NCBI GenBank assembly: GCA_035528895.1
Contig: DATKXS010000157.1
Span: 1,843-65,842, forward strand
Reading direction: 5' to 3'
Origin: Candidatus Desulfaltia sp.
Lineage (GTDB): Bacteria; Acidobacteriota; Aminicenantia; Aminicenantales; UBA8522
Length of the DNA stretch: 64,000 nucleotides
Shown: piece by piece, positions 1-64,000 of the stretch
How the letters are laid out: each line of letters starts with the position of its first letter
Numbering within the stretch: the first letter of the stretch is position 1
Program-made: the position numbers and the translations under genes
Notes under the pieces: generated by a model
What the model saw: the letters and a program-made list of their open reading frames with translations, nothing else
Database searches by the model: none
What the model was told of the DNA's origin: nothing

Positions 1-298
1 TTGCCCTAAAGCGCTGAGCAATCATCGGAGTCGGATTTTTCCCTGCGCCGGCCAGATGAGAACTTTTGTCTTGTTCTTCTCCGGCACAATCGCGGGGGAT
101 TGTAAGTCGCCGCCAAGAAAGATGTCAAGCCGGAGGGGAATGTTCACTTCAAGGGGTCAGCGGCTCGGCGTTTCACTCCCCCGATCTTCGGGAAAGGGAA
201 GGGCAGCGACGTCCCCGGCCCATTTCAGTTGAATCCGACGCCGCCTTGTCCTGTTCACCCGGGTTTTGATAGAATGCAGCTTTAAAGTCGGAGCGAAC

Positions 299-1270
299 AT
301 GGAAAGACGGAAATTTTTTCAGGCATTGTCGACTGGGGTGATCGGCGCGGCGGGAGTTTTGCGCGGCCGGACGTCCCGCCCGGGCATGCTGGGATCTATT
401 CCTGAGCAGCCGCTCCCCAGGCGTCCCCTCGGCCGCACCGGGGAGAAGCTCTCGATCATCGGCCTGGGCGGCCTCGTCCTGGCGGATGAATCATCGGATA
501 CAGCCGATTCCCTTGTCGGCGAGGCCATCGACCACGGGATCAACTATTTCGATGTCGCCCCGAGCTACGGGAACGCCGAAGACCGGATGGGCCCGGCGCT
601 CAAACCCTACCGAAAAAATGTCTTCCTCGCCTGCAAGACACTGAAGCGCGATAAATCCGGCGCCGCCGAGGAGCTTCATCAGTCCCTCCAGAAGCTGCAG
701 ACCGACCACTTCGACCTCTATCAGCTCCATGCGGTCTCCAAGACGGAAGACGTTGAGCAGGCCTTTGCCACGAACGGCGCCATGGAAACTTTTATCCAAG
801 CCAAAAAAGACGGGAAGGTCCGTTTCCTCGGGTTCTCGGCCCATTCGGCCGAGGCCGCGCTCCTGGCCATCCAGCAGTTCGATTTCGACACCGTCCTCTT
901 TCCGGTCAATTTCGTCTGTTTTCTCAAAGGCGGTTTCGGGCCCCAGGTCGTTGCCGCCGCGAAAGAAAAAAAGATGGGCATCCTGGCGCTCAAGGCCCTG
1001 GCCCGCCAGCCCTGGCCCGATGACAAACAGCGCCGGGATTGGCCGAAGTGCTGGTACCAGCCGATCCTCGACCGGGAAGAAGCCGGTCTATCGCTTCGTT
1101 TCACCCTCTCGCAGCCCGTGACCGCGGCCGTCCCACCCGGAGACAAGCGTCTTTTCAGAAAAGCCCTCGAACTGGCCCCCGGATTCAGTCCATTGCGAGC
1201 CGAGGAGGAGGCGAGGGTGAGACAGATGGCTGCCGGCTTAAACCCGTTGTTCAGTGCCCAGTCAGGGTGA
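299..1270 (+). CDS. aldo/keto reductase family oxidoreductase with twin-arginine (Tat) signal peptide
   Basis: AKR motifs (GxxYFDxAxxYG, LxACKT) seen in translation. N-terminus MERRKFFQALSTGVIGAAG matches an RRxF Tat motif. ATG at 299 is preceded by GGAG. Confidence 0.8.
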   Translation: MERRKFFQALSTGVIGAAGVLRGRTSRPGMLGSIPEQPLPRRPLGRTGEKLSIIGLGGLVLADESSDTADSLVGEAIDHGINYFDVAPSYGNAEDRMGPALKPYRKNVFLACKTLKRDKSGAAEELHQSLQKLQTDHFDLYQLHAVSKTEDVEQAFATNGAMETFIQAKKDGKVRFLGFSAHSAEAALLAIQQFDFDTVLFPVNFVCFLKGGFGPQVVAAAKEKKMGILALKALARQPWPDDKQRRDWPKCWYQPILDREEAGLSLRFTLSQPVTAAVPPGDKRLFRKALELAPGFSPLRAEEEARVRQMAAGLNPLFSAQSG

Positions 1271-1315
1271 TATGGCTTCGCTATTGTTCGCCATGTCCCG
1301 CAGAAAGGAGTGCCG

Positions 1316-2809
1316 ATGAGAAAAAGTGTCGCCTGCGGATTTATCCTTCTCCTGATAGCGGCAAACGTTGTCTTCTCCGCCCAGGAAGAAAACCCTCTCC
1401 TCATCAAGGTCAAGCCGGCCAAGCTTACGCCGCTCAAAAAAGAAGCTCTGGCCTGGGTGGATGCCGCCTCGCCCGAGCTCTCCAAGCTCAACGACGAGAT
1501 CTGGCGTGCCGCCGAAGTAGCCATGGAAGAATACCGCTCAGCCGAGGCCCTGGCGTCCTACCTCGAAGAAATGGGCTTTGCCGTGGAGAGGGGAGTAGCC
1601 GGCCTGCCCACGGCCTTTGTCGGAGTCTATGGCTCGGGGCAGCCGGTCATCGGGTTCCTGGCCGAGTATGACGCGCTCCCCAGCCTCTCCCAAGAGGCCG
1701 TAACCTCAAAGAAACCGGTCAAGGAAGGCGCTCCCGGCCACGGCTGCGGTCACAATATCTTCGGAGTGGCCAGCACCGCCGCCGCCGTCGCCGTCAAAGA
1801 TGTGATGGCCCGCCATGGGATCCCCGGGACGCTCAAGGTCTTCGGCTGCCCGGCCGAAGAGACGGTCGAGGGCAAGGCCTTCATGGCCCGGGCCGGCCTT
1901 TTCGACGGCCTGTCCTGCTGCATCCAGTGGCATCCGAGCTCGGAGAACTCCGTTTCACTAGAGTCGAGCAACGCCCTGAACCAGTTCGAATTGGAATTCT
2001 CCGGCCGGACGGCCCACTCCGCCGGCGATCCCTGGCACGGCCGGAGCGCCCTGGATGCCGTCGAGCTCACCGACATCGGCCTGAACTTCCTGCGTGAGCA
2101 CTTGAAACCGACGGCCCGGATCCACTACGTCATCCAGGATGGAGGGAAGGCGCCGAACGTCGTTCCGGACTACGCCCGGGCCTGGTACTATGTGCGCGAT
2201 GTCGACCGGGAAAGCGTCGAGAAAGACTACGAGCGGGTGCTCAAGATCATCGACGGGGCCGCTAAGATGACCGAGACGACCTATAAAATCCATTTCAAAA
2301 GCGGCGTTCACGAGACCTTAGCCAACCGGGCCGGCTCCGAGGTCGTCTACGCCAACCTTCTCCTCATCGGCGCGCCGGCTTTCACCGAAGAGGAGCAGTC
2401 CTTCGCCAAGGAGATCCAGAAGGATATCGGCGTCGAGGAGAAGGGCCTGAGCACGAAGATCGAGCCCTTCTCACATCCCGAAAAGAGCTGGGGAAGCGGT
2501 TCGACCGATGTGGCCGAAGTGAGCTGGCTCACCCCGACCACGAGCCTCGGAGTGGCCTTTACTCCTACCGGAACACCCGGCCACCACTGGGCGGCCGTCG
2601 CCTGCGGCGGGATGTCCATCGGCCATAAATGCCTGGCCACGGCGGCCAAGGTCATGGCCGCATCCTGCCTGGACTTTCTCTCCCAGCCCGAAATCATTCA
2701 AAGGATGCGGGAAGAGTGGACGGCCCGGAAGAAAGGCCGGGAATATCAATCCCCCCTGCCGGCGGACTTGAAGCCCCGAGTCGTACCCAAGAAAGAAGAA
2801 CCGTCTTAA
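1316..2809 (+). CDS. M20 family amidohydrolase/peptidase (AbgB / hippurate hydrolase-like), secreted
   Basis: Signal peptide followed by the HGCGHN metal-binding motif typical of the M20D family. AAAGGAG RBS lies 5 nt upstream of the ATG at 1316. Confidence 0.8.
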
Positions 2810-4284
2810 TGAAGAGTAAACTTCTGGCCACAAAGAGCCTGGAAGATCTCTCCCAGGAGGCCTCGTCCACTGTGCAAGGGCTGAAAAGAGTCCTGGGCCC
2901 CTGGCACCTGATCTTTCTCGGCATCGGAGCGATCGTCGGCGCCGGAATTTTTGTCATCACCGGGCACGCGGCCGCTCAGTACGCCGGACCGGGCGTCACC
3001 CTCTCTTTCGTCCTGGCGGGACTGACCTGCTCGTTCGCCGGTCTGTGTTACGCCGAGTTCGCCTCGCTCATCCCGATCGCCGGCAGCGCCTACACCTATG
3101 CCTACGCGACGCTCGGAGAATTTTTCGCTTGGATCATCGGCTGGGACCTCATCCTCGAGTACTCGCTCGGCGCGACCGCAGTCTCGATCGGCTGGTCGGG
3201 CTACATCGTCAGCTTTCTTAAGGATCTCGGGATCAACTTCCCGGCGGTCCTGGCCAATGCGCCTTTTGCCTATGATCCCCAGCACCACTCCTGGACGGCC
3301 ACCGGGGCGCTGTTCAACCTGCCGGCCTTTTTCGTTATCGCTCTGATCACTACCCTTCTCGTCAAAGGGATCAAGGAGTCGGCGACGGTCAACGCCGTCA
3401 TCGTCTTCCTCAAGATCGCGGTGATCCTAATCTTCATCGGCGTCGGCGTCTTTTTCATCAAGCCGGAACTATGGAAGCCGTTCATCCCGGCTAACCAGGG
3501 CCAATTCGGGTTCTTCGGGATGAGCGGGATCCTGCGGGGGGCCGGGGTCATGTTCTTCGCCTACCTGGGATTTGACGCCGTCTCCACGGTCGCCCAGGAG
3601 GCCCGCAATCCGCAACGGGATATGCCCCGCGGCATTCTCGGCAGCCTGGTCATCTGCACGGTTATCTACATCGCCTTCTCTCTCGTGTTGACCGGTGTGG
3701 TCTCCTACACCCAGCTCAACGTGCCCGCTCCGGTGGCCGTGGCCATCGACGCCATGCGGGTCCTCTGGCTCTCGCCGCTCGTCAAGATCGCGGCCGTGGT
3801 CGGGCTGATCTCGGTCATGATCGTCCAACTCATGGGGCAGCCGCGCATTTTCTTCTCCATGGCCACCGACGGGCTGCTTCCCAGGGCGGCGGCCAGAGTC
3901 CACCCGAAGTATGGGACGCCCTATGTGACCACGATCGTGACCGGGCTGGGCGTGGCGATCGCCGCGTCGCTCCTGCCTATCGGCATCGTCGGCGAGCTCG
4001 TCAGCATCGGGACGCTTCTGGCGTTCGTCATCGTCTGTGCCGGGGTGCTCGTTCTTCGCTACACTCATCCGGAGATTCCCAGGCCCTTCAAAACGCCCGG
4101 AGTTCCGTTCATCCCGGCCCTGGGGATCCTGAGCTGCCTGTATCTCATGGTCGGGCTCCCCAAGGACACCTGGATCCGGCTGCTGGGCTGGATGGGGCTG
4201 GGTTTCGTTATCTACTTCACCTACGGCATCCGCAAAAGCAAGCTGCGCCTGAAGGAAAAACTGCGGACCGACGTCCAGCCGTAG
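2809..4284 (+). CDS. APC superfamily amino acid permease
   Basis: About 12 predicted TM helices and APC-type motifs ([23 protein letters not shown]). The internal ATG at 2809 overlaps the upstream stop (TAATG). Confidence 0.85.
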
Positions 4285-4291
4285 GACGATC

Positions 4292-5707
<1,416 letters not shown>

Positions 5708-5809
5708 GATGATACACTCCTTTATTGGATTCGATCGCAGTGACTAAAATTCAGTATATCAAAAAATGCCCGGCGAGCCCATTCCATTTATCCTAATTTA
5801 ACCATCTCC

Positions 5810-5952
5810 TTTTCCGTGATTTCTCTGGTCTCAGGAGGCCGCCCTATGCCCCCGCACCCCGGGGAACCAGTCACATCGGTTCCCCCCATCGGAAAATAGC
5901 CGATGGGTCCCCCCTCCGCTACGGGGGCCTTAGGTCGGCCTCCTGAGACCAA
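5810..5952. repeat. structured ~145-nt intergenic repeat element, copy A (nested inverted repeats, multi-hairpin)
   Basis: Near-perfect outer 20-nt inverted repeat ggtctcaggaggccgcccta / taggtcggcctcctgagacc. Inner hairpins ggggaacc..ggttcccc and ccatcgg..ccgatgg. About 85% identical to the copy at 51822-51972. Confidence 0.7.
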
Positions 5953-6048
5953 CACAAAGATCACCGACTGGGAAGTGCCTCCTAGCATAACGGCGGCGAA
6001 AAGTGTATAAGGAGCATAAAAAAATAGGTGCAATCAGGAGGCCCGGCC

Positions 6049-7698
6049 ATGAACAAATATCGTCCGCTTTATCTTGTTTTTATCTTCCTTTTCTTTTTGA
6101 TCAGCGGTTTTATGGCCATCTCCGGGGAAAAAGCGGTATCCAAGGATGCCGGTTCCTATGATGAACTGGTTGCACTTTTTAGGGAATGGCGGGAGTTCCA
6201 GAAACCCAGGGTTGTCAACGGTGTGCCCGATTATTCAGCAGCGGCGATGAAGGAGCAGAGAGATAAACTTGCGGCCTTCCAGAAACGGCTGGCGGCCATC
6301 GACTGCACCCGCTGGCCGGTTGCCCAACAGGTCGACTACCATCTTGTCCGGGCCGAGATGAACGGCCTCGAGTTCGACCACCGCGTCCTCCGGCCGTGGT
6401 CACGGATGCCCAATTTTTATGTCTCCGTCACCGCATCCGAGCATGATGTGCCGCTTCGGGAAGGGCCGGAGATTTTCGACCCGCTCAACCTCTGGAAGCA
6501 TGAGTTACCGCTGGGGGAGAAGGAGGTGCTGGAATATAGGGAGAAGCTCCGTGCTGTTCCTGCCATCCTTGCCCAGGGTAAAAAGAACCTGGTCGAAGAA
6601 ACGAAAGACCTTTGGACACTCGGCATCCCCGAGATTCGAGGCGAGAGCAGGACCCTCGACTATCTGGCCAGGCAATTGGCAAAATATCATCCGGACATTG
6701 CGCCCGAGGCAAAGAGGGCCAAATCGGCCGTCGATGATTTCCTTTTCTGGGTCGAGGAAAAAGAGAAAACGATGAAACCGGCACCCTGCGGAATCGGGGT
6801 CGAAAATTTTGACTGGTACATGAAAAACGTCCATCTCGTCCCCTACACCTGGAAAGAACAGGTCGCCGTGCTGGAGAGAGAATGGGAACGCTCGACCGCC
6901 TCCCTGAAACTCGAGGAACACCGGAACCGTCATCTTCCTGAGCTCGTTCCTCTGGCAACCGAAGAAGAGGCGAGGCGCCGCTACAACGAGGCTGTCGATG
7001 AGTTCATGCGGTTTCTGAGGGAGGAGTCCGTCTTCACAGTGCCCGATTACCTGCACTTGGACTATTTCAGGGGACGGTTTGCCCCGCCGGACGCCCAGCG
7101 TGATTTCTTCGCCAAGGTCGAGTCGCTCGACTCCATGCCTATGAAATGCCACAGCATGCACTGGCTGGACAAACAGCTTATGGCCAACGATCCTCATCCC
7201 AGCCCTATCCGCCGCGTTCCGCTTCTCTACAACATCTGGGATTCGCGGGCGGAAGGCCTGGCCACGGCGATGGAGGAACTGATGATGCAGGCCGGTCTTC
7301 TGGACGAGAGGCCTCGGGCCAAGGAGTTGGTCTATATTCTCGTCGCCATGCGTTGCGCCAGGGCCATGGGGGACCTCAAGATGCACAGCAACAAGTGGAA
7401 CCTCGAACAGGCGAGGCAGTATGCCGTGGAGCGGACGCCCTATGGCTGGCTTCTTCGCGACGGCGAGACGATCTGGACCGACCTGCGGATCTACCTTCAG
7501 CAGCCCGGCTACGGGACGAGCTACGTCGTGGGCAAGGTCCAGATTGACAAGCTTATGGCCGACCGGTCCGGCCAAATGGGCGCCGGGTTTAAGCTCCAGA
7601 AATTCATGGACGAATTCCTAGGCTGCGGCATGATCCCCGTCTCACTCAGCCGCTGGGAGATGACCGGCCTGGAGGACGAGATCAAGAAGCTTTGGTGA
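6049..7698 (+). CDS. secreted hypothetical protein, possibly DUF885-like
   Basis: N-terminal signal peptide, with AGGAGG RBS before the ATG at 6049. Overall size and the C-terminal F-DEFLGxGxxPVSL pattern are reminiscent of DUF885 lipoproteins, but no HExxH-type motif was found. Confidence 0.45.
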   Translation: MNKYRPLYLVFIFLFFLISGFMAISGEKAVSKDAGSYDELVALFREWREFQKPRVVNGVPDYSAAAMKEQRDKLAAFQKRLAAIDCTRWPVAQQVDYHLVRAEMNGLEFDHRVLRPWSRMPNFYVSVTASEHDVPLREGPEIFDPLNLWKHELPLGEKEVLEYREKLRAVPAILAQGKKNLVEETKDLWTLGIPEIRGESRTLDYLARQLAKYHPDIAPEAKRAKSAVDDFLFWVEEKEKTMKPAPCGIGVENFDWYMKNVHLVPYTWKEQVAVLEREWERSTASLKLEEHRNRHLPELVPLATEEEARRRYNEAVDEFMRFLREESVFTVPDYLHLDYFRGRFAPPDAQRDFFAKVESLDSMPMKCHSMHWLDKQLMANDPHPSPIRRVPLLYNIWDSRAEGLATAMEELMMQAGLLDERPRAKELVYILVAMRCARAMGDLKMHSNKWNLEQARQYAVERTPYGWLLRDGETIWTDLRIYLQQPGYGTSYVVGKVQIDKLMADRSGQMGAGFKLQKFMDEFLGCGMIPVSLSRWEMTGLEDEIKKLW

Positions 7699-7719
7699 CT
7701 GCAAAAAATGGGGACTGCA

Positions 7720-7757
7720 AAAAATGGGGACGGTCCTATTTTTGTCCCCATTTTTTC
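7720..7757 (+). terminator. rho-independent (bidirectional) terminator hairpin
   Basis: The sequence aaaaaatggggac..gtccccatttttt is a 12-bp GC-rich stem flanked by an A-tract and a T-tract, just after the 7698 stop. It is preceded by a 17-nt tandem duplication (ggggactgcaaaaaatg x2). Confidence 0.7.
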
Positions 7758-7923
7758 CGAGCAATCTTGTGTTTGACTGTTCGTTTGTCGTTTAATGCTG
7801 AGTGTGCTAAATTGGTAGCTCCCTCCGAGTCAAAGAGTCTAAGGCGGAGAAACCGTTAGGACTCGCGCCCGTCAGGGCAAGGCCGGAAACGGCCCTGCCT
7901 TCCGTGCTTGAAAAGGAGGCCAG

Positions 7924-9873
7924 ATGCAGCATCGGAACCGCGGTTTTTCCATCACCCAAACAAAGATGAGCGCCCTAATCTTAGGTCTCATTATCAGCCT
8001 TTCGTTCTCTTTTCCCGGCTGGAGCCAGGAAAAAACCAAGGAAAAGGAAGTCGACAAAAAGGCCCAAGAGACCAAAATCACAGAAGAGATCATCGTTGTC
8101 GGCCGGGCGCCGCGCGATCTTCCCGTGGCCACGGTCACAACGATCATGGTGACGCAGATCGACCAGCGCCGGCCCCTGGACCTGGCCGAAGCTATCAGGT
8201 ACGCCCCGGGCGTCATGGTGACCTTCGGCGACAAAGACACGTACACCCTCAAACTGCGGGGCATGGACGCCAAACGCATCGCCCTGCTCCTGGACGGCGT
8301 TCCCGAGGTTGAGCCTTACTACAGCACCTTCGACCTGAAAACGGTCACGGCCGCGGGGCTCGACTCGCTCCAGATCACCAAAGGCCCTTCTTCGGTCCTC
8401 TATGGTCCTAACACGCTGGGCGGCATCGTTAACGTCATCACCCGCCGGCCGGGCCCGGAGCCGCGCTTGGCGCTGACCGGCTCCTACGGCGAGCATTCCA
8501 CCCGGGGCATCATCCTCGACGGCGGCGCGCAGTGGAAGAAGTTCGCCCTGGCGGGGAGCGCCTCCTACCAGGATTCGAACCGTTTCGTTTATCCCGACGA
8601 GTCCGGCGAAAATGTCTCCCGGGCCAACAGCGACTATGAGCGGTTCAACCTGAACGCCAAACTTTACTACACGCCGAGCGACCGGACCGAGATCATGGTC
8701 AACGGCGGGATCTACCGCTCGAACTACGGCATGCCCGCCGCCCTGTCCGTGCAGAGGGCTCGCTACTGGAGGTTTAAGAACTGGGACCGCACCTCGTTCA
8801 ACGCCGGCGGATTCACCTCCCTGGGCGAGCGCTCCACGCTCCGGTTCCGGGCGTTCTACATCGGCTATCAGAACACCCTTAACCAGTGGAGGGACGCGGC
8901 GATGACGGTCCGACAGTTCGAGAGCACGTTCGACAACGAAGTATACGGCGCCTTCGGGCTGGCGGACTTGGCGGCCGGCGACGGGAACGCCCTCAAGCTG
9001 AGCCTTTACTTCCAGAAAGATATCGCCAGGTCTCAGGATGACGTCGGGCTGTCCTGGGATGAGTTTGACCAGTCCACCATGGCGGCGGGTCTGGAAGACC
9101 ATTATGACCTCGGCGACCGCTGGAAGCTCATCGGCGGCTTGAGCCTGGACTATATCGCCAAGTACTCCGGCGGAAGCACGACCAAGCTCAACCCGTTGAT
9201 CGGAATCAAGTTCTCCCCCGCCGAATATCTCGACCTCCATGCTTCGGCCTCCCTCAAGTCCAAGTTCCCCTCGATGCGTTCGATGTACTCGACAACAAGC
9301 GGCAACCCCGACCTCGTCTCTGAGCAGGGGACCTGTTTCGAACTGGGGGGGTCTTACAATCGGGGAATACTCGTCAGCGGGGCGATTTTCGCCTATGAGT
9401 TCAAGAACTTAATCGACAGCGTCCGCCTCGCCGACGGATCGCGCCGCTACTGGAACATCGGCCGGGCCCACATCAACGGAGCTGAGCTCCAGGTCCAGAA
9501 AGACTGGCGGCGGGTGAGCCTCCTGGCCAACTACACTTACCTCGACAACCGTAACGAAAGCGACGACCGGCCACTCGATGCCCTTTCCGATCACTCCCTG
9601 AACTTCGACGTCACGCTGAGGCCCGTCGACCGACTCCGCCTGACGGCTCTCGGGCTCTATGGGTCCAAGTCCCACTGGTTCGATTCCACAACGAGCGAAG
9701 TCCTCGAAATTCCTGCCTACTTCAGCCTGGATGCCGTGGCCGCTTACGACCTCCGGTTCTGCGAGGTCTTCGTTAAGGCGACCAATATCTTCAACGCCGA
9801 AGTCTATACCGAGCCCGGCTTTCCCTGGAGGGGCAGCTACTTCGAGGTCGGGGTCCGCCTGCCGATATTATAA
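7924..9873 (+). CDS. TonB-dependent outer membrane receptor
   Basis: AAGGAGG RBS, signal peptide, plug-domain motifs (DLAEAIRYAPGV, GMDAKRIALLLDGVP) and a beta-barrel with alternating aromatic residues toward the C-terminus. Confidence 0.85.
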   Translation: MQHRNRGFSITQTKMSALILGLIISLSFSFPGWSQEKTKEKEVDKKAQETKITEEIIVVGRAPRDLPVATVTTIMVTQIDQRRPLDLAEAIRYAPGVMVTFGDKDTYTLKLRGMDAKRIALLLDGVPEVEPYYSTFDLKTVTAAGLDSLQITKGPSSVLYGPNTLGGIVNVITRRPGPEPRLALTGSYGEHSTRGIILDGGAQWKKFALAGSASYQDSNRFVYPDESGENVSRANSDYERFNLNAKLYYTPSDRTEIMVNGGIYRSNYGMPAALSVQRARYWRFKNWDRTSFNAGGFTSLGERSTLRFRAFYIGYQNTLNQWRDAAMTVRQFESTFDNEVYGAFGLADLAAGDGNALKLSLYFQKDIARSQDDVGLSWDEFDQSTMAAGLEDHYDLGDRWKLIGGLSLDYIAKYSGGSTTKLNPLIGIKFSPAEYLDLHASASLKSKFPSMRSMYSTTSGNPDLVSEQGTCFELGGSYNRGILVSGAIFAYEFKNLIDSVRLADGSRRYWNIGRAHINGAELQVQKDWRRVSLLANYTYLDNRNESDDRPLDALSDHSLNFDVTLRPVDRLRLTALGLYGSKSHWFDSTTSEVLEIPAYFSLDAVAAYDLRFCEVFVKATNIFNAEVYTEPGFPWRGSYFEVGVRLPIL

Positions 9874-9990
9874 GGATGATATGCCCATAGTGCCTGACTT
9901 GTCTTGAAAGTCATCCTGGCCCCCCATATCTTTTCGTCTTTATTGCCGTTTATCCAATGCTCAAGCCCAAGATGAAAAAGGCCGAAGCGA

Positions 9991-10464
9991 TTATCGGACC
10001 ATGATCTCTCCGCCAATTTCAGGCAGGGGCTTCTTGTTATTGGGGAAAACGAGAAGGCGGTAGGTGAGCTTGGCCCCGGGCTCGATCTTCGGGGGAGGGG
10101 AGGCAGAAGGGACGGTTTGCAGCAGCAGTCTTTCCGTTTTGCCGGGTTTTATCTCGCCGTAATCCCGGTCGATGCGGGCGATCTCTGCAGCGTCGAGCTC
10201 GATGGTCAGCCGGAAGTGTGTCTTGGCGATCGGCAATCGTCCGGAATTCTCGTACTCGACGAGAAATGCCGGCGGAAACTGCGGAACGGTCTTGACAACA
10301 GCGGCGCGGGCGCCCCTCAGGATCTCCTTGTCGATGCTCTTCCCGTGCCTCCAGTCGAGATAGATGCTTATCATCTGGGCGAGGATGACGAGGGAAGCGA
10401 CCGCGAGGAAAGTGACCTCAACGACTCTCTTGAGCTTGGCCGTCCCTTTTCGTTCTTCAAACAA
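9991..10464 (-). CDS. hypothetical membrane-anchored protein (single N-terminal TM)
   Basis: ORF with the hydrophobic segment VVEVTFLAVASLVILAQMISIYL. No recognisable domain. Confidence 0.4.
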   Translation of the reverse strand: MFEERKGTAKLKRVVEVTFLAVASLVILAQMISIYLDWRHGKSIDKEILRGARAAVVKTVPQFPPAFLVEYENSGRLPIAKTHFRLTIELDAAEIARIDRDYGEIKPGKTERLLLQTVPSASPPPKIEPGAKLTYRLLVFPNNKKPLPEIGGEIMVR

Positions 10465-10640
10465 ATGATCAGCCCTGTTTATTCGCCCTATACTATTCCC
10501 CTCAACGCCCTTTTGTAAAGATTTGAAGCAATCCCAGTAAAGGGAATACGAACTGGGTTCAGCCTTCTGAGAGTATTTTCACGGCGAAGCGTCCATAGAT
10601 ATGTTTGCAGACCACGAGCAGAACCATGCTAATAAATGGC

Positions 10641-10669
10641 TTGACAGAATAATCTTTACTTATTATAAT
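10641..10669 (+). promoter_or_regulatory. sigma70-like promoter of vapBC (TTGACA-17-TATAAT)
   Basis: Perfect consensus hexamers with 17-nt spacing sit in an AT-rich stretch 37 nt upstream of the vapB start. Confidence 0.6.
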
Positions 10670-10705
10670 ATATAAAGAAAATTATAAAAGGTAAAGGAAA
10701 AGCCA

Positions 10706-10945
10706 ATGACGGTTGCTACTGTCTCATCAAAAAGCCAAATTACTCTTCCCGCAGCGGCCTGCCGGACTGTCGGCATCAAGCCTCGCGACCGAGTCCTGAT
10801 CGAAGTCAAAGAAGGGGAGATCGTAGTTCGGCCGGCCCCGGATATCATGAGTTTCGAAGGTTTCCTGGGCAAAGCTCTTCCCCGTGAAAAGGAGAAGGAG
10901 GCTATGGCCGGGTTCATCATGGAAGAGCGAAAAAAGCACGAATGA
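10706..10945 (+). CDS. vapB: AbrB/MazE/SpoVT-type antitoxin VapB
   Basis: N-terminus MTVATVSSKSQITLPAAACRTVGIKPRDRVLIEV fits the swapped-hairpin AbrB-like fold. Its stop overlaps the PIN gene start (ATGA). Confidence 0.85.
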   Translation: MTVATVSSKSQITLPAAACRTVGIKPRDRVLIEVKEGEIVVRPAPDIMSFEGFLGKALPREKEKEAMAGFIMEERKKHE

Positions 10946-11355
10946 GCACCTGGTTTGTCGACGCCAATGTTTTTCTCCGGTTTTTCACCGTCGATGACCA
11001 GGATCAGCATGGACGGGCCGCCCTCCTCATCTCCAGAGCATCTAAGGGCGAGATCCGGCTCGTTTGTGGTCCCCCGGTGCTCTTTGAGCTTTCCTGGACG
11101 CTGCGGGCAGCTTATAAAGTCTCCAGAGAAAAAGTCTTGGAAGTTCTCAGCGCCATTTATTCGATGTCCGGTCTTGTCATGACCGATGCCCATCTCGTGG
11201 AGACGGCCTTGACCCTTGCTGACACCGCCGGCGTAGAGTTCCCCGATGCCTATATCGCCGCCGGCGCCTTAGCCGCAGAGTGCGACGGCGTTGCCACCTT
11301 CAATCGAAAAGATTTTGCCCGGATGAAGATCAAGCTGGCCGATTTTGACGATTAA
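10942..11355 (+). CDS. vapC: PIN-domain ribonuclease toxin VapC
   Basis: A conserved PIN acidic residue sits near the N-terminus (FVDANVF). The ~137 aa size and translational coupling to the upstream antitoxin also fit. Confidence 0.85.
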   Translation: MSTWFVDANVFLRFFTVDDQDQHGRAALLISRASKGEIRLVCGPPVLFELSWTLRAAYKVSREKVLEVLSAIYSMSGLVMTDAHLVETALTLADTAGVEFPDAYIAAGALAAECDGVATFNRKDFARMKIKLADFDD

Positions 11356-11487
11356 ACGCGTCGGCCGTCGCGGACGACAACCTTGCCGTTCTTGATGACG
11401 TGGCGGATGGGGTTCCAGCCAAGCTGCAGGACAAAGAGCGTCGAGCCGACTATCGAGCTTCCGGGGTGGAAATCCGAATAGAAAATA
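11352..11487 (-). pseudogene. decayed 3'-terminal fragment of a hutI-like amidohydrolase gene (duplicate of the 13961-14275 region with a ~165-nt internal deletion)
   Basis: Translation ...[36 protein letters not shown] parallels the C-terminus of the 13961..15241 protein. The nucleotide segments 11364-11425 and 11426-11487 are ~85% identical to 13983-14046 and 14213-14275. Confidence 0.7.
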
Positions 11488-11584
11488 CCGAGACCGAATG
11501 GTTTGATTCTCCTCCCTTGCGCGAAGATTTGTTTTTCCTTAATATGTATCAGGCCGATAGAATTGTGCGATGAAGGAGAAGAAA

Positions 11585-12664
11585 ATGAAAAAACGAAACT
11601 GGCTGATGCTGCTGTCGGTCTGTCTGCTGCTGGCCGGTTGGAGCGTGATTCAGGCTTCGGCCGATGAAAAAACACCGCCGCCGCTCACGCAGGTCAACGG
11701 ACAGCAGCTGGGTCCGGAACGGCTTGGCCCCCTGCCGCCCGTGGTGGCTCCGCCCAATAACCCGCCATCGAGCGCCAAAATTCATCTGGGTAAGTTGCTC
11801 TATTTTGATACCCGTCTCTCCGCCGACAACACGGTCAGTTGTGCCACCTGCCATGACCCGGCCATGGGCTGGTCCGATGCCGGCCCCACCAGCAAGGGTA
11901 TCCGCGGCCAGATGGGTGGCCGACGGTCCCCTCCGGTTTCCAATGCCGCCTACAATCCGCTGCAATTCTGGGATGGCCGAGCACCCTCGCTCGAGGAACA
12001 AGCCAAGGGCCCGATCCAGAATCCGATCGAGATGGGGAACACGCATGAGGCGATGATCCGCACCGTCGACCAAATCCCCGGCTATGTCGAGGAATTCAAG
12101 AGAGTTTATGGCGAAGGGCCCATGACTGTCCAGCAGGTGGCGGATGCCATCGCCGCCTTCGAGCGTACGGTTGTCACTACGGACTCACGGTTCGACCGCT
12201 ATGCGCGCGGCGAGCACGATGCCCTGACCAAGCTGGAGAAACAGGGGCTGGAGATCTTCAACGGCAAAGGACACTGCACGGCCTGCCACTGGGGCCCGAA
12301 CTTCAGCGACGGCCGTTTCCATAACCTTGGTGTGCCGCCAACGGATCCCAAGAATCCTGATTTAGGGCGCTATGTCGTGACGAACAACCCGCGCGACATG
12401 GGCGCCTTCAAGACGCCTACTGTCCGCGACGCGGCTCTGCGCCCTCCCTACTTACATGACGGCTCAGAAAAAACCCTGGAATCGCTGCTTGAATTCTATA
12501 ACCGCGGCGGCAGCAAGGATCCCAACCTCGATCCGCTGATGGTGCCTCTGGGCCTGAGCAAGCTGGAGAAAAAGGCCCTGGTAGCTTTCATCCAGGCCTT
12601 GAACAGCCTCAACCCGGAAGTCGCTGCTGTCAATCCGATTCTGCCGGACGAACTGCCGAAGTGA
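11585..12664 (+). CDS. ccpA: di-heme cytochrome c peroxidase (CcpA/MauG family), periplasmic
   Basis: Signal peptide, two CxxCH motifs (CATCHDP, CTACHWGPNF) about 145 aa apart and the W/FDGRAPSLEEQA motif. AGGAG RBS before the ATG at 11585. Confidence 0.85.
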   Translation: MKKRNWLMLLSVCLLLAGWSVIQASADEKTPPPLTQVNGQQLGPERLGPLPPVVAPPNNPPSSAKIHLGKLLYFDTRLSADNTVSCATCHDPAMGWSDAGPTSKGIRGQMGGRRSPPVSNAAYNPLQFWDGRAPSLEEQAKGPIQNPIEMGNTHEAMIRTVDQIPGYVEEFKRVYGEGPMTVQQVADAIAAFERTVVTTDSRFDRYARGEHDALTKLEKQGLEIFNGKGHCTACHWGPNFSDGRFHNLGVPPTDPKNPDLGRYVVTNNPRDMGAFKTPTVRDAALRPPYLHDGSEKTLESLLEFYNRGGSKDPNLDPLMVPLGLSKLEKKALVAFIQALNSLNPEVAAVNPILPDELPK

Positions 12665-12674
12665 GGAGGAGACT

Positions 12675-13934
12675 ATGAAAAAAACGTTAACTCTCCTTTT
12701 AATCGGCGCTGCAGCGCTTCTTTTCTTCGCTCAGACCCTGTCCGCCATTCCGGCCTTTGCGCGAAAGTACGGCTTCAACTGCAACATGTGCCATGTGGCC
12801 TTTCCCAAATTGAATGATTTCGGCCAGCGTTTCCGCGACAACGGTTACCAGATCCCCGGCCAGGCCGGCCTGGAGAAGACAATCTTCGAGACGGCCATCC
12901 CCTTCGCTGTCCGGACCACGACTGGCTATTCCTCGTACAATAACGGCCTTGATACAGCCGCCGGATTTCACCTCTTCGGACTGGACCTGCTCGCGGCCGG
13001 AGTTCTCCACAAGAACATTTCGTTCCTTTTTGTTTACACGCCGCGCATCGACGAGCCGGCGGCCGATTTTTTAGGCGCCGGCAACGGCAACAACCCCGCA
13101 CAATTAGCGGCCATCGAGTCGGCCAACCTGGTCTTCAGCAACCTAATCCAGGATAAGCTCAACCTGCGCGTCGGCCGCTTCGAGCCGGGCTATCAGCTGC
13201 TCAGTTCCAAGCGCCTTTACTATCTCCTCCAGTCTTACGAAATATACGGCTTCGTCCCCGGCGGGAATGGGTTCGATTTTTCCGCCAATCACATCGGAAT
13301 CGAAGCCACCGGTCGCTTCAGGCACGGTTTCAAGTACGGGCTGGGATTTATCAATGGCAACGCCGGCGACCCCGACAACAACAGGTTCAAGGACCTCTAT
13401 TTTGTCCTGTCCAAGACCCTTGGACCCGGCGAAGGCCAGTCGGCCGGGCAGCGCTTCGGCCTCTTCGGCTATCTCGGTTGGCAGCCGACCGTTTACACGG
13501 GCTCCAGCGTCTCTCCCTTGGGCGATGTCAGCGGCAAAGAGAACAAGAGCTTCTACCGCTGGGGCGGCGACCTCAGCCTCAACTGGAAGACCTTTAACCT
13601 GCAGACTGTGGCTTTCCGCGGGGTGGACAATAAGGCCTTCAATGACCTCAACCCGGCCAAGGACTATTCGTTTTGGGGTGGAGCCGTCCAGCTCGATTGG
13701 GCCGGCCTGGCCAACAACCGCCTCGTGGCGTCGCTGATGTACAACTGGGTGCGTCCGCCCGGCGAGGAGAGCATTAGCCGATTGAGCTGCTACTCGGGGC
13801 TTGTGCGCTACTATCTAGGCAGCTGGACGGCGGTGAATGTCGCCCTGCACGCCGAATATACCCATCGTGTGGTCGGCGCCGACAATCCGTTCAAGGACGA
13901 TCTGTTTACCCTGCTGCTCGATTTTGATTTTTAG
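12675..13934 (+). CDS. outer-membrane fused monoheme cytochrome-porin candidate (Cyc2-like)
   Basis: AGGAGG RBS. Signal peptide MKKTLTLLLIGAAALLFFAQTLSA, then PAFARKYGFNCNMCH with a single CxxCH ~13 aa into the mature protein. A ~380 aa Gly/Tyr/aromatic-rich region with alternating hydrophobic residues follows, and the C-terminus ends in F (LLLDFDF), as in OM beta-barrels. Confidence 0.55.
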   Translation: MKKTLTLLLIGAAALLFFAQTLSAIPAFARKYGFNCNMCHVAFPKLNDFGQRFRDNGYQIPGQAGLEKTIFETAIPFAVRTTTGYSSYNNGLDTAAGFHLFGLDLLAAGVLHKNISFLFVYTPRIDEPAADFLGAGNGNNPAQLAAIESANLVFSNLIQDKLNLRVGRFEPGYQLLSSKRLYYLLQSYEIYGFVPGGNGFDFSANHIGIEATGRFRHGFKYGLGFINGNAGDPDNNRFKDLYFVLSKTLGPGEGQSAGQRFGLFGYLGWQPTVYTGSSVSPLGDVSGKENKSFYRWGGDLSLNWKTFNLQTVAFRGVDNKAFNDLNPAKDYSFWGGAVQLDWAGLANNRLVASLMYNWVRPPGEESISRLSCYSGLVRYYLGSWTAVNVALHAEYTHRVVGADNPFKDDLFTLLLDFDF

Positions 13935-13960
13935 GCCCGGCTGGACCATTGGCGAGAGTG

Positions 13961-15241
13961 TTAAAAAGAAGAATTTCGTTTTCCGTCGCGGACGACGACC
14001 CGGCCGTTCTTGATGACGTGACGGATGGGGTTCCAGCCGAGCTCGTAGACTAGAGACGCATATTCGGGAACGTCGCAGAGCAGCATGTCCATCTTTTTTC
14101 CGACCTCGAGGCTGCCGATGCTGTCGTGTCGGCGCAGCGCAAAGGCCGCGTTGGCCGTTACCGCGTTGAGCGCTTCCTCGATGCTCATCTTCAAGAGATA
14201 CACGCCGAGCTGCATCACAAAGAGCATCGAGCCGATCATCGAGCTCCCGGGGTTGAAATCCGAGGCTAGGTTAAGGGCGGCGCCGGCATCGATGAGCCTT
14301 CGTGCCGGCGCCTTTTTTTCGAGCATCAGGAAAAAGGACACAGACGGCAGGAGGGTGGCCGCTGTTTCGCTCCGGGAAAGGACCCGGATTCCCTTTTCCG
14401 TGATGCTGATCAGATGGTCGGCCGAGGCTGCCCCGACCTCGGCCGCCAACTCTGCCCCTCCCAGGGCAGAGAATTCGTCGGCGTGGATCCTGATCTTGAA
14501 CCCGGCCCGCTTGGCCGCTTCGGCCAGCCGCCTGGTTTCTTCCACCGAAAACACACCCTTTTCGCAGAAGACATCGAAGAACTCGGCCAGATCCCGGCGG
14601 CGCACTTCAGGCATGATCTTCTTGATGAGGAGGTCGATGTAAGCGCTCTTCCGGGTCTTGTACTCCTTCGGGATATCGTGAGCGCCCATGAAAGTGGAAA
14701 CGATGTCCACCGGATGATGTCGAGCGGCCTCTTTCAGCACCTCGAGCTGCTTGATCTCGTCCTTGAGGTTCAAACCGTATCCGCTCTTGGCCTCGACCGT
14801 CGTCGCGCCGTGCAGCATCATCCGGTCGAGCCGCGCCAGGCACAGTGAGAGGAGGTCTTTTTTGGAAGCCCGGCGCGTCGCTGCGACCGTCGTTTGGATC
14901 CCCATCCCTTTCTTTGCCAGTTGCTGGTAGGTATATCCCCGCAGCCGCAGCCGGAATTCCTCGACCCGGTTCCCGGCGAAGGGGAGATGGGTATGGGAAT
15001 CGACGAACCCGGGCAGTCCGACCATCCCGGTCCCATCTAAGTGCACCGCCGAGCGTTCCGGTCGGACCTTGGCCCTGAAGTCCCTTTCCTTTCCGATGAA
15101 GACGATCCGGCCCCTGGAGGAGGCAATCCAGGCTTTATCCACCGGCCCGGCATCCTGCAGGGCGTTCTCCCTTTTCGGGATCGGTCCCCGGCAGGTGACG
15201 AGCCGGCGGCAGCCCTGGACGACGAGGTCAGCCGAGGTCAT
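13961..15241 (-). CDS. hutI: imidazolonepropionase-like amidohydrolase (HutI family)
   Basis: The [13 protein letters not shown] metal-binding motif and the overall pattern match HutI. Its start overlaps the ftsZ stop by 14 nt. Confidence 0.75.
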
Positions 15242-16442
15242 TCGGGTGTTTTCTCAGCCCGGAATGTTTGCTCCGCCGGATGAAGGTCGGAGTCTCATAA
15301 GGCTCATACTGCTTCTCCCAGGCCGGCGGCTCCCAGAGAGGCGCTTTCCCGCCCTTCGGTTCGAACAGGTAGGTCGGCGTATCCGAATCAACCTGGAAAG
15401 GGGGAGGGGTTTGCCGCAACGGCCGGGGCAACTCTGCTTCCACCGCGCCCTCTTTCTCTTTGACCGTCTCGAACCCGGTGGCGATGACCGTCACCTTGAC
15501 CATCTCCTTCATCGAATTGTCGATGACCGTGCCGAAGATAATGTTGGCCTCGGGATGGGCCATCCGATGGATGAGCTGCGACGACTTGGAGACTTCGTGG
15601 AGGGTCAAATCCTTCCCGCCCGTGATGTTGATGAGCACACCCTTGGCCCCCTCGATCGAAGTGTCGACGAGCAGCGGGCTGGAGATGGCTTTCTGGGCCG
15701 CGTCCATGGCCCGGTTCTCGCCCGAAGCGATCCCGGTCCCCATGAAGGCCATGCCCATCCCCTTCATGATGGACTTGACGTCGGCGAAGTCGAGGTTGAT
15801 GAGCCCCGGCTTGGTGATGAGGTCGCTGATACCCTGGACCGCCTGCCTCAAGATATCGTCGGCCAGCTTGAAGGCGTCCTGGATGGAGGTATCGAGGTTG
15901 ACGGTCTGGAGAAGCCTCTCGTTGGGGATGGCGATGACCGTGTCCACGGCGCCCTTCAGTTCTTTGAGCCCTTCCTCGGCCTGCTTGGCCCTGACTCGGC
16001 CTTCGAACTCGAAGGGCAGGGTGACGATGGCGATGGCCAGGATGTCCATCTCCGAAGCCAGGTTGGCCAGGATCGGTGTGGCGCCCGTTCCCGTTCCGCC
16101 GCCCAGGCCGGTCGTCAGGAAGACCATGTCGGCGCCCTGGATGAGCCCGATCAGTCTCTCGGTATCCTCGACGGCCGCCTGCTTTCCGGTCTCGGGCCGC
16201 CCGCCGGAGCCGAGTCCCTTGGTGATCTTGGCGCCGATCTGGAGCTTGGCCTTGGCCCGGTTGTTGTTCAGGGCTTGGACGTCGGTGTTCACGGCGATGA
16301 ACTCGACGCCTTCGATCCCCGCCTCGATCATCCGGTTGACGGCGTTGCCGCCGCCGCCGCCGATGCCGAGGACCCTGATCTTGGCACCCATGGTGTCATC
16401 GACCAGATGAAACTTCAGTTTGCTGCTTGACTCGTCGTTCAT
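15228..16442 (-). CDS. ftsZ: cell division protein FtsZ
   Basis: Tubulin signature [18 protein letters not shown] and the C-terminal peptide ETPTFIRR. Confidence 0.97.
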
Positions 16443-16460
16443 TTTGCCTCCTCTCCTTAC

Positions 16461-17681
16461 TTATTCCTTGAGCCAATCGCGCATCTTGGCCCAGAGTCCT
16501 TTCTTTCTATCTCTAGCTGCGCCATGTTCTTGCCATTGGCCGAACCCGTAAAGGATCAGGCCGACGGCCGTGGCGTAGTCGGGTGTGCTGACCCGGTCGA
16601 TCAGGCCGCTGACGCCCGCCGGGTCGCCGCGACGCACCGGCAGGTCGAAAATCTCTTCGGCGACCTCCTCCAGGCCCTCCAGCAGGGCCGTGCCGCCGGT
16701 GATGACGATGCCCGAGTTGAGGGACTTTTCGTAGCCCATCCGCCTTATGTCGCCGTCCACGAGGCGGAAGATCTCCTCGGCCCGGGGCTGGATAATGTCG
16801 GACAGGATCTGCCTGGACAGGATCCGCGGTTTCCGGCCTTTGCCGACCGAGGGGACCTCGATCGTCTCCTGCTCATCGACCGTGGGAACGGCGACACAGC
16901 CGAACTTTTTCTTGATCTTCTCGGCTTCGGGGATCGGTGTCCGCAGGCCGACGGCGATGTCGTTGGTGAAATTGTCGCCGCCGATGGGGATAATCGACGT
17001 GTACCAGAGGCTGCCGCGTTCGAAGATGGCCACCTCGGTCGTCCCGGCGCCGATGTCGATGAGGCCGACGCCCAGCTCTTTCTCGTCGTGGGTTAGAACA
17101 GCCGCGGCGGTCGCGATCTGGTTGAGGACGACCTGCTCGATCTCGATCTCGGCCCGCTCGACACAGGTCCTCAGGTTCTGGACCGAGGTGATAGCCGAGG
17201 TGATGATGTGGACATTGACCTCGAGCTTGATGCCGCTCATCCCCAGCGGCGCCTTGATCCCGTCCTGCTCGTCAACCACGAATTCCTGGGGGATGACGTG
17301 GATGATGTCCCTGTCGGGAGGGATAGAGACCGCCTTGGACTGGTCGATGACCCGGCGGATGTCCTCGCGGGTGATCTCCCGGTTCTTGCCGGAAACGGCG
17401 ATGACGCCGCGGCTGTTGAAGCTCTTGATGTGGGCGCCGGAGATGCCGACGAAGGCGGAGTCGATCTCGACACCCGCCATGAGCTCGGCCTCTTCCTGGG
17501 CCTTCTTGATGGCCGCCGTCGTGGCCTCCAGGTTGACGACCACTCCCTTGCGCAGCCCCTTGGACTCGGCCGTCCCGATGCCGATCACCTCGACCTTGCG
17601 GTCCTCGGTGATCTCACCGATGATGGCGGCGACCTTCTTGGTGCCGATATCCAGCCCGACGACGTAGCTGTTCTTGGGCAT
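16461..17681 (-). CDS. ftsA: cell division protein FtsA
   Basis: Actin-like ATPase motifs (VGLDIGTKKV, DIGAGTTEVAIF). Position upstream of ftsZ. Confidence 0.95.
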   Translation of the reverse strand: MPKNSYVVGLDIGTKKVAAIIGEITEDRKVEVIGIGTAESKGLRKGVVVNLEATTAAIKKAQEEAELMAGVEIDSAFVGISGAHIKSFNSRGVIAVSGKNREITREDIRRVIDQSKAVSIPPDRDIIHVIPQEFVVDEQDGIKAPLGMSGIKLEVNVHIITSAITSVQNLRTCVERAEIEIEQVVLNQIATAAAVLTHDEKELGVGLIDIGAGTTEVAIFERGSLWYTSIIPIGGDNFTNDIAVGLRTPIPEAEKIKKKFGCVAVPTVDEQETIEVPSVGKGRKPRILSRQILSDIIQPRAEEIFRLVDGDIRRMGYEKSLNSGIVITGGTALLEGLEEVAEEIFDLPVRRGDPAGVSGLIDRVSTPDYATAVGLILYGFGQWQEHGAARDRKKGLWAKMRDWLKE

Positions 17682-18553
17682 TAGTTCACCTCCTCCTGGG
17701 TGTTGGGAATGGCCGCCAGCTCCAGCGCCGGGAGCGGCTTGAAAATGATGCGATCGTCAAACCGCAGGTCCACGTACTCGAGCGGTCCGTTCTGACCCTC
17801 CATCTCTTCCAAGTAGGAGCGGATAAAAGAGAGCCTTTCCGAGAAGCGCTCGTCGCCGAGGATAAAGCGGGTCGTCAGTCCCCGCAGGAAAGCGCTGACG
17901 CAGTGGTTCTCGCTCAGGTCCAGCGCTTCCAGCTCCGGGCGTTGCTCCGGCGTCAGAGCGCTCAGGCATCGCCAGGCCAGGGCGATCTTCTCCCGGTAGC
18001 GGTTCTGAAAGAACGACCTGTCGAGAAGCAGCGGGAGGTTGACGTCTTCCCGCGCCGCCAGACTCTCCAGGCCGACGCCCTCTTCATCGATCATCAGGAA
18101 ACTCCCTCCGATCTTCAGCAGAGCCACCGGCTCTCTCTCCGTCAGCTCCACCTTCAGGGAGGACGGGAAGACTTTGCGCAGCCGCGCTTCCTTGACCCAG
18201 CGGTGCGACTCGAGCCGGTCCTGGAGGGCTCTGATATCGAGAAGCAGCAGGTTGCCGAACTTCGAAGAGTCGAGGAGCGCCCGGATGTCCCGGCCGACAA
18301 AATCGCGCCGGCAGACGACCTCGATCTTCTTGACCGCGAAATCGTCGCAGCTGACGAGGTAGAGGTATCCCTTTGTCAGGCCGAAAAAGAAGCCGGCGAG
18401 AACGACGAAAAAGAGGACGATGTGTCTCGACCGGACGGTCAGCTTCCGCTGGACTTTCTTGACCGGCGCCTTGGCCCGGCTGCGCTTGAATTCAAGCGGC
18501 TCCCCGTAGGCGGCGAGGGCGCGGTGCTTGAGCGAGGCGTTGAGGATGGCCAT
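17681..18553 (-). CDS. ftsQ: cell division protein FtsQ/DivIB
   Basis: Single TM helix followed by a POTRA-like region. Position between murC and ftsA. Shares a 1-nt overlap with ftsA. Confidence 0.85.
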   Translation of the reverse strand: MAILNASLKHRALAAYGEPLEFKRSRAKAPVKKVQRKLTVRSRHIVLFFVVLAGFFFGLTKGYLYLVSCDDFAVKKIEVVCRRDFVGRDIRALLDSSKFGNLLLLDIRALQDRLESHRWVKEARLRKVFPSSLKVELTEREPVALLKIGGSFLMIDEEGVGLESLAAREDVNLPLLLDRSFFQNRYREKIALAWRCLSALTPEQRPELEALDLSENHCVSAFLRGLTTRFILGDERFSERLSFIRSYLEEMEGQNGPLEYVDLRFDDRIIFKPLPALELAAIPNTQEEVN

Positions 18554-18555
18554 GG

Positions 18556-19944
18556 TCAGCGCTTTTCCTCCAGGGCGGCGATGATCTCGGGAACCGTCTT
18601 GGTGATGTTGCCCGCGCCTTGAGCCAGGATGATGTCTCCCGGCCGGGCCAGCCGCTTGAGGAGACGCGGCACTTTCTTGAGGTTGGGTTCGAAATGGACA
18701 TCCCTGTGGCCGAACCGTCGGATCTCCTCATAAAGCGCCTGGCCGGTGATCCCGGCGAGGGGCGCTTCGCCGGCCGGATAGACCTCGGTCACGACCAGGA
18801 CGTCCGCCTGGTTGAAGGCGGTGGCGAAACTGTCCATGAGCAGCGACAGCCGGGTGTAACGGTGCGGCTGGAAGACGACGATCAGGCGGCGCGCGAAGCC
18901 GCGCTTGGCCGCGTCCAGGGTGGCCCGGATCTCGGTCGGATGATGGCCGTAGTCCTCGATGATCATGATGTCGTCGACCTTTTTCTTCAGCTCGAACCGC
19001 CGGCCTGTCCCGGTATAGCTCTCCATCGCCCGGAGGATGACCTTCGGCGGGATGTCCAGGTCGAGCCCTGCGGCGACGGCGGCCATGGCGTTGGAGATGT
19101 TGTGCTTGCCCGGGACCTGGAGTTTCAGCGCCCCGAGCTTTTTCCCCTTGTAGTAGAGCGCCGAAGTGCTCCGGAACTCGGCGAAGCTGTGGTCGCGGGC
19201 GAAAACGTCCGCCTGGGTGGAGAAGCCGTAGGAAATGAGCCGGCGCTCGAGCTGGGGAATGAGGCTCTGCAGGTTCGGGTCGTCGAGACAGAGGATGATC
19301 GGGCAGTAGAAGGGGACCTTGTTGGCGAAGTTGACGAAGGTCCTCTTGATCTCCTCGACGGTCTGGTACTGGTCGAGATGTTCGTCGTCGATATTGGTCA
19401 GGACGGCGATGAACGGCGAGAGGTAGAGGAAGGAGCGGTCGCTTTCGTCGGCCTCGGCGACGATGAAATCGCCCGCCCCGAGCTTGGCGTTGGCGCCGAC
19501 GGTATTCAGCCGGCCGCCGACGATGATGGTGGGGTCGAACCCGCCGTGCTCGAGGACGAGGGCGATCATCGAGGTCGTCGTGGTCTTGCCGTGGGAACCG
19601 GCCACGGCGATACCGTACTTCATCCGCATCAGTTCGGCCAGCATCTCGGCCCGGGGGATCACCGGGATCTTGAGCCGGCGGGCCTCCTGGACCTCGACGT
19701 TGTCCTCCTTGACGGCCGAGGAGATGACGGCCACGTCCGCCCCGTGCACCCGTTCCCCCCGGTGGCCCTTATGCACCCGGGCCCCGAGGTCGGCCAGCCG
19801 GCGGGTGACATCGGTCGTCTGGAGGTCGGTCCCCGAGACCCTGTAGCCGAGGTTGATGAGCACTTCGGCGATACCGCTCATGCCCGTCCCGCCGATGCCG
19901 ATCATGTGGATGTGCTTGAGCTTACGGTATATTGACTTGACCAC
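18556..19944 (-). CDS. murC: UDP-N-acetylmuramate--L-alanine ligase
   Basis: N-terminus HMIGIGGTGMSGIAEVL and Mur ligase central and C-terminal motifs. Confidence 0.95.
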   Translation of the reverse strand: MVKSIYRKLKHIHMIGIGGTGMSGIAEVLINLGYRVSGTDLQTTDVTRRLADLGARVHKGHRGERVHGADVAVISSAVKEDNVEVQEARRLKIPVIPRAEMLAELMRMKYGIAVAGSHGKTTTTSMIALVLEHGGFDPTIIVGGRLNTVGANAKLGAGDFIVAEADESDRSFLYLSPFIAVLTNIDDEHLDQYQTVEEIKRTFVNFANKVPFYCPIILCLDDPNLQSLIPQLERRLISYGFSTQADVFARDHSFAEFRSTSALYYKGKKLGALKLQVPGKHNISNAMAAVAAGLDLDIPPKVILRAMESYTGTGRRFELKKKVDDIMIIEDYGHHPTEIRATLDAAKRGFARRLIVVFQPHRYTRLSLLMDSFATAFNQADVLVVTEVYPAGEAPLAGITGQALYEEIRRFGHRDVHFEPNLKKVPRLLKRLARPGDIILAQGAGNITKTVPEIIAALEEKR

Positions 19945-19953
19945 ATCGGCCTC

Positions 19954-21039
19954 CTATGCCTTCTCCTCCAGGAGCTCGAAACACAGCTCCGCGATCCGTC
20001 CGGCCGGGTCCTCGGACCTCAGGATGGCCAAGTTTTTCTCCATGGCGGTGATCCTTCCGGGGTGATCCAGATAGTAAAGAATCCGGTTCGCCAGAAACCC
20101 GGGAGTGAGCTCTTTTTCCAGGATCACTTCGGCGCCGTCCACCCGCGCCAGCTCTCCGGCGTTCTTGGCCTGATGATCTTCCGAGGCCAGGGCGAACGGG
20201 ACGAGCACGGCCGCCTTCCGGGCCACGATGAGCTCGGCGATGGTCGTGGCGCCGGCCCGGCCGATGACCAGGTCGGATTTTTCAAAATAGCCGGCCATGT
20301 CATGAAAGAAAGGGGCGACCTCGGCATCCGGAAAACCGTTCTGAACATAGCCCTCCTTGACCTTTTTGAAATCGGCCTCTCCCGTCTGGTGGAAGATGCG
20401 CAGCCGGCCTTTTTCGGCCGCGAGCAGGGGCAGGGCCGCGACCATGGTCTCGTTGAGGACGCGGGAGCCCTGGCTCCCTCCGAATACCAGGAGGGTGAGC
20501 GTCGCGGTCCGGGGCTTCGGCCGGATGCGGTGGAATTCCTCCCGGACGGGATTGCCCAGGAAAACCGCCTTTCCCTTGAAGTGGTCCAGAGAATTCTCGA
20601 AAGCGACCACCGCCTTTCGCACCCAATGGATGAGCAGACGGTTGGTGAACCCCGGTGTGAGGTTCTGCTCGAGGATCAGGGTGGGGATCCCGAGCAACGC
20701 GGCCGCGAGGACGACCGGCCCGGAGCTATATCCGCCGACACCGATGACCAGGCCGGGCTTAAGACGCACGAGGAGGGCCAGCGACCGGAAGAACGTGAAG
20801 GGAAGACAGACCATCGTTTTCAGGCCCTTCAGGCCGCGTCCTTTGATCCCTTCTATCCTCATCGGGATGAAATGGGCGCCGTATTTTTCCATGAGGGCTT
20901 TTTCGATGGGGCGTTGACCGCCGATGAAGGTCAGGTGGATGGCGGAATCTTTCTCCTGCAGCTTCCGGCCGACGGCCAGGGCGGGGTAGAGATGGCCTCC
21001 CGTCCCGCCACCGCTGATAACGACCCTTCGTGCCCTCAT
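19954..21039 (-). CDS. murG: UDP-N-acetylglucosamine--N-acetylmuramyl-(pentapeptide) pyrophosphoryl-undecaprenol N-acetylglucosamine transferase
   Basis: MRARRVVISGGGTGGHLYPALAV N-terminus. The true ATG at 21039 overlaps the ftsW stop (ATGA). The longer 592-aa ORF is a frame artefact. Confidence 0.95.
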   Translation of the reverse strand: MRARRVVISGGGTGGHLYPALAVGRKLQEKDSAIHLTFIGGQRPIEKALMEKYGAHFIPMRIEGIKGRGLKGLKTMVCLPFTFFRSLALLVRLKPGLVIGVGGYSSGPVVLAAALLGIPTLILEQNLTPGFTNRLLIHWVRKAVVAFENSLDHFKGKAVFLGNPVREEFHRIRPKPRTATLTLLVFGGSQGSRVLNETMVAALPLLAAEKGRLRIFHQTGEADFKKVKEGYVQNGFPDAEVAPFFHDMAGYFEKSDLVIGRAGATTIAELIVARKAAVLVPFALASEDHQAKNAGELARVDGAEVILEKELTPGFLANRILYYLDHPGRITAMEKNLAILRSEDPAGRIAELCFELLEEKA

Positions 21040-22148
21040 CTTCTCGTAACCGTTGTTCCTTTCCGCTGGGAGATGTTCAGGATGATTCCGATAGCCGCCA
21101 GGGTGCAGACCAGGGAGGATCGGCCGAAGCTGATCAGGGGAAGGGGAACTCCCTTGGCCGGTCCCATCCCCAGGACCACGGTGATGTTCAGAAGAGCCTG
21201 GACGCAGATGATGAGAGTCAACCCGACGGCCGCAAGCTGGCCGGCCGACGTCGGGGCCCGGGCCCCGATGACCAGTCCTCTCCAGAGGAAGGCGAGAAAA
21301 AGGAGGAGGATGGTCATGGTCCCAAGGAGTCCAAATTCCTCTCCCAGGATGGCATAGATGAAGTCCGTATGCGCATAGGGAAGGAAATAGAGCTTCTGCC
21401 GGCTCTCGCCCAGACTGACGCCGAGGAGCCCGCCCGAGCCCACGGCGAGCTTGGATTGATAGGGCTGGAAGCCCTTCCCCATGATGTCTTTGTCCGGCGA
21501 CATGAAGCTGGTAATCCTCTCGACCCGGTAGCTGGCCGAAAAGAGATAGACGGCGAACACGATCCCGGCCGCCGCGCCCAATACGGCCAGATTGCGGAGC
21601 TTGACTCCCCCGAGATAGAGCATCAGGCCGCCGCTGGCGAAGATGAGCAGGGCCGTCCCGTAGTCCGGTTCCTTGATGATCAGCAGCGTGACCAGGGCCA
21701 TGACCGCGATGGGGAATATCAGGACCCGCCATTCGTCGAGCCGGTCCTTTTTCCGCTCCAGGAAGTGGGCGAGAAAGAGGACCAGGCTGATCTTGGCCAG
21801 CTCCGAGGGCTGGAAGCGGATGCCGAAAAAAGTGATCCAGCGGTTGACCCGGGCGATCGACGGCATGACGAAACAGGCGGCGAGAAGGGAAACCGACAGG
21901 ATCAGGAGCGCGTAGACGATGACGGTATTCTGGTAGAAAGGCTTCCGGACGGTGAGGATAAAGACAACGAGCGCCATCCCTACCGCCGCGCCGATGACCT
22001 GTTGGATGAAGAAATGGAGATATTGGTTATACTTTTCGCTCGCTAAGTTGGCCGAAGAGCTGAAGACCATGATGAATCCAACGGCCAGGAGGATAACGGT
22101 GATCACAAAGAGCGCCTTGTCGAAGCCGTAGGATCTGAATATCTCCAT
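21036..22148 (-). CDS. ftsW: SEDS-family peptidoglycan glycosyltransferase FtsW
   Basis: About 10 TM helices, SEDS motifs and dcw-cluster position. Confidence 0.93.
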   Translation of the reverse strand: MEIFRSYGFDKALFVITVILLAVGFIMVFSSSANLASEKYNQYLHFFIQQVIGAAVGMALVVFILTVRKPFYQNTVIVYALLILSVSLLAACFVMPSIARVNRWITFFGIRFQPSELAKISLVLFLAHFLERKKDRLDEWRVLIFPIAVMALVTLLIIKEPDYGTALLIFASGGLMLYLGGVKLRNLAVLGAAAGIVFAVYLFSASYRVERITSFMSPDKDIMGKGFQPYQSKLAVGSGGLLGVSLGESRQKLYFLPYAHTDFIYAILGEEFGLLGTMTILLLFLAFLWRGLVIGARAPTSAGQLAAVGLTLIICVQALLNITVVLGMGPAKGVPLPLISFGRSSLVCTLAAIGIILNISQRKGTTVTRR

Positions 22149-22151
22149 CGT

Positions 22152-23522
22152 CTATGCCTTTGTTCCTTGGAGGGAATCTTTGAGCTTCCGGACCTCCCGT
22201 TTGAAGGCGCGTCCCCTAGCTTCGAAATTCTTGAACATGTCGAAGCTCGTGCAGGCCGGTGCCAGGAGGACGATCTCTCCCCGCCCGGCGGCCACGAAAG
22301 CTAGACGCGTAGCTTCAGGCAATGACCGCGCTTCGGCCAATGGCACAACACCCCGCAGCGCCGCCGCGATCTTCGCCTTGGACTCGCCCAGGAGGATAAC
22401 TCGCTTGACGACCCTTCTTGCCGGCCGGCGGAGGAGCCGAAAATCGGCCCCCTTGTCCCGTCCTCCCAGGATGAGGACGATCTTCCGGTCGTAACTCTGG
22501 AGCGCCTTGACCGTGGCATCGACCGTGGTCGCCTTGGAATCATTGATGAAATCGACACCGCGCAGCGAAAGGACGCGCTCGAGGCGATGTTCGAGACCGG
22601 AGAAGGTCCGGATCGAGGAACGCATCGTCCGCATCCCTGCGCCCAGGATCCATCCGACAAGTGCCGCCGCCATGACGTTCTCCAGGTTGTGAAGGCCGGG
22701 GAGAGGGATTTCGGTCGACCTCATGAGCCTTTCTTCCTTTTCTCCATCCCGCAATATGATCCAGTCGTCCCGGAGGAAGCATCCCCGGCGGACCTCCCGG
22801 CGGCGGCTGAAAAGGTAAATTCGAGCCGGGATATCGCGCGCCAATCCGCCGACCAGCGGATCGTCGGCGTTGAGGACGGCGATATCGCCCGGGCCCTGGG
22901 CCAGGACCAGCCTCTTCTTGGCGCCGAAGTACTCCTCGAACGTCCCGTGCCAATCTAGGTGGTTCATGGAGATGTTGAGGAACACCGAAACGGCCGCTCT
23001 GAACGTGTCGGTGTGCGCGAGCTGGAAGCTCGAGATCTCGGTGACATAGACATGGTGGTCCCGGCTCCTCTCGACAAAAGAGATCAGGGGAGTGCCGATA
23101 TTTCCCGCCAGGTAGGAATGGAGCCCGGCCTCCTTGAGGATCTTGTGGGCCAGGGTCGCGGTCGTCGATTTGCCGTTCGTGCCGGTGATTCCGACGATCT
23201 TTCCCTTGAGGAAGCGGGCGGCCAGCTCGATCTCCGATAGCACTCGGACACCTGCTTTTTCGGCCGCCTTGATCTCGGGCAGGGCGGCTGCTCCCGGGCT
23301 GGGGATGATGATGTCGGCTTTGAGGAAGGTCAACGGAAGGTGCCGGCCGGTCTCGAAGAGGACGTTCCTGCCCTTCCACAGCGCAACCTTCCGGCCCAGA
23401 TTTTTTTCTTCCCGGATCTCGCTGATCGTCACCCGGGCGCCCCGGCGGACCAGGAAACCGGCCAGAGCTTTTCCCGTCTTCCCGAAACCGACGATCAGCA
23501 CGTTCTTTCCCGCGATATTCAT
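22152..23522 (-). CDS. murD: UDP-N-acetylmuramoylalanine--D-glutamate ligase
   Basis: N-terminus NVLIVGFGKTGKALAGFL and Mur ligase motifs (GTNGKSTT). Confidence 0.95.
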   Translation of the reverse strand: MNIAGKNVLIVGFGKTGKALAGFLVRRGARVTISEIREEKNLGRKVALWKGRNVLFETGRHLPLTFLKADIIIPSPGAAALPEIKAAEKAGVRVLSEIELAARFLKGKIVGITGTNGKSTTATLAHKILKEAGLHSYLAGNIGTPLISFVERSRDHHVYVTEISSFQLAHTDTFRAAVSVFLNISMNHLDWHGTFEEYFGAKKRLVLAQGPGDIAVLNADDPLVGGLARDIPARIYLFSRRREVRRGCFLRDDWIILRDGEKEERLMRSTEIPLPGLHNLENVMAAALVGWILGAGMRTMRSSIRTFSGLEHRLERVLSLRGVDFINDSKATTVDATVKALQSYDRKIVLILGGRDKGADFRLLRRPARRVVKRVILLGESKAKIAAALRGVVPLAEARSLPEATRLAFVAAGRGEIVLLAPACTSFDMFKNFEARGRAFKREVRKLKDSLQGTKA

Positions 23523-23524
23523 TC

Positions 23525-24613
23525 CTATCTCAATTTCAGAGTGGCCAGACTGAAAAGCGCGAAGATGATCCCCAGGATCCAGAACCTAATCACGACCTGT
23601 TCCTCATGCCAACCGGCGAGCTCGAAGTGATGATGCAGGGGAGCCATCTTGAAGACGCGTTTGCCCCCCGAGATCCGGAAGTACCCCATCTGGAGAAGGA
23701 CGGATACCGCCTCCAGGATGAACACTCCGGCGACCGTGAAGAGGAGGAATTCCTGCTTGATCAGGATGGCGATGACGGCCAGCGTCGCGCCCAGGGAAAG
23801 TGCGCCCACGTCCCCCATGAAGATCTGGGCCGGATGGCAGTTGAACCAGAGAAAGGCCAGGCAGGCGCCGGAGAGTGCGCCGGCAAAGACGGTCAACTCG
23901 GCCGCCTGGGCGACATAAGCGATGTTCAGATAGCCCGAATAGTTGACATGGCCGGCGATGTAGGTCAAGGCCGTGAGGGCCGTGGCGCTGATGAAGGTCA
24001 GCCCGATGGCCAGGCCGTCCAACCCGTCGGCCAGGTTCACGGCGTTCGACGACCCCACCAGAATGAAGACGATCCAGGGCAGGTAGAGCCAGCCCAGGTA
24101 AGGGACCCACTTCTTGAAAAAGGGGAAGCTCAGGTTGAGGCTGAAGCCGTCGGTCAACCCGATATAGACGAGCGCCAGGCCGATCGTTCCGGCCAGGGTG
24201 AATTGAAGGAGAAGCTTGGTCCGGCCCTTGAGTCCCAGGGACCGGCGCTTCTTGAATTTCAGGTAATCGTCCCAGAACCCGATGCCGCCGAAGCCGAGGA
24301 TCGTGATCATCCCCATCCAGACATAGGCATTGTTCAGGTTTCCCCAGAGAAGCGTGGGGATGAGGGTTGAGCCGATGATCAAGATACCGCCCATGGAGGG
24401 CGTCCCTTTCTTGGCCAGGTGAGACTGCGGGCCGTCCGGACGGATCTCCTGCCCGATCTGATGTTTCCTCATCATCCGGATGAGCCAGGGGCCGAGGAGG
24501 AAGCTGACGAAGAGGGCGGTGATTCCGGCCAATGCGGTGCGGACGGTGATGTAGCGAAACACGTTGAAAAAGGAGACATATTCACGAAGCGGGACGAGGA
24601 GCCAGTACAACAC
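23525..24613 (-). CDS. mraY: phospho-N-acetylmuramoyl-pentapeptide transferase
   Basis: Polytopic membrane protein with MraY motifs (NAVNLADGLDGLA, PAQIFMGDVG). Confidence 0.95.
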   Translation of the reverse strand: MLYWLLVPLREYVSFFNVFRYITVRTALAGITALFVSFLLGPWLIRMMRKHQIGQEIRPDGPQSHLAKKGTPSMGGILIIGSTLIPTLLWGNLNNAYVWMGMITILGFGGIGFWDDYLKFKKRRSLGLKGRTKLLLQFTLAGTIGLALVYIGLTDGFSLNLSFPFFKKWVPYLGWLYLPWIVFILVGSSNAVNLADGLDGLAIGLTFISATALTALTYIAGHVNYSGYLNIAYVAQAAELTVFAGALSGACLAFLWFNCHPAQIFMGDVGALSLGATLAVIAILIKQEFLLFTVAGVFILEAVSVLLQMGYFRISGGKRVFKMAPLHHHFELAGWHEEQVVIRFWILGIIFALFSLATLKLR

Positions 24614-24614
24614 C

Positions 24615-26003
24615 TCAACTCTCCTTGAAATCGTTTTCCAGTCTCTCGACCAGGCGCTCGGTCCCGATTCCGCGGGACCCCTTCACCAGGATGAGGTCTC
24701 CTTCCTCGACGAGCGAGGATATCCGGGCTGCGGCCTCTTCCGAGGTCGCGAATGTCCGGACCTGAGCTGCGGGAAAGCCCGCGGCCAGGGCACCCTCGGC
24801 GATATGGCGGGCCAATGGTCCGATGGCCAAAAGCACGTCCCAGCCATAGCCGACGACATCTTTCCCCGCCTGCCGGTGGAAGGCGACTTCTTCCGGGCCG
24901 AGCTCCAGCATGTCTCCCAGGACGGCGATTCTCCTTTTGGCGGGAAGAGATGCCAGCCCTTTAAGCGCGGCCTCGAGGGCCTTCGGGCTGGAGTTATAAG
25001 AATCGTCGATGAGTTGAAGACCGTGGCCGAGATCGATCAGTCTTCCTCTGCCCGGAAACGGCGACAGTCGGGGGATACCCTCGATGATGACATCGAAGGG
25101 AAGAGAAAGGGCCTGGCCGGCGCCCACGGCCGCCAGGAGGTTGGAAAGGAAATCCTCGTAAAAGAAAGGAAAACGGACCTCCCCGGTCTTGTCCTCCAGC
25201 CGGAGCTTGAAGACCATCCCGGCCGTCCCCAGTTTCCGGACGGCCGCGGCTTGGACGTCGCAGCCCCGGGAGAATCCGAAAGTGATCCGCCGGCCTTTCC
25301 AGCCCCGTCCGATTTCCTTGACCAGGTCGTCGTCGCCGTTGAGGACGGCGGTTCCGTCCGGTTTCGCGCCGTCGAGGATCTCTTTCTTGGCCTGGGCGAT
25401 GGCCTCCAGGGTGTGGAAGAATTCGAGATGGACGGGGTTGATGTTGGTAATGACCGCAACGTCGGGGGGGGCCGTTCGGGTGAGGGCCAGGATCTCCCCC
25501 GGCCCACTCGTCCCCATCTCCAGCACGGCCATTTCCTGGCCCGGCCGGAATTTGAGCAGGGAGAGCGCCAGGCCGAGCCGATTGTTGAAATTCCCTTCCG
25601 ACTTGAGCACCCGGAAACGCCGAGAGAGCAGGCCGGCCGTGAACTCCTTGGTGGTCGTCTTGCCGATACTCCCGGTAATACCGATCACCCGGGGACGGTA
25701 CTCGTCCAGGACCGACCGGGCGAGCGCCTGAAGCGCCGCTACGGTGTCCGAGACACGCACCAGCGAGAACCCGTGGTCGACCGGCTTGATGTCCCGGGAG
25801 ATGACCGCGCCGCGGGCTCCTTTCCGGGCGGCGTCGGGGATGAAGACGTGTCCATCCCGTTTGGCGACGACGGCGAAAAAGAGCTCTCCCGGTTGGCTTA
25901 AACGGGAGTCGATATTGAAAGCCTGGAACAGGGAAGAGGGGTTCCCCTGCACGATCCTCCCGGCTACGCGGGCGGCGATTTCATCCAGCCGCAGCTCCAC
26001 CAT
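24615..26003 (-). CDS. murF: UDP-N-acetylmuramoyl-tripeptide--D-alanyl-D-alanine ligase
   Basis: Starts MVELRLDEIAARVAG. The ATG at 26001-26003 overlaps the murE stop (ATGA). Mur ligase motifs GITGSIGKTTTKE. The 879-aa ORF in the track is an upstream frame artefact. Confidence 0.93.
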   Translation of the reverse strand: MVELRLDEIAARVAGRIVQGNPSSLFQAFNIDSRLSQPGELFFAVVAKRDGHVFIPDAARKGARGAVISRDIKPVDHGFSLVRVSDTVAALQALARSVLDEYRPRVIGITGSIGKTTTKEFTAGLLSRRFRVLKSEGNFNNRLGLALSLLKFRPGQEMAVLEMGTSGPGEILALTRTAPPDVAVITNINPVHLEFFHTLEAIAQAKKEILDGAKPDGTAVLNGDDDLVKEIGRGWKGRRITFGFSRGCDVQAAAVRKLGTAGMVFKLRLEDKTGEVRFPFFYEDFLSNLLAAVGAGQALSLPFDVIIEGIPRLSPFPGRGRLIDLGHGLQLIDDSYNSSPKALEAALKGLASLPAKRRIAVLGDMLELGPEEVAFHRQAGKDVVGYGWDVLLAIGPLARHIAEGALAAGFPAAQVRTFATSEEAAARISSLVEEGDLILVKGSRGIGTERLVERLENDFKES

Positions 26004-27472
26004 CAGGGCTTTCCCTCCAGAGTCCCGAGGATCGAGCGGACGACTTCGGTGTCGTCGAAATGGATTGTCCTGTCCTTGAAAATCTGATAGTCCTCGTGCC
26101 CTTTGCCGGCGATGAGAACGTAATCGCCCTTCCGGGACTCGGCCAGGGCCTGAGCGATGGCTTCTTTCCGGTCGGGAATGATCCTGTAGTTCTTCGCGCC
26201 CTTGCTGATGAAACCCTGTTCGATGTCGGCGATGATGGCCGGCGGGTCCTCGGAGCGGGGGTTGTCGGAAGTGATGAAGGTCTGGTCGGCGAGGGCCGCG
26301 GCGACCTCTCCCATCCTCGGTCTCTTGGTCTTGTCCCGGTCCCCGCCCGCTCCGAAAACGAGCAGGATGCGTTGGGGCTTTAGCTCCCGGATGGCTTCCA
26401 ACAGGCTGCGCATGGCCTGGTCGGTGTGGGCGTAGTCGACAAAAACATGGAAGCCCAACGTGTTCTCCACCTTCTCCAACCTCCCCGGGATGGTCTTGAG
26501 AGCCGAGATCCCATCTTTGATAGTCGACGCGGGGATGTTCAGGGCCAGGCCGGTAGCCACGGCCGCCAGGATGTTGTAGAGATTGTGCTTGCCCATCAGC
26601 GCCGAGCAGATCTTCACCTGTCCCCCTGGATAGTCCACTTCCGCTTTGATACCGGTCTCCGCGAAGCGGCACTGCTCGGCCCGGACGATCGCCGCCGGCT
26701 CGAGGCCGAAGGATATGGTGGTCAGGGGGAGCTCGGCCATCAGGCGATTTCCCCAGGGATCGTCCAGGTTGACGACCGCCGTTCGCTTCTTGGCGTTCAG
26801 GAAGAAGAGCCTTTTCTTGGCCTCGAAGTAATCCTCCATCGAGGCGTGGTAATCGAGGTGCTCGGCGCTCAGGTTGGTGAAGACCGCGATGTCGAAATGC
26901 ACTCCCCAGACCCGCTTGAGATCCAGGGCGTGGGAGGAGACCTCGATGAGGCAGTGGGTCACGCCTTGCTCCAGCATCTCGCTCATCATCCGCTGCAGGT
27001 CGGGGGCTTCCGGAGTCGTCCGGGGGGCCGGCTGGACCATCTTCGGCCAGCGGTAGTTGATGGTCCCGATGACGCCGGGCCGGAATTCCCCCTTCTGGAG
27101 GATGGACTCGAGGAGATAAGTCAAGGTCGTTTTGCCCTTGGTCCCGGTGATGCCGATGACTTTCAAGCCCATCGAGGGGTGGCCGTAGAAGTTGGCCGCG
27201 GCCAGGGCCAGAGCCTCCCGGACGTCCGGCGTCTGGACCCATGGAGATGTCCACTTCTGCGGTCCGGGTCGGTCCGAGAGGATGGCCTCGGCGCCGCTCC
27301 GCCGGGCCTCTTCGATGAATTTGAACCCGTCCTTTTTTTCTCCCAAAATAGCGGCGAAAAGGAATCCCGGCTTGACCTGCTTGGAGGAGTGGGTGAGGCC
27401 GAGGATTTCCGTCTCGCCGTTTCCGCTGAACTGGCAGTTCGGGACGTCCTTGAACAGGTCCTTGAGCTTCAT
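26003..27472 (-). CDS. murE: UDP-N-acetylmuramoyl-L-alanyl-D-glutamate--2,6-diaminopimelate ligase
   Basis: Motifs GITGTKGKTT and DYAHT, and a DNPR-type motif (SDNPRSEDP) consistent with meso-DAP specificity. Confidence 0.93.
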   Translation of the reverse strand: MKLKDLFKDVPNCQFSGNGETEILGLTHSSKQVKPGFLFAAILGEKKDGFKFIEEARRSGAEAILSDRPGPQKWTSPWVQTPDVREALALAAANFYGHPSMGLKVIGITGTKGKTTLTYLLESILQKGEFRPGVIGTINYRWPKMVQPAPRTTPEAPDLQRMMSEMLEQGVTHCLIEVSSHALDLKRVWGVHFDIAVFTNLSAEHLDYHASMEDYFEAKKRLFFLNAKKRTAVVNLDDPWGNRLMAELPLTTISFGLEPAAIVRAEQCRFAETGIKAEVDYPGGQVKICSALMGKHNLYNILAAVATGLALNIPASTIKDGISALKTIPGRLEKVENTLGFHVFVDYAHTDQAMRSLLEAIRELKPQRILLVFGAGGDRDKTKRPRMGEVAAALADQTFITSDNPRSEDPPAIIADIEQGFISKGAKNYRIIPDRKEAIAQALAESRKGDYVLIAGKGHEDYQIFKDRTIHFDDTEVVRSILGTLEGKP

Positions 27473-29241
27473 GGGCGTTCCTGGCTCCGGAGCTGAGCGG
27501 TCACGAGCTTCTGGGCCGGGCCCGACTGCGGGACCTGCCGCAAGTACAGCAGGACCCGACGGGCGATCTCGCGAAACACGGGCGCGGCCACCTGCCCGCC
27601 GTACTGAGGGCTGTACTTCGGCTCGTCGATCACAACGATTATCGAAAGCATCGGGCGGTCGGCGGGCACGAAGCCCACGAACGACGCCAGATGCCGGCTG
27701 GCCAGGTAGACGCCGAGCTTATGGTCCAATTTTCGAGCCGTCCCGGTTTTGCCCGCCACCCGGAAGCCCTCGACCTGGGCGGCTTGGCCTGTGCCGTTGG
27801 CGACGACCTCTTCGAAGACGCGGCGGGTGAGTTCGGAGGCGGTCCTCTCGGAAATGATCCTGTCTCCGGCGGGCGGCACGTCGGGGTTGAATCCAGATAG
27901 GTTGAACGTTTCCCTTGTGATCCGGAGGGGAATCAGGACCCCTCGGTTCGCGAACACGTTCATGGCCTGGAGGACCTGGACGGCGGTCACCGATATCTCG
28001 TAGCCTATGGAGTGAGCAGCCAGAGAGGTCCGGCTCCATTTGTGCAGGGAGTGGAAGATCCCGTTCTCCTCGCCCGGAAGATCGATGCCGGTCTTTTGGC
28101 CGAAGCCGAAGGCCTGGATCATCCGGTAGAGATGGTTTGGCCCGATTCTCTGACCCACCTTGATGGTACCCACGTTCGAGGAGTGGATGATCACTTCGGG
28201 GAAGCTGAGTATCCCCATCTTTTTGTGGTCGTTGATCGTCCAACCGGCCACCCTGATCATTCCCTCGCTGCAGTCGAAGATGTCGTCGAGACCGACCGCA
28301 CCGGCCTCCAGGGCGGCCGAGGCGGTGACGATCTTGAACATCGAGCCGGGTTCGAAGTTCTGTTGGATGGCCCGGTTGCGGCCCCGTTCGAGCGGCAAGG
28401 GCGGATAGTCGTTGGGGTCGTAGGTCGGCCAGGTGGCCATGGCCAGGATCTCTCCGGAGGCGGGGTGAGAGATGATCACCGTTCCCCAGCCGGCGGCATG
28501 TTCGCGGACGGCCCTTTCGAGCTCCCGCTCGGCGATATATTGGATGGGCTCGTCAAGGGTCAGGATGAGATCCTTTCCCGGCGTGGATTCCTTGAGGACT
28601 TCCCAGTCGTAACGTCTCTTGTTGGCGTCCCTCAGGATCAGTCTTCGGCCCTTCTCTCCGGCGAGCCTGGCGTCGTACTGGAGCTCGATGCCGGCCAAGC
28701 CCCTATCATCGACGTCCACTCCGCCGAGCACGTGGGCCGCCAGGATCCCGGAGGGATAGAACCGCTTATTCTCCTCCTGAAAATGAACACCGTTCAGGTC
28801 GAGCCCGGCGACCCGGTCGGCTTGTTCTTGGCTGATTTTCCTTTTGATAAAGATGAACGAATCCCCCGCTTGAATCCTGGTCTTGATCCCGGTAAGCTCC
28901 TTGGCGGAGAGGTTGAGGATCTTTTTCAAGGATTCCACCCGGGCGAACTGAACAGCGGCCGGTTCCTTATTGTTGGACAAGCAAAAGACGGTGGGCACCG
29001 GCAGGCTCCGGCTCAGGATTTTGCCATGGCGGTCGAAGATCGTTCCCCGCTCCGGTACGATGTCGCGTTCGAGCTGGCTCTGCCGGGTGACCGCTTCACG
29101 GAAGCGTCGGTAATCGATGACCTGGAGCTGGATGAGCCGCAGGGTCAGGACGACAAACCAAAGGAAAAAGAAGAAAGCCAGAATGATCGTCCGCTTGAGG
29201 ACGCGTTTCTGGCAAGAAGGGCCGAAGTCATGTCGGGTCAT
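27469..29241 (-). CDS. ftsI: peptidoglycan D,D-transpeptidase FtsI (class B PBP)
   Basis: N-terminal TM, PBP dimerisation domain and transpeptidase motifs (SxxK as STIK, SSN, KTGT). The start is ambiguous: 29262 or 29241. Confidence 0.9.
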   Translation of the reverse strand: MTRHDFGPSCQKRVLKRTIILAFFFFLWFVVLTLRLIQLQVIDYRRFREAVTRQSQLERDIVPERGTIFDRHGKILSRSLPVPTVFCLSNNKEPAAVQFARVESLKKILNLSAKELTGIKTRIQAGDSFIFIKRKISQEQADRVAGLDLNGVHFQEENKRFYPSGILAAHVLGGVDVDDRGLAGIELQYDARLAGEKGRRLILRDANKRRYDWEVLKESTPGKDLILTLDEPIQYIAERELERAVREHAAGWGTVIISHPASGEILAMATWPTYDPNDYPPLPLERGRNRAIQQNFEPGSMFKIVTASAALEAGAVGLDDIFDCSEGMIRVAGWTINDHKKMGILSFPEVIIHSSNVGTIKVGQRIGPNHLYRMIQAFGFGQKTGIDLPGEENGIFHSLHKWSRTSLAAHSIGYEISVTAVQVLQAMNVFANRGVLIPLRITRETFNLSGFNPDVPPAGDRIISERTASELTRRVFEEVVANGTGQAAQVEGFRVAGKTGTARKLDHKLGVYLASRHLASFVGFVPADRPMLSIIVVIDEPKYSPQYGGQVAAPVFREIARRVLLYLRQVPQSGPAQKLVTAQLRSQERP

Positions 29242-29536
29242 CGGTCCGCCTGATGTCCTCATAGATGATCTGCTCCGGTTTCGGCTCGACGAGCCGGAGC
29301 TCCTCGCGGGCGATCCGGTCCACCCTGTCCAGGGCCAGCAGCGCCGCCCGCTCCGTCTCCAGTCTCTTGATATCCTCTCCCAGCCGGACGATATTTTCCT
29401 CGAGCAGGCTGGTCTGGTAGCCGAGCTGGATGATAGCGGCCTGGTGCCAGATATAGAAAGTCAGGGTGGCGATGGCCAGAAGGATGCAGCCGACCGCCGC
29501 GGCGATCTCTTTTTTTTCGAACTTCCTCCGGACCAT
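29228..29536 (-). CDS. ftsL: cell division protein FtsL
   Basis: About 100-aa bitopic protein with a TM segment then a coiled coil, placed between rsmH and ftsI. Confidence 0.8.
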   Translation of the reverse strand: MVRRKFEKKEIAAAVGCILLAIATLTFYIWHQAAIIQLGYQTSLLEENIVRLGEDIKRLETERAALLALDRVDRIAREELRLVEPKPEQIIYEDIRRTDDPT

Positions 29537-30432
29537 CAGAGCTTCTCCGCCGCCCTCAGCTTGGCCGCCTTGGAGCGCGAGTTGGCGGCCGTCTCTTCCT
29601 CGGTGGGAGTGACCGGTTTCCGGGTGAGAAGGCGGACGACGGCGGGGCCGCCGTCGCTTCCCGACAACCGGGCGAAGGTGCGCTTGACGATCCTGTCCTC
29701 GAGGGAATGAAAAGAGATGACCACGAAGCGCGCGCCCGAGGGAACGCGGCCGGCCATCGTCTCCAGGAATTCCCCCACTCCCTGGAGTTCCTGGTTGACC
29801 TCGATACGCAGGGCCTGGAAGACCTTGGCCGCGGGGTGGACCTTGCCTTTCTGGGGGATCCAGTGGCAGACCTGCTCGATGACCTGCCGGAGTTCGATCG
29901 TTGTCTCAAACTTCCTGACCTTCCGGCGGGTGACGATCTCACGGGCCAGCTTCTTGGCCTGCCTCAGCTCCCCGTATTCCTGGAAGAGGTGGGCGAGCCT
30001 CGGCTCCGAATAGGTGTCGATGATCTTGAAGGCGGTCGTTTTATTTCTCCGGTCCATCCGCATGTCCAGCGGTCCTTCCTGGTTGAAGCTGAAACCCCGT
30101 TCGGGAGAATCGAGTTGGAAGGAGGACAGGCCCAGGTCGAGGAGCAATCCCCGGACGGTCGAGAAATCGATATCGAGTTCGGGTAGGCAACGAAAGTCCG
30201 CCTGATAGAGCCGGGCGCGGTCGGCGTAAGGCACGAGCGTCTCCTTGACTCTATCCAGGGCGAGCTCGTCGACGTCCAGCCCGACGAGGGAAGCGCGCGG
30301 ATTCTTCTTCAGGATCTCGAGGGAGTGGCCGCCCAGGCCGATGGTGCCGTCGATGTAGGTGCCTTCTCGGGCGACGCCCAACAGCTGCAGCACCTCGCGG
30401 AGAAGGACGGGGACATGTCCACGATCAATCAT
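29536..30432 (-). CDS. rsmH: 16S rRNA (cytosine1402-N4)-methyltransferase RsmH (MraW)
   Basis: N-terminus HVPVLLREVL, SAM-binding motifs (DGTIGLGGHS) and an FHSLEDR segment. Confidence 0.93.
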   Translation of the reverse strand: MIDRGHVPVLLREVLQLLGVAREGTYIDGTIGLGGHSLEILKKNPRASLVGLDVDELALDRVKETLVPYADRARLYQADFRCLPELDIDFSTVRGLLLDLGLSSFQLDSPERGFSFNQEGPLDMRMDRRNKTTAFKIIDTYSEPRLAHLFQEYGELRQAKKLAREIVTRRKVRKFETTIELRQVIEQVCHWIPQKGKVHPAAKVFQALRIEVNQELQGVGEFLETMAGRVPSGARFVVISFHSLEDRIVKRTFARLSGSDGGPAVVRLLTRKPVTPTEEETAANSRSKAAKLRAAEKL

Positions 30433-30886
30433 TCGATTTTCCGCGGGGGATGAGATCGGCGATGTTCTCGAAATCTTCATCCGTCAGCGGTTTTTTCTCG
30501 AGCTTCTCGTCCAGAAGTTCTCTGTTCCAAACTTCCAAGTGATCGTTCAGTCCGATGACTTCCACTTCATCCTGGAGCCTGGCCGTTCCCCGCAAGGCCA
30601 GAGTGAGCAAAACCCGACCCTTGGAATCGATTTCGTGTTTGGTGCCTTTCCGGTTGACACGGAGCAGGAAGCGGCGGACATCCGGCCGGAGATGGAGCGC
30701 GCCCTCTTTGGCCACCCCGGTCATCCTTTCCCAGACCGCCAGGGGATAGATCTGCACGGCCTCGTCGGTCAGGGAGGTGATGAACACGTCCTTCCCGTAT
30801 TCCTCTTCGATCGCGGCCCGGAACTTTTCGGGGATCTTGATCCGTCCGCTCTTGTCGATCTTCGCCGTGTAGCTGCCTATTAACAT
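30425..30886 (-). CDS. mraZ: transcriptional regulator MraZ
   Basis: Duplicated MraZ/SpoVT half-domains (IDKSGRIKIP; DSKGRVLL). First gene of the dcw operon. Confidence 0.93.
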   Translation of the reverse strand: MLIGSYTAKIDKSGRIKIPEKFRAAIEEEYGKDVFITSLTDEAVQIYPLAVWERMTGVAKEGALHLRPDVRRFLLRVNRKGTKHEIDSKGRVLLTLALRGTARLQDEVEVIGLNDHLEVWNRELLDEKLEKKPLTDEDFENIADLIPRGKSND

Positions 30887-30895
30887 CTTAAGATC

Positions 30896-30960
30896 TGTCC
30901 CGTTTTATCCCAATTTATCCCATTTGCTTAGAATATAGGGGACCAAAAAACAAATGTCAA
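30896..30960 (-). promoter_or_regulatory. mraZ promoter (TTGACA-17-TATATT) with three 10-nt-phased (T)GGGA direct repeats (MraZ operator-like)
   Basis: Minus-strand read: cTTGACAtttgttttttggtcccctatattctaagcaaaTGGGAtaaatTGGGAtaaaacGGGAcagatcttaagATG. Direct repeats of the MraZ box with a 10-nt period lie between the -10 and the start codon. Confidence 0.6.
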
Positions 30961-31042
30961 GCAGAAATTAAAAGAAAATAACTATATTTTACCGAGATAT
31001 TAAATGAGTATAAGAGGGAGCCGGTCGGGCTCTTGGGCCTCC

Positions 31043-31306
31043 CTATTCCGTCTGAGGAAGGTTCGCAAGCAACCCCTTGGCGAGGGAGAAGTCGTCTTCC
31101 GAGACCATCACTCTGAGCTCACCCATGCCGTCCACGGTCATCGGATAGACGGACTGAACCATCTGCCCCTGGAGGATGCAGGAGATTCCCTGGCTCTCCA
31201 AGAAGTTCTTGATGACCTCGGCTTCGACGGGTCCCATGACCCGTACGAGCTCCCTGAGTTTCATGTCTTTTGCGGACTTACGGCCTTTTCTATCTTCTGC
31301 CGACAT
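31043..31306 (-). CDS. DUF2007-type small protein (putative signal-transducing, GlnB-like fold)
   Basis: About 80-aa product whose core [23 protein letters not shown]...LRVMV resembles the DUF2007 pattern. The start is uncertain. Confidence 0.4.
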
Positions 31307-31715
31307 CTTTCTTCCTCCAGTAATCTGCCAGGATCCGTTCGTGGTCGAAGGCCAGAGGGCGAGGCCTGTCTTCTTCGGTGAAGATCCCGATATTCCGGGC
31401 ATCGTCCTGGGCCCGGGGATGTCCCTGCGCTGTGGCGATGTAGACAGTGGTGATGGTGTGGAAACGAGGATCGCGGCCGGGGTCGGAATAGGTGTGGAAC
31501 TGCTCGATCAGGACGATGTCGAGCGATGTCTCTTCCTTAGCTTCCCGGACGGCGGCCTCTTCCAGCGACTCGCCGTATTCGACGAAGCCGCCGGGAAGGG
31601 CCCAGCCGAAAGGCGGGAATTTCCGCTCGACCAGGACGATGCCGGGACGGCCGTCCTCATGCTCGATCTCGATGATGATATCGACGGTCGGAAAAGGATT
31701 CTTGTGTTCGATCAT
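31290..31715 (-). CDS. NUDIX hydrolase
   Basis: Nudix box [24 protein letters not shown] (GX5EX7REUXEEXGU). The ATG at 31715 is tightly packed against the upstream gene's stop. Confidence 0.85.
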
Positions 31716-31716
31716 C

Positions 31717-33012
31717 TCAGAAAAAACTGGAGCCGACCAGGACGAGGGGCTCGGCGAGCAGAAGCCGGTATTTCTCGATCTCTTTCCCGAAATCGCCCAG
31801 CAGCTCTTCCTTGAGCGGCTCGACGGGGTCGAACTTGGCGCTGAGGGGATTGAGATAGCTGCCGTTGCGCTTGATCCGGTAATCCAGGTGGGGGCCGGTC
31901 GAATCCCCCGAGGAGCCGACATACCCCACGATGCCGCCGCTCTTCACCCGGGCCCCCGAACGGATCCCGGGACCGAAGCTCCGCAGATGGAGGTACATCG
32001 TCTCATAGGCGTTCTTGTGCCGGATCCTGACCATCCGGCCCGAGGCTCCGTTCCATCCGGCGAAGGACACCACGCCGTCGGCCGTGGCCTGGACCGGTGT
32101 CCCGACCTGAGCCGCGTAGTCCACTCCGTAGTGCGCCCTGTACACCTTGTGGATCGGGTGGAGCCGGCTCCGGCTAAAGCGGGAAGTGATCCGCGCCCAC
32201 TTGATCGGGGACTTCCGGAATTCTTTCTCCAGTGATTGGCCTTGAGCGTCGTAATAACCGGGCTTATGAGTATCGGGGGGCGAAGCGAAATAGAAAGCCT
32301 GGTGGATTTTTCCCTGGTTGAGGAGTTCAGCGGCCAGGATCTGCCCGTAGCCGATGAACCTTCCCTGGAGGTACCTTTTCTCGAAGATGACCTTGAAGGT
32401 ATCCCCCTGCCTGATGTCTATGTAGAAATCGACATCCCAGCCGAAAAGGTCGGCGAAGGCCAGGGCCAGAGAATCCTCTTCTCCGTGCCGGTCGAAGGCC
32501 TGGATGGGGCTGTCCTCGATCGTGCCCCAGACCATGCCGATCTCTGTCTCGACCGGACGAGCCTCGAGCGCTGCCCGAAACAGGTCCTCTCGTTTCTCTA
32601 CGCTCAAATAGTTGATGTCATCGACATCGTATTCCAGCCGCACCACGGCTCCGGATGGGTCGGCATAGAGACGGAGGAACCGGCCGGCCCTGATACGGCG
32701 CAGGTCGAAGACCGGCTTAATCTGGTCATACAGTGCCTGGATATCGGCCGGAGAAAACCCATAACGGGATAGGATCTTGCCGATGGTGTCCCCCGGGCGA
32801 ACCCTGATCTGGTATTCTGCCAGGGCGGGCGAGGGAACGGCCGATGAAACCGGCGCCCACGTCTTGGCCGGGACGGGAGGGGTCCTTTGGCCATCGACCC
32901 GGGTCAAAACGAAGATGACGACGGCGGTGAGAACGGCGAGGAGCGTGAGGATGAGGAGCAGGCGCTTCCTTTTCTGGCGCTGGATTCTGAAATAAACTCT
33001 GGAAGCCGTCAT
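31717..33012 (-). CDS. membrane-anchored M23 family metallo-endopeptidase (MepM/LytM-like)
   Basis: N-terminal TM segment. M23 motifs HYGVDYAA...G and [16 protein letters not shown] in the C-terminal domain. Confidence 0.85.
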
Positions 33013-33082
33013 GACCTTTCCGGCGTTCTCTGTTCTCTACTCCCCCGGGCCCTCTGGAGCTTCATTTTTCCGTCCGGACCGG

Positions 33083-34561
33083 CTAGCGGTTCGCCCGGGC
33101 ATAAGCCCCCAGGAACGCGAGCTTGACCACATCGGCGATGATGTCGGGGTTGATGCGGTAAATCGTGTCGCCTGTTTGGTGGTAGTGAAGATGCGGTCCG
33201 TTGGAGTGGAATGAGACGCAGGGAATCCCTTTTTGGTAAAAGGGAGCGTGGTCCGATCCCCTGACGCCCACCCCTCTGATCGGATAGGCGCCTCCGAGCG
33301 TCCCGACATGCTGATCGGCCTCTTCGATGAGGGTTTTGAGTTCGGGGACATCCCCGCTGTATCCGATGCCCGCGCCATCCCCTTCGCCGACCATGTCGAA
33401 GTTGAACATCGTGTCCACTTTGCTGAAAGGCCGGGGGATATGTTCGACAAAATAGGAGGAGCCCTGGAGCCCCATCTCCTCGCCCCCGAAGAGGGCGAAG
33501 ACGACCGAGCGTTTGGGTTTTTTCCCCAGTTTAGCGAAGGCTTCGGCGATCTCCATGACGGCCGCGCTCCCGCTGGCGTTGTCGTCCGCGCCGGGAAAAA
33601 GAAGCCCCATGTGGAGCCCGTTGTGATCGAAATGCCCGCCGATGACAAGACACTCCTCACGGAGCTTCGCATCCGAGCCCTCGACATAGCCCACAACATT
33701 GTAGCCGATTCCTTCCGGAAAGGGCCTGGCTTCGACTTTGAGGTGGGCCTTCGCCTTTAGCGGAAAAGAGAGGGGGCGTTTATAGGTGGCGAGGTCTTTC
33801 CTGAGTTCGGCGGCCGTGATCCCTTTTTCCTTGAGGACGATGTCGGCGACCTTGGCGTTGATCTCGGCTGGCAAGAAGCCTTCGATCCAGTCTCCGTTGG
33901 GGTTGGAGGCGATCTCGTCGTAGATGTAGATGAGGCCGAAGGCACCCATGTCCTTGGCTGTTTTCATCCGGGCGCGATGATGGTCGTGGGGCTCGAAGCG
34001 CCGGTCGGCCTGGTCGGGCGTCCCCCGGAAGCAGAGGATGAACTTTTCCGCGACGTCCAGTCCCGCATAATCGTCGTATCCCAGATCGGGCGCGCTGATG
34101 CCCCAGCCGGCGAAGACGAGCTCGCCGGTGCGGTCGCCGCTGTCGCTGAAGAGGAGGGGAAGAAACTCCTTTTCCGGCTCCAGCTTGACCTCTTTGACGG
34201 TCGTTTCCTTGGAGCCCTCGGGCTTCTCCTCCAGGAAGAGCGTCAGCCCGGCCCGGTCGATGATGACATAGGGCGAGGGATAGGATTGGAGGTATCCCGA
34301 TTCCCGGCTGAGCGGCTTGAGCCCCCATTCTTTGAATTTGGCGGCCGCCCATCTGGCCGCGGCCGTGTAGCCCTCATGGCCGGTCAGCCGGCCAGCGAAC
34401 TTTTCTGAGGAGAGAGTCTTGCAGTAGGAATATGCCTCCAGAGGTTGGATGGAGTTCAATGCATTCCGGACATCGGCGGCCAGCTTCTCGGCGGCCGATA
34501 AGAGCCCACCCGTCGAGAAGGCCAGAGAACAAACGAGGAAAACGAGAAAACGCCTTTTCAT
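33083..34561 (-). CDS. secreted M28 family zinc aminopeptidase with PA domain
   Basis: Signal peptide. M28 metal-ligand motifs (HFDHNG, DNASGSAAVMEIA, GGEEMGLQGS). Confidence 0.8.
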   Translation of the reverse strand: MKRRFLVFLVCSLAFSTGGLLSAAEKLAADVRNALNSIQPLEAYSYCKTLSSEKFAGRLTGHEGYTAAARWAAAKFKEWGLKPLSRESGYLQSYPSPYVIIDRAGLTLFLEEKPEGSKETTVKEVKLEPEKEFLPLLFSDSGDRTGELVFAGWGISAPDLGYDDYAGLDVAEKFILCFRGTPDQADRRFEPHDHHRARMKTAKDMGAFGLIYIYDEIASNPNGDWIEGFLPAEINAKVADIVLKEKGITAAELRKDLATYKRPLSFPLKAKAHLKVEARPFPEGIGYNVVGYVEGSDAKLREECLVIGGHFDHNGLHMGLLFPGADDNASGSAAVMEIAEAFAKLGKKPKRSVVFALFGGEEMGLQGSSYFVEHIPRPFSKVDTMFNFDMVGEGDGAGIGYSGDVPELKTLIEEADQHVGTLGGAYPIRGVGVRGSDHAPFYQKGIPCVSFHSNGPHLHYHQTGDTIYRINPDIIADVVKLAFLGAYARANR

Positions 34562-34592
34562 ACCCTCCTCCTTTCGACGCCGGGGCAGACGG

Positions 34593-35171
34593 CTAGTTTT
34601 CGACCCGCCGGATGGAAATGATGGTCACGGCCTCGCGGGGGACATCCTCCATGCCGTGGACCATCATCGTCGGTGTCGTGGCGATGGCGTCGACGGCGTC
34701 GAGCCCGGAAATGACCTTGCCGAAAACGCAGTAGCCGAATCCCTCCGCCGTCTCGTCCCGGTGATCCAGGAAATCGTTGTCCACATGGTTGATGAAGAAC
34801 TGGCAGGTCGCGCTGTCGATCTCTCCCGAGCGGGCCATAGCGATCGTGCCGCGGGTGTTCTTGAGCCCGTTTCCGGCCTCGTTCTTGATCGCTGCCTTGG
34901 CCGGCCGGGTGGCGAGGTCGGCGGTCAGGCCGCCGCCCTGGATCATGAATCCCTTGATGACGCGGTGGAAGATCAGACCGTCATAGAATTTCGCCTCCAC
35001 GTAGGAAAGGAAATTCTTGACCGTGACGGGAGCTTTATCGGGGTAGAGCTCGATGGTGATGTCGCCCCGGCTCGTTTTCAGCAGGACCTTCGGGTTGGCC
35101 GCCTCGGCGTTTCCGCCGGAGAAGGCCATGAAGGCGCCGACGACGAGCACAAGGAGCAGTCGGTTGGTCAT
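34593..35171 (-). CDS. ppiA: cyclophilin-type peptidyl-prolyl cis-trans isomerase, periplasmic
   Basis: Signal peptide. Cyclophilin motifs FHRVIKGFMIQGG and GTIAMAR. Confidence 0.9.
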   Translation of the reverse strand: MTNRLLLVLVVGAFMAFSGGNAEAANPKVLLKTSRGDITIELYPDKAPVTVKNFLSYVEAKFYDGLIFHRVIKGFMIQGGGLTADLATRPAKAAIKNEAGNGLKNTRGTIAMARSGEIDSATCQFFINHVDNDFLDHRDETAEGFGYCVFGKVISGLDAVDAIATTPTMMVHGMEDVPREAVTIISIRRVEN

Positions 35172-35264
35172 GACGAACCTCCTCGGTTTTTGTTGGGGAG
35201 ACCATAAATATCAGAAACGGCAGCCCAAATCAACCAGGCTCAGGAATCGCTGCGGGTAATCATT

Positions 35265-35306
35265 TCTGTTTTGGTGATTCCATTGGTCGCAGGAGGCCGC
35301 CCCAAG
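35265..35306. repeat. truncated copy (5' arm only) of the structured intergenic repeat family
   Basis: ttttggtgattccattggtcgcaggaggccgcccc matches the first ~40 nt of the elements at 5810 and 51822, then diverges. Confidence 0.55.
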
Positions 35307-35364
35307 GGATTCTTGATTCGCTCCCGGTGCTGTGATAAAAAGGCTCTTCCTACAGGAGGCAAAG

Positions 35365-36906
35365 ATGAAAAGAGGAACATCTCGGGTGCTTTCCGGCCTC
35401 ATCCTTTTGGCTTCGATCTCTTCAGTTGCAAGCGCCGTCGGCCGATCCGCTTCACAGACGATTGGAGACGAACAGAAGATCCTCAGCAGCCTCCACACGA
35501 TCTCAAGCCAGACACTTTATGGCTACGTTAAAGAACTGGTCTCGGAGAAATACGGCGGCCGGTTGACCGGGACTCCGGAGTACGACGCCTGCGCCGACTG
35601 GGTCGCCTCGCTCCTGAAAAAGTGGGGAGTTCAGCCCGGGGGCGACGGCGGCGGCTACAAGCAGTCTTTTCCCAATCCCTACACCCTGGTCTTTCCCGGC
35701 TGTAAGGTCTATCTGCGGCTGCCCATCAACGGCGCTGAAGTCAGGAAATATTACCGTTACGAAGACGAGTTTATCCCCGGAGGGACCTCGGGATCAGGGG
35801 AGGTGACGGCCGAAGTCGTCTATGTCGGGTATGGCGTGACCGCGCCGGAGCTCGGATATGACGACTATGCCGGAGTTAACGTCGAGGGCAAGATCCTGCT
35901 GATGGAAAGGGAGGTGCCGGTTTCGCCCGACAAGGATGCCGGCCTGTTCAAGAGATGGCGGCCTTACTCTTTTCACCAGTATAAACTGGAGAACGCGGTC
36001 GTCCAAGGCGCCAGAGGCATGCTTTACAATTACGGGCCGATCGGCAATCCCAACAATTCCTATGACGCCGGTTTCATCTACAGTCACGTGGGCGATGCTG
36101 TCATCGCCGATGTCTTCGCCGGCACGGGACGCGACCACAAGGCGACCGTGGAGAGGATCCGGGAGACCTTGAGGCCGCAGTCCTTCGCCACGGGCAAGGT
36201 CTTCACCATCAAGAACCTGACCGAACATCATCCTGACGGTATCGGCGCCAACGTCATCGGGCTCATCGAAGGCGCCGACCCCGTCCTCAAGGACGAGCTC
36301 ATCATCCTCGGCGGGCACCTCGACCACCTCGGTCGTCTCTGGGAGCTCATGCCCGGGGCGAACGACAACGCTACGGCGGTGGCGGTCATGCTGGGCGTTG
36401 CCGAAGCCATGTCCAAGTGTCCGGTCAAACCCCGGCGCTCGGTCATGTTCCTGTTTTTCGGGGCGGAGGAGCAGGGCGTTGCGGGTTCCGAGTTCTATGT
36501 CAACCATCCCGTTTTCCCGCTGGAAAAAACGGCGGCCTTCATCAACATGGAAGGACCCGGCAGCGGCGATAAAATCGGGGTCCTGGCGGGAAAGAACTTT
36601 CCCGATCTCTACGGATTTCTCGAGAAGGCAAACAGCCATTACATCCACCGCGTGATCGAAGCGTCCCACTTCGCCAACATCGCCCGGCCGCGCCAGGACA
36701 CGGCGCGCTTCCTCTGGAAAGGAGTGCCCGGCGTCACGGTCGGCGCCTCCGAGAGCGATCCTGTCGACCGGCCTCCTTCCTACCACAACACCCGCGATAA
36801 CCTCGAAAGCGTCAGGCCGGAGATCATGGAGGACATCGCCCAGCTCCTGTTCGCGGCCATCATGGACATGAGCGATGAGCCGGCTCTGAATTTCCGAAAG
36901 CGGTAG
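35365..36906 (+). CDS. secreted M28 family zinc aminopeptidase with PA domain (paralog of 33083..34561)
   Basis: Signal peptide MKRGTSRVLSGLILLASISSVASA. M28 motifs (HLDHLG, DNATAVAVMLGVAEA, GAEEQGVAGS). Architecture parallels the divergently encoded paralog. Confidence 0.8.
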   Translation: MKRGTSRVLSGLILLASISSVASAVGRSASQTIGDEQKILSSLHTISSQTLYGYVKELVSEKYGGRLTGTPEYDACADWVASLLKKWGVQPGGDGGGYKQSFPNPYTLVFPGCKVYLRLPINGAEVRKYYRYEDEFIPGGTSGSGEVTAEVVYVGYGVTAPELGYDDYAGVNVEGKILLMEREVPVSPDKDAGLFKRWRPYSFHQYKLENAVVQGARGMLYNYGPIGNPNNSYDAGFIYSHVGDAVIADVFAGTGRDHKATVERIRETLRPQSFATGKVFTIKNLTEHHPDGIGANVIGLIEGADPVLKDELIILGGHLDHLGRLWELMPGANDNATAVAVMLGVAEAMSKCPVKPRRSVMFLFFGAEEQGVAGSEFYVNHPVFPLEKTAAFINMEGPGSGDKIGVLAGKNFPDLYGFLEKANSHYIHRVIEASHFANIARPRQDTARFLWKGVPGVTVGASESDPVDRPPSYHNTRDNLESVRPEIMEDIAQLLFAAIMDMSDEPALNFRKR

Positions 36907-37046
36907 AATGGGACCTGTCATGGCGCATCTCCTCCGACCTCGCTCAAGACCCGCCCACCCACCCCATCCGCTCGGTCGCTCGGAGACAAGCGCCATGCCA
37001 CCCATTCCCAAAAAAAACATCTGTCTAATGTGATAGGAGGCTCGAC

Positions 37047-38186
37047 ATGTTGTACCATATGCCCACAGCCGTCATCTTTGGGGCGGGCACGTTCGCTGAA
37101 TTGCGGCGAGTTGTCCAGGATGAATTCCGTTCTTCCCGCCCATTTTTGGTCACCGATCGAGGTGTCGTTGAAGCCGGAATTGCCGAGAAGGTTCTGGCCC
37201 ATCTATCTCCGGTGGCCGTTTATGACGAGGTCGAGCCGAATCCCAGGCATGGCACCATTGACAGAGCGGGGGAGTTCGTCCGGACTCTCCGTCCCGACCT
37301 CATCGTCGGAGTCGGCGGCGGCAGCGCCCTGGATGCCGCCAAGGCGATCGCCCTGCTGGCGACGAATCCGGGCCGGATCGAGGAATATGAAGGTCGGGAG
37401 CGCTACAAGACCGCTCCTCTTCCCGTATTCGCGATTCCCACAACTTGTGGCACTGGAAGCGAGGTTACCTGGGTGGCCGTCATCACTCACACTGGGCGCC
37501 AGTTCAAGATGAGCATCAAGGGAACGCGGATGTATCCGGCGGCGGCGCTCGTCGACCCGGACCTGCTCATGACTTTGCCTTCTCATCTTATTGCCTCGAC
37601 GGGCCTGGATGCCCTCACCCATGCCGTCGAAGCCTTCACTGTCAAGCCGGCCAATTTCATCTCCGATACTCTGGCCCTGGAATCGATCCGCCTGATCTTT
37701 CGCTTTCTCCCGCGGGCCTATCAAGATATCAAGGGCGATAGCGAGGCCAGGGAAGGGCAGATGAAGGGAAGCCTCCTGGCCGGGATGGCCTTCGGGAACA
37801 GTGATGTCGGCGCCGTCCACTGTTTGGCCGAATCCGTCGGGTCGCTCTACGACACGCCGCACGGGGTCGCCAATGCGATTTTTCTGCCTCCCGTCATGGA
37901 GTTCAATCTTCCGGCGGCGAGAGAGAAGTACGCGGCCATCGCCGCCGCCATCGGCCTCGAGGCCGCCGCCAAGGATGACGCCGCTCGCGCCCTCATCCAG
38001 AAAATCAAGGACCTGTCCCGTTCCCTCTCCATCCCCTCTTTTCGGGACTTGAGAATCCCGGGGGGCGATTTCGTCGCCATCGCCCGGAAGTCTTTCGAGA
38101 ACAATTCGAACTTCTCCAACCCCCGCGAAGCCAGCGCCGAGGATTATCTTCACATCTTGCGGCAGGTCCACCAGGCGGGCGCATAG
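37047..38186 (+). CDS. iron-containing (group III) alcohol dehydrogenase
   Basis: Fe-ADH motifs (GGGSALDAAKAIA; metal-binding HxxxH region, ALTHAVEA) and the glycine-rich NAD site. Confidence 0.85.
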   Translation: MLYHMPTAVIFGAGTFAELRRVVQDEFRSSRPFLVTDRGVVEAGIAEKVLAHLSPVAVYDEVEPNPRHGTIDRAGEFVRTLRPDLIVGVGGGSALDAAKAIALLATNPGRIEEYEGRERYKTAPLPVFAIPTTCGTGSEVTWVAVITHTGRQFKMSIKGTRMYPAAALVDPDLLMTLPSHLIASTGLDALTHAVEAFTVKPANFISDTLALESIRLIFRFLPRAYQDIKGDSEAREGQMKGSLLAGMAFGNSDVGAVHCLAESVGSLYDTPHGVANAIFLPPVMEFNLPAAREKYAAIAAAIGLEAAAKDDAARALIQKIKDLSRSLSIPSFRDLRIPGGDFVAIARKSFENNSNFSNPREASAEDYLHILRQVHQAGA

Positions 38187-38411
38187 AAATTTGGGGACAT
38201 GAACCGAATTTCTGAGTTCGGCATCGTGTCCCCAAATTTCCAATTTAAGCGACGAGCTGGCACTCCTAATTTCGGCAAGGCGAGGGGTAGTGGCATCGAA
38301 ACCGTGCCCGCTCACTCCTCATACGGGTTTTTCCTGCCACTACCCCTCACCTCATAAAAAAGACAAAGCAAGCATATTCTCTTAAGACAAGGCGAGCTAT
38401 ATATCCCGAGC

Positions 38412-39407
38412 CTAGATTCGCAGTTCGACGATGTCCTCGTCTTCGAGAGCGAAATCGCGGTGGACCATCTGGCCCTGCAGTGACAGCGAGCCTTTCCTCC
38501 ATACCCGGGCGTATTTCAGTTTCTCGAAAAAGTCTTTGTGGACCGCGCTGGCCATTTCGCTCACCGTGCTGCCTTTGGGGAGTGAGAAGGGCTCGTTGAA
38601 ATCGGCCTTCTTGCCGGGCGTCTTGCTGTAGACGCGGATGATATCGAGGAGGAGGAAGATCTCTCTCTTGAGGCCGTCCAGCCCGTCGCCGCGCGCGGCC
38701 GACACGGGATAGAACGCGACCTTTCCTCCGAAATATTCCTTGACGAAAGCGAGGTTTTCACCGGCAAGAGGAGAATCCCGCTTGGTTCCGATGAAAAGAG
38801 TTTTTTTCTGATAACGGCCTGGTTCCGGGGGGGACGCCGGATTCTCGGCGTGAAACTCCACTCGTTTTTGCTCGAGCTTGGAAAGGAGACTCTCCAGGAT
38901 GGAAACGGTCTCCTGGTCGGCCAGGTCGAGGACGAGCAGAACGCCGTCGGCCGCTTTGACCAGCTCGACCAGGTCGGTCTCGATGTCGTCGGGCGCAAGG
39001 GGCTGTGTATCGACGAGCTGGACCTGGATGTTCTCGAATTTCATCATGTAGGGAGCGGGTGTGCGGGTCGTATAGGGGTAATCTCCGACTTCCGGGTGAG
39101 CGCCGGTGAGCGAAGCGATGAGCCGCGATTTCCCGGCATTGGGGGGGCCGATGACGACGACCTGTCCAGCGCCCGTTTTTTCGACGTGGAAGCTGGGTCC
39201 GTGCCGGGCCACCATGGGCTTCGCTAGGGCGGCCGACTTGAGCTTGGCCATCTTCGTTTTGAGCATGGCCTGAAGCTTCTCCGTCCCCTTGTGCTTGGGG
39301 ATCGTGGCCATCATCTCCTCGAGGGCCTTCATCTTCTCCTGGGGAGTCTTCGCCTCCCGGAATTTCCGTTCGGCTTCGATGTATTGGGGCGTCAGGTTGG
39401 CCGGCAT
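38412..39407 (-). CDS. Obg/DRG-family GTPase with C-terminal TGS domain
   Basis: G1 GPPNAGKS, G2 threonine (YPYTT) and G3 DTQP. The C-terminal ~80 aa have a TGS-like pattern (VHRDFALEDEDIVELRI). Confidence 0.75.
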   Translation of the reverse strand: MPANLTPQYIEAERKFREAKTPQEKMKALEEMMATIPKHKGTEKLQAMLKTKMAKLKSAALAKPMVARHGPSFHVEKTGAGQVVVIGPPNAGKSRLIASLTGAHPEVGDYPYTTRTPAPYMMKFENIQVQLVDTQPLAPDDIETDLVELVKAADGVLLVLDLADQETVSILESLLSKLEQKRVEFHAENPASPPEPGRYQKKTLFIGTKRDSPLAGENLAFVKEYFGGKVAFYPVSAARGDGLDGLKREIFLLLDIIRVYSKTPGKKADFNEPFSLPKGSTVSEMASAVHKDFFEKLKYARVWRKGSLSLQGQMVHRDFALEDEDIVELRI

Positions 39408-39601
39408 TTTCTGACCTTGGGATGGGAATTATAATCGATTGCCCTCGTCTATTCAAAGTAGAGAAAACGGCCGCCGGCCGGAAGCGGCGCGGCCGCAGAG
39501 AGCGAGCCCCAAAAAATTGTGATGATGAGCCGGACCAAGCACAAAATATTGTGGAAATGCCCCCAAAAACAGCTTTACTTGCAGGTCCTTTTCAGATATA
39601 A

Positions 39602-42067
<2,466 letters not shown>

Positions 42068-42092
42068 TCCGATCTTCGAAAGGACCTGACCG

Positions 42093-44570
42093 ATGACCCC
42101 TGCCGACAAGGACAAGAAACAGGACAAGTCCGCACAGCCGTTGCCGCCGCCGGCGGCCGAGCTCTCGGTGGTCAGCCTCGAAGAGGAGATGCGGCGTTCC
42201 TATATGGACTACGCCATGAGCGTTATCATCGGCCGGGCCATCCCCGACATCAAGGACGGCCTCAAGCCGGTCCACAGGCGCGTCCTCTACGCCATGTACG
42301 AATCGGGGACGACCCACACTAAACCCTACAAAAAGTCGGCCCGGATCGTCGGTGACGTCATCGGAAAATACCATCCCCACGGGGACCAGGCCGCCTACGA
42401 TACGTTGGTCCGCATGGCCCAGGACTTCAGCATGCGCTATGTGCTGGTCGACGGCCAGGGGAACTTCGGCTCGATCGACGGCGACCCACCGGCAGCCATG
42501 CGTTATACCGAGGTCCGGATGGCCAAGCCGGCCGCGGAGATGATGGCCGATATCGAGAAGGACACGGTCAACTTCATCCCCAACTATGACGAAAGCCTGA
42601 CCATGCCGGAGGTCTTGCCGACCAAGTTCCCCAACCTCCTGGTCAACGGCAGCTCGGGAATCGCCGTGGGCATGGCCACCAACATCCCGTCCCACAACCT
42701 GGCCGAGATTTGTGACGGCCTGGTCTACCTCGTCCAGCATCCGAACGTTTCCCTGGACAGGATCATGGACTTCGTCCCGGGGCCGGATTTTCCGACCGGG
42801 GGATTCATCTTCAACAAGCCGGGCATCCTGGATGCCTACCGAGACGGCCGGGGTGTCATCCAGCTCCGGGCCAAGTCGATGATCGAACATGGAGAAAAGG
42901 GAGAGCGTGAACGCATCGTCGTCACAGAGATTCCTTACGCGGTCAACAAGTCCCGTCTGATCGAGTCGATCGCCGACCTGGTCAACGCCAAGAAGATCGA
43001 GGGCATCGCCGACCTTCGCGACGAGTCCGACCGGGAGGGAATCCGCGTCGTCCTCGAGGTCAAGAAGGGCGAGTTGCCCGAGGTCGTCCTCAACAACCTC
43101 TACAAACACACGGCCCTGCAGACGTCCTTCGGAATCATCATGCTGGCCATCGTCGAGAAGCAGCCCAAGATGATGGGGCTACTGGACATGATGAAGTATT
43201 TCATCTCCCATCGCCAGGACGTCATCCGGCGGCGGACCCGCTTCGATCTGAAGAAGGCCGAGCTCCGGGCCCACATCCTGGAGGGACTGACCATCGCCCT
43301 CGACCACATCGACGCCATCATCAAGCTCATCCGCGCCTCCAAGAACGTCGACGAAGCACGGACCGGCCTGATGACCCGGTTCAAGCTGACCCAGATCCAG
43401 GCCCAGGCCATCCTGGAGATGCAGTTGCAGCGGCTGACCCACCTGGAACGGGACAAGATTGTCCAGGAATACACCGAGATCAAGGCCCTGATCGCCAAGC
43501 TGAAGAAGATCCTCGGCTCCGAGAAGCTCATCCAGGAGATCATCATCGACGAGCTCAAGGAGATCAAAGAGCATTACGGGGACGAGCGCCGGACCGAGAT
43601 CCGCGACGAGGTCATCACCGACATCCGGCCCGAGGACCTGATCAAGGAGGAGGACGTCGCCGTCATGACGACCCAGTCCGGATACATCAAGCGGACGTCC
43701 CTTTCCTCCTACCACTTCCAGATGCGCGGCGGCAAGGGCCGACGGGGGATCAGCATGAAGGCCGAGGATGTCATGGAAGACGTCTTCGTCTGTTCGACCC
43801 ACTCCTATCTCCTGTGCTTTACCAACAACGGCCGCGTCTACTGGCTCAAGGCCCTGGAAATCCCCGACGTCGGGATCTCGGGCCGGGGCAAGGCCATCGC
43901 CAACCTGATCGAGTTCCAGCCGGGCGAAAAGGCCACCTCGGTCGTGGCCGTGAAGGATTTCTCGGAGGACAGGTATATCGTCATGATGGCCAAGGACGGA
44001 TTGATCAAGAAGACCCGGCTGAGCGATTTCCGGAACATCCGGCGGGGCGGCATCATCGCCATGAGTCTGCGCAAGAAGAGCGAGCTTTTGTGGACGCGGC
44101 TGACCGAAGGCAAACGGGAAATCGTCATAGCCACCAAGCTCGGCAAGGCCATCCGGTTCAGCGAGAAAGACATCCGGCCGATGGGCAGGACGGCCGCCGG
44201 CGTCCGGGCGATGAGGTTGGCCAAGAAGGACGAGGTCATCGGGCTGGTGGCCATCGGTGAAGAGGATAAATTCATCTTCACGGCCAGCCAAAAGGGTTAC
44301 GGAAAGAGAACCGAGGTCGGTTTCTACCGGAAACAGCGCCGCGGCGGCAAGGGCCTGATCAACCTCAAGATCACCCCGAAGATCGGCCCGGCCGTAGCCG
44401 TGCTGGGAGTGGCCGAGGACGACCTTCTCATCGTCACCGAGAGCGGCAAGGTCATCCGCATCCAGACCAAGCAGGTCCGGGCGACGGGCCGGGCCACCCA
44501 GGGCGTCCGCCTGATCAACCTCGAGAACGGGGACAGGATTTGCTCGGTGGCCAAGGCCAGCGAGAGCTGA
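42093..44570 (+). CDS. gyrA: DNA gyrase subunit A
   Basis: [28 protein letters not shown] with the active-site Tyr region. C-terminal beta-pinwheel repeats. Confidence 0.97.
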
Positions 44571-44746
44571 GCCTCAAGATATCGCCCCGCGTTCTCTCTC
44601 CTCCCGGATATAGATGAGGGGCCGAAACATCGGGCTGCCAATGCCCGCATCAACCGTCGATCCGGCAGGCGGTTTCACTTTGTGCTTGACAGCCGATTCC
44701 TGACGAACCTACAATTGACCCACATCCCGAACCGGAGGAGGGAAGA

Positions 44747-46540
44747 ATGGCCGATACACTCGCCCAGGTCCTTGTGGACACCGTCAAGAACTATCCCAGA
44801 CCGGACTTCATGCTTTATAAGAAGGACGGCCGGTATCAGCCTATCTCGACCGAAGAATTCGGCCGGCAGGTGAAACACCTCTGCCTGGGACTTAAAGATT
44901 TGGGGCTGCAAAAAGGGGATAAGGTCATCATCCTCTCAGAGAACCGGCCCGAATGGGTGATCGCCGATCATGCCAACCTGTGTCTGGGGACGATCACCGT
45001 CCCCATCTATACGTCCCTTGTCTCCGAGCAGATCAAGTACATCATCGACGATTCGGACGCCAAGGTCGTCTTCGTCTCCTGCGAAGATCTATGGAAAAGG
45101 GTCGAGGCCGTTGGGCCCAGCTTAACCAAGGTCCGCTATTACGTCAGCTTCATGGAGAAGGCGCCGGCCGGCCTCCTTACCTATAGCCAGGTCCTGGAGA
45201 GAGGACGCCGGCTCGACGAGCAGAACCCGGCGCTTTTCGAGTCCCTGGCCCGGGCAATCCGACCTGAAGATGAAGCCTCCCTGATCTATACTTCCGGAAC
45301 GACCGGTGTTCCCAAGGGAGTCATCCTGACCCACGATAATTTCCTGAGCAACGTTAGGGCCGTTTCGGAGATTATCGAGTTTTCCGATAAGGATACCGTT
45401 CTTTCCTTCCTTCCTCTTTCTCATGTTCTGGAAAGAATGGTCACCTTCACTTATGTCTTCAAGGGCTGCCATATCTGCTATGCTGAAAGCATCGAGTCGG
45501 TCGCCGCGAACCTGCTGGAGATCCGGCCCAACATCATGGTCAGCGTGCCCCGCGTCTTCGAGAAGATCTACGCCAAGGTCATGGACAACGTTCTCTCCAG
45601 CTCGACCCTGAAGAAGAGGATCTTCTTCTGGGCGCTCAAAGTGGGTAAGGAATTCGGTCGCCGTAAGCTGAACAACGAGCCGATCAGCGCGGGACTCCAG
45701 CGAAAACGGAATCTGGCCCAGAAGCTGGTTTTCTCCAAGATCGTCGAGAAAATGGGGGGACGGGTGCGCTTTTTCGTCTCCGGCGGAGCGCCCTTGTCCA
45801 AGGATATCGCCGACTTCTTCTACGCCCTGGGGCTCGTTATCCTGGAGGGATACGGCTTGACCGAGACCTCGCCTGTGATCTCCGTCAATACGTTCGAAAA
45901 CCTGAAATTCGGGACGGTCGGAAAGCCCATCCCGGGGGTGGAAGCCCGGATCGCGCCGGACGGCGAGATCCTGACCCGCGGCCCTCACGTCATGAAAGGC
46001 TATTACAAGAAGGAAGCGGAGACCCTGGAGGCGTTCGAGGGCGGCTGGTTCCACACCGGCGACATCGGCCATCTCGATAAGGACGGCTTTCTGGTCATCA
46101 CCGACCGCAAGAAGGACATCATCGTCACGGCCGGCGGCAAGAACATCGCTCCCCAGCCGATCGAGAACATCCTCAAGACCAACCCCTACATCTCCAATGC
46201 CGTCGTCATCGGCGACCGGCGCAGGTTCGTCTGCGCCCTGATCGTGCCCAACTTCGAGAAAATCGTGGAGTATGCCCGCTCCAGCGGCATCTCCTTCTCC
46301 AACCAGGCCGAACTCGTCCGCAACGAGAAGGTCGTCAACTTCCTCAAGGCTGAGGTCGATCGGGCCACCCCCAATCTGGCTCAATACGAAAGGATCAAGC
46401 GTGTCGCCCTCCTCGACCGGGATTTTGAGATCGAAAAGGGAGAGATGACGCCCACGCTCAAGGTCAAGCGGAACATCATCGAACAGAAATACAAAAAACT
46501 GATCGATGCCTTGTACGAGGAGGAGAAAAATAGCGGGTAG
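44747..46540 (+). CDS. long-chain fatty acid--CoA ligase (AMP-forming, FadD/FAA-like)
   Basis: AMP-binding motif IYTSGTTGVPKGV and downstream adenylate-forming core motifs. A TTGACA-17-TACAAT promoter and GGAGGAGGG RBS lie upstream. Confidence 0.85.
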   Translation: MADTLAQVLVDTVKNYPRPDFMLYKKDGRYQPISTEEFGRQVKHLCLGLKDLGLQKGDKVIILSENRPEWVIADHANLCLGTITVPIYTSLVSEQIKYIIDDSDAKVVFVSCEDLWKRVEAVGPSLTKVRYYVSFMEKAPAGLLTYSQVLERGRRLDEQNPALFESLARAIRPEDEASLIYTSGTTGVPKGVILTHDNFLSNVRAVSEIIEFSDKDTVLSFLPLSHVLERMVTFTYVFKGCHICYAESIESVAANLLEIRPNIMVSVPRVFEKIYAKVMDNVLSSSTLKKRIFFWALKVGKEFGRRKLNNEPISAGLQRKRNLAQKLVFSKIVEKMGGRVRFFVSGGAPLSKDIADFFYALGLVILEGYGLTETSPVISVNTFENLKFGTVGKPIPGVEARIAPDGEILTRGPHVMKGYYKKEAETLEAFEGGWFHTGDIGHLDKDGFLVITDRKKDIIVTAGGKNIAPQPIENILKTNPYISNAVVIGDRRRFVCALIVPNFEKIVEYARSSGISFSNQAELVRNEKVVNFLKAEVDRATPNLAQYERIKRVALLDRDFEIEKGEMTPTLKVKRNIIEQKYKKLIDALYEEEKNSG

Positions 46541-46542
46541 GC

Positions 46543-47298
46543 CTATTTGGCCTTCGCTTCGGTCACTTCGGCTTCAGTCGAGGTTTCGTCGGTCTTCTCC
46601 CGCCAGAAGAGGATGCGGCCGCAGTTTTCGCAGAGGATGAGCTTGCGGGTGGAGAGCAGTTCGTTCAGGACCTGCGGCCGGATGCGCACGTGGCACAAGT
46701 CGCAGAAATCGTCCCTGACGGGGGAAAGGACGATGCCGCCCTTCTTGCGAGAGATATTGAGATAAAGATCAACCTGCGCGGCAGGTATCGCGGGCAGGAG
46801 ATCGGCTTTGCCTCGACCGAGCAGCTGAACTCTGTCTTCCGCTTCCTTCTTCTTTTGGAAGATAGCCTTCTTCTCCCGGGATAGAGTCTCCTGGGTTTCG
46901 GCGAGCTTCTGGTTGGCCTCCTTGATATCCTTCTGGATGTCGTCCTCCAGGAGCATTTCGGCGATGAACCCTTCCTCGAGGCGATCCACTCTCTTTTCGG
47001 ATTCTTCGATCTCCTTGAGGAGGGCCGTATATTCCTTGTTGGTCTTGACCTCGTTCAGCTGGCGCTTGTATTTCCCGATATGGGCCTTGATATCCTTGAC
47101 CTCGGTCTCGAGCTCGCGTCTCTTTTTCTGGCTGGCGGTCATCTTCTCCTTGGCAGCGGCCGCGATGAGGCTGCTTTCCGCGATCTTCTTGTCGATGTTT
47201 TCGATCTGGGGAGGGATACCTTCAAGGAAGAGAGAAAGCTGCCGGATCTCCATGTCCAATTGCTGGAGCTGGATCAGCTTCTCGAAATCGATTTCCAC
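46543..47298 (-). CDS. COG1579-type zinc-ribbon coiled-coil protein
   Basis: Long coiled-coil N-terminus and C-terminal CxxC...CxxC (CDLCHVRI...CENCGRIL). Confidence 0.75.
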   Translation of the reverse strand: MEIDFEKLIQLQQLDMEIRQLSLFLEGIPPQIENIDKKIAESSLIAAAAKEKMTASQKKRRELETEVKDIKAHIGKYKRQLNEVKTNKEYTALLKEIEESEKRVDRLEEGFIAEMLLEDDIQKDIKEANQKLAETQETLSREKKAIFQKKKEAEDRVQLLGRGKADLLPAIPAAQVDLYLNISRKKGGIVLSPVRDDFCDLCHVRIRPQVLNELLSTRKLILCENCGRILFWREKTDETSTEAEVTEAKAK

Positions 47299-47319
47299 AT
47301 CTCTTCCTCGAAATCAACA

Positions 47320-47391
47320 TGGGCCTACCAGGATTCGAACCTGGGACCTGCCGGTTATGAGCCGGTAGCTCTACCGCTGAGCTATAGGCCC
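47320..47391 (-). tRNA. tRNA-Met (anticodon CAT; an elongator or Ile2-lysidine type cannot be excluded)
   Basis: Minus-strand read GGGCCTATAGCTCAGCGGTAGAGCTACCGGCTCATAACCGGCAGGTCCCAGGTTCGAATCCTGGTAGGCCCA folds into a cloverleaf with a 7-bp fully paired acceptor stem, TTCGAAT T-loop and CAT anticodon. CCA is not encoded. Its own TTGACT-17-TATAAG promoter ends 8 nt upstream. Confidence 0.85.
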
Positions 47392-47430
47392 TCCGCCTTC
47401 TTATAACAAATCCGTCCCGGATAGTCAAAC

Positions 47431-47552
47431 AAGGGGGACGTTCCCCAAAGGGACACCCTGCGTTTGTTTATGATGTCCTCTAATGATTGCGGAGGCGGTA
47501 GGGTGTCCCTTTGGGGAACGTCCCCCTTAATGAGGAACGTCCCCCTTAATGA
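47431..47552. repeat. perfect 29-bp inverted repeat (40-nt spacer) followed by a 19-bp perfect tandem direct repeat that contains the rpoD stop codon
   Basis: Arm 47431-47459 aagggggacgttccccaaagggacaccct is the exact reverse complement of 47500-47528. DR1 47515-47533 and DR2 47534-47552 both read ggaacgtcccccttaatga, and DR2 covers the rpoD stop codon TAA at 47546-47548. Confidence 0.8.
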
Positions 47553-49168
47553 TTGTCGGTGAATGAGCGGAGCTTCCGGCTGCGGCTGGGATGCTTGAGC
47601 TTCCGCAAGGCTTTGGCCTCTATCTGGCGGATCCTCTCACGGGTGACCTTGAACTGCTGGCCGACCTCTTCCAAGGTGTGCTCGTTCCCGTCCCCCAGCC
47701 CGAAGCGCATCTTCAGGACTTTGGCCTCTCTTTCGGTCAAGGATTTGAGGGCTTCTTCGATTTGCTCGCGCAGGTTGATATGGATGACCGTGTCGGGAGG
47801 CGAGGGCATCAGCTTGTCCTCGATGAAATCCCCCAGGTGGCTGTCCTCCTCCTCGCCGATGGGCGTCTCGAGAGAGATCGGCTCCTGGGCGATCTTGATG
47901 ATCTTGCGAACCTTGTTCACAGGCAAGTCCATCTTTCTGGCGATCTCCTCGCTCGACGGCTCCCGGCCGACCTCCTGGACCAGGCTGCGGGACACCCGGA
48001 TGAGCTTGTTGATGGTCTCGATCATGTGGACGGGGATACGGATGGTCCGGGCCTGGTCGGCGATGGCCCGGGTGATGGCCTGCCGGATCCACCAGGTGGC
48101 ATAGGTCGAGAACTTGTACCCCCGGCGGTACTCGAACTTATCGACCGCCTTCATCAATCCCATATTCCCTTCCTGGATGAGGTCGAGGAACTGCAGGCCG
48201 CGGTTGCTGTATTTCTTGGCGATCGAGACGACGAGCCTGAGGTTGGCGGCCACGAGCTCTTTTTTAGCCTGGTCGCTGATCTTCTTGCCGGTGGTGATGG
48301 CCCGGAGGGTCTTCCGCAGGTTCTGGGCATCGAGACCGATCTCCTTGTGGAAAGTCCGGAGCCGCTTGCCGACCTCCCTTAGCCTCTGCTTGAGGGCCGC
48401 TTGGCTCTTTTTCCCCCGGGCGCGCTTCAGGGCCAGGGTAAGCTCTTCTTTGGTGTCTTCGAGATCGTTGATCTTCCTGAGGTTCGCCCGGAGAGAGAAG
48501 ATGATCCTTTCCCGTTCGCTCGGCCGGATGTTGAGCTCTTGGATCAATCGGCTCATCTTGACGATGATCCGGCCGCGGGCGAAATTGTATTTCTTGGCGG
48601 TGGGAATCTTGTCCAGCTTCCGGCAGAGGGCCTGGATCTTCTTGATCTTGGACAGGACTTCCTCTTTTTTCCCCTCCAGCTTGTCCTCAGTGATCTCATC
48701 GTCGCTGAGGTCGAACATCTCCAGGAAGATGAGGAGGTTGGTCTTGATCTGCTCCTCCAGGGCGAGGACCTGGTTGAGGACAAGACGGGTCTTGGAGAGG
48801 GCCGTGATGATCGACTTTTCTCCCCGCTCGATCTCCCGGGCGATGGCGATCTCGCCTTCCCGGGTGAGCAGCGAGATGTTGCCCATCTCGCGCAGGTAGA
48901 GCTTGACAGGGTCGGTCGTCCGCTCCAGCCCGTGGACGGAGACCTGGTTGTCCTTCGCTTTCTTGAGGGAAGGGCCGCTCTTCTTGAAGCCGAGGATCTT
49001 GATCCCGTAATCATCCATCGAGCTGAGGAACTCGTCGAACTTCTTTTCCGGGCTCGTCTCTTCGTGGAAGGTTTTATCGATCTCCTCGAAGAGAAGATAG
49101 CCCTGCTTTCTTCCCTTGGTGAGAAGCTGATCGATTTCTTCCCTTCGATACTTCTGGTCGATCGACAA
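47546..49168 (-). CDS. rpoD: RNA polymerase sigma factor RpoD (sigma-70)
   Basis: Regions 1.1-4.2 are recognisable (region 2.4 [16 protein letters not shown]; region 4.2 [26 protein letters not shown]). Confidence 0.97.
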
Positions 49169-49197
49169 AGCGGTTACCTCAAGGCGGAAATATTATA

Positions 49198-50919
49198 TCA
49201 CATCGCCAGGATTTGCCTGGTCAGGTCCTGCTTTTGGGAGAGAAGCCGGGCCAGTTTTTCCTTCTCCCCGTTTCGTTCGCAGCGGACGATCTCCTTTTGG
49301 AGGGCGCGCAGCCGGCCCGCGAGGGCCGTCTTGCGCAGGGTTTGCAAACAGTCCAGCGCTTCCTCGGGAGTGCCCCGGCCCGACCTTTCCTGCATCATCT
49401 CCGAGACCTGCCCCCAAAGCTCGGGCCCGACGGCACTGCTCAACTCGGAAAAGAGGACTCGTTTTCCCTTCCGCGCGCAATCCAGGAGAAAAACCAGCGC
49501 CGCCTCGCTCCGCAGTCCTCGGAAATCTTCCTCCTCGACCTGCTTCAGGAGGTCGGCTGCCAGCTCTTGGTCTTCGAGCAGAATCTGAAGAAGGCGCTTT
49601 TCGGCGGGAAAGAGGAGCACTTTTTCCTCGCCGGTCTTTCCGGGTGCCGGCTTTTCGATGATCTGGCGGAGGAGCGATTCCTCCACTCCCAGATAGTCAC
49701 TGGCCTGCCGGAGGTATTCGCTCCTCACGATCGAATCGGGGATCTTATTGAGCTCGGTGACGATGCTTCTGATGATCCTGGACTTTTCCTCGGGCACGTT
49801 CATCCGTCCCGTCCGGACGGTCATGTCGACCAGGAACTGGAGCCCGGAGGCGCTCTTCCCGGCCAGGTCGAGATAGGGCTCGTGTCCGAATTTCCGGACG
49901 AAGCCGTCCGGATCAAGACTTTGAGGCAAAATGAGGACCTGAGTCTGGACGGCCTTTTCGAAACAGAGTGGGATGGCCCGGAGGGCGGCGTTCTGCCCGG
50001 CCGGATCGCCGTCATAGTTGATGATAATCCGGGGCGCGAATCGCCTCGCCAGGCCGACCTGATGAGGGGTCAAAGCGGTCCCCAGCGAAGCGGCGGCATT
50101 CCGAATGCCCGCCTGGTAAAGCGATGCGAAATCAGTGTAGCCTTCGACCAGGATGAGTTCTCCGGCCTCACGGACGGCCTCCTTGGTCCAGTTCAGTCCG
50201 TAGAGCGTCTTTCCTTTGGAATAGACCGGTGTATCGGGGGAATTGAGGTACTTGGGCGTGGCCTCGGCGACCGTCCGGCCGCCGAAAGCGACGATCTTTC
50301 CGGTCAGGCCGAAGATGGGGAAAATGATCCGGCCCCGGAAACGGTCGTAATATTCGGACCTCTTTTGGCCGGGGAGGACAAGGCCGGCCTTTTCCAGGAG
50401 AGCGGGCTCCGTGCCTCTCCCCTGAAAGTGGCCCAACAGGGCGTTCCAGGAATTCGGCGCGTAGCCGACCTTGAGAGTCTCGAGAGTATCGGAAGATAGG
50501 CTTCTTTTCTTCAAGTAAGCCAGGGCGGCTTCACCCTCCTTCGTTTGGAAAAGGTTGCGGCGATAAAAAGCCAGGGCCAGCTCATTGACCTTGTAGACCT
50601 TCTCCTCGAGCTTCTGGAGCTCGGGTGAAAGCCTGGTTTTCTGGGGCAGAGGAATATGATATTTCTCGGCCAGGTAGTTCAACGCTTCGGGGAAGGTGAG
50701 GTTTTCCTTTTCCATGACCAGCGTAAAAACATCGCCGCCCACCCCGCAGCCGAAGCAGTGAAAGAGCTGCTTCTCCGAGTCCACGGTGAAGGAGGGGTCC
50801 TTTTCCGAATGGAAGGGGCAGAGTCCGACATGTTTTCGGCCGCGTCTTTTCAGTGCGGTGTACAGGGAAGCAATGTCGACGATATCGGCGGCTTGCCTGA
50901 TCTGGTCGATGATCTCCAT
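49198..50919 (-). CDS. dnaG: DNA primase DnaG
   Basis: Zinc-ribbon CPFHSEKDPSFTV...CFGCG and Toprim domain (EGYTDFASL). Confidence 0.95.
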   Translation of the reverse strand: MEIIDQIRQAADIVDIASLYTALKRRGRKHVGLCPFHSEKDPSFTVDSEKQLFHCFGCGVGGDVFTLVMEKENLTFPEALNYLAEKYHIPLPQKTRLSPELQKLEEKVYKVNELALAFYRRNLFQTKEGEAALAYLKKRSLSSDTLETLKVGYAPNSWNALLGHFQGRGTEPALLEKAGLVLPGQKRSEYYDRFRGRIIFPIFGLTGKIVAFGGRTVAEATPKYLNSPDTPVYSKGKTLYGLNWTKEAVREAGELILVEGYTDFASLYQAGIRNAAASLGTALTPHQVGLARRFAPRIIINYDGDPAGQNAALRAIPLCFEKAVQTQVLILPQSLDPDGFVRKFGHEPYLDLAGKSASGLQFLVDMTVRTGRMNVPEEKSRIIRSIVTELNKIPDSIVRSEYLRQASDYLGVEESLLRQIIEKPAPGKTGEEKVLLFPAEKRLLQILLEDQELAADLLKQVEEEDFRGLRSEAALVFLLDCARKGKRVLFSELSSAVGPELWGQVSEMMQERSGRGTPEEALDCLQTLRKTALAGRLRALQKEIVRCERNGEKEKLARLLSQKQDLTRQILAM

Positions 50920-51019
50920 TCTTGGCGCTGGTCAGGGGGAAAAGGTCTTAGTAAATATAGGGAGGGACCTCTCCGTTGTCAAGCAAGCCGGGCCCGTTTT
51001 TCTTTGTTTGTCAGCATTT

Positions 51020-51799
51020 CTAAAGATGATTGATCAGGCTGGCCAGGTAGGCGGCCCCGAACCCGTTATCGATGTTCACCACGGCCACACCGCCGGGGCA
51101 GGAGTTGAGCATGGCCAGGAGGGCCGAGATGCCCTGGAAGCTCGCTCCATAGCCGACGCTGGTGGGGACGGCGATGATGGGCGCGCTGACCAGCCCGGCC
51201 AAAACGCTGGGGAGAGCGCCCTCCATGCCCGCCACGGCGATGATCAGACGGGCTTTTCTGACTTTCTCCATCTCCCCGAAGAGGCGATGAAGCCCGGCCA
51301 CGCCGACGTCGTAGATCCTTTCGGCTTCGTTACCCAGCATCTCGCAGGTCACGAAGGCCTCCTCAGCCACTGGGATATCCGATGTTCCGGCCGTGATGAT
51401 GACGATCTTCCCCCGGCCCGGCGCCGGGCGCTTTTTTTTCAGGCTAATGGTTTTTCCCAGGGGATCGTAGCGACAGCCGGGGATCTTCCGCCTGATCTTC
51501 TGATAGATCCGAGGACCGGCCCGGGTGATGAGCAGACTGTTTCCCCTTTTGCAGATCTCCCGGGCGATCTTGATGATCTGTCCATCGGTTTTTCCCTGGC
51601 CGAAGATGATCTCGGGGAACCCTTTCCGGACTTCCCGGTGGTGGTCGATCTTGGCGAAACCGAGGTCCTGGTAGGGATAATCCTTCAATTTCTGGAAGGC
51701 CTTCCGGGAAGACATTTTCCCCAAAGAGACCTTTTCTAGGACCTCTTCCAACTCCGTTTTCATGCCCGATATATTACCATACCCGGGGCCGTTGAACAA
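51020..51799 (-). CDS. LarB-like PurE-family protein (COG1691; nickel-pincer cofactor biosynthesis carboxylase/hydrolase homolog)
   Basis: C-terminal PurE-like fold with KIVIITAGTSD and AVAGMEGALPSVLAG, and an N-terminal ~100-aa extension as in LarB. No larC/larE is seen nearby. Confidence 0.6.
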   Translation of the reverse strand: MFNGPGYGNISGMKTELEEVLEKVSLGKMSSRKAFQKLKDYPYQDLGFAKIDHHREVRKGFPEIIFGQGKTDGQIIKIAREICKRGNSLLITRAGPRIYQKIRRKIPGCRYDPLGKTISLKKKRPAPGRGKIVIITAGTSDIPVAEEAFVTCEMLGNEAERIYDVGVAGLHRLFGEMEKVRKARLIIAVAGMEGALPSVLAGLVSAPIIAVPTSVGYGASFQGISALLAMLNSCPGGVAVVNIDNGFGAAYLASLINHL

Positions 51800-51821
51800 A
51801 ATCAGGTGATGAGGCGCGAGT

Positions 51822-51972
51822 ATTTCCGTTTGGGTGATTCTATTGGGCGCAGGAAGCCGCCCTCGGCCCCCGCACCCCGGGGAACCAGTCCCGTCGGTTC
51901 CCCCCGTCGGAGAAGCCGACGGGTCCCCCCTCCGCTACGGGGGCTTCAGGGCGGCTTCCTGCGCCCAATATT
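51822..51972. repeat. structured ~150-nt intergenic repeat element, copy B
   Basis: Perfect 21-nt outer inverted repeat ttgggcgcaggaagccgccct / agggcggcttcctgcgcccaa, plus gcccccg/cgggggc and inner hairpins ggggaacc..ggttcccc and ccgtcgg..ccgacgg. Homologous to copy A, with compensatory stem substitutions. Confidence 0.7.
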
Positions 51973-52070
51973 ATTTATATTATCCATTCATAATTGGTTC
52001 CTCATGATCCTGTCCCGGGCGATTGACAGGAAATGCCGGTCGTAGAGTATACTAGTGACCGATCAGAGAA

Positions 52071-52937
52071 ATGTTCAGGAAGCAGACGCTCAAGCGGGAG
52101 ATTTCGTTCTCCGGTGTCGGCATTCACTCCGGGGAGCAGGTCAGTTTAACCCTCAAGCCGTCCCACTCCGGGAAGATCCTGTTCCGACGGCTGGACCTGG
52201 GCGGGCTGGAGGTCGAGCCGGATCCCCGGAGGATCGACGCCTTGAACTGCTCCTGCCTGGTCTTCGAGTCGGGCCGCATCCAGACTCTGGAGCATCTCAT
52301 GGCGGCTTTGTACGTGCTCGGCCTTGACAGTCTGGACGTCGAGCTCCAAGGGAGCGAGATCCCCATCCTGGACGGAAGCGCGGCCCCTCTGGCCCGGGCC
52401 ATCCTGGAGGCCGGCGTCGTTCCGACCCGCCGGAAGAGACAGGTGGTCCGCCTGCTCAAGCCGCACACTCTCGAAGAAGCAGGGGCCAGGTTGTCCTTCT
52501 CGCCCGCCCCCGACCTCAAGGTATCCTATGCCATCGATTTTACCCACCCGCTCATCGGCCGGCAGGAGATATCCTTCGACCTGACCCGGGAAGTTTTTCT
52601 TCAAGAGATCGCCCCGGCCCGGACGTTCGGATTTTTGAAGGACGTGGCCGAGCTCCAGAAGCGCGGCCTGGCCCTCGGTGGGACGATGGACAACGCCGTG
52701 GTTCTCGATGAAGACAGGGTCATCAGCGGTTCCCTCCGCTTCCGGGACGAATTCGTCCGCCACAAAGTGCTGGACCTCATCGGCGACCTGGCTCTCTTCG
52801 GACATCCTCTGCTCGGCCACTTTCAGGCGGAACGGGCCGGCCATCGCCTCCATCTCCGGGCCGTCCTCTTCCTCCTCGAGAACCCCGGTTTCTGGGCTTT
52901 CGAGGAGACGGTTGCCCCCCGCTTCCTCAGGGGCTGA
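52071..52937 (+). CDS. lpxC: UDP-3-O-acyl-N-acetylglucosamine deacetylase
   Basis: N-terminus LKREISFSGVGIHSGE and the HKxLD zinc-binding region (FVRHKVLDLIGDL). Confidence 0.9.
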   Translation: MFRKQTLKREISFSGVGIHSGEQVSLTLKPSHSGKILFRRLDLGGLEVEPDPRRIDALNCSCLVFESGRIQTLEHLMAALYVLGLDSLDVELQGSEIPILDGSAAPLARAILEAGVVPTRRKRQVVRLLKPHTLEEAGARLSFSPAPDLKVSYAIDFTHPLIGRQEISFDLTREVFLQEIAPARTFGFLKDVAELQKRGLALGGTMDNAVVLDEDRVISGSLRFRDEFVRHKVLDLIGDLALFGHPLLGHFQAERAGHRLHLRAVLFLLENPGFWAFEETVAPRFLRG

Positions 52938-53013
52938 GAGCGCGCTCCTTGTCAAAAGGGGCGCTCTGGGTTAGAATGAACCCACTCACAATTGCCCTAG
53001 TCAGGAGATCGCG

Positions 53014-53520
53014 GTGAAGGAAGAGAAGATAAAAAAAGATGCCTACGTGAAGGCTTTGTCCGCCTACGGCGAAGCCATGAAAGAATTCCATAAGGGAAAA
53101 CTCGACAAGGCCGAGGAGCTGCTGAAAGCTTTTCTGGAAAAGCACGATACGGAAAAGGAGCTCGTTGACAGGGTCAAGATCTATCTTCAGATCACCCGGG
53201 AAAAGGGGAAGAAAGAAATCGTTTCCCTGAAGACGTTCGATGATTACATGTCTTACAGTGTTTATAAGATCAACTCCGGAGCCTATGAGGACGCTTTGAA
53301 GCTCTTGGAAAAGGCCCTGGAGATGAAAGGGGAAGAGGGCCGCGTCTTTTTTCTCCAGGCCGATGCCTATGTCCTTATGGGAAAAACGGAAGAGGCCATG
53401 GAGTGCCTGAAGAAGGCGTTCCAGAAGGACAAGTTCTACCGCATCCTGGCCCAGAACGAGATCGATTTCGCGCCCCTCTGGGACGATAAGAAGTTCAAGC
53501 TGATCACCCGTCTGACATGA
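53014..53520 (+). CDS. TPR-like helical repeat protein (hypothetical)
   Basis: Lys/Glu-rich helical repeats. 4-nt overlap with the glmU start. Confidence 0.4.
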
Positions 53521-54788
53521 AGGGAAACCCGCTGGCGCTTGTCTGGACGATAGGAGAAGGGGCGGGCCCCAGGTCCCGCTCGGTTTCTTTGCAGCAACGC
53601 CTCCTCGGGAAGTCCATCTTCAGGCTGGCCGTCGAGGCGGTCCAGAGCCTCCATCCCGGGGAGCTCCTGGCCGTCCTCGGCGACGGCGAGGGCGACGCGG
53701 ACGTCCCCCCATCTTTTCCCGAGGTTCGTTTCCTGAGGGCTCTGAAAACGCGGGGAGCACTCGGGGCCATCCTCTCGGCCAAGGAAGTGCTCTCCAGGAA
53801 TAAGACCAGAGACCTCGTCCTCCTGGACGCCCGCCTGGCGCTGCTCAGCCCGCGCAGCCTGCGATCTCTGCTGGCGGCCCATCGCAAAAACGGAAACTCT
53901 CTGACCACGGCCGCGTCTCTCGGCCCGCTCCCCGTCCAAGCGGCCCGGGTCGGGGATCTCCTGGAAGCGCTCGATGAGCTCAGCCCGCGCCAAAGGGCGG
54001 GAGGACGGATCGATGACCTCATCGGAGTGATGGCCAAGAGCGGCCGGAAAATCGGCTCCTATCGTCTGCGTCATCCGGAAGAATCGCTGGCCGTCCGCAC
54101 TCCCGCCGCCCTCTCCACGGCGATCATGTTCCTGCGCGAGCGAAAGATTAGCGAGCTTGAATCCCGGGGGGTCATCATCCTTGACCCGGCGACGACCTGG
54201 GTGGATCTGGACGTCCGCATCGGCCCGGGAACGGTCCTCTATCCTTCCGTCGTCATCGAAGGTCAAACGAAGATCGGCGCCCAGTGCCGGATCTATCCGT
54301 TTGTCCACCTCACCGACGCCTGGCTCGGTGACCGCGTGAAAGTCCTCAGCTCCACGGTAATCGAGAAGAGCCGCATCGAGAGAGAAGCCCAGGTCGGTCC
54401 GTTCGCCCGTTTCCGGCCGATGAGTGTTGTCCGGCCGCGGGCGAAGGTGGGCAATTTCGTCGAGATGAAAAATACGGTTTTCGGGGAACGCTCCAAAGCC
54501 GGGCATCTGTCCTACCTCGGGGATGCGATCGTCGAGGAAGACGTCAACATCGGGGCGGGCACCATCACCTGCAATTACGACGGGTTCCGGAAATACCAGA
54601 CCAGGATCGAACGGGGCGCCTTTATCGGCTCGGGCACGGAGCTCGTGGCGCCGGTGCGGATCGGCCGCGATGCCTATGTCGGCGCCGGTTCCGTCATCAC
54701 CAAGGATGTCCCGCCGGAAGCCCTGGCTGTGGCCCGCGGCCGCCAGATCGAGAGGCCGGGCTGGGTCAGAGGGAGACGGAAGAAATAA
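53517..54788 (+). CDS. glmU: bifunctional UDP-N-acetylglucosamine pyrophosphorylase / glucosamine-1-phosphate N-acetyltransferase
   Basis: N-terminal nucleotidyltransferase fold and C-terminal left-handed beta-helix hexapeptide repeats ([12 protein letters not shown]...[14 protein letters not shown]). Confidence 0.85.
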
Positions 54789-56617
54789 TGTGCGGGATCA
54801 TCGGCTATCTCGGGCCCAAGCAGGCGCTTCCTGTTCTTCTGGACGGCCTGAAGAAACTTGAGTACAGGGGCTACGATTCCGCCGGTGTCGCCATCCTCCA
54901 TAACAACACGATCCAGGTCAGGCGGGTCAAGGGCAAGATCCGTGACCTCGAAGAGAGCCTGAAGGCGTCGCCGCTCGAGGGACGCTGCGGGCTGGGACAT
55001 ACCCGCTGGGCGACCCACGGCCGGCCGAGCGAGGAGAACGCCCATCCGCACCGCGACTGTACGGGGTCCCTGGTCGTCGTCCATAACGGCATCATCGAGA
55101 ACTATCTCCCGCTCAAGGAAAAGCTCAGCGGTGAAGGCCATGCCTTCCAGACGGAGACGGACACAGAGGTCATCGCCCACCTCGTGGAAAAATATTTCGA
55201 GGGATCGCTGGAGAGCGCAGTGCGGCGGGCCCTCCAGGACCTCGAAGGGGCCTACGCCGTGGCCGTCATCTCGGCGCGGGATCCCGACAAGATCGTCGCC
55301 GCCAAGACGGGCCCTCCGGCCGTGGTCGGCCTGGGAGACGAAGAATCCTTCATCTCCTCCGATATCAATCCCATCCTCAGCCACACGTCCCGGGTCGTCT
55401 TTCTGGAAGATAACGAAATGGCCGTGTTGGAGCCCGCCGGCGTGCGCTTCCTGGATTCTCAGGGGAATCCTTTGAACAAGACGGTCGAACACCTCTCCTG
55501 GAATCCCTTGATGATCGAGAAAAAAGGCTTCAAGCATTTCATGCTCAAGGAGATCTTCGAACAACCCCAGGTCATCCGGGACACACTCGAGGGCCGGATC
55601 TCCCAGGGATCGGGTCGGACCTACTTGGATGAAACGGGGCTTTCCCCCCGGCTGATGCAAGATCTCGAGAAGGTCCTGGTCATCGCCTGTGGAACGTCCT
55701 ATCATGCCGGGATGGCGGGCAAGTATTTCATCGAATCACTGGCTCAGATCCCCGTGGCCGTTGAGTACGCCTCCGAGTACCGCTACCATGACCTCCTCCT
55801 GGACTCCAAAACCTTGGTGGTCGTCATCTCCCAATCCGGTGAAACGGCCGACACACTGGCCGCCCTGAGGGCGATCAAGAAAGCCGGTCGGCCCACTCTG
55901 GCCGTTTCCAACGTCATGAATTCGTCCATCCCCCGGGAAGCCGGGGCCGCCCTCTACACCCATGCCGGTCCCGAGATCGGCGTCGCCGCGACCAAGACCT
56001 TCACCGCCCAGCTGGCCGCCCTGGCGCTTCTGGCCCTTGGCCTGGCCCAGGCCAAGGGGAGAAGCGATGAAGGGGCTTCCCTCCCTCTGATCCAGGACCT
56101 GCTTTGCCTGCCGCATAAGCTGGAAAAAATCCTGGCTGAGGGAAAGCGTCTGGAAGACCTTGCCCAACGGTTTCTCGGCTTCTCCCATTTCCTCTACCTC
56201 GGCCGCTGGGTCAGCTTTCCGGTGGCGCTGGAGGGCGCCCTCAAGCTCAAAGAGATCTCCTATCTGCATGCCGAAGGGTATGCCGGCGGCGAGATGAAGC
56301 ACGGGCCGATCGCCCTGATCGATGAGAATATGCCCACCCTGGCCATCGTTCCCAAGGATCGGGCCTATGAGAAAATGCTCAGCAACATCTCCGAGATCAA
56401 GGCCAGGTCAGGATATGTCCTGGCCCTGGCTTTCGATGACGACAAGGAGATCATGAACCACGCGGACGAGGTCATCCGCGTCCCCGTCTGTTCCCCCCTC
56501 TGGAGTCCCTTCCTGACCGTCCTGCCGCTGCAACTTTTTGCTTACCATATCGCCGCCAAGCGCGGCGCGGACGTCGACCAGCCTCGGAATTTGGCAAAAA
56601 GCGTGACCGTCGAGTAA
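54788..56617 (+). CDS. glmS: glutamine--fructose-6-phosphate aminotransferase (isomerising)
   Basis: MCGIIGY N-terminal nucleophile, two SIS domains and the C-terminal ...AKSVTVE. Confidence 0.97.
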   Translation: MCGIIGYLGPKQALPVLLDGLKKLEYRGYDSAGVAILHNNTIQVRRVKGKIRDLEESLKASPLEGRCGLGHTRWATHGRPSEENAHPHRDCTGSLVVVHNGIIENYLPLKEKLSGEGHAFQTETDTEVIAHLVEKYFEGSLESAVRRALQDLEGAYAVAVISARDPDKIVAAKTGPPAVVGLGDEESFISSDINPILSHTSRVVFLEDNEMAVLEPAGVRFLDSQGNPLNKTVEHLSWNPLMIEKKGFKHFMLKEIFEQPQVIRDTLEGRISQGSGRTYLDETGLSPRLMQDLEKVLVIACGTSYHAGMAGKYFIESLAQIPVAVEYASEYRYHDLLLDSKTLVVVISQSGETADTLAALRAIKKAGRPTLAVSNVMNSSIPREAGAALYTHAGPEIGVAATKTFTAQLAALALLALGLAQAKGRSDEGASLPLIQDLLCLPHKLEKILAEGKRLEDLAQRFLGFSHFLYLGRWVSFPVALEGALKLKEISYLHAEGYAGGEMKHGPIALIDENMPTLAIVPKDRAYEKMLSNISEIKARSGYVLALAFDDDKEIMNHADEVIRVPVCSPLWSPFLTVLPLQLFAYHIAAKRGADVDQPRNLAKSVTVE

Positions 56618-56708
56618 AAGACCTCCATGTCTGGCCCGGCTTTTTTCTAGAGCGGTTCGTTCGTTGCCGCGGGCTCTCCGGCCCGTTAGCCTTTAAACGG
56701 GGGACGTT

Positions 56709-57529
56709 TCAGTATTTTATTTTGTATGCCTTGACACGTTGTTCATATGTGTCCGGGTTGATCGGTGGGATCCCGTATATTATCCCATCGTTGTACAGAC
56801 AATTTCGGGATATGGATTTCGATTTAAATGAGCACAGCCATTCTCCTTTTTCGCTAAAAACGTCGACGGCGTTTTCAAAATCCGGATCCTCGTTATCCTC
56901 ATCGGTCTCGCCCGAAATCACCCAAATGTTTTTCTTCTGATCTTGGAACATTTTCCTCACGACCGGCGGCGACTGAGGGAATTTCATCTCTCCCGTCTCT
57001 ATCTGGCGGCGGAAAAGCGAGATGAACCTGTCTCTGGCCTGTTTCGAGTATTCCTGGAGATCATATTTCCTGCCGAAAATCAGCTCCGGCTTTCCTTCCC
57101 CGGTGTATTTAATGATGGAATATTTATTGAGATTATCTTCAGGGAAATAGAATTCTCCGCGTCTTTGATGAAGAGCTTGGAGGGTCTGAAGAACTCATTG
57201 GGACCCTGTCCGGGGCCGCCGAAGGATCTGATGAATTGACCATTTTTATCGAAAACCGATATCGTGCTTTCATACGAATCAAGAATATACAGATTATTGT
57301 TTCCATCGAAATCCATAACATTGTCAAAGCCCCGACTTGTTTCCTTGCTGAACATGTTGATCCGGGTGACGTCGATGACATACAGTTTTTCCAGCTCGAT
57401 TTTTTTATCCGCGTACTTCGGCTGGGAAGAGCTCACTCGCACGGCTTCATGATTCGATGTGCACGATACAAGTACGATGCCGATAACGAAAGCACATGGA
57501 AAGAAACGATTCATCTTTTTTCTCGCCAA
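56709..57529 (-). pseudogene. frameshifted lipoprotein gene (beta-propeller/NHL-like repeat protein) within a low-GC islet
   Basis: N-terminal ORF 57080-57529 carries a lipobox (LVSC) and GGPGQGPNEFFRPS. The reading continues in another frame (GEFYFPEDNLNKYSIIKYTGEGKPELIFGRKYD...) into ORF 56709-56987. The frame switch lies near the GGGG run at ~57095-57110. Local GC is ~30-38% against ~63% for the window. Confidence 0.6.
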
Positions 57530-57806
57530 TGCATATGTTTATAGTATAGAAAATGGACCTTTATCAATAGATCGCACGGACTCACCTAATAGAATACCTG
57601 AAACTCCTGAAAAAATTCCCTATCGTCGGCCGCGGCTGAATGAGAGCCCAAGGATTACGAAAAATATTCGCCCGAGATCTCAGTCAGCAACAGTCACTTA
57701 TGGCCGCGGATAGGACCGTGTCGGCCTGGAATATTGCCATAAGATCATGGCCAGAAGAGAGAATCAGGTCGAAAAGACTTCTGGGCTGAAAACAGACGAG
57801 CTGGGG

Positions 57807-58940
57807 CTATTTCTTTTTCTTGGCGGGTTTCTTCCCGGCTTTCGGTTTAGCCGCCTTCTTTCCGTACCGGGCGATGAACTTTTCGGTCATCTCCCTGGCC
57901 TCGGTGTCGGTGTACTGCTTCGGCGGGGTTTTCATGAAGTAGGATGAGGGGGCGAATAGGGCGCCAGAGACACCGTTATTGAGGGCCAGCTTGGCGCAGC
58001 GGATGGCGTCGATGACCACACCGGCGGAATTGGGGGAATCCTCAACCGACAGGCGGCAGTCCAGATAGGTCGGGATATCGCCGAAGTGGCGGCTCTCGAT
58101 GCGCAGGAAGCAGAGCTTGTTGTCCTTCTGCCAGGGGACGTAATCGCTCGGGCCGACATGGACGTTGTCCGGTTCGATGCTCAGGCCGCGGGCCCTGATC
58201 TGGGAGGTCACGGCGTTGGTCTTGGAAATCTTTTTAGAGTGCAGCCTCTCCCTCTCCAGCATGTTGAGGAAGTCGGTGTTCCCGCCTGTGTTCAACTGGT
58301 AGGTCCTGTCGATGGGCATGCCGCGGTCGAGGTAGAGGTTGACCAGGGTCCGGTGGAGGATGGTCGCTCCGACCTGAGACTTGATGTCGTCACCGATGAT
58401 CGGCAGCCCGCGCGCCTCGAACCGTTTCTGCCAGTACCTCTCCGAGGCGATGAAGACCGGGATGCAGTTGACGAAGGCGCAGCCGGCCTCCAGGACCTGC
58501 TCGACGTACCATTTGGTGGCCTCTTCGCTCCCGACCGGGAGATAGCTCACCACCACGTCCGTTTTCGTCTCCCTGAGGATGGAGACGATGTCGGCCGTCG
58601 CTCCGGGCGCCTTCTGGATAATCTGGGAGAGATATTTGCCCAGGCCGTCGTGCGTCATGCCCCGGCGAACCTTGACGTTCTTATAGGGCACGTCGGCGAA
58701 CTTGGTTGTGTTGTTGGGCCAGGTGAAGACCGTCTCGCTCAGGTCTTTCCCCACCTTGTTCTTGTCGATGTCGAAGGCGGCGACGAATTCGACGTCCCGG
58801 ATATGATAGCCGCCCAGGTCGATGTGCATGACTCCGGGGATGAAATCCCCTTCCTTGGCGTTCCTATAGTATTCGATCCCCTGGACGAGCGAAGAGGCGC
58901 AGTTGCCCACGCCGATGATGGTGACTCTGATTTTGTCCAT
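57807..58940 (-). CDS. ino1: myo-inositol-1-phosphate synthase (archaeal/bacterial short type)
   Basis: NAD-binding N-terminus [15 protein letters not shown] and MIPS catalytic-domain conservation ([16 protein letters not shown]). Lys-rich C-terminal tail. Confidence 0.8.
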
Positions 58941-58944
58941 GAGC

Positions 58945-59613
58945 TCAGACCTCCTTATCCTTGGTCATTTGTTTTTCGATCTTTCTGACGAGCAGCGTCC
59001 GGTCGATGGCCGTGATATTGGAGATGACGGCGATGGCGGTCAGGACGATGATCATCGCCGGGTCGAAGACCTTGAAGATCATCCCGATCAGGGTGCCGAG
59101 AACCAGGAGGATCATCCGTTCGGCCCGCTGCATGAACCCGACTCGGCACTCGATCCCCAGCCCTTCGGCCCGGGCCCGGGTGTAGCTGACCATGGTCGAT
59201 CCCAGGAAGGTGAAGAACGGGATCCACATCGGCCAGCGGCCGCGGAAGTAGTAGGCCAGGCCGAAATAGATGAAGAACTCCGAATAGCGGTCAAGGGTGG
59301 AATCGAAGATGGCCCCGTAAAGGCTCTTCTTGCCGGCTTTCACCGCGACTTTTCCGTCGACGACATCCAGGGCGCCGCAGATGAAGATCAGGACGGCCGC
59401 CCAGCCGGGGTGGTTGAAGGCGAAGAAGGCGCCGGCGGCGAGCCCAGCCAGCAGGGCGAAGAAAGTGATCAGGTTGGGACTGACGCCGAAGCGGACGAGA
59501 ACGTCGGCCAGCCGGTCGAGGCTGCCGAGGAATCCTTGGATCCATTTCTCAGGGATGGCGCTCAGCAGGCGGACCTTGGGATTGCGTGTCGTCGCTGCTG
59601 CGGATGGAGCCAT
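58945..59613 (-). CDS. CDP-alcohol phosphatidyltransferase (phosphatidylinositol-phosphate / inositol-phosphotransfer type candidate)
   Basis: CDP-OH-PT signature [30 protein letters not shown] (D-G-x2-A-R/K-x8-G-x3-D-x3-D). Start taken at ATG 59613 (MAPSAAATT). 4 nt from ino1. Confidence 0.7.
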
Positions 59614-59674
59614 TTCGGTTATTGAGGAAGTATAATAATGTACTAAAAGCCGGCCAGGAATCAAGAGGGGCTTT

Positions 59675-59884
59675 CTATTCGATCTTGATCTTCCTCTTCG
59701 GCTCGGCCCTCCGGCCTCCCTTCTTCTCGAGCGATTCGAGCCGGGCATCGATGAGCGAGCGGAGAGCTAGGAGCACTTCTTTTTTCGCCTTGAGAAGGTG
59801 CTCCTCGGCCTGGAGGGGGAGGAGCAGGGTGAAGAGCTCTTCGGGCAGGGAGATCTTGATTTCCCTCATTTTATCGGCGGCCAT
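59675..59884 (-). CDS. small hypothetical protein, possible ribbon-helix-helix fold
   Basis: 69-aa ORF 2 nt downstream of the ArsA-like gene. The N-terminal EIKISLPEELFTLL resembles an RHH beta-strand and helix. Coding status is uncertain. Confidence 0.35.
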   Translation of the reverse strand: MAADKMREIKISLPEELFTLLLPLQAEEHLLKAKKEVLLALRSLIDARLESLEKKGGRRAEPKRKIKIE

Positions 59885-59886
59885 GC

Positions 59887-61065
59887 TTACGCCTCCTTAC
59901 GGTCGGATTGAAAGGTAATTCGCAGGCTTTCATCGACGAATTTCGCCCCCCGGATAGAATGGTTGAGGAGAACCCGGGGGAGCAGGATGTTCCTTTTCAA
60001 CGGTCCCACCCTGATGAACAGCTCTTCTCCCTTTTGGAAGAGGTCGAGGTCGCTCTTCTCCACAAAGGGAAGGTGCAGGGATAAGACAAAACGCCCGTCC
60101 TCTTTTTCGATCCGCAGGGGTTTTTGGGCGAAGAACAGGCGGGCGGGGTCCTTGCCCTGGTAGACGCCGGCTGCCAATTTTCCGAGGGAGGCTAGGCCGA
60201 CGATCTCCTGATGGGCGAGCTCGGCCGCCAGTATCGGGACCGGGGAGAAGCTTTCCTCGATCAAGCGGAGGTAGCCCTCCTGGATGGTCTTCCAGTTGCG
60301 AAAATAAGAGTCTTCGACCGAGGCCGGGATGACCCGGTTGACGAGGATCAGGTCGACGGCGTAGCCGAAGAGGCTGAAGAAGGTATAGGCCCTCTGGGCC
60401 TCCTTGATGACCATCTTTTCGGGATTGATGACCAGCCGGATGGAGGTCTTCCGTCCGTCCTCGAGGATCTCCTTCATCTCGGCCAGCTGGCCGGTCAGCT
60501 TCTTCATCGCTTCGAAGATGCTGTCCTCGGGGAAAGGGAAGGGGAGGATGCGGCTGGCCACTGGCCGGACCGCTTTGGCCGCCGTCCGCTGGATGGGGAA
60601 GATGTGTTTCAGGTACCAGTTGGTGATCTCCGGCGCGCTGAGGAGGCGCAGGGTATCACCGGTCGGAGCGCAATCGACGACGACCAGGTCGTAATCGGAA
60701 TTCCTGTTATAATTGCGGATCTCCATCAAGCTGAAGAGCTCCTCCATCCCGGGAAAGACACTCAGTTCTTCGGCCTCGATGGTGTCGATTCCCTGGGAAG
60801 CGAAAAGGGCCGTGAGATAGGCTTTGATCCCGCCCCATTTGGCTTCCATCTGTTCCTGGGCGTCGACCTCCTGGCCGAAGAGGTTGGCGGTGATCCTCTG
60901 CGCGGAGTTGCCGAGCTGGACCTCGAAGGAGTCGGAGAGGCTGTGGGCGGCATCCGTGGAGATGACCAGGGTTTTGTATCCCTGGCGGGCGGAGAGGAGG
61001 GCGGTGGCGGCGGCGAGTGTCGTTTTTCCGACGCCTCCCTTTCCGGTAAAAAGAAGTATCCGCAT
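59887..61065 (-). CDS. ArsA/GET3-family P-loop ATPase with C-terminal HSP20-like domain
   Basis: Deviant Walker A FTGKGGVGKTT, the ISTDAAHSLSD switch and VDCAPTG, with a C-terminal ~90-aa beta-sandwich-like tail (ArsA_HSP20 type). Confidence 0.8.
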   Translation of the reverse strand: MRILLFTGKGGVGKTTLAAATALLSARQGYKTLVISTDAAHSLSDSFEVQLGNSAQRITANLFGQEVDAQEQMEAKWGGIKAYLTALFASQGIDTIEAEELSVFPGMEELFSLMEIRNYNRNSDYDLVVVDCAPTGDTLRLLSAPEITNWYLKHIFPIQRTAAKAVRPVASRILPFPFPEDSIFEAMKKLTGQLAEMKEILEDGRKTSIRLVINPEKMVIKEAQRAYTFFSLFGYAVDLILVNRVIPASVEDSYFRNWKTIQEGYLRLIEESFSPVPILAAELAHQEIVGLASLGKLAAGVYQGKDPARLFFAQKPLRIEKEDGRFVLSLHLPFVEKSDLDLFQKGEELFIRVGPLKRNILLPRVLLNHSIRGAKFVDESLRITFQSDRKEA

Positions 61066-61203
61066 AGATCCTCTTCAATTCTAGCACCTATCCGGCAAGG
61101 AGGACAAGGGGCGGAGGGACGTTTCCCTGTCGCCGCTGCTGTGATATAATTGCTCCCCATCTTTTTTCCTCTCCGCGGCGACGACTCAGGGAAGGAGGCG
61201 CTC

Positions 61204-62772
61204 ATGAAACTTCGGACCTCTTGGGTGATCATACCGCTCATCGCTTTAGTCCTGCCCGTCTTTTCCCAAGATTCCGGAAGAGGGATTGCCGACTTGGCCA
61301 GGATTCAAAAGGGGCGCTCGGCCGCCGTCACTTCTTCTGACCCGGACCCAAGGAGCAACCTGGACCGGGTCACCTACATCGAACCCGGCGAAACGCTGGT
61401 CATGGCAGATATCCAAGGCCCTGGTGTCATCCAGCACATCTGGCTGACCTTCAATGAGGCCCGGCCCAACTGGCTGGAGAAGGGCGGCTCGGCCAGGCCC
61501 GATGAGATCGTCCTCCGCATGTACTGGGATGAGGCCGACCAGCCGGCCGTCGAGTCACCGCTCGGAGACTTCTTCGCCGCCGGTTTCGGCCTGAGGAGCG
61601 AGATCCGCTCCCATGCGGTGGCCGTCGAGGGGGGCGACGGCTATAACTGCTACTGGCCGATGCCCTTCCGGAAGAGGGCGAGGATCACGGCGACCAATGA
61701 AGGCGACAAGAAAGTGAGGAGCTTTTATTACCATATCGATTATCTCGAAGGGTGCGACCTGCCTCCCGATACTGCTTATTTCTGCGCCCAGTACAGGCAG
61801 GAGTTCCCCGAGCAACTCGGCCGGGATTATCTCGTCCTGGACGCCGAAGGACAGGGCCATTATGTGGGAACGGTGATGTCGGTCCGGTCCCGTTCTCCCC
61901 TCTGGTTCGGGGAGGGAGACGTGCGCATCTATATCGACGGCGATACGAAGCCGGCGATCCAGGGCACGGGGACCGAGGATTACTTCCTCTGTGCCTGGGG
62001 GCTCGAACCCTGCCTCTATCCCTTTTTCGGGTGCACTTATATGAGTGCCGCGGCCGACGACCTCGGCGTCCGCTACACGCTCTACAGGTGGCACGTCCTG
62101 GACCCGATCCGGTTCACGAAGTCCATCTGCTTCACCTTCGAGCACACCGGCTGGATCAGCGCCGACGAGACGGAGACCGGCCAGGTGGACGGGCACGTCG
62201 AACGGGAGGACGACATCGCCACAGTCGCCTTCTGGTACCAGGTCGGGCAGCCCAAGCGCTTCACGACGCTGCCGCCGCTCGAGAAGAGGATATTCCCTGA
62301 CCTGGACGTCGTCATCGAGGGGAAAGATCTTGTCCAGGGTGTGAAAGCGGCGGATGGGAGAGTCGATCTCCAGCCGGGGTATGACTGGACCGGAAGCGGC
62401 CAGTTGCTGTTTTCGCCCGCTGCGCCGAACCCGGCGATTGAGCTAGAATTCAGCGTCCAGAAAGAGGAATACCGGGGTTTGGTCCTGCGTATGACCAAGG
62501 CCGACAATTACGGCATCTACAGGATCCTCCTTGACGGGAAAGACATCGCCGAGCTCGAGCAGAAAGACCGGCTCAAGTCCGTCGATCTCTACTCGGAGCG
62601 CCTCACGGTCGGGGATGTCTATGTCGGGAGCCTCGCCCTGGCCGCGGGAAAGCATGCCCTCCGGCTGGAAGGCATCGGTCAAAACCCGAATTCCAAGGGA
62701 ATGCGGCTTGGACTGGATTCCCTCCGGCTTCGCGAGCGCTGGCTGAAGAAACGGCCGTCGCTCCGCAAATAG
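61204..62772 (+). CDS. secreted DUF2961-domain protein (GH172-like) with extra C-terminal domain
   Basis: AAGGAGG RBS before ATG 61204, signal peptide, and a core with YWPMPF, GTEDYF and WHV motifs that I recall from DUF2961. The C-terminal ~150 aa are beta-rich. Confidence 0.5.
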   Translation: MKLRTSWVIIPLIALVLPVFSQDSGRGIADLARIQKGRSAAVTSSDPDPRSNLDRVTYIEPGETLVMADIQGPGVIQHIWLTFNEARPNWLEKGGSARPDEIVLRMYWDEADQPAVESPLGDFFAAGFGLRSEIRSHAVAVEGGDGYNCYWPMPFRKRARITATNEGDKKVRSFYYHIDYLEGCDLPPDTAYFCAQYRQEFPEQLGRDYLVLDAEGQGHYVGTVMSVRSRSPLWFGEGDVRIYIDGDTKPAIQGTGTEDYFLCAWGLEPCLYPFFGCTYMSAAADDLGVRYTLYRWHVLDPIRFTKSICFTFEHTGWISADETETGQVDGHVEREDDIATVAFWYQVGQPKRFTTLPPLEKRIFPDLDVVIEGKDLVQGVKAADGRVDLQPGYDWTGSGQLLFSPAAPNPAIELEFSVQKEEYRGLVLRMTKADNYGIYRILLDGKDIAELEQKDRLKSVDLYSERLTVGDVYVGSLALAAGKHALRLEGIGQNPNSKGMRLGLDSLRLRERWLKKRPSLRK

Positions 62773-62812
62773 GTCACCTGGAAATTTGTCGATGGAAATA
62801 AAGGAGGTTTTC

Positions 62813-64000
62813 ATGAGACCCGTCTCCGGACTTTGCCCCAAAGCTATTTCCACCCTCGGCCTTTTCCTGCTTGCCTTGGTGTGGGTCTCTTTGGTCGGGG
62901 GCTGTTCAAAGAGCCCGGAACCTCAAGCTCCGCTGTCCGAGCACGACGCCCGGATGGCCTGGTGGCGCGAGGCCCGTTTCGGCCTGTTCATCCATTGGGG
63001 ACTGTACGCCATCCCGGCCGGCGAGTGGACCGGCGAGACCAACCACGCCGAATGGATCCGGACGACGGCCCGGATCCCGCTCGAGGTTTATGACCGCTTC
63101 GTCGGTCAGTTCAATCCCCTGAAGTTCGACGCCGAGGAGTGGGTCCGGATGGCCGAAGAGGCCGGCATGAAATACATCGTCATCACCTCGAAGCATCACG
63201 ACGGCTTCTGCCTCTTCGACTCCCGCTATACCGATTTCGACGTCATCTCGACGCCGTTCGGGCGCGACATCTTGAAGGAGCTCAGCGAGGCCTGCCGCCG
63301 GGCCGGGATCAGGATGTGCTGGTACCATTCGATCATGGACTGGCATCATCCCGATTACCTGCCGCGGCGGGACTGGGAGAAGGACCGCTCCTCGGCCGGC
63401 GCCGATTTCGACCGCTACGTCCAGCACCTGAAGAACCAGCTCGCCGAGCTCGTCGGCAACTACGGCGAGATCGGCGTCCTCTGGTTCGACGGAGAGTGGG
63501 AAAGCACCTGGAATCATGAGCGTGGCCGGGACCTCTATGATTATGTGCGCCGACTCCAGCCCAGCATCATCATCAACAACCGGGTCGATGTCGGTCGCTC
63601 CGGTATGCAGGGGCTGACCAAGGCCGGCGAATACGCCGGCGATTTCGGGACGCCGGAGCAGGAGGTCCCGCCGACCGGACTGCCGGGAGTGGACTGGGAG
63701 ACCTGCCTGACCATGAACGACAACTGGGGGTATAACAAGAACGATAACAACTGGAAATCCACCGAAGACCTGATCCGGACGCTGGCCGATATCGCCTCCA
63801 AGGGCGGGAATTTTCTGCTCAACGTCGGCCCGACGGCCGAGGGCGAATTCCCGCCGCCGAGCGTCGAGCGGCTCCGGGCAATCGGGAGCTGGATGAAAAG
63901 CAACGGGGAAGCGATCTACGGGACCCAGGCCAGCCCTTTCAAAGCCCTGGAGTGGGGGAGATGCACCCAGAAACCCGTCAAGGGCGGGATGCGGTTGTAC
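62813..64000 (+). CDS. alpha-L-fucosidase (GH29), lipoprotein; 3' end truncated by the window edge
   Basis: Lipobox LVGGCSKS. GH29 signatures WWREARFGLFIHWGLYA, HHDGF and WFDGEW. No stop codon before position 64000. Confidence 0.85.
   Translation, partial: MRPVSGLCPKAISTLGLFLLALVWVSLVGGCSKSPEPQAPLSEHDARMAWWREARFGLFIHWGLYAIPAGEWTGETNHAEWIRTTARIPLEVYDRFVGQFNPLKFDAEEWVRMAEEAGMKYIVITSKHHDGFCLFDSRYTDFDVISTPFGRDILKELSEACRRAGIRMCWYHSIMDWHHPDYLPRRDWEKDRSSAGADFDRYVQHLKNQLAELVGNYGEIGVLWFDGEWESTWNHERGRDLYDYVRRLQPSIIINNRVDVGRSGMQGLTKAGEYAGDFGTPEQEVPPTGLPGVDWETCLTMNDNWGYNKNDNNWKSTEDLIRTLADIASKGGNFLLNVGPTAEGEFPPPSVERLRAIGSWMKSNGEAIYGTQASPFKALEWGRCTQKPVKGGMRLY

Follow-up and report, generated by a model that had tools for sequence, protein, structure and literature searches.

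What is the strongly palindromic sequence that fills the spacer between a class-II aldolase gene (4292-5707, minus strand) and a DUF885 gene (6049-7698, plus strand) in the stretch of DNA analysed here (64,000 nt in all, hereafter the window), and does it do anything for these two genes? A preliminary description had presented positions 5810-5952 as a novel structured element of about 150 nt in a divergent promoter region, homologous to a second copy 46 kb away, with a small RNA (sRNA), a REP/MITE-like element and a regulatory cruciform as candidates. The nested inverted repeats on which it relied are all present, the 20-nt outer pair containing one C.T mismatch, and the multi-hairpin appearance is the product of two layers, namely inverted arms, long and imperfect, and an asymmetric core that is conserved and takes the shape of a T when folded. 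The parts of this copy, hereafter copy A, are as follows.

5790-5970, plus strand (the strand of the conserved asymmetric core): copy A, a full element of 181 nt of the type-1 subfamily, based on an empty site in a relative (L127) and on its covariance model (CM) score
5790-5825, plus strand: distal left arm, common to copies B and C and to the type-1 consensus
5826-5853, plus strand: outer stem P1, 5' arm, pairing with 5924-5951, with covariation across 65 copies
5924-5951, plus strand: outer stem P1, 3' arm, with the same 65-copy covariation
5848-5928, plus strand: T-shaped core (P1b around P2, P3 and the joiner), near-invariant across subfamilies
5848-5854 and 5922-5928, plus strand: P1b, GCCCCCG/CGGGGGC, from the repeat search
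5861-5885, plus strand: P2 hairpin, GGGGAACC-N9-GGTTCCCC (5861-5868 and 5878-5885), with a 9-nt loop
5885-5907, plus strand: P3 hairpin, CCCATCGG-N7-CCGATGGG (5885-5892 and 5900-5907), the variable module
5908-5921, plus strand: C-rich unpaired joiner, TCCCCCCTCCGCTA, with columns at least 90% invariant among the 65 aligned copies
5952-5970, plus strand: distal right arm (..CAAAGATCAC..), truncated or degenerate relative to the consensus ...AAAGATCACATATTTAGAGATGCTTCC

The outer arms of P1 are 28 nt long and 89% complementary, the degenerate terminus AACCATCTCC (5800-5809) inside the distal left arm matches the family consensus GGAAGCATCTC, and the P2 loop, AGTCACATC, is two positions away from the family loop AGTCCCGTC. 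The predicted fold of the region is a three-way junction, that is, a stem capped by two hairpins, and it is far more stable than the folds of dinucleotide shuffles both as RNA (z = -8.4 for the plus strand and -7.9 for the minus strand) and as DNA (z = -7.8 and -9.0 for the two strands), with both DNA strands giving the same T shape. The CM score is 140 bits on the plus strand and 30 bits on the minus strand.

Copy A is an insertion. In the closest relative (L127, JBAQGA010000278.1; aldolase 94% identical), an empty site in which ...CATTCTATTT directly adjoins TGAAGTGACTCC... is found where the window has 181 extra bases, and this site defines the element as 5790-5970, a larger extent than the one first proposed. 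Another relative (L129, aldolase 90% identical) is also without the element, and a third (L128, aldolase 90% identical) has an orthologous copy at the same site, old and partly decayed, in which the whole P3 hairpin (27 nt) has been deleted and P2 has two mismatches. In the region of L127 that is orthologous to about 5700-9900 of the window (L127:1-2500), the DUF885 gene is also gone except for its first ~20 nt, so that a Moco (molybdenum-cofactor) riboswitch and a TonB receptor gene directly adjoin the aldolase spacer there. This riboswitch lies at 7811-7934 on the plus strand of the window (Rfam RF01055, 64 bits), directly upstream of the TonB-dependent receptor gene (7924-9873), whose start it overlaps.

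The window holds two other copies.

51816-51983, plus strand: copy C, a full type-1 element with its core at 51866-51944; CM score 162 bits, an insertion relative to L123 and L126, outer boundaries good to about 10 nt only
35257-35303, plus strand: copy B, a truncated remnant that retains just the left arm and lacks the core, 78% identical to the left arm of A

Copy C is the copy already noticed 46 kb away; it aligns with A over 51817-51968 at ~85% identity, with a start-to-start spacing of 46018, and compensatory changes separate the two in their outer stems and P3 hairpins. Copy B had been missed. A CM scan of the window with filters off finds only A and C, both on the plus strand, and B falls below its detection; the retention by B of a left arm without a core implies that copies decay by internal deletion. 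Copy B sits ~60 nt upstream of an M28 peptidase gene, and the genes flanking the three copies are unrelated (aldolase/DUF885 for A, cyclophilin/M28 peptidase for B, AIRC/LpxC for C). The dnaG-AIRC-lpxC neighbourhood of C is syntenic in relatives, and the conserved blocks that bracket the copy are ~225 nt apart in the window, ~30 nt in L123 (LpxC 84% identical to that of the window) and ~18 nt in L126 (79%), both of which are without copy C. In the closest relative at this locus (L120:1-150, JBAQGA010000212.1; LpxC 94% identical), a different palindrome, GAGCCCGTTTTC...GAAAACGGGCTC inside GAGAAG...CTTCTC, occupies the C site upstream of lpxC, in the stretch orthologous to ~51800-51990 of the window, and the contig stops at this point; palindromic insertions may be especially frequent in this spacer.

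Some other features of the window should be noted. An unrelated long hairpin at 38266-38362, between the convergent genes 37047-38186 (plus) and 38412-39407 (minus), gives a weak CM match (24.5 bits) through its stem only and may be a terminator or another palindromic repeat. A tRNA gene is present at 47320-47391 on the minus strand (Rfam tRNA, 71 bits), and its anticodon loop, CUCAUAA, suggests a CAU anticodon. Finally, a 61-nt segment occurs twice with 92% identity, 2.6 kb apart (11365-11425 and 13983-14043), and a comparable pair is found at 19049-19111 and 26532-26594; these pairs apparently lie inside ORFs and probably belong to paralogous genes.

How widespread is the element? A scan of one genome per species, using the P2 hairpin and its flanks as the pattern, gave at least 114 loci, and a scan of JGI metagenomes, whose pattern was drawn from joiner/P1b and carries no bias for P2, gave at least 120 further loci, so that the two scans together yield at least 230. 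The hosts among the genome matches listed are Aminicenantes-type MAGs, some of them under other labels, except for one Marihabitans locus (L068), which is not Aminicenantes-type and was rejected as a chance match. Better-sampled MAGs have at least 7-14 copies each, many of them at contig ends, and Logan contigs of the population that the window comes from are broken at the element; the CM recovers ~105 copies among the loci fetched from the matches listed. The family appears to be confined to Aminicenantes (Acidobacteriota). Rfam scans of the window, of copy A and of seven other architectures gave no match that explains the element at gathering thresholds, permissive scans gave nothing credible at E up to 10 (copy A) or up to 1 (the seven other architectures), and no description of such a repeat in Aminicenantes was found in literature searches.

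The host assignment requires comment. A protein identical to the window's aldolase (4292-5707, P0121) is labelled 'Candidatus Desulfaltia sp.' at NCBI, that is, as a member of a Desulfobacterales genus, and several element-bearing MAGs are labelled Eubacteriales or Clostridiales; close homologues and element-bearing genomes are otherwise labelled Aminicenantes/Aminicenantales or carry generic names. Because the nearest homologues are from Aminicenantales, the bins labelled Desulfaltia, Eubacteriales or Clostridiales are probably mislabelled, and we provisionally treat the window as Aminicenantes-type despite its conflicting Desulfaltia label.

The copies fall into discrete subfamilies, with element lengths of 177-200 nt, below the ~500 bp that bounds a MITE, whose long arms are unrelated in sequence yet are always imperfect palindromes.

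Type 1 (the type of A and C): ~177 nt, termini GGAAGCATCTC...GAGATGCTTCC
Type 2: ~197 nt, termini TAATAC...GTATTA, preceded by C and followed by G or A
Cluster 3: ~190 nt, GGTTCTTCTCCCG..., often just after terminator-like hairpins
Singletons: variable length, unique arms

Common to all subfamilies is a core of ~80 nt, comprising P1b, a short junction, P2, P3 and the C-rich joiner. Since the arms of different subfamilies are out of register, the RNAalifold consensus is unreliable for a mixed-subfamily alignment and the structure was specified by hand; with this structure, 94% of the cells in the 65-copy alignment pair, compared with 30-59% when the partners are slid, and 14 pairs are changed on both sides, mostly in P1 and P3. 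The conclusion that this is a repeat family with a conserved secondary structure therefore stands. In the metagenome sample, the P2 inner stem and loop, GGAACC-AGTCCCGTC-GGTTCC, are essentially invariant, and the bases just 5' of the inner stem vary without compensation, which implies that P2 is conserved as sequence in addition to its fold. The variable module is P3, with a covarying stem and a free loop; in about one quarter of the metagenome copies listed, it is replaced by a structured expansion of ~150 nt. This expansion marks an abundant sub-lineage (L013:1750-1960, L052, L054, L056 and ~25 metagenome loci, for example L146, L164 and L169) and contains a hairpin, CCCCCTCCGAT/ATCGGAGGGGG, that duplicates the joiner sequence in paired form; a second type of P3 expansion is seen in L016, L043, L136, L147 and L216.

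Within subfamilies the core is 96-98.5% identical and the arms are 85-97% identical, and the core remains more conserved than the arms after the 22 positions fixed by the search pattern are dropped. The classical MITE pattern is thus reversed, with a constant interior and variable termini. Relative to the asymmetric type-1 arms, the core lies one way in seven copies and the other way in three, as is expected from inversion of a hairpin tip between inverted repeats. No core-less backbone, which would mark the core as a separate insert in older palindromes, was found in ~650 kb, a sample biased toward core-containing loci. A pairing of the P2 loop with the 3' strand of P3 was also considered and rejected, as on inspection neither cluster 3 nor the divergent P3 variants have it; this complementarity is a trivial result of the CCCGTCGG duplication.

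The boundaries of the element are those of a mobile unit. Identity within each subfamily falls from ~90% to ~40% exactly at the termini, which form inverted repeats in both type 1 (GGAAGCATCTC...GAGATGCTTCC) and type 2 (TAATAC..GTATTA). Perfect direct repeats of 9-11 bp abut the termini in L018, L031, L050, L080, L085, L059 and L053, that is, in six type-1 copies and one cluster-3 copy (TCCCCTGGTAA, AAATGGACGG, TTCCCTGGGGA, TTTGCTCAAA, CTTACTGCCG, AAGCCGAGA and ACAAAAAAGG), and a direct repeat of at least 9 nt is present in 18% of copies, compared with 8% of shuffled flank pairings. Most type-1 copies have no target duplication, and copies A and C, both old and with degenerate ends, have no direct repeat at the junctions set by the empty sites. 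Among the matches listed, the type-2 copies are all TA-flanked (27/27) and none has a long duplication (0/27), which would fit a TA duplication at a CTAG-like target. Copies also resemble one another most within a genome: pairs at least 95% identical make up 11/237 within assemblies and 4/3949 between assemblies among the matches listed, where the best within-genome pair is 98.5% identical, and some copies within one genome are 96-98% identical. The preliminary description had held that a transposon-like copy number with target-site duplications would speak against its reading, and this is largely the profile found, with many loci and seven duplications, although A and C themselves have none.

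Overall, the element inserts, is present in many copies, is intergenic (109/117 copies, 93%, by a simple home-made gene caller among the matches listed), has terminal inverted repeats and sharp boundaries, is flanked in some copies by 9-11-bp duplications and occurs in near-identical copies within a genome. The best explanation, to which we give a probability of about 0.78, is that copy A, old and probably inert, belongs to a new family of MITE-like foldback transposons in Aminicenantes whose transposase is encoded elsewhere and acts in trans. Such a transposase would recognise the termini, in type 1 GGAAGCATCTC...GAGATGCTTCC, and staggered cuts of ~10 bp would lead to integration of the element. 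The core is carried by all subfamilies in spite of their unrelated arms, from which we infer that it may be a cis-acting module, aiding propagation or tolerance, for example as a nucleus for hairpin or cruciform formation or as a protein-binding site; alternatively, its uniformity could be kept by gene conversion among copies. At the aldolase/DUF885 locus, element A most likely does nothing specific, as close relatives manage without it.

However, several observations stand against the MITE reading. No autonomous parent, transposase or partner recurs among the 606 predicted proteins near copies, the genes between paired copies are ordinary ones, and no cognate IS was found beside copies in ~1.5 Mb of DNA around the loci. 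The absence of target duplications from A, C and most type-1 copies counts against it as well, and classical MITEs keep their termini while the interior drifts, which is the reverse of what is seen here. In addition, the core is 91% identical (49/54 aligned positions) between copy A and its ortholog in L128, a pair whose arms are 60-65% identical and whose flanking spacer is 69-82% identical, and this is unexpected for a selfish, locally neutral element unless gene conversion operates. Selection on transposition-competent master copies alone cannot explain such conservation in place. Two explanations remain, namely local constraint on the core and gene conversion from other genomic copies, which share the core and not the arms.

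Local constraint would be provided if the ~80-nt T core were a portable functional module, bound by a protein either as RNA or as DNA, the latter in a folded single strand or a cruciform, that several unrelated transposon backbones with different integration chemistries have acquired and that stays constrained after the arms decay. We regard this as unlikely. A related proposal, which we consider quite improbable, is that the core is the working part of the element, a recognition module read in one of these forms by a dedicated protein (an HUH enzyme of the REP/RAYT type, a different recombinase that binds hairpins, or a host factor), with the arms as interchangeable carriers. The near-invariance of the core sequence, unpaired joiner and P2 loop included, in subfamilies whose arms are unrelated argues for it, as do the two insertion signatures that share one core (~10-bp duplications in type 1 and cluster 3, TA flanks in type 2), the conservation of the core above arms and flanks at the orthologous site, and the folding of both DNA strands into the same T; a GTAG on the minus strand adjoins the P1b stem, which is weak evidence, being a 4-nt motif only. 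However, no HUH or other candidate protein recurs beside copies, the target duplications lie at the arm termini and so place the cutting at the ends of the arms and not at the core, gene conversion between copies could account for the conservation in place, and REP elements are 20-40 nt long and are not known to make a target duplication.

The surroundings of the copies bear on whether the host has put the element to use. Among the matches listed, 15 copies are sense co-directional, 18 antisense co-directional, 21 convergent and 14 divergent with respect to genes, so that there is no orientation bias toward genes and the contexts roughly track how common each is. Both A and C lie upstream of promoter-proximal blocks that are conserved in all orthologous loci for both flanking genes, and therefore neither flanking gene's mRNA should include them. 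The gene-adjacent blocks that are invariant in orthologous loci are at 5753-5766 and 52023-52053 of the window; the aldolase-side block reads TTTTTTGATATACT on the minus strand, with an extended -10-like motif, and TTGACA and TATACT stand 19 nt apart upstream of lpxC. These are likely to be the actual promoters, with the repeat outside them. The earlier suggestion of a regulatory element of a divergent promoter is thus not borne out, given this position and the absence of the element from close relatives. A wider form of host use, in which a REP/ERIC-type hairpin or cruciform serves as a divergent-promoter insulator, an mRNA 3' stabiliser or a nucleoid-protein site, is compatible with a transposon origin and seems very doubtful to us. 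It would account for the hairpin pairing that two-sided changes have preserved in A, C and L128, all of them old copies, for the 91% identity of the core against 60-65% for the arms at the orthologous pair, for the position of cluster-3 copies just after terminator-like hairpins and for the cruciform capacity indicated by the DNA folds. It is opposed by the dispensability of the element at both window loci in close relatives, by the spread of contexts roughly in proportion to their frequency, and by the L128 copy, with its P3 deleted and its P2 mismatched.

The emphasis of the preliminary description on a novel sRNA has fared worst. A structured sRNA or cis-regulatory RNA transcribed from the plus strand, acting on neighbour genes or in trans, would be in keeping with the very stable fold, the covariation of P1 and P3 in the 65-copy alignment, the conserved unpaired nucleotides and the variable-length P3 with its large expansions, which are typical of functional RNAs. 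However, covariation in inverted repeats can also come from palindrome-templated correction without any RNA, and inside the arms the core is seen in either orientation. Even with E up to 10, no credible match came from Rfam, the copies show no orientation preference relative to genes, their neighbours are unrelated, and close relatives are without the element at the same loci; A and C lie upstream of the promoter-proximal blocks of both genes. A simple consensus scan found no sigma-70-type promoter in the A or C region. It detected no intrinsic terminator around A either, and around C a single borderline terminator-like site (5-bp stem, 51949-51966), which is no more than is found in shuffles. 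Mismatches in the arms show no excess of the G.U type over the A.C type on either strand (132 vs 189), so that strand assignment from wobble asymmetry yields no signal, and a proposed pseudoknot between the P3 loop and the joiner (CGGAG:CUCCG) fails because the loop varies freely while the joiner is fixed. An RNA of this kind is therefore highly improbable. Three further candidates were rejected: a riboswitch-like leader, for which there is no fixed orientation or coherent gene set (contexts are mixed and neighbours unrelated), a self-cleaving ribozyme, as by eye and on our own reasoning the three-way junction has no hammerhead or HDV-like core motifs, and a coding role, as the 81-aa ORF across A (5788-6033), already taken to be incidental, has no Pfam match and is not shared by copy C, whose ORFs are different, and across 158 copies each frame is open in 16% at most and P3 length is not kept modulo 3.

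For annotation, the MITE-like family accounts for an intergenic sequence that recurs in Aminicenantes, folds strongly, breaks short-read assemblies and could pass for an sRNA or riboswitch, and the covariance model built here would permit it to be masked and catalogued. Its main biological value lies in the combination of variable termini with an invariant structured centre on backbones that insert differently. If the core is a recognised module and does not owe its constancy to gene conversion, this would hint at a pairing of protein and nucleic acid, in a lineage without cultured members, that has not been described before. On present evidence the element is of an ordinary kind, and one of its features is intriguing.

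The element can be compared with several known systems. IS200/IS605-derived PATE elements have subterminal hairpins and neither terminal inverted repeats nor target duplications, and membership in this group is ruled out by the terminal inverted repeats and 9-11-bp duplications found here. The inverted terminal repeat of AAV, ~125 nt long, is a stem capped by two small hairpins whose tip occurs in 'flip' and 'flop' orientations, and the T shape and the two tip orientations of type 1 resemble it as a structural analogy only: the AAV repeat is a viral replication origin at the ends of a linear genome, whereas the present element is a dispersed chromosomal repeat, and nothing points to related proteins or to rolling-hairpin replication here.

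REPs are single hairpins of 20-40 nt with a 5' GTAG and without target duplication or long arms, and the RAYT gene is flanked by REPs. The element shares with REP/BIME sequences its GC-rich, sequence-conserved hairpins, its dispersed intergenic distribution and the lack of a transposase linked to each copy. However, at ~180 nt, with long arms and target duplications, and with no recurring RAYT-like or HUH-like gene family near copies, it does not qualify as a REP/RAYT system. The preliminary description was nevertheless right to count a REP/MITE-like element among its candidates. ERIC/IRU sequences of enterobacteria are imperfect palindromes of 127 bp, built around a central inverted repeat that is conserved, and have longer variants that arise by insertions at fixed internal sites. 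Here, too, an imperfect intergenic palindrome has a conserved centre and length variants from one internal position (P3), although there is no sequence relation, the core is a three-way junction and not a simple inverted repeat, and target duplications and empty sites indicate transposition.

A close parallel is offered by the Correia elements of Neisseria, which are ~100-155 bp long, have 26-bp terminal inverted repeats, duplicate TA and occur in many intergenic copies. We know of no parent IS for the Aminicenantes element, which differs from Correia elements and MITEs in that its termini are wholly different from one subfamily to the next while an internal core of ~80 nt is nearly invariant, and from Correia elements in the ~10-bp duplications of type 1 and in its uncultured host lineage. 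Nevertheless, it is like Correia elements and MITEs in being small and non-coding, in its terminal inverted repeats and many intergenic copies, in its presence or absence among relatives and in its long-hairpin fold, and its type-2 copies are TA-flanked, as Correia elements are.

What the first reader, a model, noticed from the sequence alone, without database searches (positions are those of the whole stretch)
11352..11487. Decayed duplicate of the hutI 3' end brackets the ccp/Cyc2-like cassette
The segments 11364-11425 and 11426-11487 are ~85% identical to 13983-14046 and 14213-14275, the last ~300 bp of hutI, with an internal ~165-bp deletion. They translate to ...[25 protein letters not shown] against ...[24 protein letters not shown] in the intact gene. 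So the 2.5-kb ccp plus cytochrome-porin module sits between two copies of the hutI terminus. This is the footprint expected if the cassette entered by recombination or site-specific integration at the hutI 3' end and regenerated the gene end.
Basis: seen in the sequence. Interest (0 to 1): 0.55.

Follow-up and report, generated by a model that had tools for sequence, protein, structure and literature searches.

The report
Displaced hutI end beside inserted cassette
A 126-base decayed copy of the end of the hutI gene marks where a two-gene cytochrome module was recombined into the gene's last codons; it is a real, well-documented but ordinary insertion scar, not the footprint of an integrase.

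Summary
Window 11365-11425 and 11418-11477 match hutI 13983-14043 (92%) and 14204-14263 (87%), with blastn E of 3e-20 and 6e-16. The 168-nt in-frame gap is bounded by an 8-nt repeat.

The fragment is the displaced ancestral 3' end of hutI. It keeps the tail ...RDGRRV* found in cassette-free relatives. Its stop codon overlaps the vapC stop exactly as intact hutI does in the empty-site relative L087. The working hutI diverges from all relatives right after CGCGACGG and carries a new tail, KRNSSF*.

The insert, 11478-13982, is a ccp plus Cyc2-like module with its own conserved upstream motif. The same module sits in unrelated contexts in other Aminicenantes.

Other lineages form a series:
- L174 has the full-length undeleted relic.
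- L170 has a different 96-nt deletion.
- L166 has the 168-nt deletion plus a further 42-nt one.
- L171 and L173 have no relic.

No integrase, transposase or att-like site lies in or next to the insert, and the module carries no hutI mimic elsewhere.

Best reading: a recombinase-independent insertion-duplication, followed by spread through homologous recombination and then erosion of the relic. The primary mechanism is unresolved. This is a known kind of event and of modest interest.

The parts
11352..11477 (-). Relic (pseudogene) of the hutI 3' end. It corresponds to codons ~327-345 and 402-423 of the ancestral 423-aa gene, including the ancestral tail RDGRRV and a stop codon that overlaps the vapC stop.
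   Evidence: The tail matches cassette-free relatives. The same junction with vapC is seen for intact hutI in L087. No Pfam hit.
11418..11425 (-). Joint of the 168-nt in-frame deletion inside the relic: one surviving copy of the 8-nt repeat GCCGAGCT (here GCCAAGCT).
   Evidence: The joint is shared with L166. The deletion is absent from L174 and L170.
11478..11497 (.). 20-nt filler of unknown origin at junction J2, between the cassette end and the relic. It is shared by window, L166, L170 and L174.
   Evidence: No significant similarity to the local REP element.
11498..11584 (+). Upstream region of the cassette. It holds a conserved promoter-like motif: TTGCGC (11517-11522), a 17-nt spacer, then TAATAT (11540-11545), followed by an RBS.
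   Evidence: The motif is conserved upstream of ccp in unrelated contexts L081 and L082. It falls below the sigma-70 scan threshold.
11585..12664 (+). ccp: a di-haem cytochrome c peroxidase / MauG-family gene. The start is set by homology; the longest ORF starts at 11570.
   Evidence: PF03150, 201.6 bits. Below the NCBIfam MauG/MbnH cut-offs. 91% identical to the L081 ccp from residue 1.
12675..13934 (+). Cyc2-like gene. Features: signal peptide, a single CXXCH (C36, C39, H40), a predicted porin-like beta-barrel and a C-terminal Phe.
   Evidence: No Pfam or NCBIfam hit. The CXXCH is invariant in 29 homologues. The model has ~16 strands at mean pLDDT 53.5. The best PDB matches are all 16-strand porins.
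13935..13982 (.). 3' flank of the cassette. Positions 13961-13982 supply the new last codons and stop of hutI (…G|KRNSSF*). Junction J1 lies between 13982 and 13983.
   Evidence: every relative diverges from the window immediately after CGCGACGG. J1 is shared with L086/L171, L166, L170, L173 and L174.
13983..14263 (-). The 281-nt segment of the working hutI that is duplicated in the relic. Positions 14044-14211 are the part later deleted from the relic.
   Evidence: L174 carries the whole segment in its relic.
13961..15241 (-). Working hutI (426 aa, imidazolonepropionase). It is the last gene of the dcw cluster and overlaps ftsZ by 14 nt.
   Evidence: TIGR01224, 439 bits. ftsA-ftsZ-hutI synteny in 153 of 160 related loci. 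dN/dS about 0.2 against L086 and L166.
10706..11355 (+). vapB-vapC toxin-antitoxin pair. This is the native downstream neighbour to which the relic is still attached.
   Evidence: PF04014 and PF01850. hutI-vapC adjacency without the cassette in L087. Perfect sigma-70 promoter at 10641-10669.

Best explanation
The fragment is the original 3' end of hutI, pushed aside by an insertion.

The event (shown). A 2.5-kb DNA segment was joined into hutI 13 nt before its stop codon; this is junction J1. The segment holds a promoter-like motif, ccp and a Cyc2-like cytochrome-porin gene, and it was copied or transferred from elsewhere in an Aminicenantes genome. Its other end, plus 20 nt of filler, was joined 281 nt further upstream in hutI; this is junction J2. 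As a result the last ~294 nt of hutI became present twice.
- The copy attached to the gene body stayed functional and took a new 6-residue tail from the inserted DNA.
- The copy attached to the native downstream DNA (vapC) became a pseudogene.

The mechanism (inferred). No dedicated recombinase is involved. The topology is that of a Campbell-type single crossover, of a one-ended homologous plus illegitimate event, or of a template switch.

The later history. The event happened once. Once the duplicate existed, the module had hutI homology on both sides. It could therefore move between diverged lineages by ordinary homologous recombination, or by circle excision and re-integration (inferred). 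Meanwhile the relic erodes through microhomology deletions (shown).
For: Shown:
1. The relic keeps the ancestral tail GACGGCCGACGCGTTTAA, and relatives have GACGGCCGCCGCGTCTGA. The working gene diverges from about 20 relatives exactly after GACGG.
2. The relic-vapC junction is the same as the hutI-vapC junction of the empty-site relative L087.
3. J1 is shared by six lineages. J2 with its filler is shared by four: window, L166, L170 and L174.
4. L174 has the complete 98-codon relic ending in a native stop. It is followed by the REP element and beta-helix gene, colinear with cassette-free L002 over 1.9 kb.
5. The deletions differ between lineages: 168 nt in window and L166, 42 nt more in L166, and 96 nt in L170. 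The 168- and 42-nt deletions lie between 8-10-nt direct repeats.
6. The five hutI-adjacent cassettes compared form a clade with 100% bootstrap support and pairwise distances of 0.056-0.070. Copies in other contexts lie at 0.15-0.24.
7. No integrase or transposase gene is present, and the module carries no hutI mimic in L081 or L082.

Supporting the spread by homologous recombination:
- dS of the accessory block is about half that of the flanking core. Window against L166: ccp 0.21, cyc2 0.17, vapC 0.26, against ftsZ 0.54, tonB 0.46, ftsQ 0.69. Window against L086: cyc2 0.15, against ftsZ 0.55.
- The cassette is not more codon-biased than the core.
- Relics are attached to three different native downstream contexts: vapC, DUF3795 and REP/beta-helix.
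- Decay shows a gradient. In L174, 9 of the 24 J2-proximal codons break columns that are invariant in native hutI, against 3 of the 74 distal codons (Fisher p=1e-4).
Against: - Two cassette-bearing lineages (L171=L086 and L173) have no relic. Their sequences diverge from the relic-bearing ones at the same nucleotide (window 11498). If these are independent losses this is a coincidence, and it could instead mean that the insert has a discrete end.
- The cassette tree is a star and cannot order relic-bearing and relic-less forms.
- In the window the two hutI copies are no closer to each other (101/113) than the relic is to hutI of other lineages (L088 104, L087 and L090 103). An in-situ duplication therefore cannot be told apart from a donor/recipient origin.
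- The primary joining mechanism is not demonstrated. J1 and J2 show no clear microhomology.
- Lower dS in the cassette could also arise if the core flanks had recombined with more distant lineages.
Confidence: 0.75

Rival explanations
1. Two-step origin. The module was first inserted cleanly between hutI and its downstream DNA, giving a relic-less state like L171 or L173 in which J1 already existed. Later, DNA from such a donor entered a genome with native hutI. The left end recombined homologously within hutI, and the right end was joined illegitimately at hutI codon ~327. That step created J2 and the duplication. This corresponds to homology-facilitated illegitimate recombination, or to a circularised donor fragment integrating by a single crossover.
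For: - Relic-less lineages share J1 and the same cassette end.
- The relic is as diverged from the window's own hutI as from other lineages' hutI.
- Cassette dS is lower than core dS, so the module did move between lineages.
- The 20-nt filler is typical of illegitimate joints.
Against: - L173 shares with relic-bearing L170 a peculiar junction between the hutI tail and the DUF3795 gene that lacks a hutI stop codon. Such a junction is easier to tolerate on a pseudogene, so L173 looks derived from an L170-like state by loss of the relic.
- L171 groups weakly (64% bootstrap) with relic-bearing L170.
- The donor joint would have to lie exactly 20 nt past the cassette end.
Confidence: 0.17
2. Site-specific integration. 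A small integrative element carrying a copy of the hutI 3' end as attP was inserted by an integrase. The direct repeats would then be attL and attR.
For: - Direct repeats of a gene's 3' end flanking an insert are the classic island footprint.
- Insertions recur at the hutI end. L090 has a second 15-nt hutI-tail relic next to vapC.
- The cassette end sits at the same nucleotide in three arrangement types.
Against: - No integrase, excisionase or transposase gene lies in or beside the insert in any of six lineages.
- The insert is filled by two cytochrome genes, with 26 nt of spacer at one end and 107 nt at the other.
- The sequences on either side of J1 and J2 share no common core.
- The module elsewhere (L081, L082) has no hutI-like flank.
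- The repeat is 281 nt long, and the gene end was replaced rather than regenerated.
Confidence: 0.04
3. The fragment is retained because it has a function, for example as a small translated HutI C-terminal peptide or as a cis element for ccp or vapC.
For: - All three independent internal deletions are multiples of three (168, 96 and 42 nt), and no relic copy has a frameshift or internal stop.
- The window and L166 relics are 94% identical, while flanking core genes are 75-88% identical.
Against: - Residues invariant in HutI are replaced in the relic (DFNPGSS to DFHPGSS, SML to STL).
- Two lineages lost the relic entirely.
- The 168- and 42-nt deletions lie between repeats that encode the same peptide motifs. 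Those repeats are in the same codon phase, so an in-frame outcome is expected.
- The high identity is shared by the whole accessory block.
- No Rfam hit. No promoter-like site for the minus strand. The ccp upstream motif lies inside the cassette.
Confidence: 0.03
4. Assembly chimera or chance similarity.
For: The sequence comes from a metagenome-assembled genome.
Against: - E=3e-20 and 6e-16 for the two matches.
- The same structure appears in three other independent assemblies at 99.9% identity and in diverged lineages L166, L170 and L174.
- The longest exact repeat of 17 nt is shorter than the assembly k-mers.
Confidence: 0.01

Closest known systems
C-terminal displacement with orphaned 3' ends, as in Rhs loci and T6SS effector-immunity arrays. 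Described by Jackson et al. 2009 and by Kirchberger et al. 2017 (PMC5361080, read), who proposed homology-facilitated illegitimate recombination.
   Same: - Incoming DNA is anchored in the conserved part of a resident gene.
- The resident 3' end is pushed downstream and remains as an orphan still attached to its old neighbours.
- No integrase is involved.
- The resulting arrays then move between strains by ordinary homologous recombination.
   Different: - Here the displaced piece overlaps the retained gene by 281 nt, so it is a true duplication rather than a replacement of a variable toxin end.
- The gene is a housekeeping amidohydrolase.
- The incoming DNA contributes only six new residues.
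- The cargo is a respiratory or redox module, not a toxin-immunity pair.
Campbell-type insertion-duplication: single-crossover integration of a circular DNA that carries an internal segment of a gene (laboratory insertion-duplication mutagenesis; my own knowledge).
   Same: - The topology is identical. The target segment is present as a direct repeat on both sides of the insert.
- One copy is joined to the gene's 5' part and the other to its native downstream DNA.
- The structure is unstable through recombination between the repeats unless one repeat decays.
   Different: - No circular intermediate has been observed.
- The homologous segment stops 13 nt before the stop codon, so the gene survives only because the insert happens to provide a short in-frame tail.
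Homology-facilitated illegitimate recombination in natural transformation (de Vries & Wackernagel 2002; Prudhomme et al. 2002; cited through PMC5361080 and PMC3240628).
   Same: One homologous anchor, one illegitimate joint with a few nucleotides of filler or microhomology, and acquisition of DNA that has no homologue in the recipient.
   Different: Experimental events of this kind usually delete recipient DNA between the anchor and the joint. Here recipient DNA is duplicated, which needs a circular donor, a sister chromosome or a template switch.
Integrase-borne genomic islands at the 3' ends of tRNA or protein genes.
   Same: The insert lies at a gene's 3' end, and direct repeats of the gene end bracket it.
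   Different: There is no integrase and no att core, the insert does not carry its own copy of the gene end, and the repeat is long and diverged. See the membership tests.

Membership tests
Integrase-mediated integrative element at a gene 3' end | A tyrosine or serine recombinase gene inside the element, next to one att site | tested here: not met
   All ORFs between and beside the repeats are ccp, Cyc2-like, vapBC, hutI and orf157. The precomputed Pfam lists for the same region in L166, L170, L171, L173 and L174 show no integrase or transposase.
Integrase-mediated integrative element at a gene 3' end | attL and attR share an identical core, and the element carries that core (attP) wherever it is found | tested here: not met
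   The sequences across J1 (GACGG|AAAACGA) and J2 (TTTTCTAT|TCGGATTTC) have no common core. The module in L081 and L082 has no hutI-like flank by tblastn or blastn.
Integrase-mediated integrative element at a gene 3' end | The target gene's end is regenerated by the element | tested here: not met
   The native tail RRV* is replaced by KRNSSF*. The native tail survives only on the relic.
Recombinational insertion-duplication / C-terminal displacement (Campbell or HFIR type) | The displaced copy of the gene end is contiguous with the native downstream DNA, as seen in an empty-site relative | tested here: met
   The window relic plus vapC matches L087 hutI plus vapC, with overlapping stops. The L174 relic plus REP and beta-helix gene is colinear with L002.
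Recombinational insertion-duplication / C-terminal displacement (Campbell or HFIR type) | The target segment is duplicated as a direct repeat, with one illegitimate junction carrying filler or microhomology | tested here: met
   281-nt direct repeat. 20-nt filler at J2, shared by four lineages.
Recombinational insertion-duplication / C-terminal displacement (Campbell or HFIR type) | RecA-dependent, recombinase-free formation: a circular or linear donor intermediate | not testable with these tools
   This needs genetics, or PCR and long reads for circular or excised forms.
Transposon / insertion sequence | A transposase gene, terminal inverted repeats and a short (2-14 bp) target-site duplication | tested here: not met
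   No transposase gene. No significant inverted repeats at the ends. The duplication is 281 nt.
hutI (imidazolonepropionase, TIGR01224) | A full-length match above the equivalog cut-off | tested here: met
   The intact gene 13961-15241 scores 439 bits against a cut-off of 298. The window relic ORF has no Pfam hit. The L174 relic still hits Amidohydro_1/3.
Cyc2-type fused cytochrome-porin | N-terminal signal peptide, a single CXXCH and a length of at least 375 aa (criteria stated in the FeGenie paper PMC7005843) | tested here: met
   419 aa. C36/C39/H40 are invariant in 29 homologues. There is an N-terminal hydrophobic helix.
Cyc2-type fused cytochrome-porin | An outer-membrane beta-barrel following the haem motif | tested here: inconclusive
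   The AlphaFold model has mean pLDDT 53.5 and about 16 strands over residues 78-418. The top Foldseek PDB hits are all 16-strand porins, with E from 1e-5 and TM 0.4-0.56.
Cyc2-type fused cytochrome-porin | A match to the curated Cyc2 HMMs, or demonstrated iron oxidation | not testable with these tools
   The FeGenie HMMs are not available here. There is no Pfam or NCBIfam family for this protein.
Bacterial di-haem cytochrome c peroxidase / MauG family (PF03150) | The CCP_MauG domain above the gathering score | tested here: met
   201.6 bits against a cut-off of 25.6. The score is below the equivalog cut-offs for MauG and MbnH, so the subfamily is undetermined.

The most novel reading that the evidence does not exclude
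The relic is not only a scar. It is the working right-hand homology arm of a recombinase-free portable cassette.

The module is flanked on both sides by hutI sequence. It could therefore loop out as a circle through its direct repeats, or be taken up as linear DNA, and then enter the hutI of any related genome by plain homologous recombination. It would always land at the same codon, whatever lies downstream.

This would explain three findings:
- The cassette is half as diverged as the core.
- The relic is attached to three different native contexts.
- Only the J2-proximal part of the relic is heavily decayed.
Probability: 0.3. Interest if true: 0.5.

Novelty: new member of a known kind. Interest (0 to 1): 0.3.

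Why it matters
The locus gives a clean natural series for how a gene-end duplication is created by an insertion and then erased: a full-length relic, then independent microhomology deletions, then complete loss. The organisms are uncultured Aminicenantes.

It shows that a ccp plus Cyc2-like redox module can be relocated and shared between lineages 12-15% apart without any mobile-element machinery. That matters for reading the patchy distribution of Cyc2-type genes in metagenomes.

For annotation, two points follow:
- The 107-aa ORF here and the 85-aa 'amidohydrolase' ORF in L174 are pseudogene relics.
- hutI in these lineages has a non-native C-terminus.

None of this overturns current understanding.

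Tried and rejected
1. REP-element idea. A nested-hairpin repeat (…GGGGACATGAACCGAATTTCTGAAATCGGGATCGTGTCCCC…) sits right after hutI in most relatives. I tested whether the new hutI tail and the 20-nt filler are the two halves of a split REP.
   - The alignment score was reached or exceeded by 49 and 47 of 300 shuffles for J1, by 150 and 30 of 300 for the window J2, and by 119 and 151 of 300 for L174 and L170.
   - Only the L086/L171 flank was marginal (2/300 and 15/300).
   - The idea was dropped. An nhmmer version of the test failed to run.

2. Mosaic test of hutI. Sliding identity of the window hutI against 17 relatives shows no donor-like segment. All relatives are about equally distant.

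3. Polarity of substitutions between the relic and the intact copy. With only 113 nt, the result is about 4 relic-private changes, about 4 intact-private changes and the rest polymorphic. This cannot separate an in-situ duplication from a donor/recipient origin.

4. Cassette phylogeny to order relic-bearing and relic-less forms. The tree is an unresolved star.

5. Search of the window for the module's other known context (aldo-keto reductase plus a 354-aa gene). That context was not found: the only aldo-keto reductase match (~31% identity, window 299-1003) is a distant paralogue and the 354-aa gene has none, so intragenomic copying could not be tested.

6. Codon bias as the cause of low cassette dS. 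Rejected, because the ENC of ccp and cyc2 (42-44) is not lower than that of ftsZ and tonB (37-41).

7. Known RNA families in 10400-14400. None found.

Full report
OBSERVATION

The window carries two direct repeats. Positions 11365-11425 match 13983-14043 (61 nt, 92%), and 11418-11477 match 14204-14263 (60 nt, 87%). blastn gives E=2.7e-20 and 6e-16 for these, while the best unrelated hits in the 64-kb window have E>=0.078.

The two blocks overlap by 8 nt in the fragment. The intact gene has the 8-nt repeat GCCGAGCT at both edges of the 168 nt (56 codons) that the fragment lacks. The gene at 13961-15241(-) is hutI (TIGR01224, 439 bits). It is the last gene of the dcw cluster, directly after ftsA and ftsZ.

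Three other independent assemblies carry the same arrangement at about 99.9% identity, with one SNP inside the fragment. An assembly artefact is therefore excluded.

WHOSE GENOME

The window's Cyc2-like protein is identical to HUU38624.1 of a 'Candidatus Desulfaltia sp.' MAG. All relatives found through hutI are Aminicenantes (Acidobacteriota) MAGs.

WHAT THE FRAGMENT IS

I fetched 160 hutI loci, 80 from genomes and 80 from metagenomes.
- ftsZ lies directly upstream of hutI in 153 of them.
- Of the 100 loci with at least 3 kb downstream of hutI, only one has ccp/cyc2.
- Native hutI is 423 aa and ends ...RDGRRV* or a near variant.

In a nucleotide alignment, the window's working hutI departs from every relative immediately after CGCGACGG. 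It continues AAAACGAAATTCTTCTTTTTAA, which encodes KRNSSF*. The fragment instead continues GACGGCCGACGCGTTTAA, which is the ancestral tail.

The fragment's stop codon overlaps the vapC stop. In L087 an intact 423-aa hutI abuts vapC in exactly the same way, and the two regions align base for base. L005 and L108 are a second kind of empty site, with hutI followed directly by orf157.

So the fragment is the displaced native end of hutI, still attached to its native neighbour. It is a pseudogene: residues invariant in native HutI are changed (DFNPGSS to DFHPGSS, SML to STL).

THE INSERT

The insert spans window 11478-13982 (2505 nt). It contains:
- 20 nt of filler;
- an upstream region with the motif TTGCGC-17 nt-TAATAT;
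- ccp (PF03150, 201.6 bits);
- a 419-aa protein with no family assignment;
- 48 nt of 3' flank that now supplies the end of hutI.

The 419-aa protein has the architecture ascribed to Cyc2. It has a signal peptide and a single invariant CXXCH. The model shows about 16 predicted beta-strands (low confidence), and its best PDB matches are all 16-strand porins. The FeGenie paper lists Aminicenantes among taxa whose genomes carry homologues of cyc2 or sulfocyanin genes (PMC7005843). I could not run the Cyc2 HMMs.

The ccp-cyc2 pair, with the same upstream motif, is widespread in Aminicenantes (834 proteins with E<=0.001; the 120 listed are 66-95% identical to the query). It sits in unrelated contexts in L081 and L082, with no hutI-like sequence beside it. 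The module is therefore an ordinary Aminicenantes gene pair that was relocated to hutI in one small group of lineages.

A SERIES OF STATES IN OTHER LINEAGES

The members of the 90%-identity cluster of the Cyc2-like protein gave further hutI-adjacent cassettes. All share junction J1 and the new tail.
- L174 has the same J2 and filler, followed by a complete, undeleted 98-codon copy of the hutI end with its native stop. After it come the REP element and beta-helix gene, colinear with cassette-free L002 over 1.9 kb.
- L170 has the same J2, keeps the part that the window lost, lacks a different 96 nt, and is attached to a DUF3795 gene.
- L166/L167 are about 88% identical to the window in core genes. 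They have the window's 168-nt deletion plus a further 42-nt one.
- L171 (=L086) and L173 have the cassette but no relic.

The five cassettes compared (window, L166, L170, L171, L173) form a fully supported clade with star-like distances of 0.056-0.070. L081 lies at 0.15-0.16 and L082 at 0.23-0.24.

The duplicate therefore arose once as a contiguous copy of about 294 nt and has since been eroding independently. The 168- and 42-nt deletions lie between 8-10-nt direct repeats that encode the same peptide motifs. That also explains why they are in frame.

MECHANISM: WHAT IS SHOWN AND WHAT IS INFERRED

Shown. The structure is an insertion flanked by a 281-nt direct duplication of the target. One copy is joined to the gene body and the other to the native downstream DNA. 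There is no integrase or transposase gene in any of six lineages, no common core at the two junctions, and no carried att mimic.

Inferred. This topology is what a single crossover of a circular molecule carrying a hutI segment produces. A one-ended homologous plus illegitimate event would give it too, as would a replication template switch that re-enters the chromosome 281 nt behind the break. I cannot tell these apart.

EVIDENCE THAT THE MODULE LATER MOVED BETWEEN LINEAGES BY HOMOLOGOUS RECOMBINATION

- The accessory block is about half as diverged at synonymous sites as the flanking core. Window against L166: ccp 0.21, cyc2 0.17, vapC 0.26, vapB 0.30, against ftsZ 0.54, tonB 0.46, hutI 0.42, ftsQ 0.69. 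Window against L086: cyc2 0.15, ccp 0.27, against ftsZ 0.55, tonB 0.59.
- Codon bias does not explain this.
- Relics sharing the same J2 are fused to three different native downstream contexts.
- The full-length relic of L174 is heavily decayed only near J2. Nine of the first 24 codons violate columns invariant in native hutI, against 3 of the remaining 74 (p=1e-4). This is expected if the right-hand crossover falls inside the relic, so that its distal part is repeatedly renewed from a functional hutI.

WHAT DOES NOT FIT

- The relic-less lineages diverge from the relic-bearing ones at exactly the same nucleotide (window 11498). I have no good explanation for this. It keeps alive a two-step origin (relic-less first) and, faintly, a discrete-ended mobile unit.
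- L173 shares with L170 a stop-less junction between the hutI tail and DUF3795, which suggests that L173 lost its relic secondarily. The evidence is thin.
- Within the window the two copies are no more alike (101/113) than the relic is to hutI of other lineages.
- The idea that the junctions are halves of the local REP hairpin was tested and is not significant.

COMPARISON WITH WHAT IS KNOWN

The closest described phenomena are:
- laboratory-style Campbell insertion-duplication.

The locus fails the defining features of an integrase-borne island and of a transposon (see the membership tests).

VERDICT

- It is a new instance of a known kind of event, nicely documented by comparative data.
- Interest 0.3.

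Noticed in passing
window 13961-16442; loci L001-L165: hutI (imidazolonepropionase) is the terminal gene of the dcw cell-division cluster. It overlaps the end of ftsZ by ~14 nt. An ftsZ match ending next to or overlapping the start of hutI is seen in 153 of 160 Aminicenantes loci (in a few it is partial or split). This is an unusual and very stable partnership for a histidine-catabolism gene.
   Followed up: partly
window 38186-38240; L002 11270-11330, L088 1699-1755, L092 7359-7500 and others: A REP/MITE-like nested hairpin (AATTTTGGGGACATGAACCGAATTTCTGAAATCGGGATCGTGTCCCCAAAATT) recurs in these genomes and sits right after hutI in most close relatives. In L089, L092, L093, L095, L103 and L105 it has overwritten the last hutI codons, giving alternative C-termini (…RDGRISGT*, …RILGT*, …RIMRT*).
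   Followed up: partly
region between hutI and orf157/TonB receptor: window 9991-13960; L001 3676-9463; L002 11273-13965; L090 1405-5349: This interval is a variable island. Its content differs between close relatives: nothing (L005, L108), vapC only (L087), a type I restriction-modification system (L001), a beta-helix protein plus DUF3795 (L002), or radical-SAM-like genes plus beta-helix plus DUF3795 plus vapC (L090).
   Followed up: partly
L090 ~5335-5349: A second, independent hutI-tail relic. 15 nt of the hutI end (GGCCGCCGCGTTTAA) remain fused to the vapC stop, although the intact hutI lies 4 kb away behind other inserted genes.
   Followed up: no
L111 8001-9263 and 10346-11563: Two hutI homologues (71% and 69% identical to the window protein) lie about 1 kb apart on one metagenome contig.
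   Followed up: no
window 11352-11675 (-); L174 1606-1863 (-); L170 4196-4840 (-): Open reading frames that run through the relic are likely to be called as genes. Two already are: an 85-aa 'amidohydrolase' in L174 and a 214-aa ORF in L170 that is antisense to DUF3795. They are annotation artefacts of the pseudogene.
   Followed up: yes
window relic; L166 5723-5810; L170 4590-4810: All three independent internal deletions of the relic are multiples of three (168, 42 and 96 nt), and no copy has a frameshift. For the 168- and 42-nt deletions this is explained by in-phase direct repeats. The 96-nt one has no clear microhomology.
   Followed up: partly
window 10641-10669 (+): A perfect sigma-70 consensus promoter (TTGACA-17 nt-TATAAT, 12/12) lies in an AT-rich stretch upstream of vapB.
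   Followed up: no
L087 ~5620-5700: In the empty-site relative, vapB and the first ~29 codons of vapC have been removed by a deletion that ends in the orf157 promoter region. So the toxin-antitoxin pair is itself decaying there.
   Followed up: no
L174 4370-5662 (-): In L174 the new hutI tail has lost its stop codon and reads four codons further (…RKRNSSFWRSR*, 430 aa). The CGCGACGG at J1 has changed to CGAGATAG.
   Followed up: no

Follow-up and report, generated by a model that had tools for sequence, protein, structure and literature searches.

Cyc2 proteins, such as those of Acidithiobacillus ferrooxidans and Mariprofundus (Cyc2 PV-1), are outer-membrane porins fused to a small monoheme cytochrome. 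They are recognized by the motif AxPxFAR[Q/K][T/Y], whose Arg stands five residues before a CxxCH heme site, by PxL from the fourth residue after that site, and by a length of at least 365 aa that includes a fused 16-strand OprO/OprP-like porin (Keffer 2021, PMC8406198). The gene, detected with FeGenie, is widely used as a marker of neutrophilic microbial iron oxidation. FeGenie-based studies report cyc2 in MAGs of Aminicenantes and Krumholzibacteria, which have been proposed as iron oxidisers solely on this marker (PMC7005843, PMC7914226).

The second relevant family is that of di-heme enzymes with the CCP_MauG fold. Canonical bCCPs (CcpA of Pseudomonas, Nitrosomonas, Geobacter and Shewanella; MacA) are periplasmic proteins with soluble cytochrome or cupredoxin donors, and are defined by Met-His ligation of the electron-transfer (E/HP) heme (PMC6405878). 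MauG, MbnH and BthA instead have Tyr at the ligand position of the six-coordinate heme and lack the distal His (PMC6405878, PMC11892367). MauG acts on pre-methylamine dehydrogenase (PMC11892367) and MbnH on MbnP (PMC11951088). BthA is likewise Tyr-His ligated, yet turns over H2O2 catalytically if given an external electron donor (PMC6405878).

In the 64-kb window analysed here (the whole stretch of DNA, at its full length), a predicted member of each family is encoded by adjacent genes. The features of the locus are:

11365..11477, minus strand: hutI relic, a decayed 3' end (segments 92% and 87% identical to intact hutI)
11517..11545, plus strand: putative promoter of the pair (TTGCGC, 17-nt spacer, TAATAT; from sequence inspection)
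11585..12664, plus strand: predicted MauG-type di-heme enzyme, CCP_MauG fold, 359 aa from ATG 11585 (PF03150, NCBIfam, PDB alignments, conservation in 74 partners)
12665..12669, plus strand: GGAGG ribosome-binding site, between the stop of the first gene and ATG 12675 (intergenic gap 10 nt)
12675..13934, plus strand: predicted Cyc2-family fused monoheme cytochrome-porin, 419 aa (motif, fold, AlphaFold model)
13961..15241, minus strand: intact hutI, imidazolonepropionase, context only (NCBIfam TIGR01224 1e-131, above cutoff)

Both open reading frames of the pair, their 10-nt gap and a ribosome-binding site before each were borne out. The di-heme frame can be read from 11570 or 11585 to its stop TGA at 12662–12664; ATG 11585 is the likely start, because AAGGAG lies at 11573–11578 and because a relative of 79% identity (L001) has the same ribosome-binding site and ATG without the upstream in-frame ATG. 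The placement of GGAGG within the gap is consistent with translational coupling of the two genes, and in more distant pairs the genes overlap by 4 nt instead. Scans for sigma-70 promoters and terminators around the pair gave no significant match, the candidate promoter falling under the scan threshold. L001 has TTGCGC...TATAAT at the matching place, and other relatives carry TTGACA-N17-TATAxx there. By eye, promoters could be recognized in the upstream regions, whereas an operator of the Fur, PerR or OxyR type common to all loci could not.

The 419-aa porin product begins with MKKTLTLLLIGAAALLFFAQTLSA, followed after the predicted signal peptide cleavage by IPAFARKYGFNCNMCH, and ends in ...LLLDFDF. 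It comprises a signal peptide (aa 1–24), a small helical heme domain (aa 25–75) and a 16-strand beta-barrel (aa 77–418) with C-terminal Phe. There is exactly one CxxCH, the CNMCH at residues 36–40 (nt 12780–12794), and the surrounding sequence, AIPAFARKY-GFN-CNMCH-VAF-PKL, agrees with the Cyc2 motif and its spacing (PMC8406198); the length, the modelled barrel and the aromatic C-terminal residue also agree with known Cyc2 proteins. The barrel was taken from an AlphaFold model built on a diverse alignment of 94 sequences, an earlier model from 30 close homologs (pLDDT 55) having been discarded. Structural neighbours of the model were 16-strand porins, OprP/OprO being closest, and no MtrB-type barrel was among the matches. 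Homologs likewise have a single CxxCH, and nearly all N-terminally complete relatives have an AxPxFAR-type motif. The first-pass annotation had proposed this Cyc2-type architecture (Sec signal peptide, single heme motif, beta region with terminal Phe) and expected a barrel of 16–18 strands.

Sequence searches of Pfam, NCBIfam and PDB with the porin gave no match, and ten distant representatives looked up by cluster name were all entered as 'hypothetical protein'. When a diverse porin profile was used for a second homology search, the query's own clade dominated the matches; the family profile matched FARQTG-type homologs of Ralstonia and Methylocystis at 85–94 bits. On the strength of the published motif, the fold and these homologs, we assign the 12675–13934 product to the Cyc2 family as a fused cytochrome-porin of the putative outer-membrane iron-oxidase type. 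It differs in several respects from other Cyc2 proteins. Its 419 aa compare with ∼440–550 aa in the more distant homologs examined, and its partnered subfamily has invariants of its own. Those in the heme domain are Met38 (of CNMCH), Gln51, Arg52 and Glu67; others, Tyr121-Thr-Pro123-Arg124 (YTPR 121–124), Gln143 and Ser155, are near predicted extracellular loop L2. No clade-specific Trp was found in comparison with other Cyc2 proteins. Instead of classical iron oxidisers, the subfamily has mostly anaerobic hosts: Acidobacteriota (Aminicenantes), the FCB group and other lineages. The concept of an outer-membrane barrel plus heme for trans-envelope electron transfer is shared with MtrCAB, MtoAB and PioAB, but those have a 26-strand barrel with separate decaheme cytochromes, against 16 strands and one fused heme in the model.

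The upstream product matches PF03150 (Pfam, 1e-59), has a Sec signal peptide and contains two heme motifs, CATCH (aa 86–90, nt 11840–11854) and CTACH (aa 231–235, nt 12275–12289). Over its whole length the best PDB matches were canonical bCCPs (1iqc, 3hq9 and 3o5c, ∼1e-62), with Geobacter MacA (4aal) also among the best, and overall the canonical bCCPs scored higher (216 bits) than did MbnH (136 bits) and MauG (∼105 bits). With the bCCPs it shares two CxxCH motifs, inter-heme Trp129, catalytic Glu and Gln, and a predicted periplasmic location. The first-pass annotation had called it a CcpA-type peroxidase, a call that the heme ligands contradict. Tyr305 (nt 12497–12499) aligns to the Met ligand of 1iqc, 3hq9 and 3o5c, and its alignment to MauG Tyr294 (chain residues 264–303) and to the Tyr of MbnH 'IDIYSEGG' is gap-free; for the C-terminal segment the best PDB matches were MbnH and MauG. 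In addition, Ile106 replaces the distal His, which canonical enzymes carry in the loop above the peroxidatic heme (TSIGH...). Among 74 partner proteins from related loci, all 73 compared at the Met-ligand position have Tyr there and 72 of 74 have Ile for the distal His, while both hemes, Trp129 and the distal Gln139, Pro143 and Glu149 are invariant, so that the peroxide-binding pocket is retained.

Because of the Tyr and Ile replacements, we class the partner by alignment as a periplasmic MauG-type (His/Tyr) di-heme enzyme, for which we predict five-coordination of the peroxide-binding heme and His/Tyr, rather than His/Met, ligation of the second heme. These substitutions would shift the expected mechanism from that of a plain peroxide scavenger to that of a MauG-type high-valent oxidant. 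The CCP_MauG fold, ligand Tyr, missing distal His, inter-heme Trp and Gln/Pro/Glu pocket are all as in MauG, MbnH and BthA. Orthology to MauG or MbnH was ruled out, since the scores on the NCBIfam models fell below cutoff (TIGR03791 MauG, 237.3 vs 443.85; TIGR04039 MbnH, 214 vs 362.85) and no mau or mbn gene context was found at the locus or in related loci. Unlike MauG, the enzyme has no Trp at the MauG Trp199 relay position.

We surveyed the gene neighbourhoods of related porins, as the first-pass annotation had proposed. The MauG-type gene was immediately upstream, on the same strand, in all 84 porin loci with room for it, an arrangement that its recurrence places far beyond chance. The pairing spans at least seven phyla, occurring in Aminicenantes, Krumholzibacteria, Bacteroidota, Ignavibacteriota, Zixibacteria, Calditrichota and others, always with a MauG-type gene; it persists at 33–40% porin identity and with differing flanks. 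Pairwise identities of the two proteins co-vary (r = 0.80). No other neighbour gene recurred across loci, large extra 'clusters' proving to be antisense shadow ORFs of the pair's own genes. Nor did any respiratory or other cytochrome gene recur with the pair across loci, and none was found within the 64-kb window. These data show what the two proteins are and how they are built, and that the pair, strictly conserved and co-varying, travels as a fixed unit across many phyla. Most carriers belong to anaerobic sediment lineages.

The partner gene is missing beside more distant Cyc2 homologs. An unpartnered Methylocystis homolog is followed by three di-heme c4 cytochromes, the classical layout of cyc2 plus periplasmic acceptor, whereas the partner in our clade is always the MauG-type enzyme, not Cyc1-type c4 cytochromes or respiratory genes. 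By positional analogy with the Methylocystis layout, the di-heme partner could be the acceptor. A conserved protein encoded beside the enzyme, here in 84 of 84 loci and in relatives at 33–40% identity, is also the rule for the MauG/MbnH/BthA class; what differs is its nature, here a predicted heme protein of the outer membrane in place of a soluble, Trp-rich one. The first-pass annotation did not recognize the pairing as a described system, and neither the partner nor the two-gene module is described in the literature that we searched. What is known is cyc2 in Aminicenantes; as far as that literature goes, the MauG-type partner and the module are new.

The reading that we favour, while holding it tentatively and at a little under an even chance, is that the two genes form one envelope module: once activated by peroxide, the di-heme enzyme would take up electrons that Fe(II), on entering the pore, supplies by way of the Cyc2 heme. 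Reaction with H2O2 would leave the enzyme in a high-valent, bis-Fe(IV)-like state, and electrons passed over a long range from the heme of the docked Cyc2 partner would reduce it again; Fe2+, or another small reductant in the pore, would then refill the Cyc2 heme. That the two proteins dock, which way the electrons run and what the outside reductant is are our inferences. The net result at the cell envelope could be described equally well as peroxide reduction that depends on Fe(II) or as Fe(II) oxidation driven by peroxide, and Fe2+ and H2O2 would be kept from the Fenton reaction. Enzyme-controlled, H2O2-dependent Fe(II) oxidation that avoids Fenton radicals is known from EfeUOB, with its DyP peroxidase EfeB, and from Dps-type ferroxidases; the chemistry is analogous, the families are unrelated and have no outer-membrane cytochrome-porin. 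Unlike those systems, the pair described here is accompanied by no permease or storage component. The scheme would need no respiratory chain and would suit the mostly anaerobic carriers. BthA, with its donor-dependent peroxide turnover, sets a precedent for it. Several points weigh against it. MauG and MbnH oxidise residues of a neighbour-encoded protein rather than acting as electron wires (PMC11892367, PMC11951088), and MauG-type enzymes are generally poor dye-linked peroxidases. The Fe(II) donor is drawn from homology to Cyc2 proteins that are ∼20–30% identical among themselves, and no operator of the Fur, PerR or OxyR type was established upstream. Finally, the module as drawn conserves no energy, so that its selective value as detoxification is conjecture.

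The main rival, modelled on the known activities of MauG and MbnH, is that the H2O2-using enzyme would oxidise one or more porin residues in a single maturation event, with no lasting electron path, giving a protein-derived cofactor or cross-link that the porin-cytochrome needs. The His/Tyr ligation (by alignment) and missing distal His are as in both enzymes, each of which has its substrate encoded beside it (PMC11892367, PMC11951088); strict adjacency in 84 of 84 loci and the clade-specific invariant residues, including heme-adjacent Met38 and Tyr121, also agree with such maturation. We nevertheless think it unlikely. Both known MauG-type reactions target Trp, and partnered porins have no clade-specific conserved Trp; Tyr121, under standard porin topology, would lie at the extracellular end of strand 3 in the model, away from a periplasmic enzyme; the tight coupling (10-nt gap or 4-nt overlap) weakly suggests equimolar partners; and scores on the MauG and MbnH equivalog models were below cutoff. 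With the clade residues clustered in the heme domain and no clade-specific Trp, heme-to-heme docking fits better than Trp modification. More doubtful still is peroxide-independent shuttling of electrons by the di-heme protein between the porin and an inner-membrane or periplasmic redox pool, whether inward, with Fe(II) oxidation feeding a respiratory chain, or toward the outside, where extracellular Fe(III) or humics would be reduced, a role comparable to the one proposed for Geobacter MacA. The MacA structure is among the best whole-protein matches, and the anaerobic sediment lineages that host the pair would be a plausible setting. Outward flow would be in keeping with the low potential of His/Tyr hemes. 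Iron-reduction genes accompany cyc2 in one Krumholzibacteria MAG (PMC7914226). Against this, invariance of Gln139, Pro143, Glu149 and the predicted five-coordinate P heme over at least seven phyla would be hard to explain if peroxide chemistry had been lost, and respiratory or other cytochrome genes neither recur with the pair nor occur in the 64-kb window.

Fe(II) need not be the electron source even if the enzyme does act through the porin heme: Mn(II), reduced humics or phenolics, or sulfur species in the pore might be oxidised instead. A bis-Fe(IV)-type oxidant would be far stronger than Fe(II) at neutral pH requires, and the invariant residues near predicted loop L2 (Tyr121-Thr-Pro123-Arg124, Gln143 and Ser155) could alter pore specificity. 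Cyc2-like proteins are also discussed for a manganese-oxidising lineage (PMC9040806). Experiments on Cyc2 members, however, show Fe(II) oxidation only (PMC8406198, PMC13647500), and our analysis yielded no sequence evidence for another substrate, which leaves this variant a slim prospect. It is very improbable that an ordinary CcpA-type peroxidase stands by chance beside a Cyc2 iron oxidase, or is loosely co-regulated with it. The whole-length matches to 1iqc, 3hq9 and 3o5c at ∼1e-62 would favour such an enzyme, but Met-His ligation and the distal His are both absent, the Tyr being invariant, and the adjacency is obligate (84 of 84 loci) and comes with translational coupling, co-variation of the two proteins and flanks that vary. 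The ligand analysis largely refutes this reading.

The pair itself lies between two copies of hutI sequence. Positions 11365–11425 are 92% identical to 13983–14043 and 11418–11477 are 87% identical to 14204–14263, both targets being inside intact hutI; ∼160 nt have been deleted between the two relic segments, and the C-terminus of the relic ORF matches that of hutI. Relic and intact gene constitute a direct repeat, whose left-hand copy, the relic, borders the inserted pair on that side. The 3' end of intact hutI, 26 nt from the stop of the cyc2-like gene, is the right-hand repeat copy. This duplication, which the first-pass annotation took to indicate mobility, is real, and it shows a local insertion or rearrangement. 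Mobility holds only in the sense of a cassette that is relocated and transferred horizontally into many contexts: no mobility genes accompany the pair, and hutI adjoins it in no other related locus.

The boldest reading of these results, to which we give somewhat less than even odds, is of a horizontally mobile two-gene module whose MauG-type high-valent enzyme would be connected with the cell exterior by way of Cyc2, and which would serve anaerobic sediment bacteria of many phyla as an Fe(II)-fuelled peroxide sink or as a peroxide-fuelled oxidant of pore substrates. The pair is small (2.4 kb) and self-contained, and is therefore directly testable by co-expression in E. coli. For enzymology, it adds to the MauG-type enzymes a subgroup that is new, very widespread and provided with an obvious partner; if the module works as proposed, the class would gain a fourth role of distinct mechanism, in which the redox partner is a heme protein. 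The locking of this Cyc2 clade to a MauG-type enzyme and the lack of recurrent respiratory genes point to envelope peroxide and iron chemistry rather than energy-conserving iron oxidation. Such a shift would alter the reading of cyc2 marker matches in anoxic, iron-rich habitats: if the proposal is true, a large share of the 'cyc2' matches in anoxic sediments, peat and digesters would not represent respiratory iron oxidation.

The first-pass annotation had placed a di-heme gene and a Cyc2-like porin gene 10 nt apart, each with a ribosome-binding site. Calling of open reading frames returned both, with AAGGAG at 11573–11578 ahead of the first and GGAGG between its TGA and the porin ATG at 12675. 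ATG 11585 is the best start of the di-heme gene, because the same ribosome-binding site and ATG occur in a 79%-identical relative (L001), with no in-frame ATG upstream. The features are as follows.

7924–9873 (+): TonB-dependent receptor (Plug and barrel)
9991–10464 (−): 157-aa ORF, a single hydrophobic helix predicted at the N-terminus; no Pfam match
10706–10945 (+): MazE/AbrB-type antitoxin (PF04014 at 2e-8)
10942–11355 (+): PIN-domain toxin (PF01850 at 3e-12)
11517–11545 (+): candidate promoter of the pair, TTGCGC-N17-TAATAT; same element in L001
11585–12664 (+): di-heme enzyme gene, TGA stop at 12662–12664 (from ribosome-binding site and L001 comparison)
12665–12669 (+): ribosome-binding site of the porin gene, directly after the di-heme TGA and inside the 10-nt gap
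12675–13934 (+): porin gene
13961–15241 (−): intact hutI (TIGR01224 at 1e-131)

The porin product, of 419 aa, has a typical Sec signal peptide (…AQTLSA/IPAF…), one CxxCH (CNMCH, residues 36–40) and a C-terminal …LLLDFDF. Searches of Pfam, NCBIfam and PDB sequences with it gave no match, as expected, since to our knowledge those libraries hold no curated Cyc2 model. Keffer et al. (2021) recognize Cyc2 by AxPxFAR[Q/K][T/Y] with its Arg five residues before CxxCH, PxL from the fourth residue after CxxCH, a fused 16-strand porin structurally like OprO/OprP, and a length of at least 365 aa (PMC8406198). The N-terminus, AIPAFARKY-GFN-CNMCH-VAF-PKL, matches that motif exactly, and the length lies above the minimum. 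An exhaustive profile search with the porin family collected 2,876 representatives at E ≤ 1e-3; in the best 150 of these, nearly every N-terminally complete homolog carries a single CxxCH and the same motif. An AlphaFold model built on a 94-sequence diverse alignment predicts a 16-strand beta-barrel (pLDDT 89.1, pTM 0.85) with a small helical heme domain at residues about 25–60; with close homologs alone, pLDDT reached only 55. The family profile also scored 85–94 bits against an ORF on a Ralstonia megaplasmid and a Methylocystis protein encoded on a plasmid, both with the variant FARQTG…CxxCH…PEL, and Ralstonia is among the genera with Cyc2 (PMC8406198). The Ralstonia syzygii ORF (L099; NZ_CP046730.1, 3620–5266) is full-length and is unannotated in the PLSDB gene table. 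By published motif, predicted fold and the motifs of its homologs, the porin is a Cyc2-family member. FeGenie calls of cyc2 have been published for Aminicenantes and Krumholzibacteria MAGs (PMC7005843, PMC7914226), lineages that also harbour this porin family in our genome scan, so the porin by itself is one more member of a known family.

The upstream gene had been called a CcpA-type peroxidase, which its ligand sites contradict. Whole-length searches with the product gave PF03150 (1e-59) and canonical bCCP structures (about 1e-62). In PDB alignments, the Met axial ligand of the Nitrosomonas, Geobacter and Shewanella CCPs (…ETMGR, …AVMGS, …NTMAD) is replaced by Tyr (…EFYNRGG), and their distal His (TSIGHKWQ) by Ile (TSKGIRGQ). 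When the C-terminal segment alone is compared with PDB, MbnH (6e1c) and MauG rank first, and in an ungapped alignment the Tyr falls on MauG residue 294, the known Tyr ligand. Met-His ligation belongs to bCCPs and Tyr-His ligation to MauG-type enzymes (PMC6405878). Among 74 partner proteins from related loci, the Tyr is present in 73/73 and the Ile in 72/74, with no variation at either CxxCH motif, at the inter-heme Trp or at the Gln, Pro and Glu of the pocket. The top-scoring NCBIfam models, MauG at 237 bits and MbnH at 214 bits, stayed far below their equivalog cutoffs; the protein is not an ortholog of either. Given the Tyr ligand site, the missing distal His and these scores, the partner is, judged by sequence, a distinct MauG-type subgroup; we regard the ordinary CcpA reading as very improbable.

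Scanning one genome per GTDB species yielded 80 loci whose porin is 54% identical or more, in MAGs of Aminicenantes/Acidobacteriota, Bacteroidota, Ignavibacteriota, Zixibacteria, Krumholzibacteria, Calditrichota, Eisenbacteria and Sedimentisphaerales. Seven further contigs brought the total to 87, three of which begin at a contig edge. In all loci with upstream sequence (84/84), the partner is the next gene upstream and shares the strand of the porin gene. A Tyr-type partner also precedes porins just 33–40% identical (P0125, P0126, P0127, P0133), overlapping the porin gene by 4 nt in two of them, and two Cyc2-family proteins at about 30% identity (P0142, P0151; 448–457 aa) have no MauG-type neighbour. 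The pairing is obligate and clade-specific, and the gene spacing is consistent with translational coupling. Pairwise identities of partner and porin are correlated across 2,278 locus pairs (r = 0.80); of the two, the enzyme is the better conserved (mean identity 73% versus 61%).

At L094 (1343–6269; porin 34% identical) the last base of a P-type cation ATPase gene is the first base of the partner gene, which itself runs 4 nt into the porin gene. The arrangement points to a three-gene operon that, in this lineage, connects the pair with the transport of metal cations. Unlike the window pair, the Methylocystis sp. MJC1 homolog (L098; NZ_CP107559.1, 3824–7594; 552 aa, labelled 'hypothetical protein') has three di-heme c4-type cytochromes downstream, the classical cyc2 + cyc1 layout. 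That cluster sits on a 354-kb plasmid with an IS66 transposase nearby; a methanotroph's classical cyc2 + cyc1-like cluster is thus plasmid-borne.

In the related loci compared, the pair has no further gene family as a recurrent neighbour, and an 86%-identical relative has a different genomic context. Inspection of upstream regions found a putative TTGACA-N17-TATAxx promoter of its own directly 5' of the pair in many loci. From obligate adjacency, non-recurring flanks and these promoters, the unit spans about 2.4 kb and consists of promoter, enzyme and porin.

The hutI fragment beside the pair was confirmed: 11365–11425 is 92% identical to 13983–14043, and 11418–11477 is 87% identical to 14204–14263. 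About 160 nt between the two matching segments are deleted in the relic, with the junction at a shared GCC(A/G)AGCT microhomology. The pair thus lies between a decayed (11365–11477) and an intact (13983–14263) hutI 3' end, a sign that DNA was inserted or recombined here; the divergence of the copies suggests either that the duplication is old or that the site recombined with donor DNA bearing its own hutI end. No relative was found with hutI next to the pair. The earlier conclusion that the pair is mobile holds only for its varied contexts and cross-phylum spread, but no mobility genes are present at the pair in the window. The unit changes position within genomes and has apparently passed from one phylum to another. 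Across L008–L087, from MAGs assigned to at least seven phyla, partners are at least 62% and porins at least 51% identical, far above expectation for vertical descent, which implies that the cassette has moved between phyla more than once. Some MAG labels (Bacteriovoracaceae, Eubacteriales, Bryobacterales) belong to short contigs with Aminicenantes-like sequences and may be binning errors.

The antitoxin and toxin genes overlap by 4 nt directly left of the hutI relic, the end of which overlaps their stop codon. The TonB-dependent receptor, 1.7 kb upstream of the pair, has siderophore/B12 receptor models as its best NCBIfam matches, all sub-cutoff; it is not conserved beside the pair in any relative and so is probably unrelated. 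Directly after hutI begins a cell-division cluster (15228–18553, minus strand, on to about 29262), named by eye as FtsZ (GGGTGTG motif), FtsA and FtsQ, then long mur/fts-like minus-strand ORFs; the cassette therefore borders a core region that is highly conserved. The only other window ORF of at least 150 aa with a CxxCH (46546–47313, minus strand) has one, which may be chance.

In a non-exhaustive coverage of the literature on Cyc2 with cytochrome c peroxidase, MauG or diheme, we found no description of the pairing, in agreement with the first-pass annotation; neither it nor a porin-linked MauG-type subgroup appears in the Cyc2 phylogeny and similarity-network papers or the bCCP_MauG superfamily network paper covered.

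What the pair does we infer from sequence and context. Targeting signals place the enzyme in the periplasm and the porin in the outer membrane, and the enzyme sequence retains the peroxide pocket along with the Tyr ligand site. The two proteins would dock, and electrons would pass between the enzyme and the heme of the porin. The two MauG-type enzymes whose function is known each oxidise the protein encoded beside them, and the partner could likewise be a maturase that oxidises the porin. We consider this unlikely: partnered porins lack a clade-specific Trp target, and the residues invariant solely in them cluster in the heme domain (Met38, in CNMCH, Gln51, Arg52, Glu67). Such a pattern agrees better with a heme-domain surface dedicated to docking than with a Trp target of the MauG/MbnH kind. 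A peroxide-independent electron shuttle seems to us distinctly unlikely, and peroxide-driven oxidation of a non-iron substrate slightly more so.

BthA is a Tyr-His enzyme, yet its turnover of H2O2 is catalytic once an electron donor is supplied (PMC6405878). We tentatively prefer a model in which H2O2 would raise the enzyme to a high-valent state, the Cyc2 heme would re-reduce it, and Fe2+ in the pore would refill that heme. The pair would then act as an envelope Fe(II):H2O2 oxidoreductase that forestalls Fenton chemistry.

Follow-up and report, generated by a model that had tools for sequence, protein, structure and literature searches.

A larB-like gene with an AIRC domain on the minus strand and lpxC on the plus strand are transcribed away from each other in the window, by which we mean the whole stretch of 64,000 nucleotides that was analyzed. 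The spacer between the two genes contains a palindromic repeat, here called copy B, whose interior is more than 75% G+C and across which only short overlapping open reading frames of 57 to 79 aa can be read. An earlier note, made from the letters of this DNA, had named these flanking genes and had described an outer stem with hairpins nested inside it, and we found both as described. The outer inverted repeat is 23 nt long and 100% complementary, and it encloses the other helices of the element (Table 1).

Table 1. Positions of the repeat, its parts and the neighboring blocks in the window, and of the loci with inserts in hairpin P3
Feature	Position	Strand	Remarks
Copy B, whole family-1 MITE	51812-52001	+	Set by aligning canonical copies in which the ends and target duplications (TSDs) are clear
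Possible TSD remnants of copy B	51803-51811; 52002-52008		TCAGGTGAT; TCATGAT
Copy B, left terminal/subterminal region	51816-51840	+	GCGAGTATTTCCGTTTGGGTGATTCTA, homologous to consensus GTAAGCATCTCCGTTTnnGTGATTCCA
Copy B, P1 5' arm (outer stem)	51841-51863	+	23-nt perfect inverted repeat; covaries family-wide
Copy B, P1 3' arm	51948-51970	+	Inverted-repeat partner of 51841-51863
Copy B, asymmetric conserved core	51864-51947	+	P1b, P2, P3 and conserved single-stranded tract
Copy B, P1b	51866-51872 / 51938-51944	+	GCCCCCG/CGGGGGC
Copy B, hairpin P2 (hairpin 2)	51879-51903	+	GGGGAACC (51879-51886) / GGTTCCCC (51896-51903), loop AGTCCCGTC
Copy B, hairpin P3 (hairpin 3)	51904-51922	+	CCGTCGG (51904-51910), loop AGAAG, CCGACGG (51916-51922)
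Copy B, C-rich conserved single-stranded tract	51923-51937	+	GTCCCCCCTCCGCTA
Copy B, right subterminal region	51971-52001	+	Degenerate, AT-rich
Copy A, full family-1 MITE	5798-5982	+	Core 5834-5945; between divergent genes
Copy C, core-less relic	about 35254-35302	+	Left end and left arm only; between divergent genes
A/B compensatory pair	51847/51964		G-C>T-A
A/B compensatory pair	51849/51962		G-C>T-A
A/B compensatory pair	51855/51956		A-T>G-C
A/B compensatory pair	51906/51920		G-C>A-T
AIRC-side block	51765-51802		GATATATTACCATACCCGnGGCCGTTGA
lpxC-side block	52022-52056		GATTGACA-N19-TATACT
P3-insert locus L036	2995-3118
P3-insert locus L113	9305-9475
P3-insert locus L017	6843-7060
P3-insert locus L051	1-203
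P3-insert locus L067		-

The boundaries of copy B are approximate (+/-6 nt) because its ends are degenerate. In the window copies, the conserved element reaches about 25 nt to the left beyond the outer stem, and this left region is kept in all three of them and in L001 to L004 (L-numbers are labels of the loci or contigs taken into the comparison). On the right, what the earlier note had called an AT-rich tail stands where canonical copies have their right end, ATCATAAAGATCACATATTTGGAGATGCTTCC. The orthologous copy L132 keeps the canonical end, which is followed there by TCAGGTGAA, and the distance from the arm to the promoter-like block of lpxC is the same in copy B and in L132.

Two copies of the element had been reported from the window. 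There are indeed two full copies, A and B, but a third and partial one, copy C, is also present, and all three are housed in spacers between divergent genes. The sequences quoted for copy A and its differences from copy B were correct, and from outer stem to outer stem (5823-5952) copy A has the layout and orientation of copy B. The remnants of its TSD, TATCCTAAT and TAGCATAAC, match at 6/9 positions, while copy B has a degenerate remnant only. The homology of copy C ends after GCCGCCCC; TGTGATAAAAAGGCTCTTCC, considered as a relic of its right end, was rejected for want of alignment support.

Six base pairs differ between copies A and B. Four of these changed on both sides and still pair, in agreement with the compensatory changes claimed before, and two are broken. 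However, the differences are not concentrated in paired positions as had been stated, since substitutions fall in 11/90 paired and 7/40 unpaired positions and are joined by a 2-nt indel. The predicted folds of copies A and B are much more stable than those of shuffled sequence, whichever strand is folded (z, -8 to -9.7), as expected of any long palindrome. A covariance model found just two sites in the window, copies A and B, which scored 124.6 and 117.4 bits on the plus strand and 17 to 19 bits on the minus strand, and the gap between the strands shows that the core is truly asymmetric.

The AIRC-lpxC spacer in related genomes

The assignment of the window to Candidatus Aminicenantales was confirmed by LpxC homologs. 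The four assemblies of the window's strain are identical at the AIRC-lpxC locus. The core is present there in the window, in L125 and in L132/L133 (LpxC identity, 87%), the last of which carry a canonical family-1 copy in the same place and orientation as the window. It is absent from L134 (84%), which has a clean 112-nt spacer without the element, and from L131 (88%) and L129/L130 (94%), in which at most a short relic-like sequence is found.

The lpxC-side block next to copy B is kept in 7/7 aligned sequences. In the AIRC-side block, GATATATTACCATAC...GCCGTTGA is common to the window, L131 and L134, the three sequences to which this comparison is limited, the other contigs beginning downstream of the block. 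Both blocks are kept across the orthologs that cover them, at 84 to 100% LpxC identity, and they are probably the two divergent promoters. Since the core is absent in relatives that keep these promoter-like blocks, copy B is best read as an insertion into a spacer of about 30 nt between back-to-back putative promoter regions, where it is dispensable. The element is not a conserved regulator of lpxC, and nothing ties copy B to lpxC regulation; a regulator tied to lpxC or larB is contradicted by the close relatives that have both blocks and no core.

Upstream of lpxC in L129 (positions 1-110), a different palindrome, GAGCCCGTTTTC...GAAAACGGGCTC, stands in the position of the MITE core. The AIRC-lpxC intergenic spacer seems to be prone to rearrangement.

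The element was accompanied neither by an Rfam family nor by a linked gene, a promoter or a terminator. Rfam 15 gave no family on it in the window (at gathering and at E<=10) or at 12 diverse loci (at gathering), and the best sub-threshold match was rncO, with 20 bits against a gathering value of 43. A simple scan of 51700-52120 returned no sigma-70-like promoter; it missed the lpxC-side block because the spacer of that block is 19 nt. An ECF-sigma-like promoter in the core (GGAACC-N18-CGTC) was rejected because its CGTC falls in the variable hairpin P3. An intrinsic terminator was likewise rejected: copy B has one weak match (the right arm plus AATATTATTT), and copy A, like most other copies, lacks a U-tract.

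Family 1 and its dispersed copies

A scan of metagenomes with the core pattern returned at least 120 loci, which are dispersed, and the element is therefore not specific to the lpxC locus. The same pattern had no match in viral contigs, PLSDB plasmids gave no match either, and no paper was found in the literature by the exact element sequence or for Aminicenantes MITEs. A pattern of the left flank and arm had four matches in genome collections, of which two came from MAGs of Candidatus Aminicenantales and the others from bins that carry the label Eubacteriales. The "uncultured Eubacteriales" MAGs L002 and L003 (CAZYWP010000013.1 and CAYOZW010000042.1) contain canonical Aminicenantes-type family-1 elements, and the Eubacteriales label of these bins is probably wrong.

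Canonical family-1 copies are 170 to 185 bp long and non-coding, and a long variant reaches about 270 bp. Their terminal inverted repeats, G[TG]AAGCATCTC...GAGATGCTTCC, are degenerate in copy B. The family-1 TSD is 9 bp long and matches at >=8/9 positions in 8/12 copies, a result that 0/5000 permutations of the flank partners reached. The match is 9/9 in L038 (GGTGTCAGG), L044 (AAAGTCAAA), L106 (AAAAAGAAT) and L027, and 8/9 in four more copies. With terminal inverted repeats, 9-bp TSDs, dispersed copies and presence or absence at orthologous sites, the family-1 element is a MITE, an outcome that the earlier note had itself named as one that would overturn its reading, and this MITE carries a nested, exchangeable and invertible hairpin module.

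We consider it probable, at roughly 70%, that copy B is an old and partly decayed insertion of this family-1 MITE, which is common in Candidatus Aminicenantales genomes. Some observations fit this explanation less well. The ends and the TSD of copy B are degenerate, and the near-invariant asymmetric core of 80 nt exceeds the needs of a passive palindrome. The wobble bias described below marks one strand as special, for which an RNA role could also account, and function, in place of a target preference, could underlie the excess of family 1 between divergent genes. Strict family-1 copies lie in 10 divergent, 3 tandem and 0 convergent spacers, against a divergent background of 31% by intergenic length. 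This enrichment is restricted to family 1; for the superfamily as a whole, which occupies divergent, tandem and convergent spacers, the distribution did not differ from the proportions of intergenic length (chi-square about 2.7).

The 441 neighboring open reading frames formed no cluster of more than 4 and included no recurrent family. A DDE-type transposase whose gene lies at another place in the genome may move the family-1 chassis in trans. We draw this suggestion from the TSDs only, because no autonomous IS with family-1 ends (paired 0.4 to 4 kb apart) was found in about 1 Mb of scattered contigs and no transposase adjoins any copy.

The edges of contigs hold 42/130 cores, and in the Logan contigs L127 and L128, from the window's own strain, position 1 lies inside the core, at the break between CTA and CGGGGGC. 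The repeat thus breaks metagenome assemblies, with contigs ending within the core.

A 40-nt mini-element in L101 (2630-2670, minus strand) consists of two family-1 ends joined directly (AAGCATCTCCGATCGTATGATTCGTGGGGAGATGC) and lies 6 nt upstream of a gene start. Read outward, the ends of the family-1 MITE contain GGAGATG, which is Shine-Dalgarno-like plus ATG.

The arm-core-arm module, its pairing and its inversion

The center of the MITE is a separable foldback module of about 125 nt, in which two covarying P1 arms surround an asymmetric core of about 80 nt made up of P1b, hairpin P2, the variable hairpin P3 and a conserved C-rich single-stranded tract. The core is near-invariant across different chassis and across genomes of 44 to 62% GC, while the arms, and all sequence external to them, vary from group to group. 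For P2, the invariance is in part an effect of ascertainment, because P2 was the search pattern, and P2 does vary among the loci that were found by the covariance model only.

The same central module occurs in a second family of 22 copies, the ends of which are unrelated to those of family 1 and read CTAATAYnAACGCAATAA...TTATTGCGTTnRTATTAG (CTAG/TA-type). When the listed family-2 sequences were tallied, the C and the G next to the terminal TA turned out to be only about 65 to 70% conserved. These ends recall IS630/Tc1-type elements, which we take to suggest TA duplication in a CTAG target. Family-2 copies lie in 3 divergent, 10 tandem and 8 convergent contexts. An identical arm, GCGGCCTGRAGCCGCCCT, was found in a long family-1-like chassis and in a family-2 chassis. 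Orthologs of the window and the comparison genomes have 58 to 84% protein identity, so families 1 and 2 sit in related genomes.

The module is also found on its own. About 14 solo modules are hairpins in unique sequence, and L030 has a tandem array (10685-11224) of four core units with a period of about 146 nt and AT-rich spacers, the fourth unit being degenerate. A gene ends just before this array, which is closely followed by a tRNA gene (11317-11389). At five loci (Table 1), P3 is replaced by inserts of 34 to 120 nt, after which the core resumes. The inserts comprise at least two unrelated sequences that are themselves palindromic, and P3 represents a variable arm or else a hotspot of nested small insertions.

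Pairing was analyzed with a hand-specified P1/P1b/P2/P3 structure and the covariance model. RNAalifold on a plain MAFFT alignment was set aside; it recovered P2 only, because the arms differ in sequence and length. Across 76 copies, 87.8% of the cells in the specified structure were paired, compared with 83.1% in shuffles and 36 to 60% when the partners were slid. Double changes occurred in 15 pairs, a number that 0/500 shuffles reached. In P1, 11/12 pairs covaried, and the P3 pair 60/78 was G-C in 44 copies, A-U in 17 and unpaired in 12.

The earlier note had taken such covariation as consistent with selection on the fold. Pairing is maintained across the 76 copies, but selection on an RNA fold is not thereby shown, because the arms of a DNA palindrome recombine and can copy changes from one arm to the other, so that covariation alone is no proof of it. 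The matched changes between copies A and B may have arisen as the two arms of the palindrome evolved in concert. This could occur by arm-to-arm recombination or template switching, the same process that would flip the core, by selection keeping the foldback in single-stranded form, or by both. Palindromic covariation of such repeats can mislead screens for structured RNAs, and a false lead is removed in this case: the matched A/B changes looked like an lpxC regulatory RNA and are in fact part of a mobile palindromic repeat, which was lost in close relatives.

The mismatches in the stems are biased. We counted 138 A.C and 67 G.T mismatches in P1, and 17 and 4 in P3; in the model-based alignment, the numbers were 110 and 64 (p = 6e-4), or 47 and 19 when counted per copy. 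The excess of A.C over G.T indicates that the wobble-tolerant strand is the complement of the window's plus strand. This bias is modest, and there are also 165 transversion mismatches (about 5% of stem cells). The mismatch spectrum looks more like that of decaying selfish DNA than that of a tightly constrained RNA.

These data also bear on whether the element is a structured cis-regulatory RNA or a small RNA under fold selection, such as an attenuator, an insulator or a processing or stability element for its neighbors. The strong covariation in P1 and P3, the conserved loops and junctions and the very stable predicted folds would suit an RNA of this kind, as would the wobble bias, which is modest but significant and favors one strand, and the large inserts in P3, which such an RNA would tolerate in a variable arm. 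We nevertheless consider it unlikely. The element has neither an Rfam match nor a conserved promoter or terminator, its neighbors are unrelated, and it occupies divergent, tandem and convergent sites in both orientations, with flips of orientation within a chassis. In tandem contexts, the wobble-tolerant strand was antisense to the genes in 16 cases and sense in 8. The loss of the core at the lpxC locus of close relatives that kept the promoters, and the share of transversion mismatches in the stems, also argue against an RNA function.

When the asymmetric ends of the chassis, which have T-rich spacers on one strand, are taken as the reference, the arm-core-arm segment occurs in both orientations, and does so in both arm subfamilies, with 17 flip and 9 flop copies. 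The loci L077 and L093 are orthologous, with flanks that are 92% identical, colinear outer MITE parts and TTCCATAAC on both sides. Between them the arm-core-arm segment is inverted, and a 2-nt asymmetry of the arms swaps sides with it, which shows inversion in place by exchange within the arms.

Invertons, for example fimS, hin and those of Bacteroides, are invertible promoters that produce phase variation. Like them, the module is a segment bounded by inverted repeats of about 20 bp (19 to 23 bp) that is found both ways, including at one orthologous locus (L077/L093). It might accordingly be asked whether a site-specific recombinase flips the arm-core-arm segment as a phase-variable switch that alters the flanking divergent genes, many of them for secreted proteins; the enrichment of family 1 between divergent genes and the signal-peptide-like N-termini of several neighbors, as read from their sequence, would agree with this. 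Unlike an inverton, however, the invertible segment contains no promoter-like sequence and belongs to a high-copy mobile repeat, and no invertase or recombinase gene recurred among the 441 neighboring open reading frames. The single inversion that was seen separates two lineages that are about 8% diverged and are not subpopulations of one strain, and the four assemblies of the window's strain share one module orientation. Since a switch would also make little sense in the solo and array modules, we regard this explanation as very unlikely.

The inversion also resembles the hairpin-associated small inversions and flip/flop isomers that are known from organelle and viral replication contexts, namely the non-coding hairpin loops of chloroplasts and the terminal hairpins of parvoviruses. 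As in those cases, the asymmetric interior of a palindrome inverts via its own arms without a dedicated site-specific system, but here the palindrome is the center of a bacterial MITE.

Relation to bacterial repeats and the role of the core

The known bacterial MITEs include Correia/NEMIS of Neisseria, ERIC, RUP and Nezha. The element resembles bacterial MITEs in being non-coding and 70 to 300 bp long, in having terminal inverted repeats, a TSD and numerous intergenic copies, which are dispersed and fold into long hairpins, and in its presence/absence polymorphism between strains. It differs from them in that its center is a conserved asymmetric module common to a MITE family with unrelated ends, that this module occurs solo and flips in place, and that the host belongs to an uncultured phylum. 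Background on bacterial MITEs is also given in PMC3733652.

A REP unit is a simple stem-loop of 20 to 40 bp, one end of which bears an unpaired tag, GTAG or CGTC (PMC3733652). REP dimers nested at the center of longer palindromes have been documented (Di Nocera et al. 2013, PMC3733652), and the same paper describes Acidobacteria-specific TIRYT transposases with dispersed TIR families. Like REP, BIME and REPIN sequences, the modules are GC-rich extragenic palindromes that sometimes form arrays, nest in the center of palindromes and have GTAG/CGTC-like motifs beside hairpins, and a strand-specific mobilization through a single strand can be proposed for them. On the wobble-tolerant strand, TAGCGG, usually as GTAG, is invariant at the foot of P1b, and CGTC motifs stand at the feet of hairpins, in the P3 stem and the P2 loop. 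The GTAG (CTAC on the plus strand) sits inside the multiloop beside P1b and is replaced by ATAG in some families. REP sites lie mainly between convergent or unidirectional genes, downstream of open reading frames; family 1 prefers divergent genes, and family 2 is closer to REP in this respect.

The main alternative is that arm-core-arm is an independent REP-like selfish element. An HUH/Y1 enzyme of the RAYT/TIRYT type would recognize one of its strands, the module would land in the centers of palindromes (hairpin tips), those of MITEs included, with the chassis as a mere carrier, and the flip and flop states would be re-insertions or inversions. We regard this as possible, although we would not call it probable. 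It would explain a module with the same arms in two unrelated chassis, as a solo unit and arrayed in tandem, the two orientations, the strand asymmetry of the mismatches, the invariant motifs at the feet of P1b and the hairpins, and P3 as a hotspot for further small insertions, and the nested REP dimers and TIRYT transposases cited above are precedents for it. On the other hand, the composite unit of about 125 nt, with three helices and a conserved junction, is far above the size of a REP, and its GTAG is not an unpaired terminal tag that ends a simple stem-loop. The arms also correlate for the most part with the subfamily of the chassis, as they would if modules generally moved along with their chassis. 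No Y1/HUH transposase and no RAYT/TIRYT gene was matched among 6365 open reading frame segments from about 1 Mb of scattered contigs with phmmer (E. coli RAYT as query) and a scan for the HUH...Y motif, which is a weak negative.

In the MITE reading that we prefer, the element is a selfish palindromic repeat. Its core would then most likely be a cis-acting recognition site, acting through one DNA strand, for the module's own propagation or retention as selfish DNA, and less likely a host regulatory RNA. If the core proves to be the recognition site of a structure-specific enzyme, it would provide a mechanistic link between REP-like and MITE-like elements. A MITE family is thereby documented in an uncultured phylum (Aminicenantes), and its modularity is unusual, as one conserved, asymmetric hairpin module occurs in MITE chassis that differ in their target duplications and have unrelated ends, solo, arrayed and in invertible form.

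A more speculative proposal, which we hold to be rather unlikely, is that the core (GGGGAACC-AGTCCCGTC-GGTTCCCC, the variable P3 and the tract CCCCCCTCCGCTAYG) is an undescribed functional structured nucleic acid, either single-stranded DNA or an RNA on the G-rich strand. It could be a cargo captured by different Aminicenantes MITE families, or an invader of palindrome centers by way of a structure-specific enzyme, and inversion in place would toggle the strand that carries the active form. If this were true, the module would represent a new class of nested mobile module and not an ordinary MITE interior.

Other features were seen elsewhere in the window. A direct repeat of 61 nt with 92% identity occurs at 11365-11425 and 13983-14043, 2.6 kb apart in coding-looking sequence, and a pair of 63 nt with 76% identity at 19049-19111 and 26532-26594; both pairs probably mark paralogous genes. 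A Moco (molybdenum/tungsten cofactor) riboswitch aptamer (RF01055) lies at 7811-7934 on the plus strand, with 64 bits against a gathering value of 36, and a tRNA gene (RF00005, 71 bits) at 47320-47391 on the minus strand.
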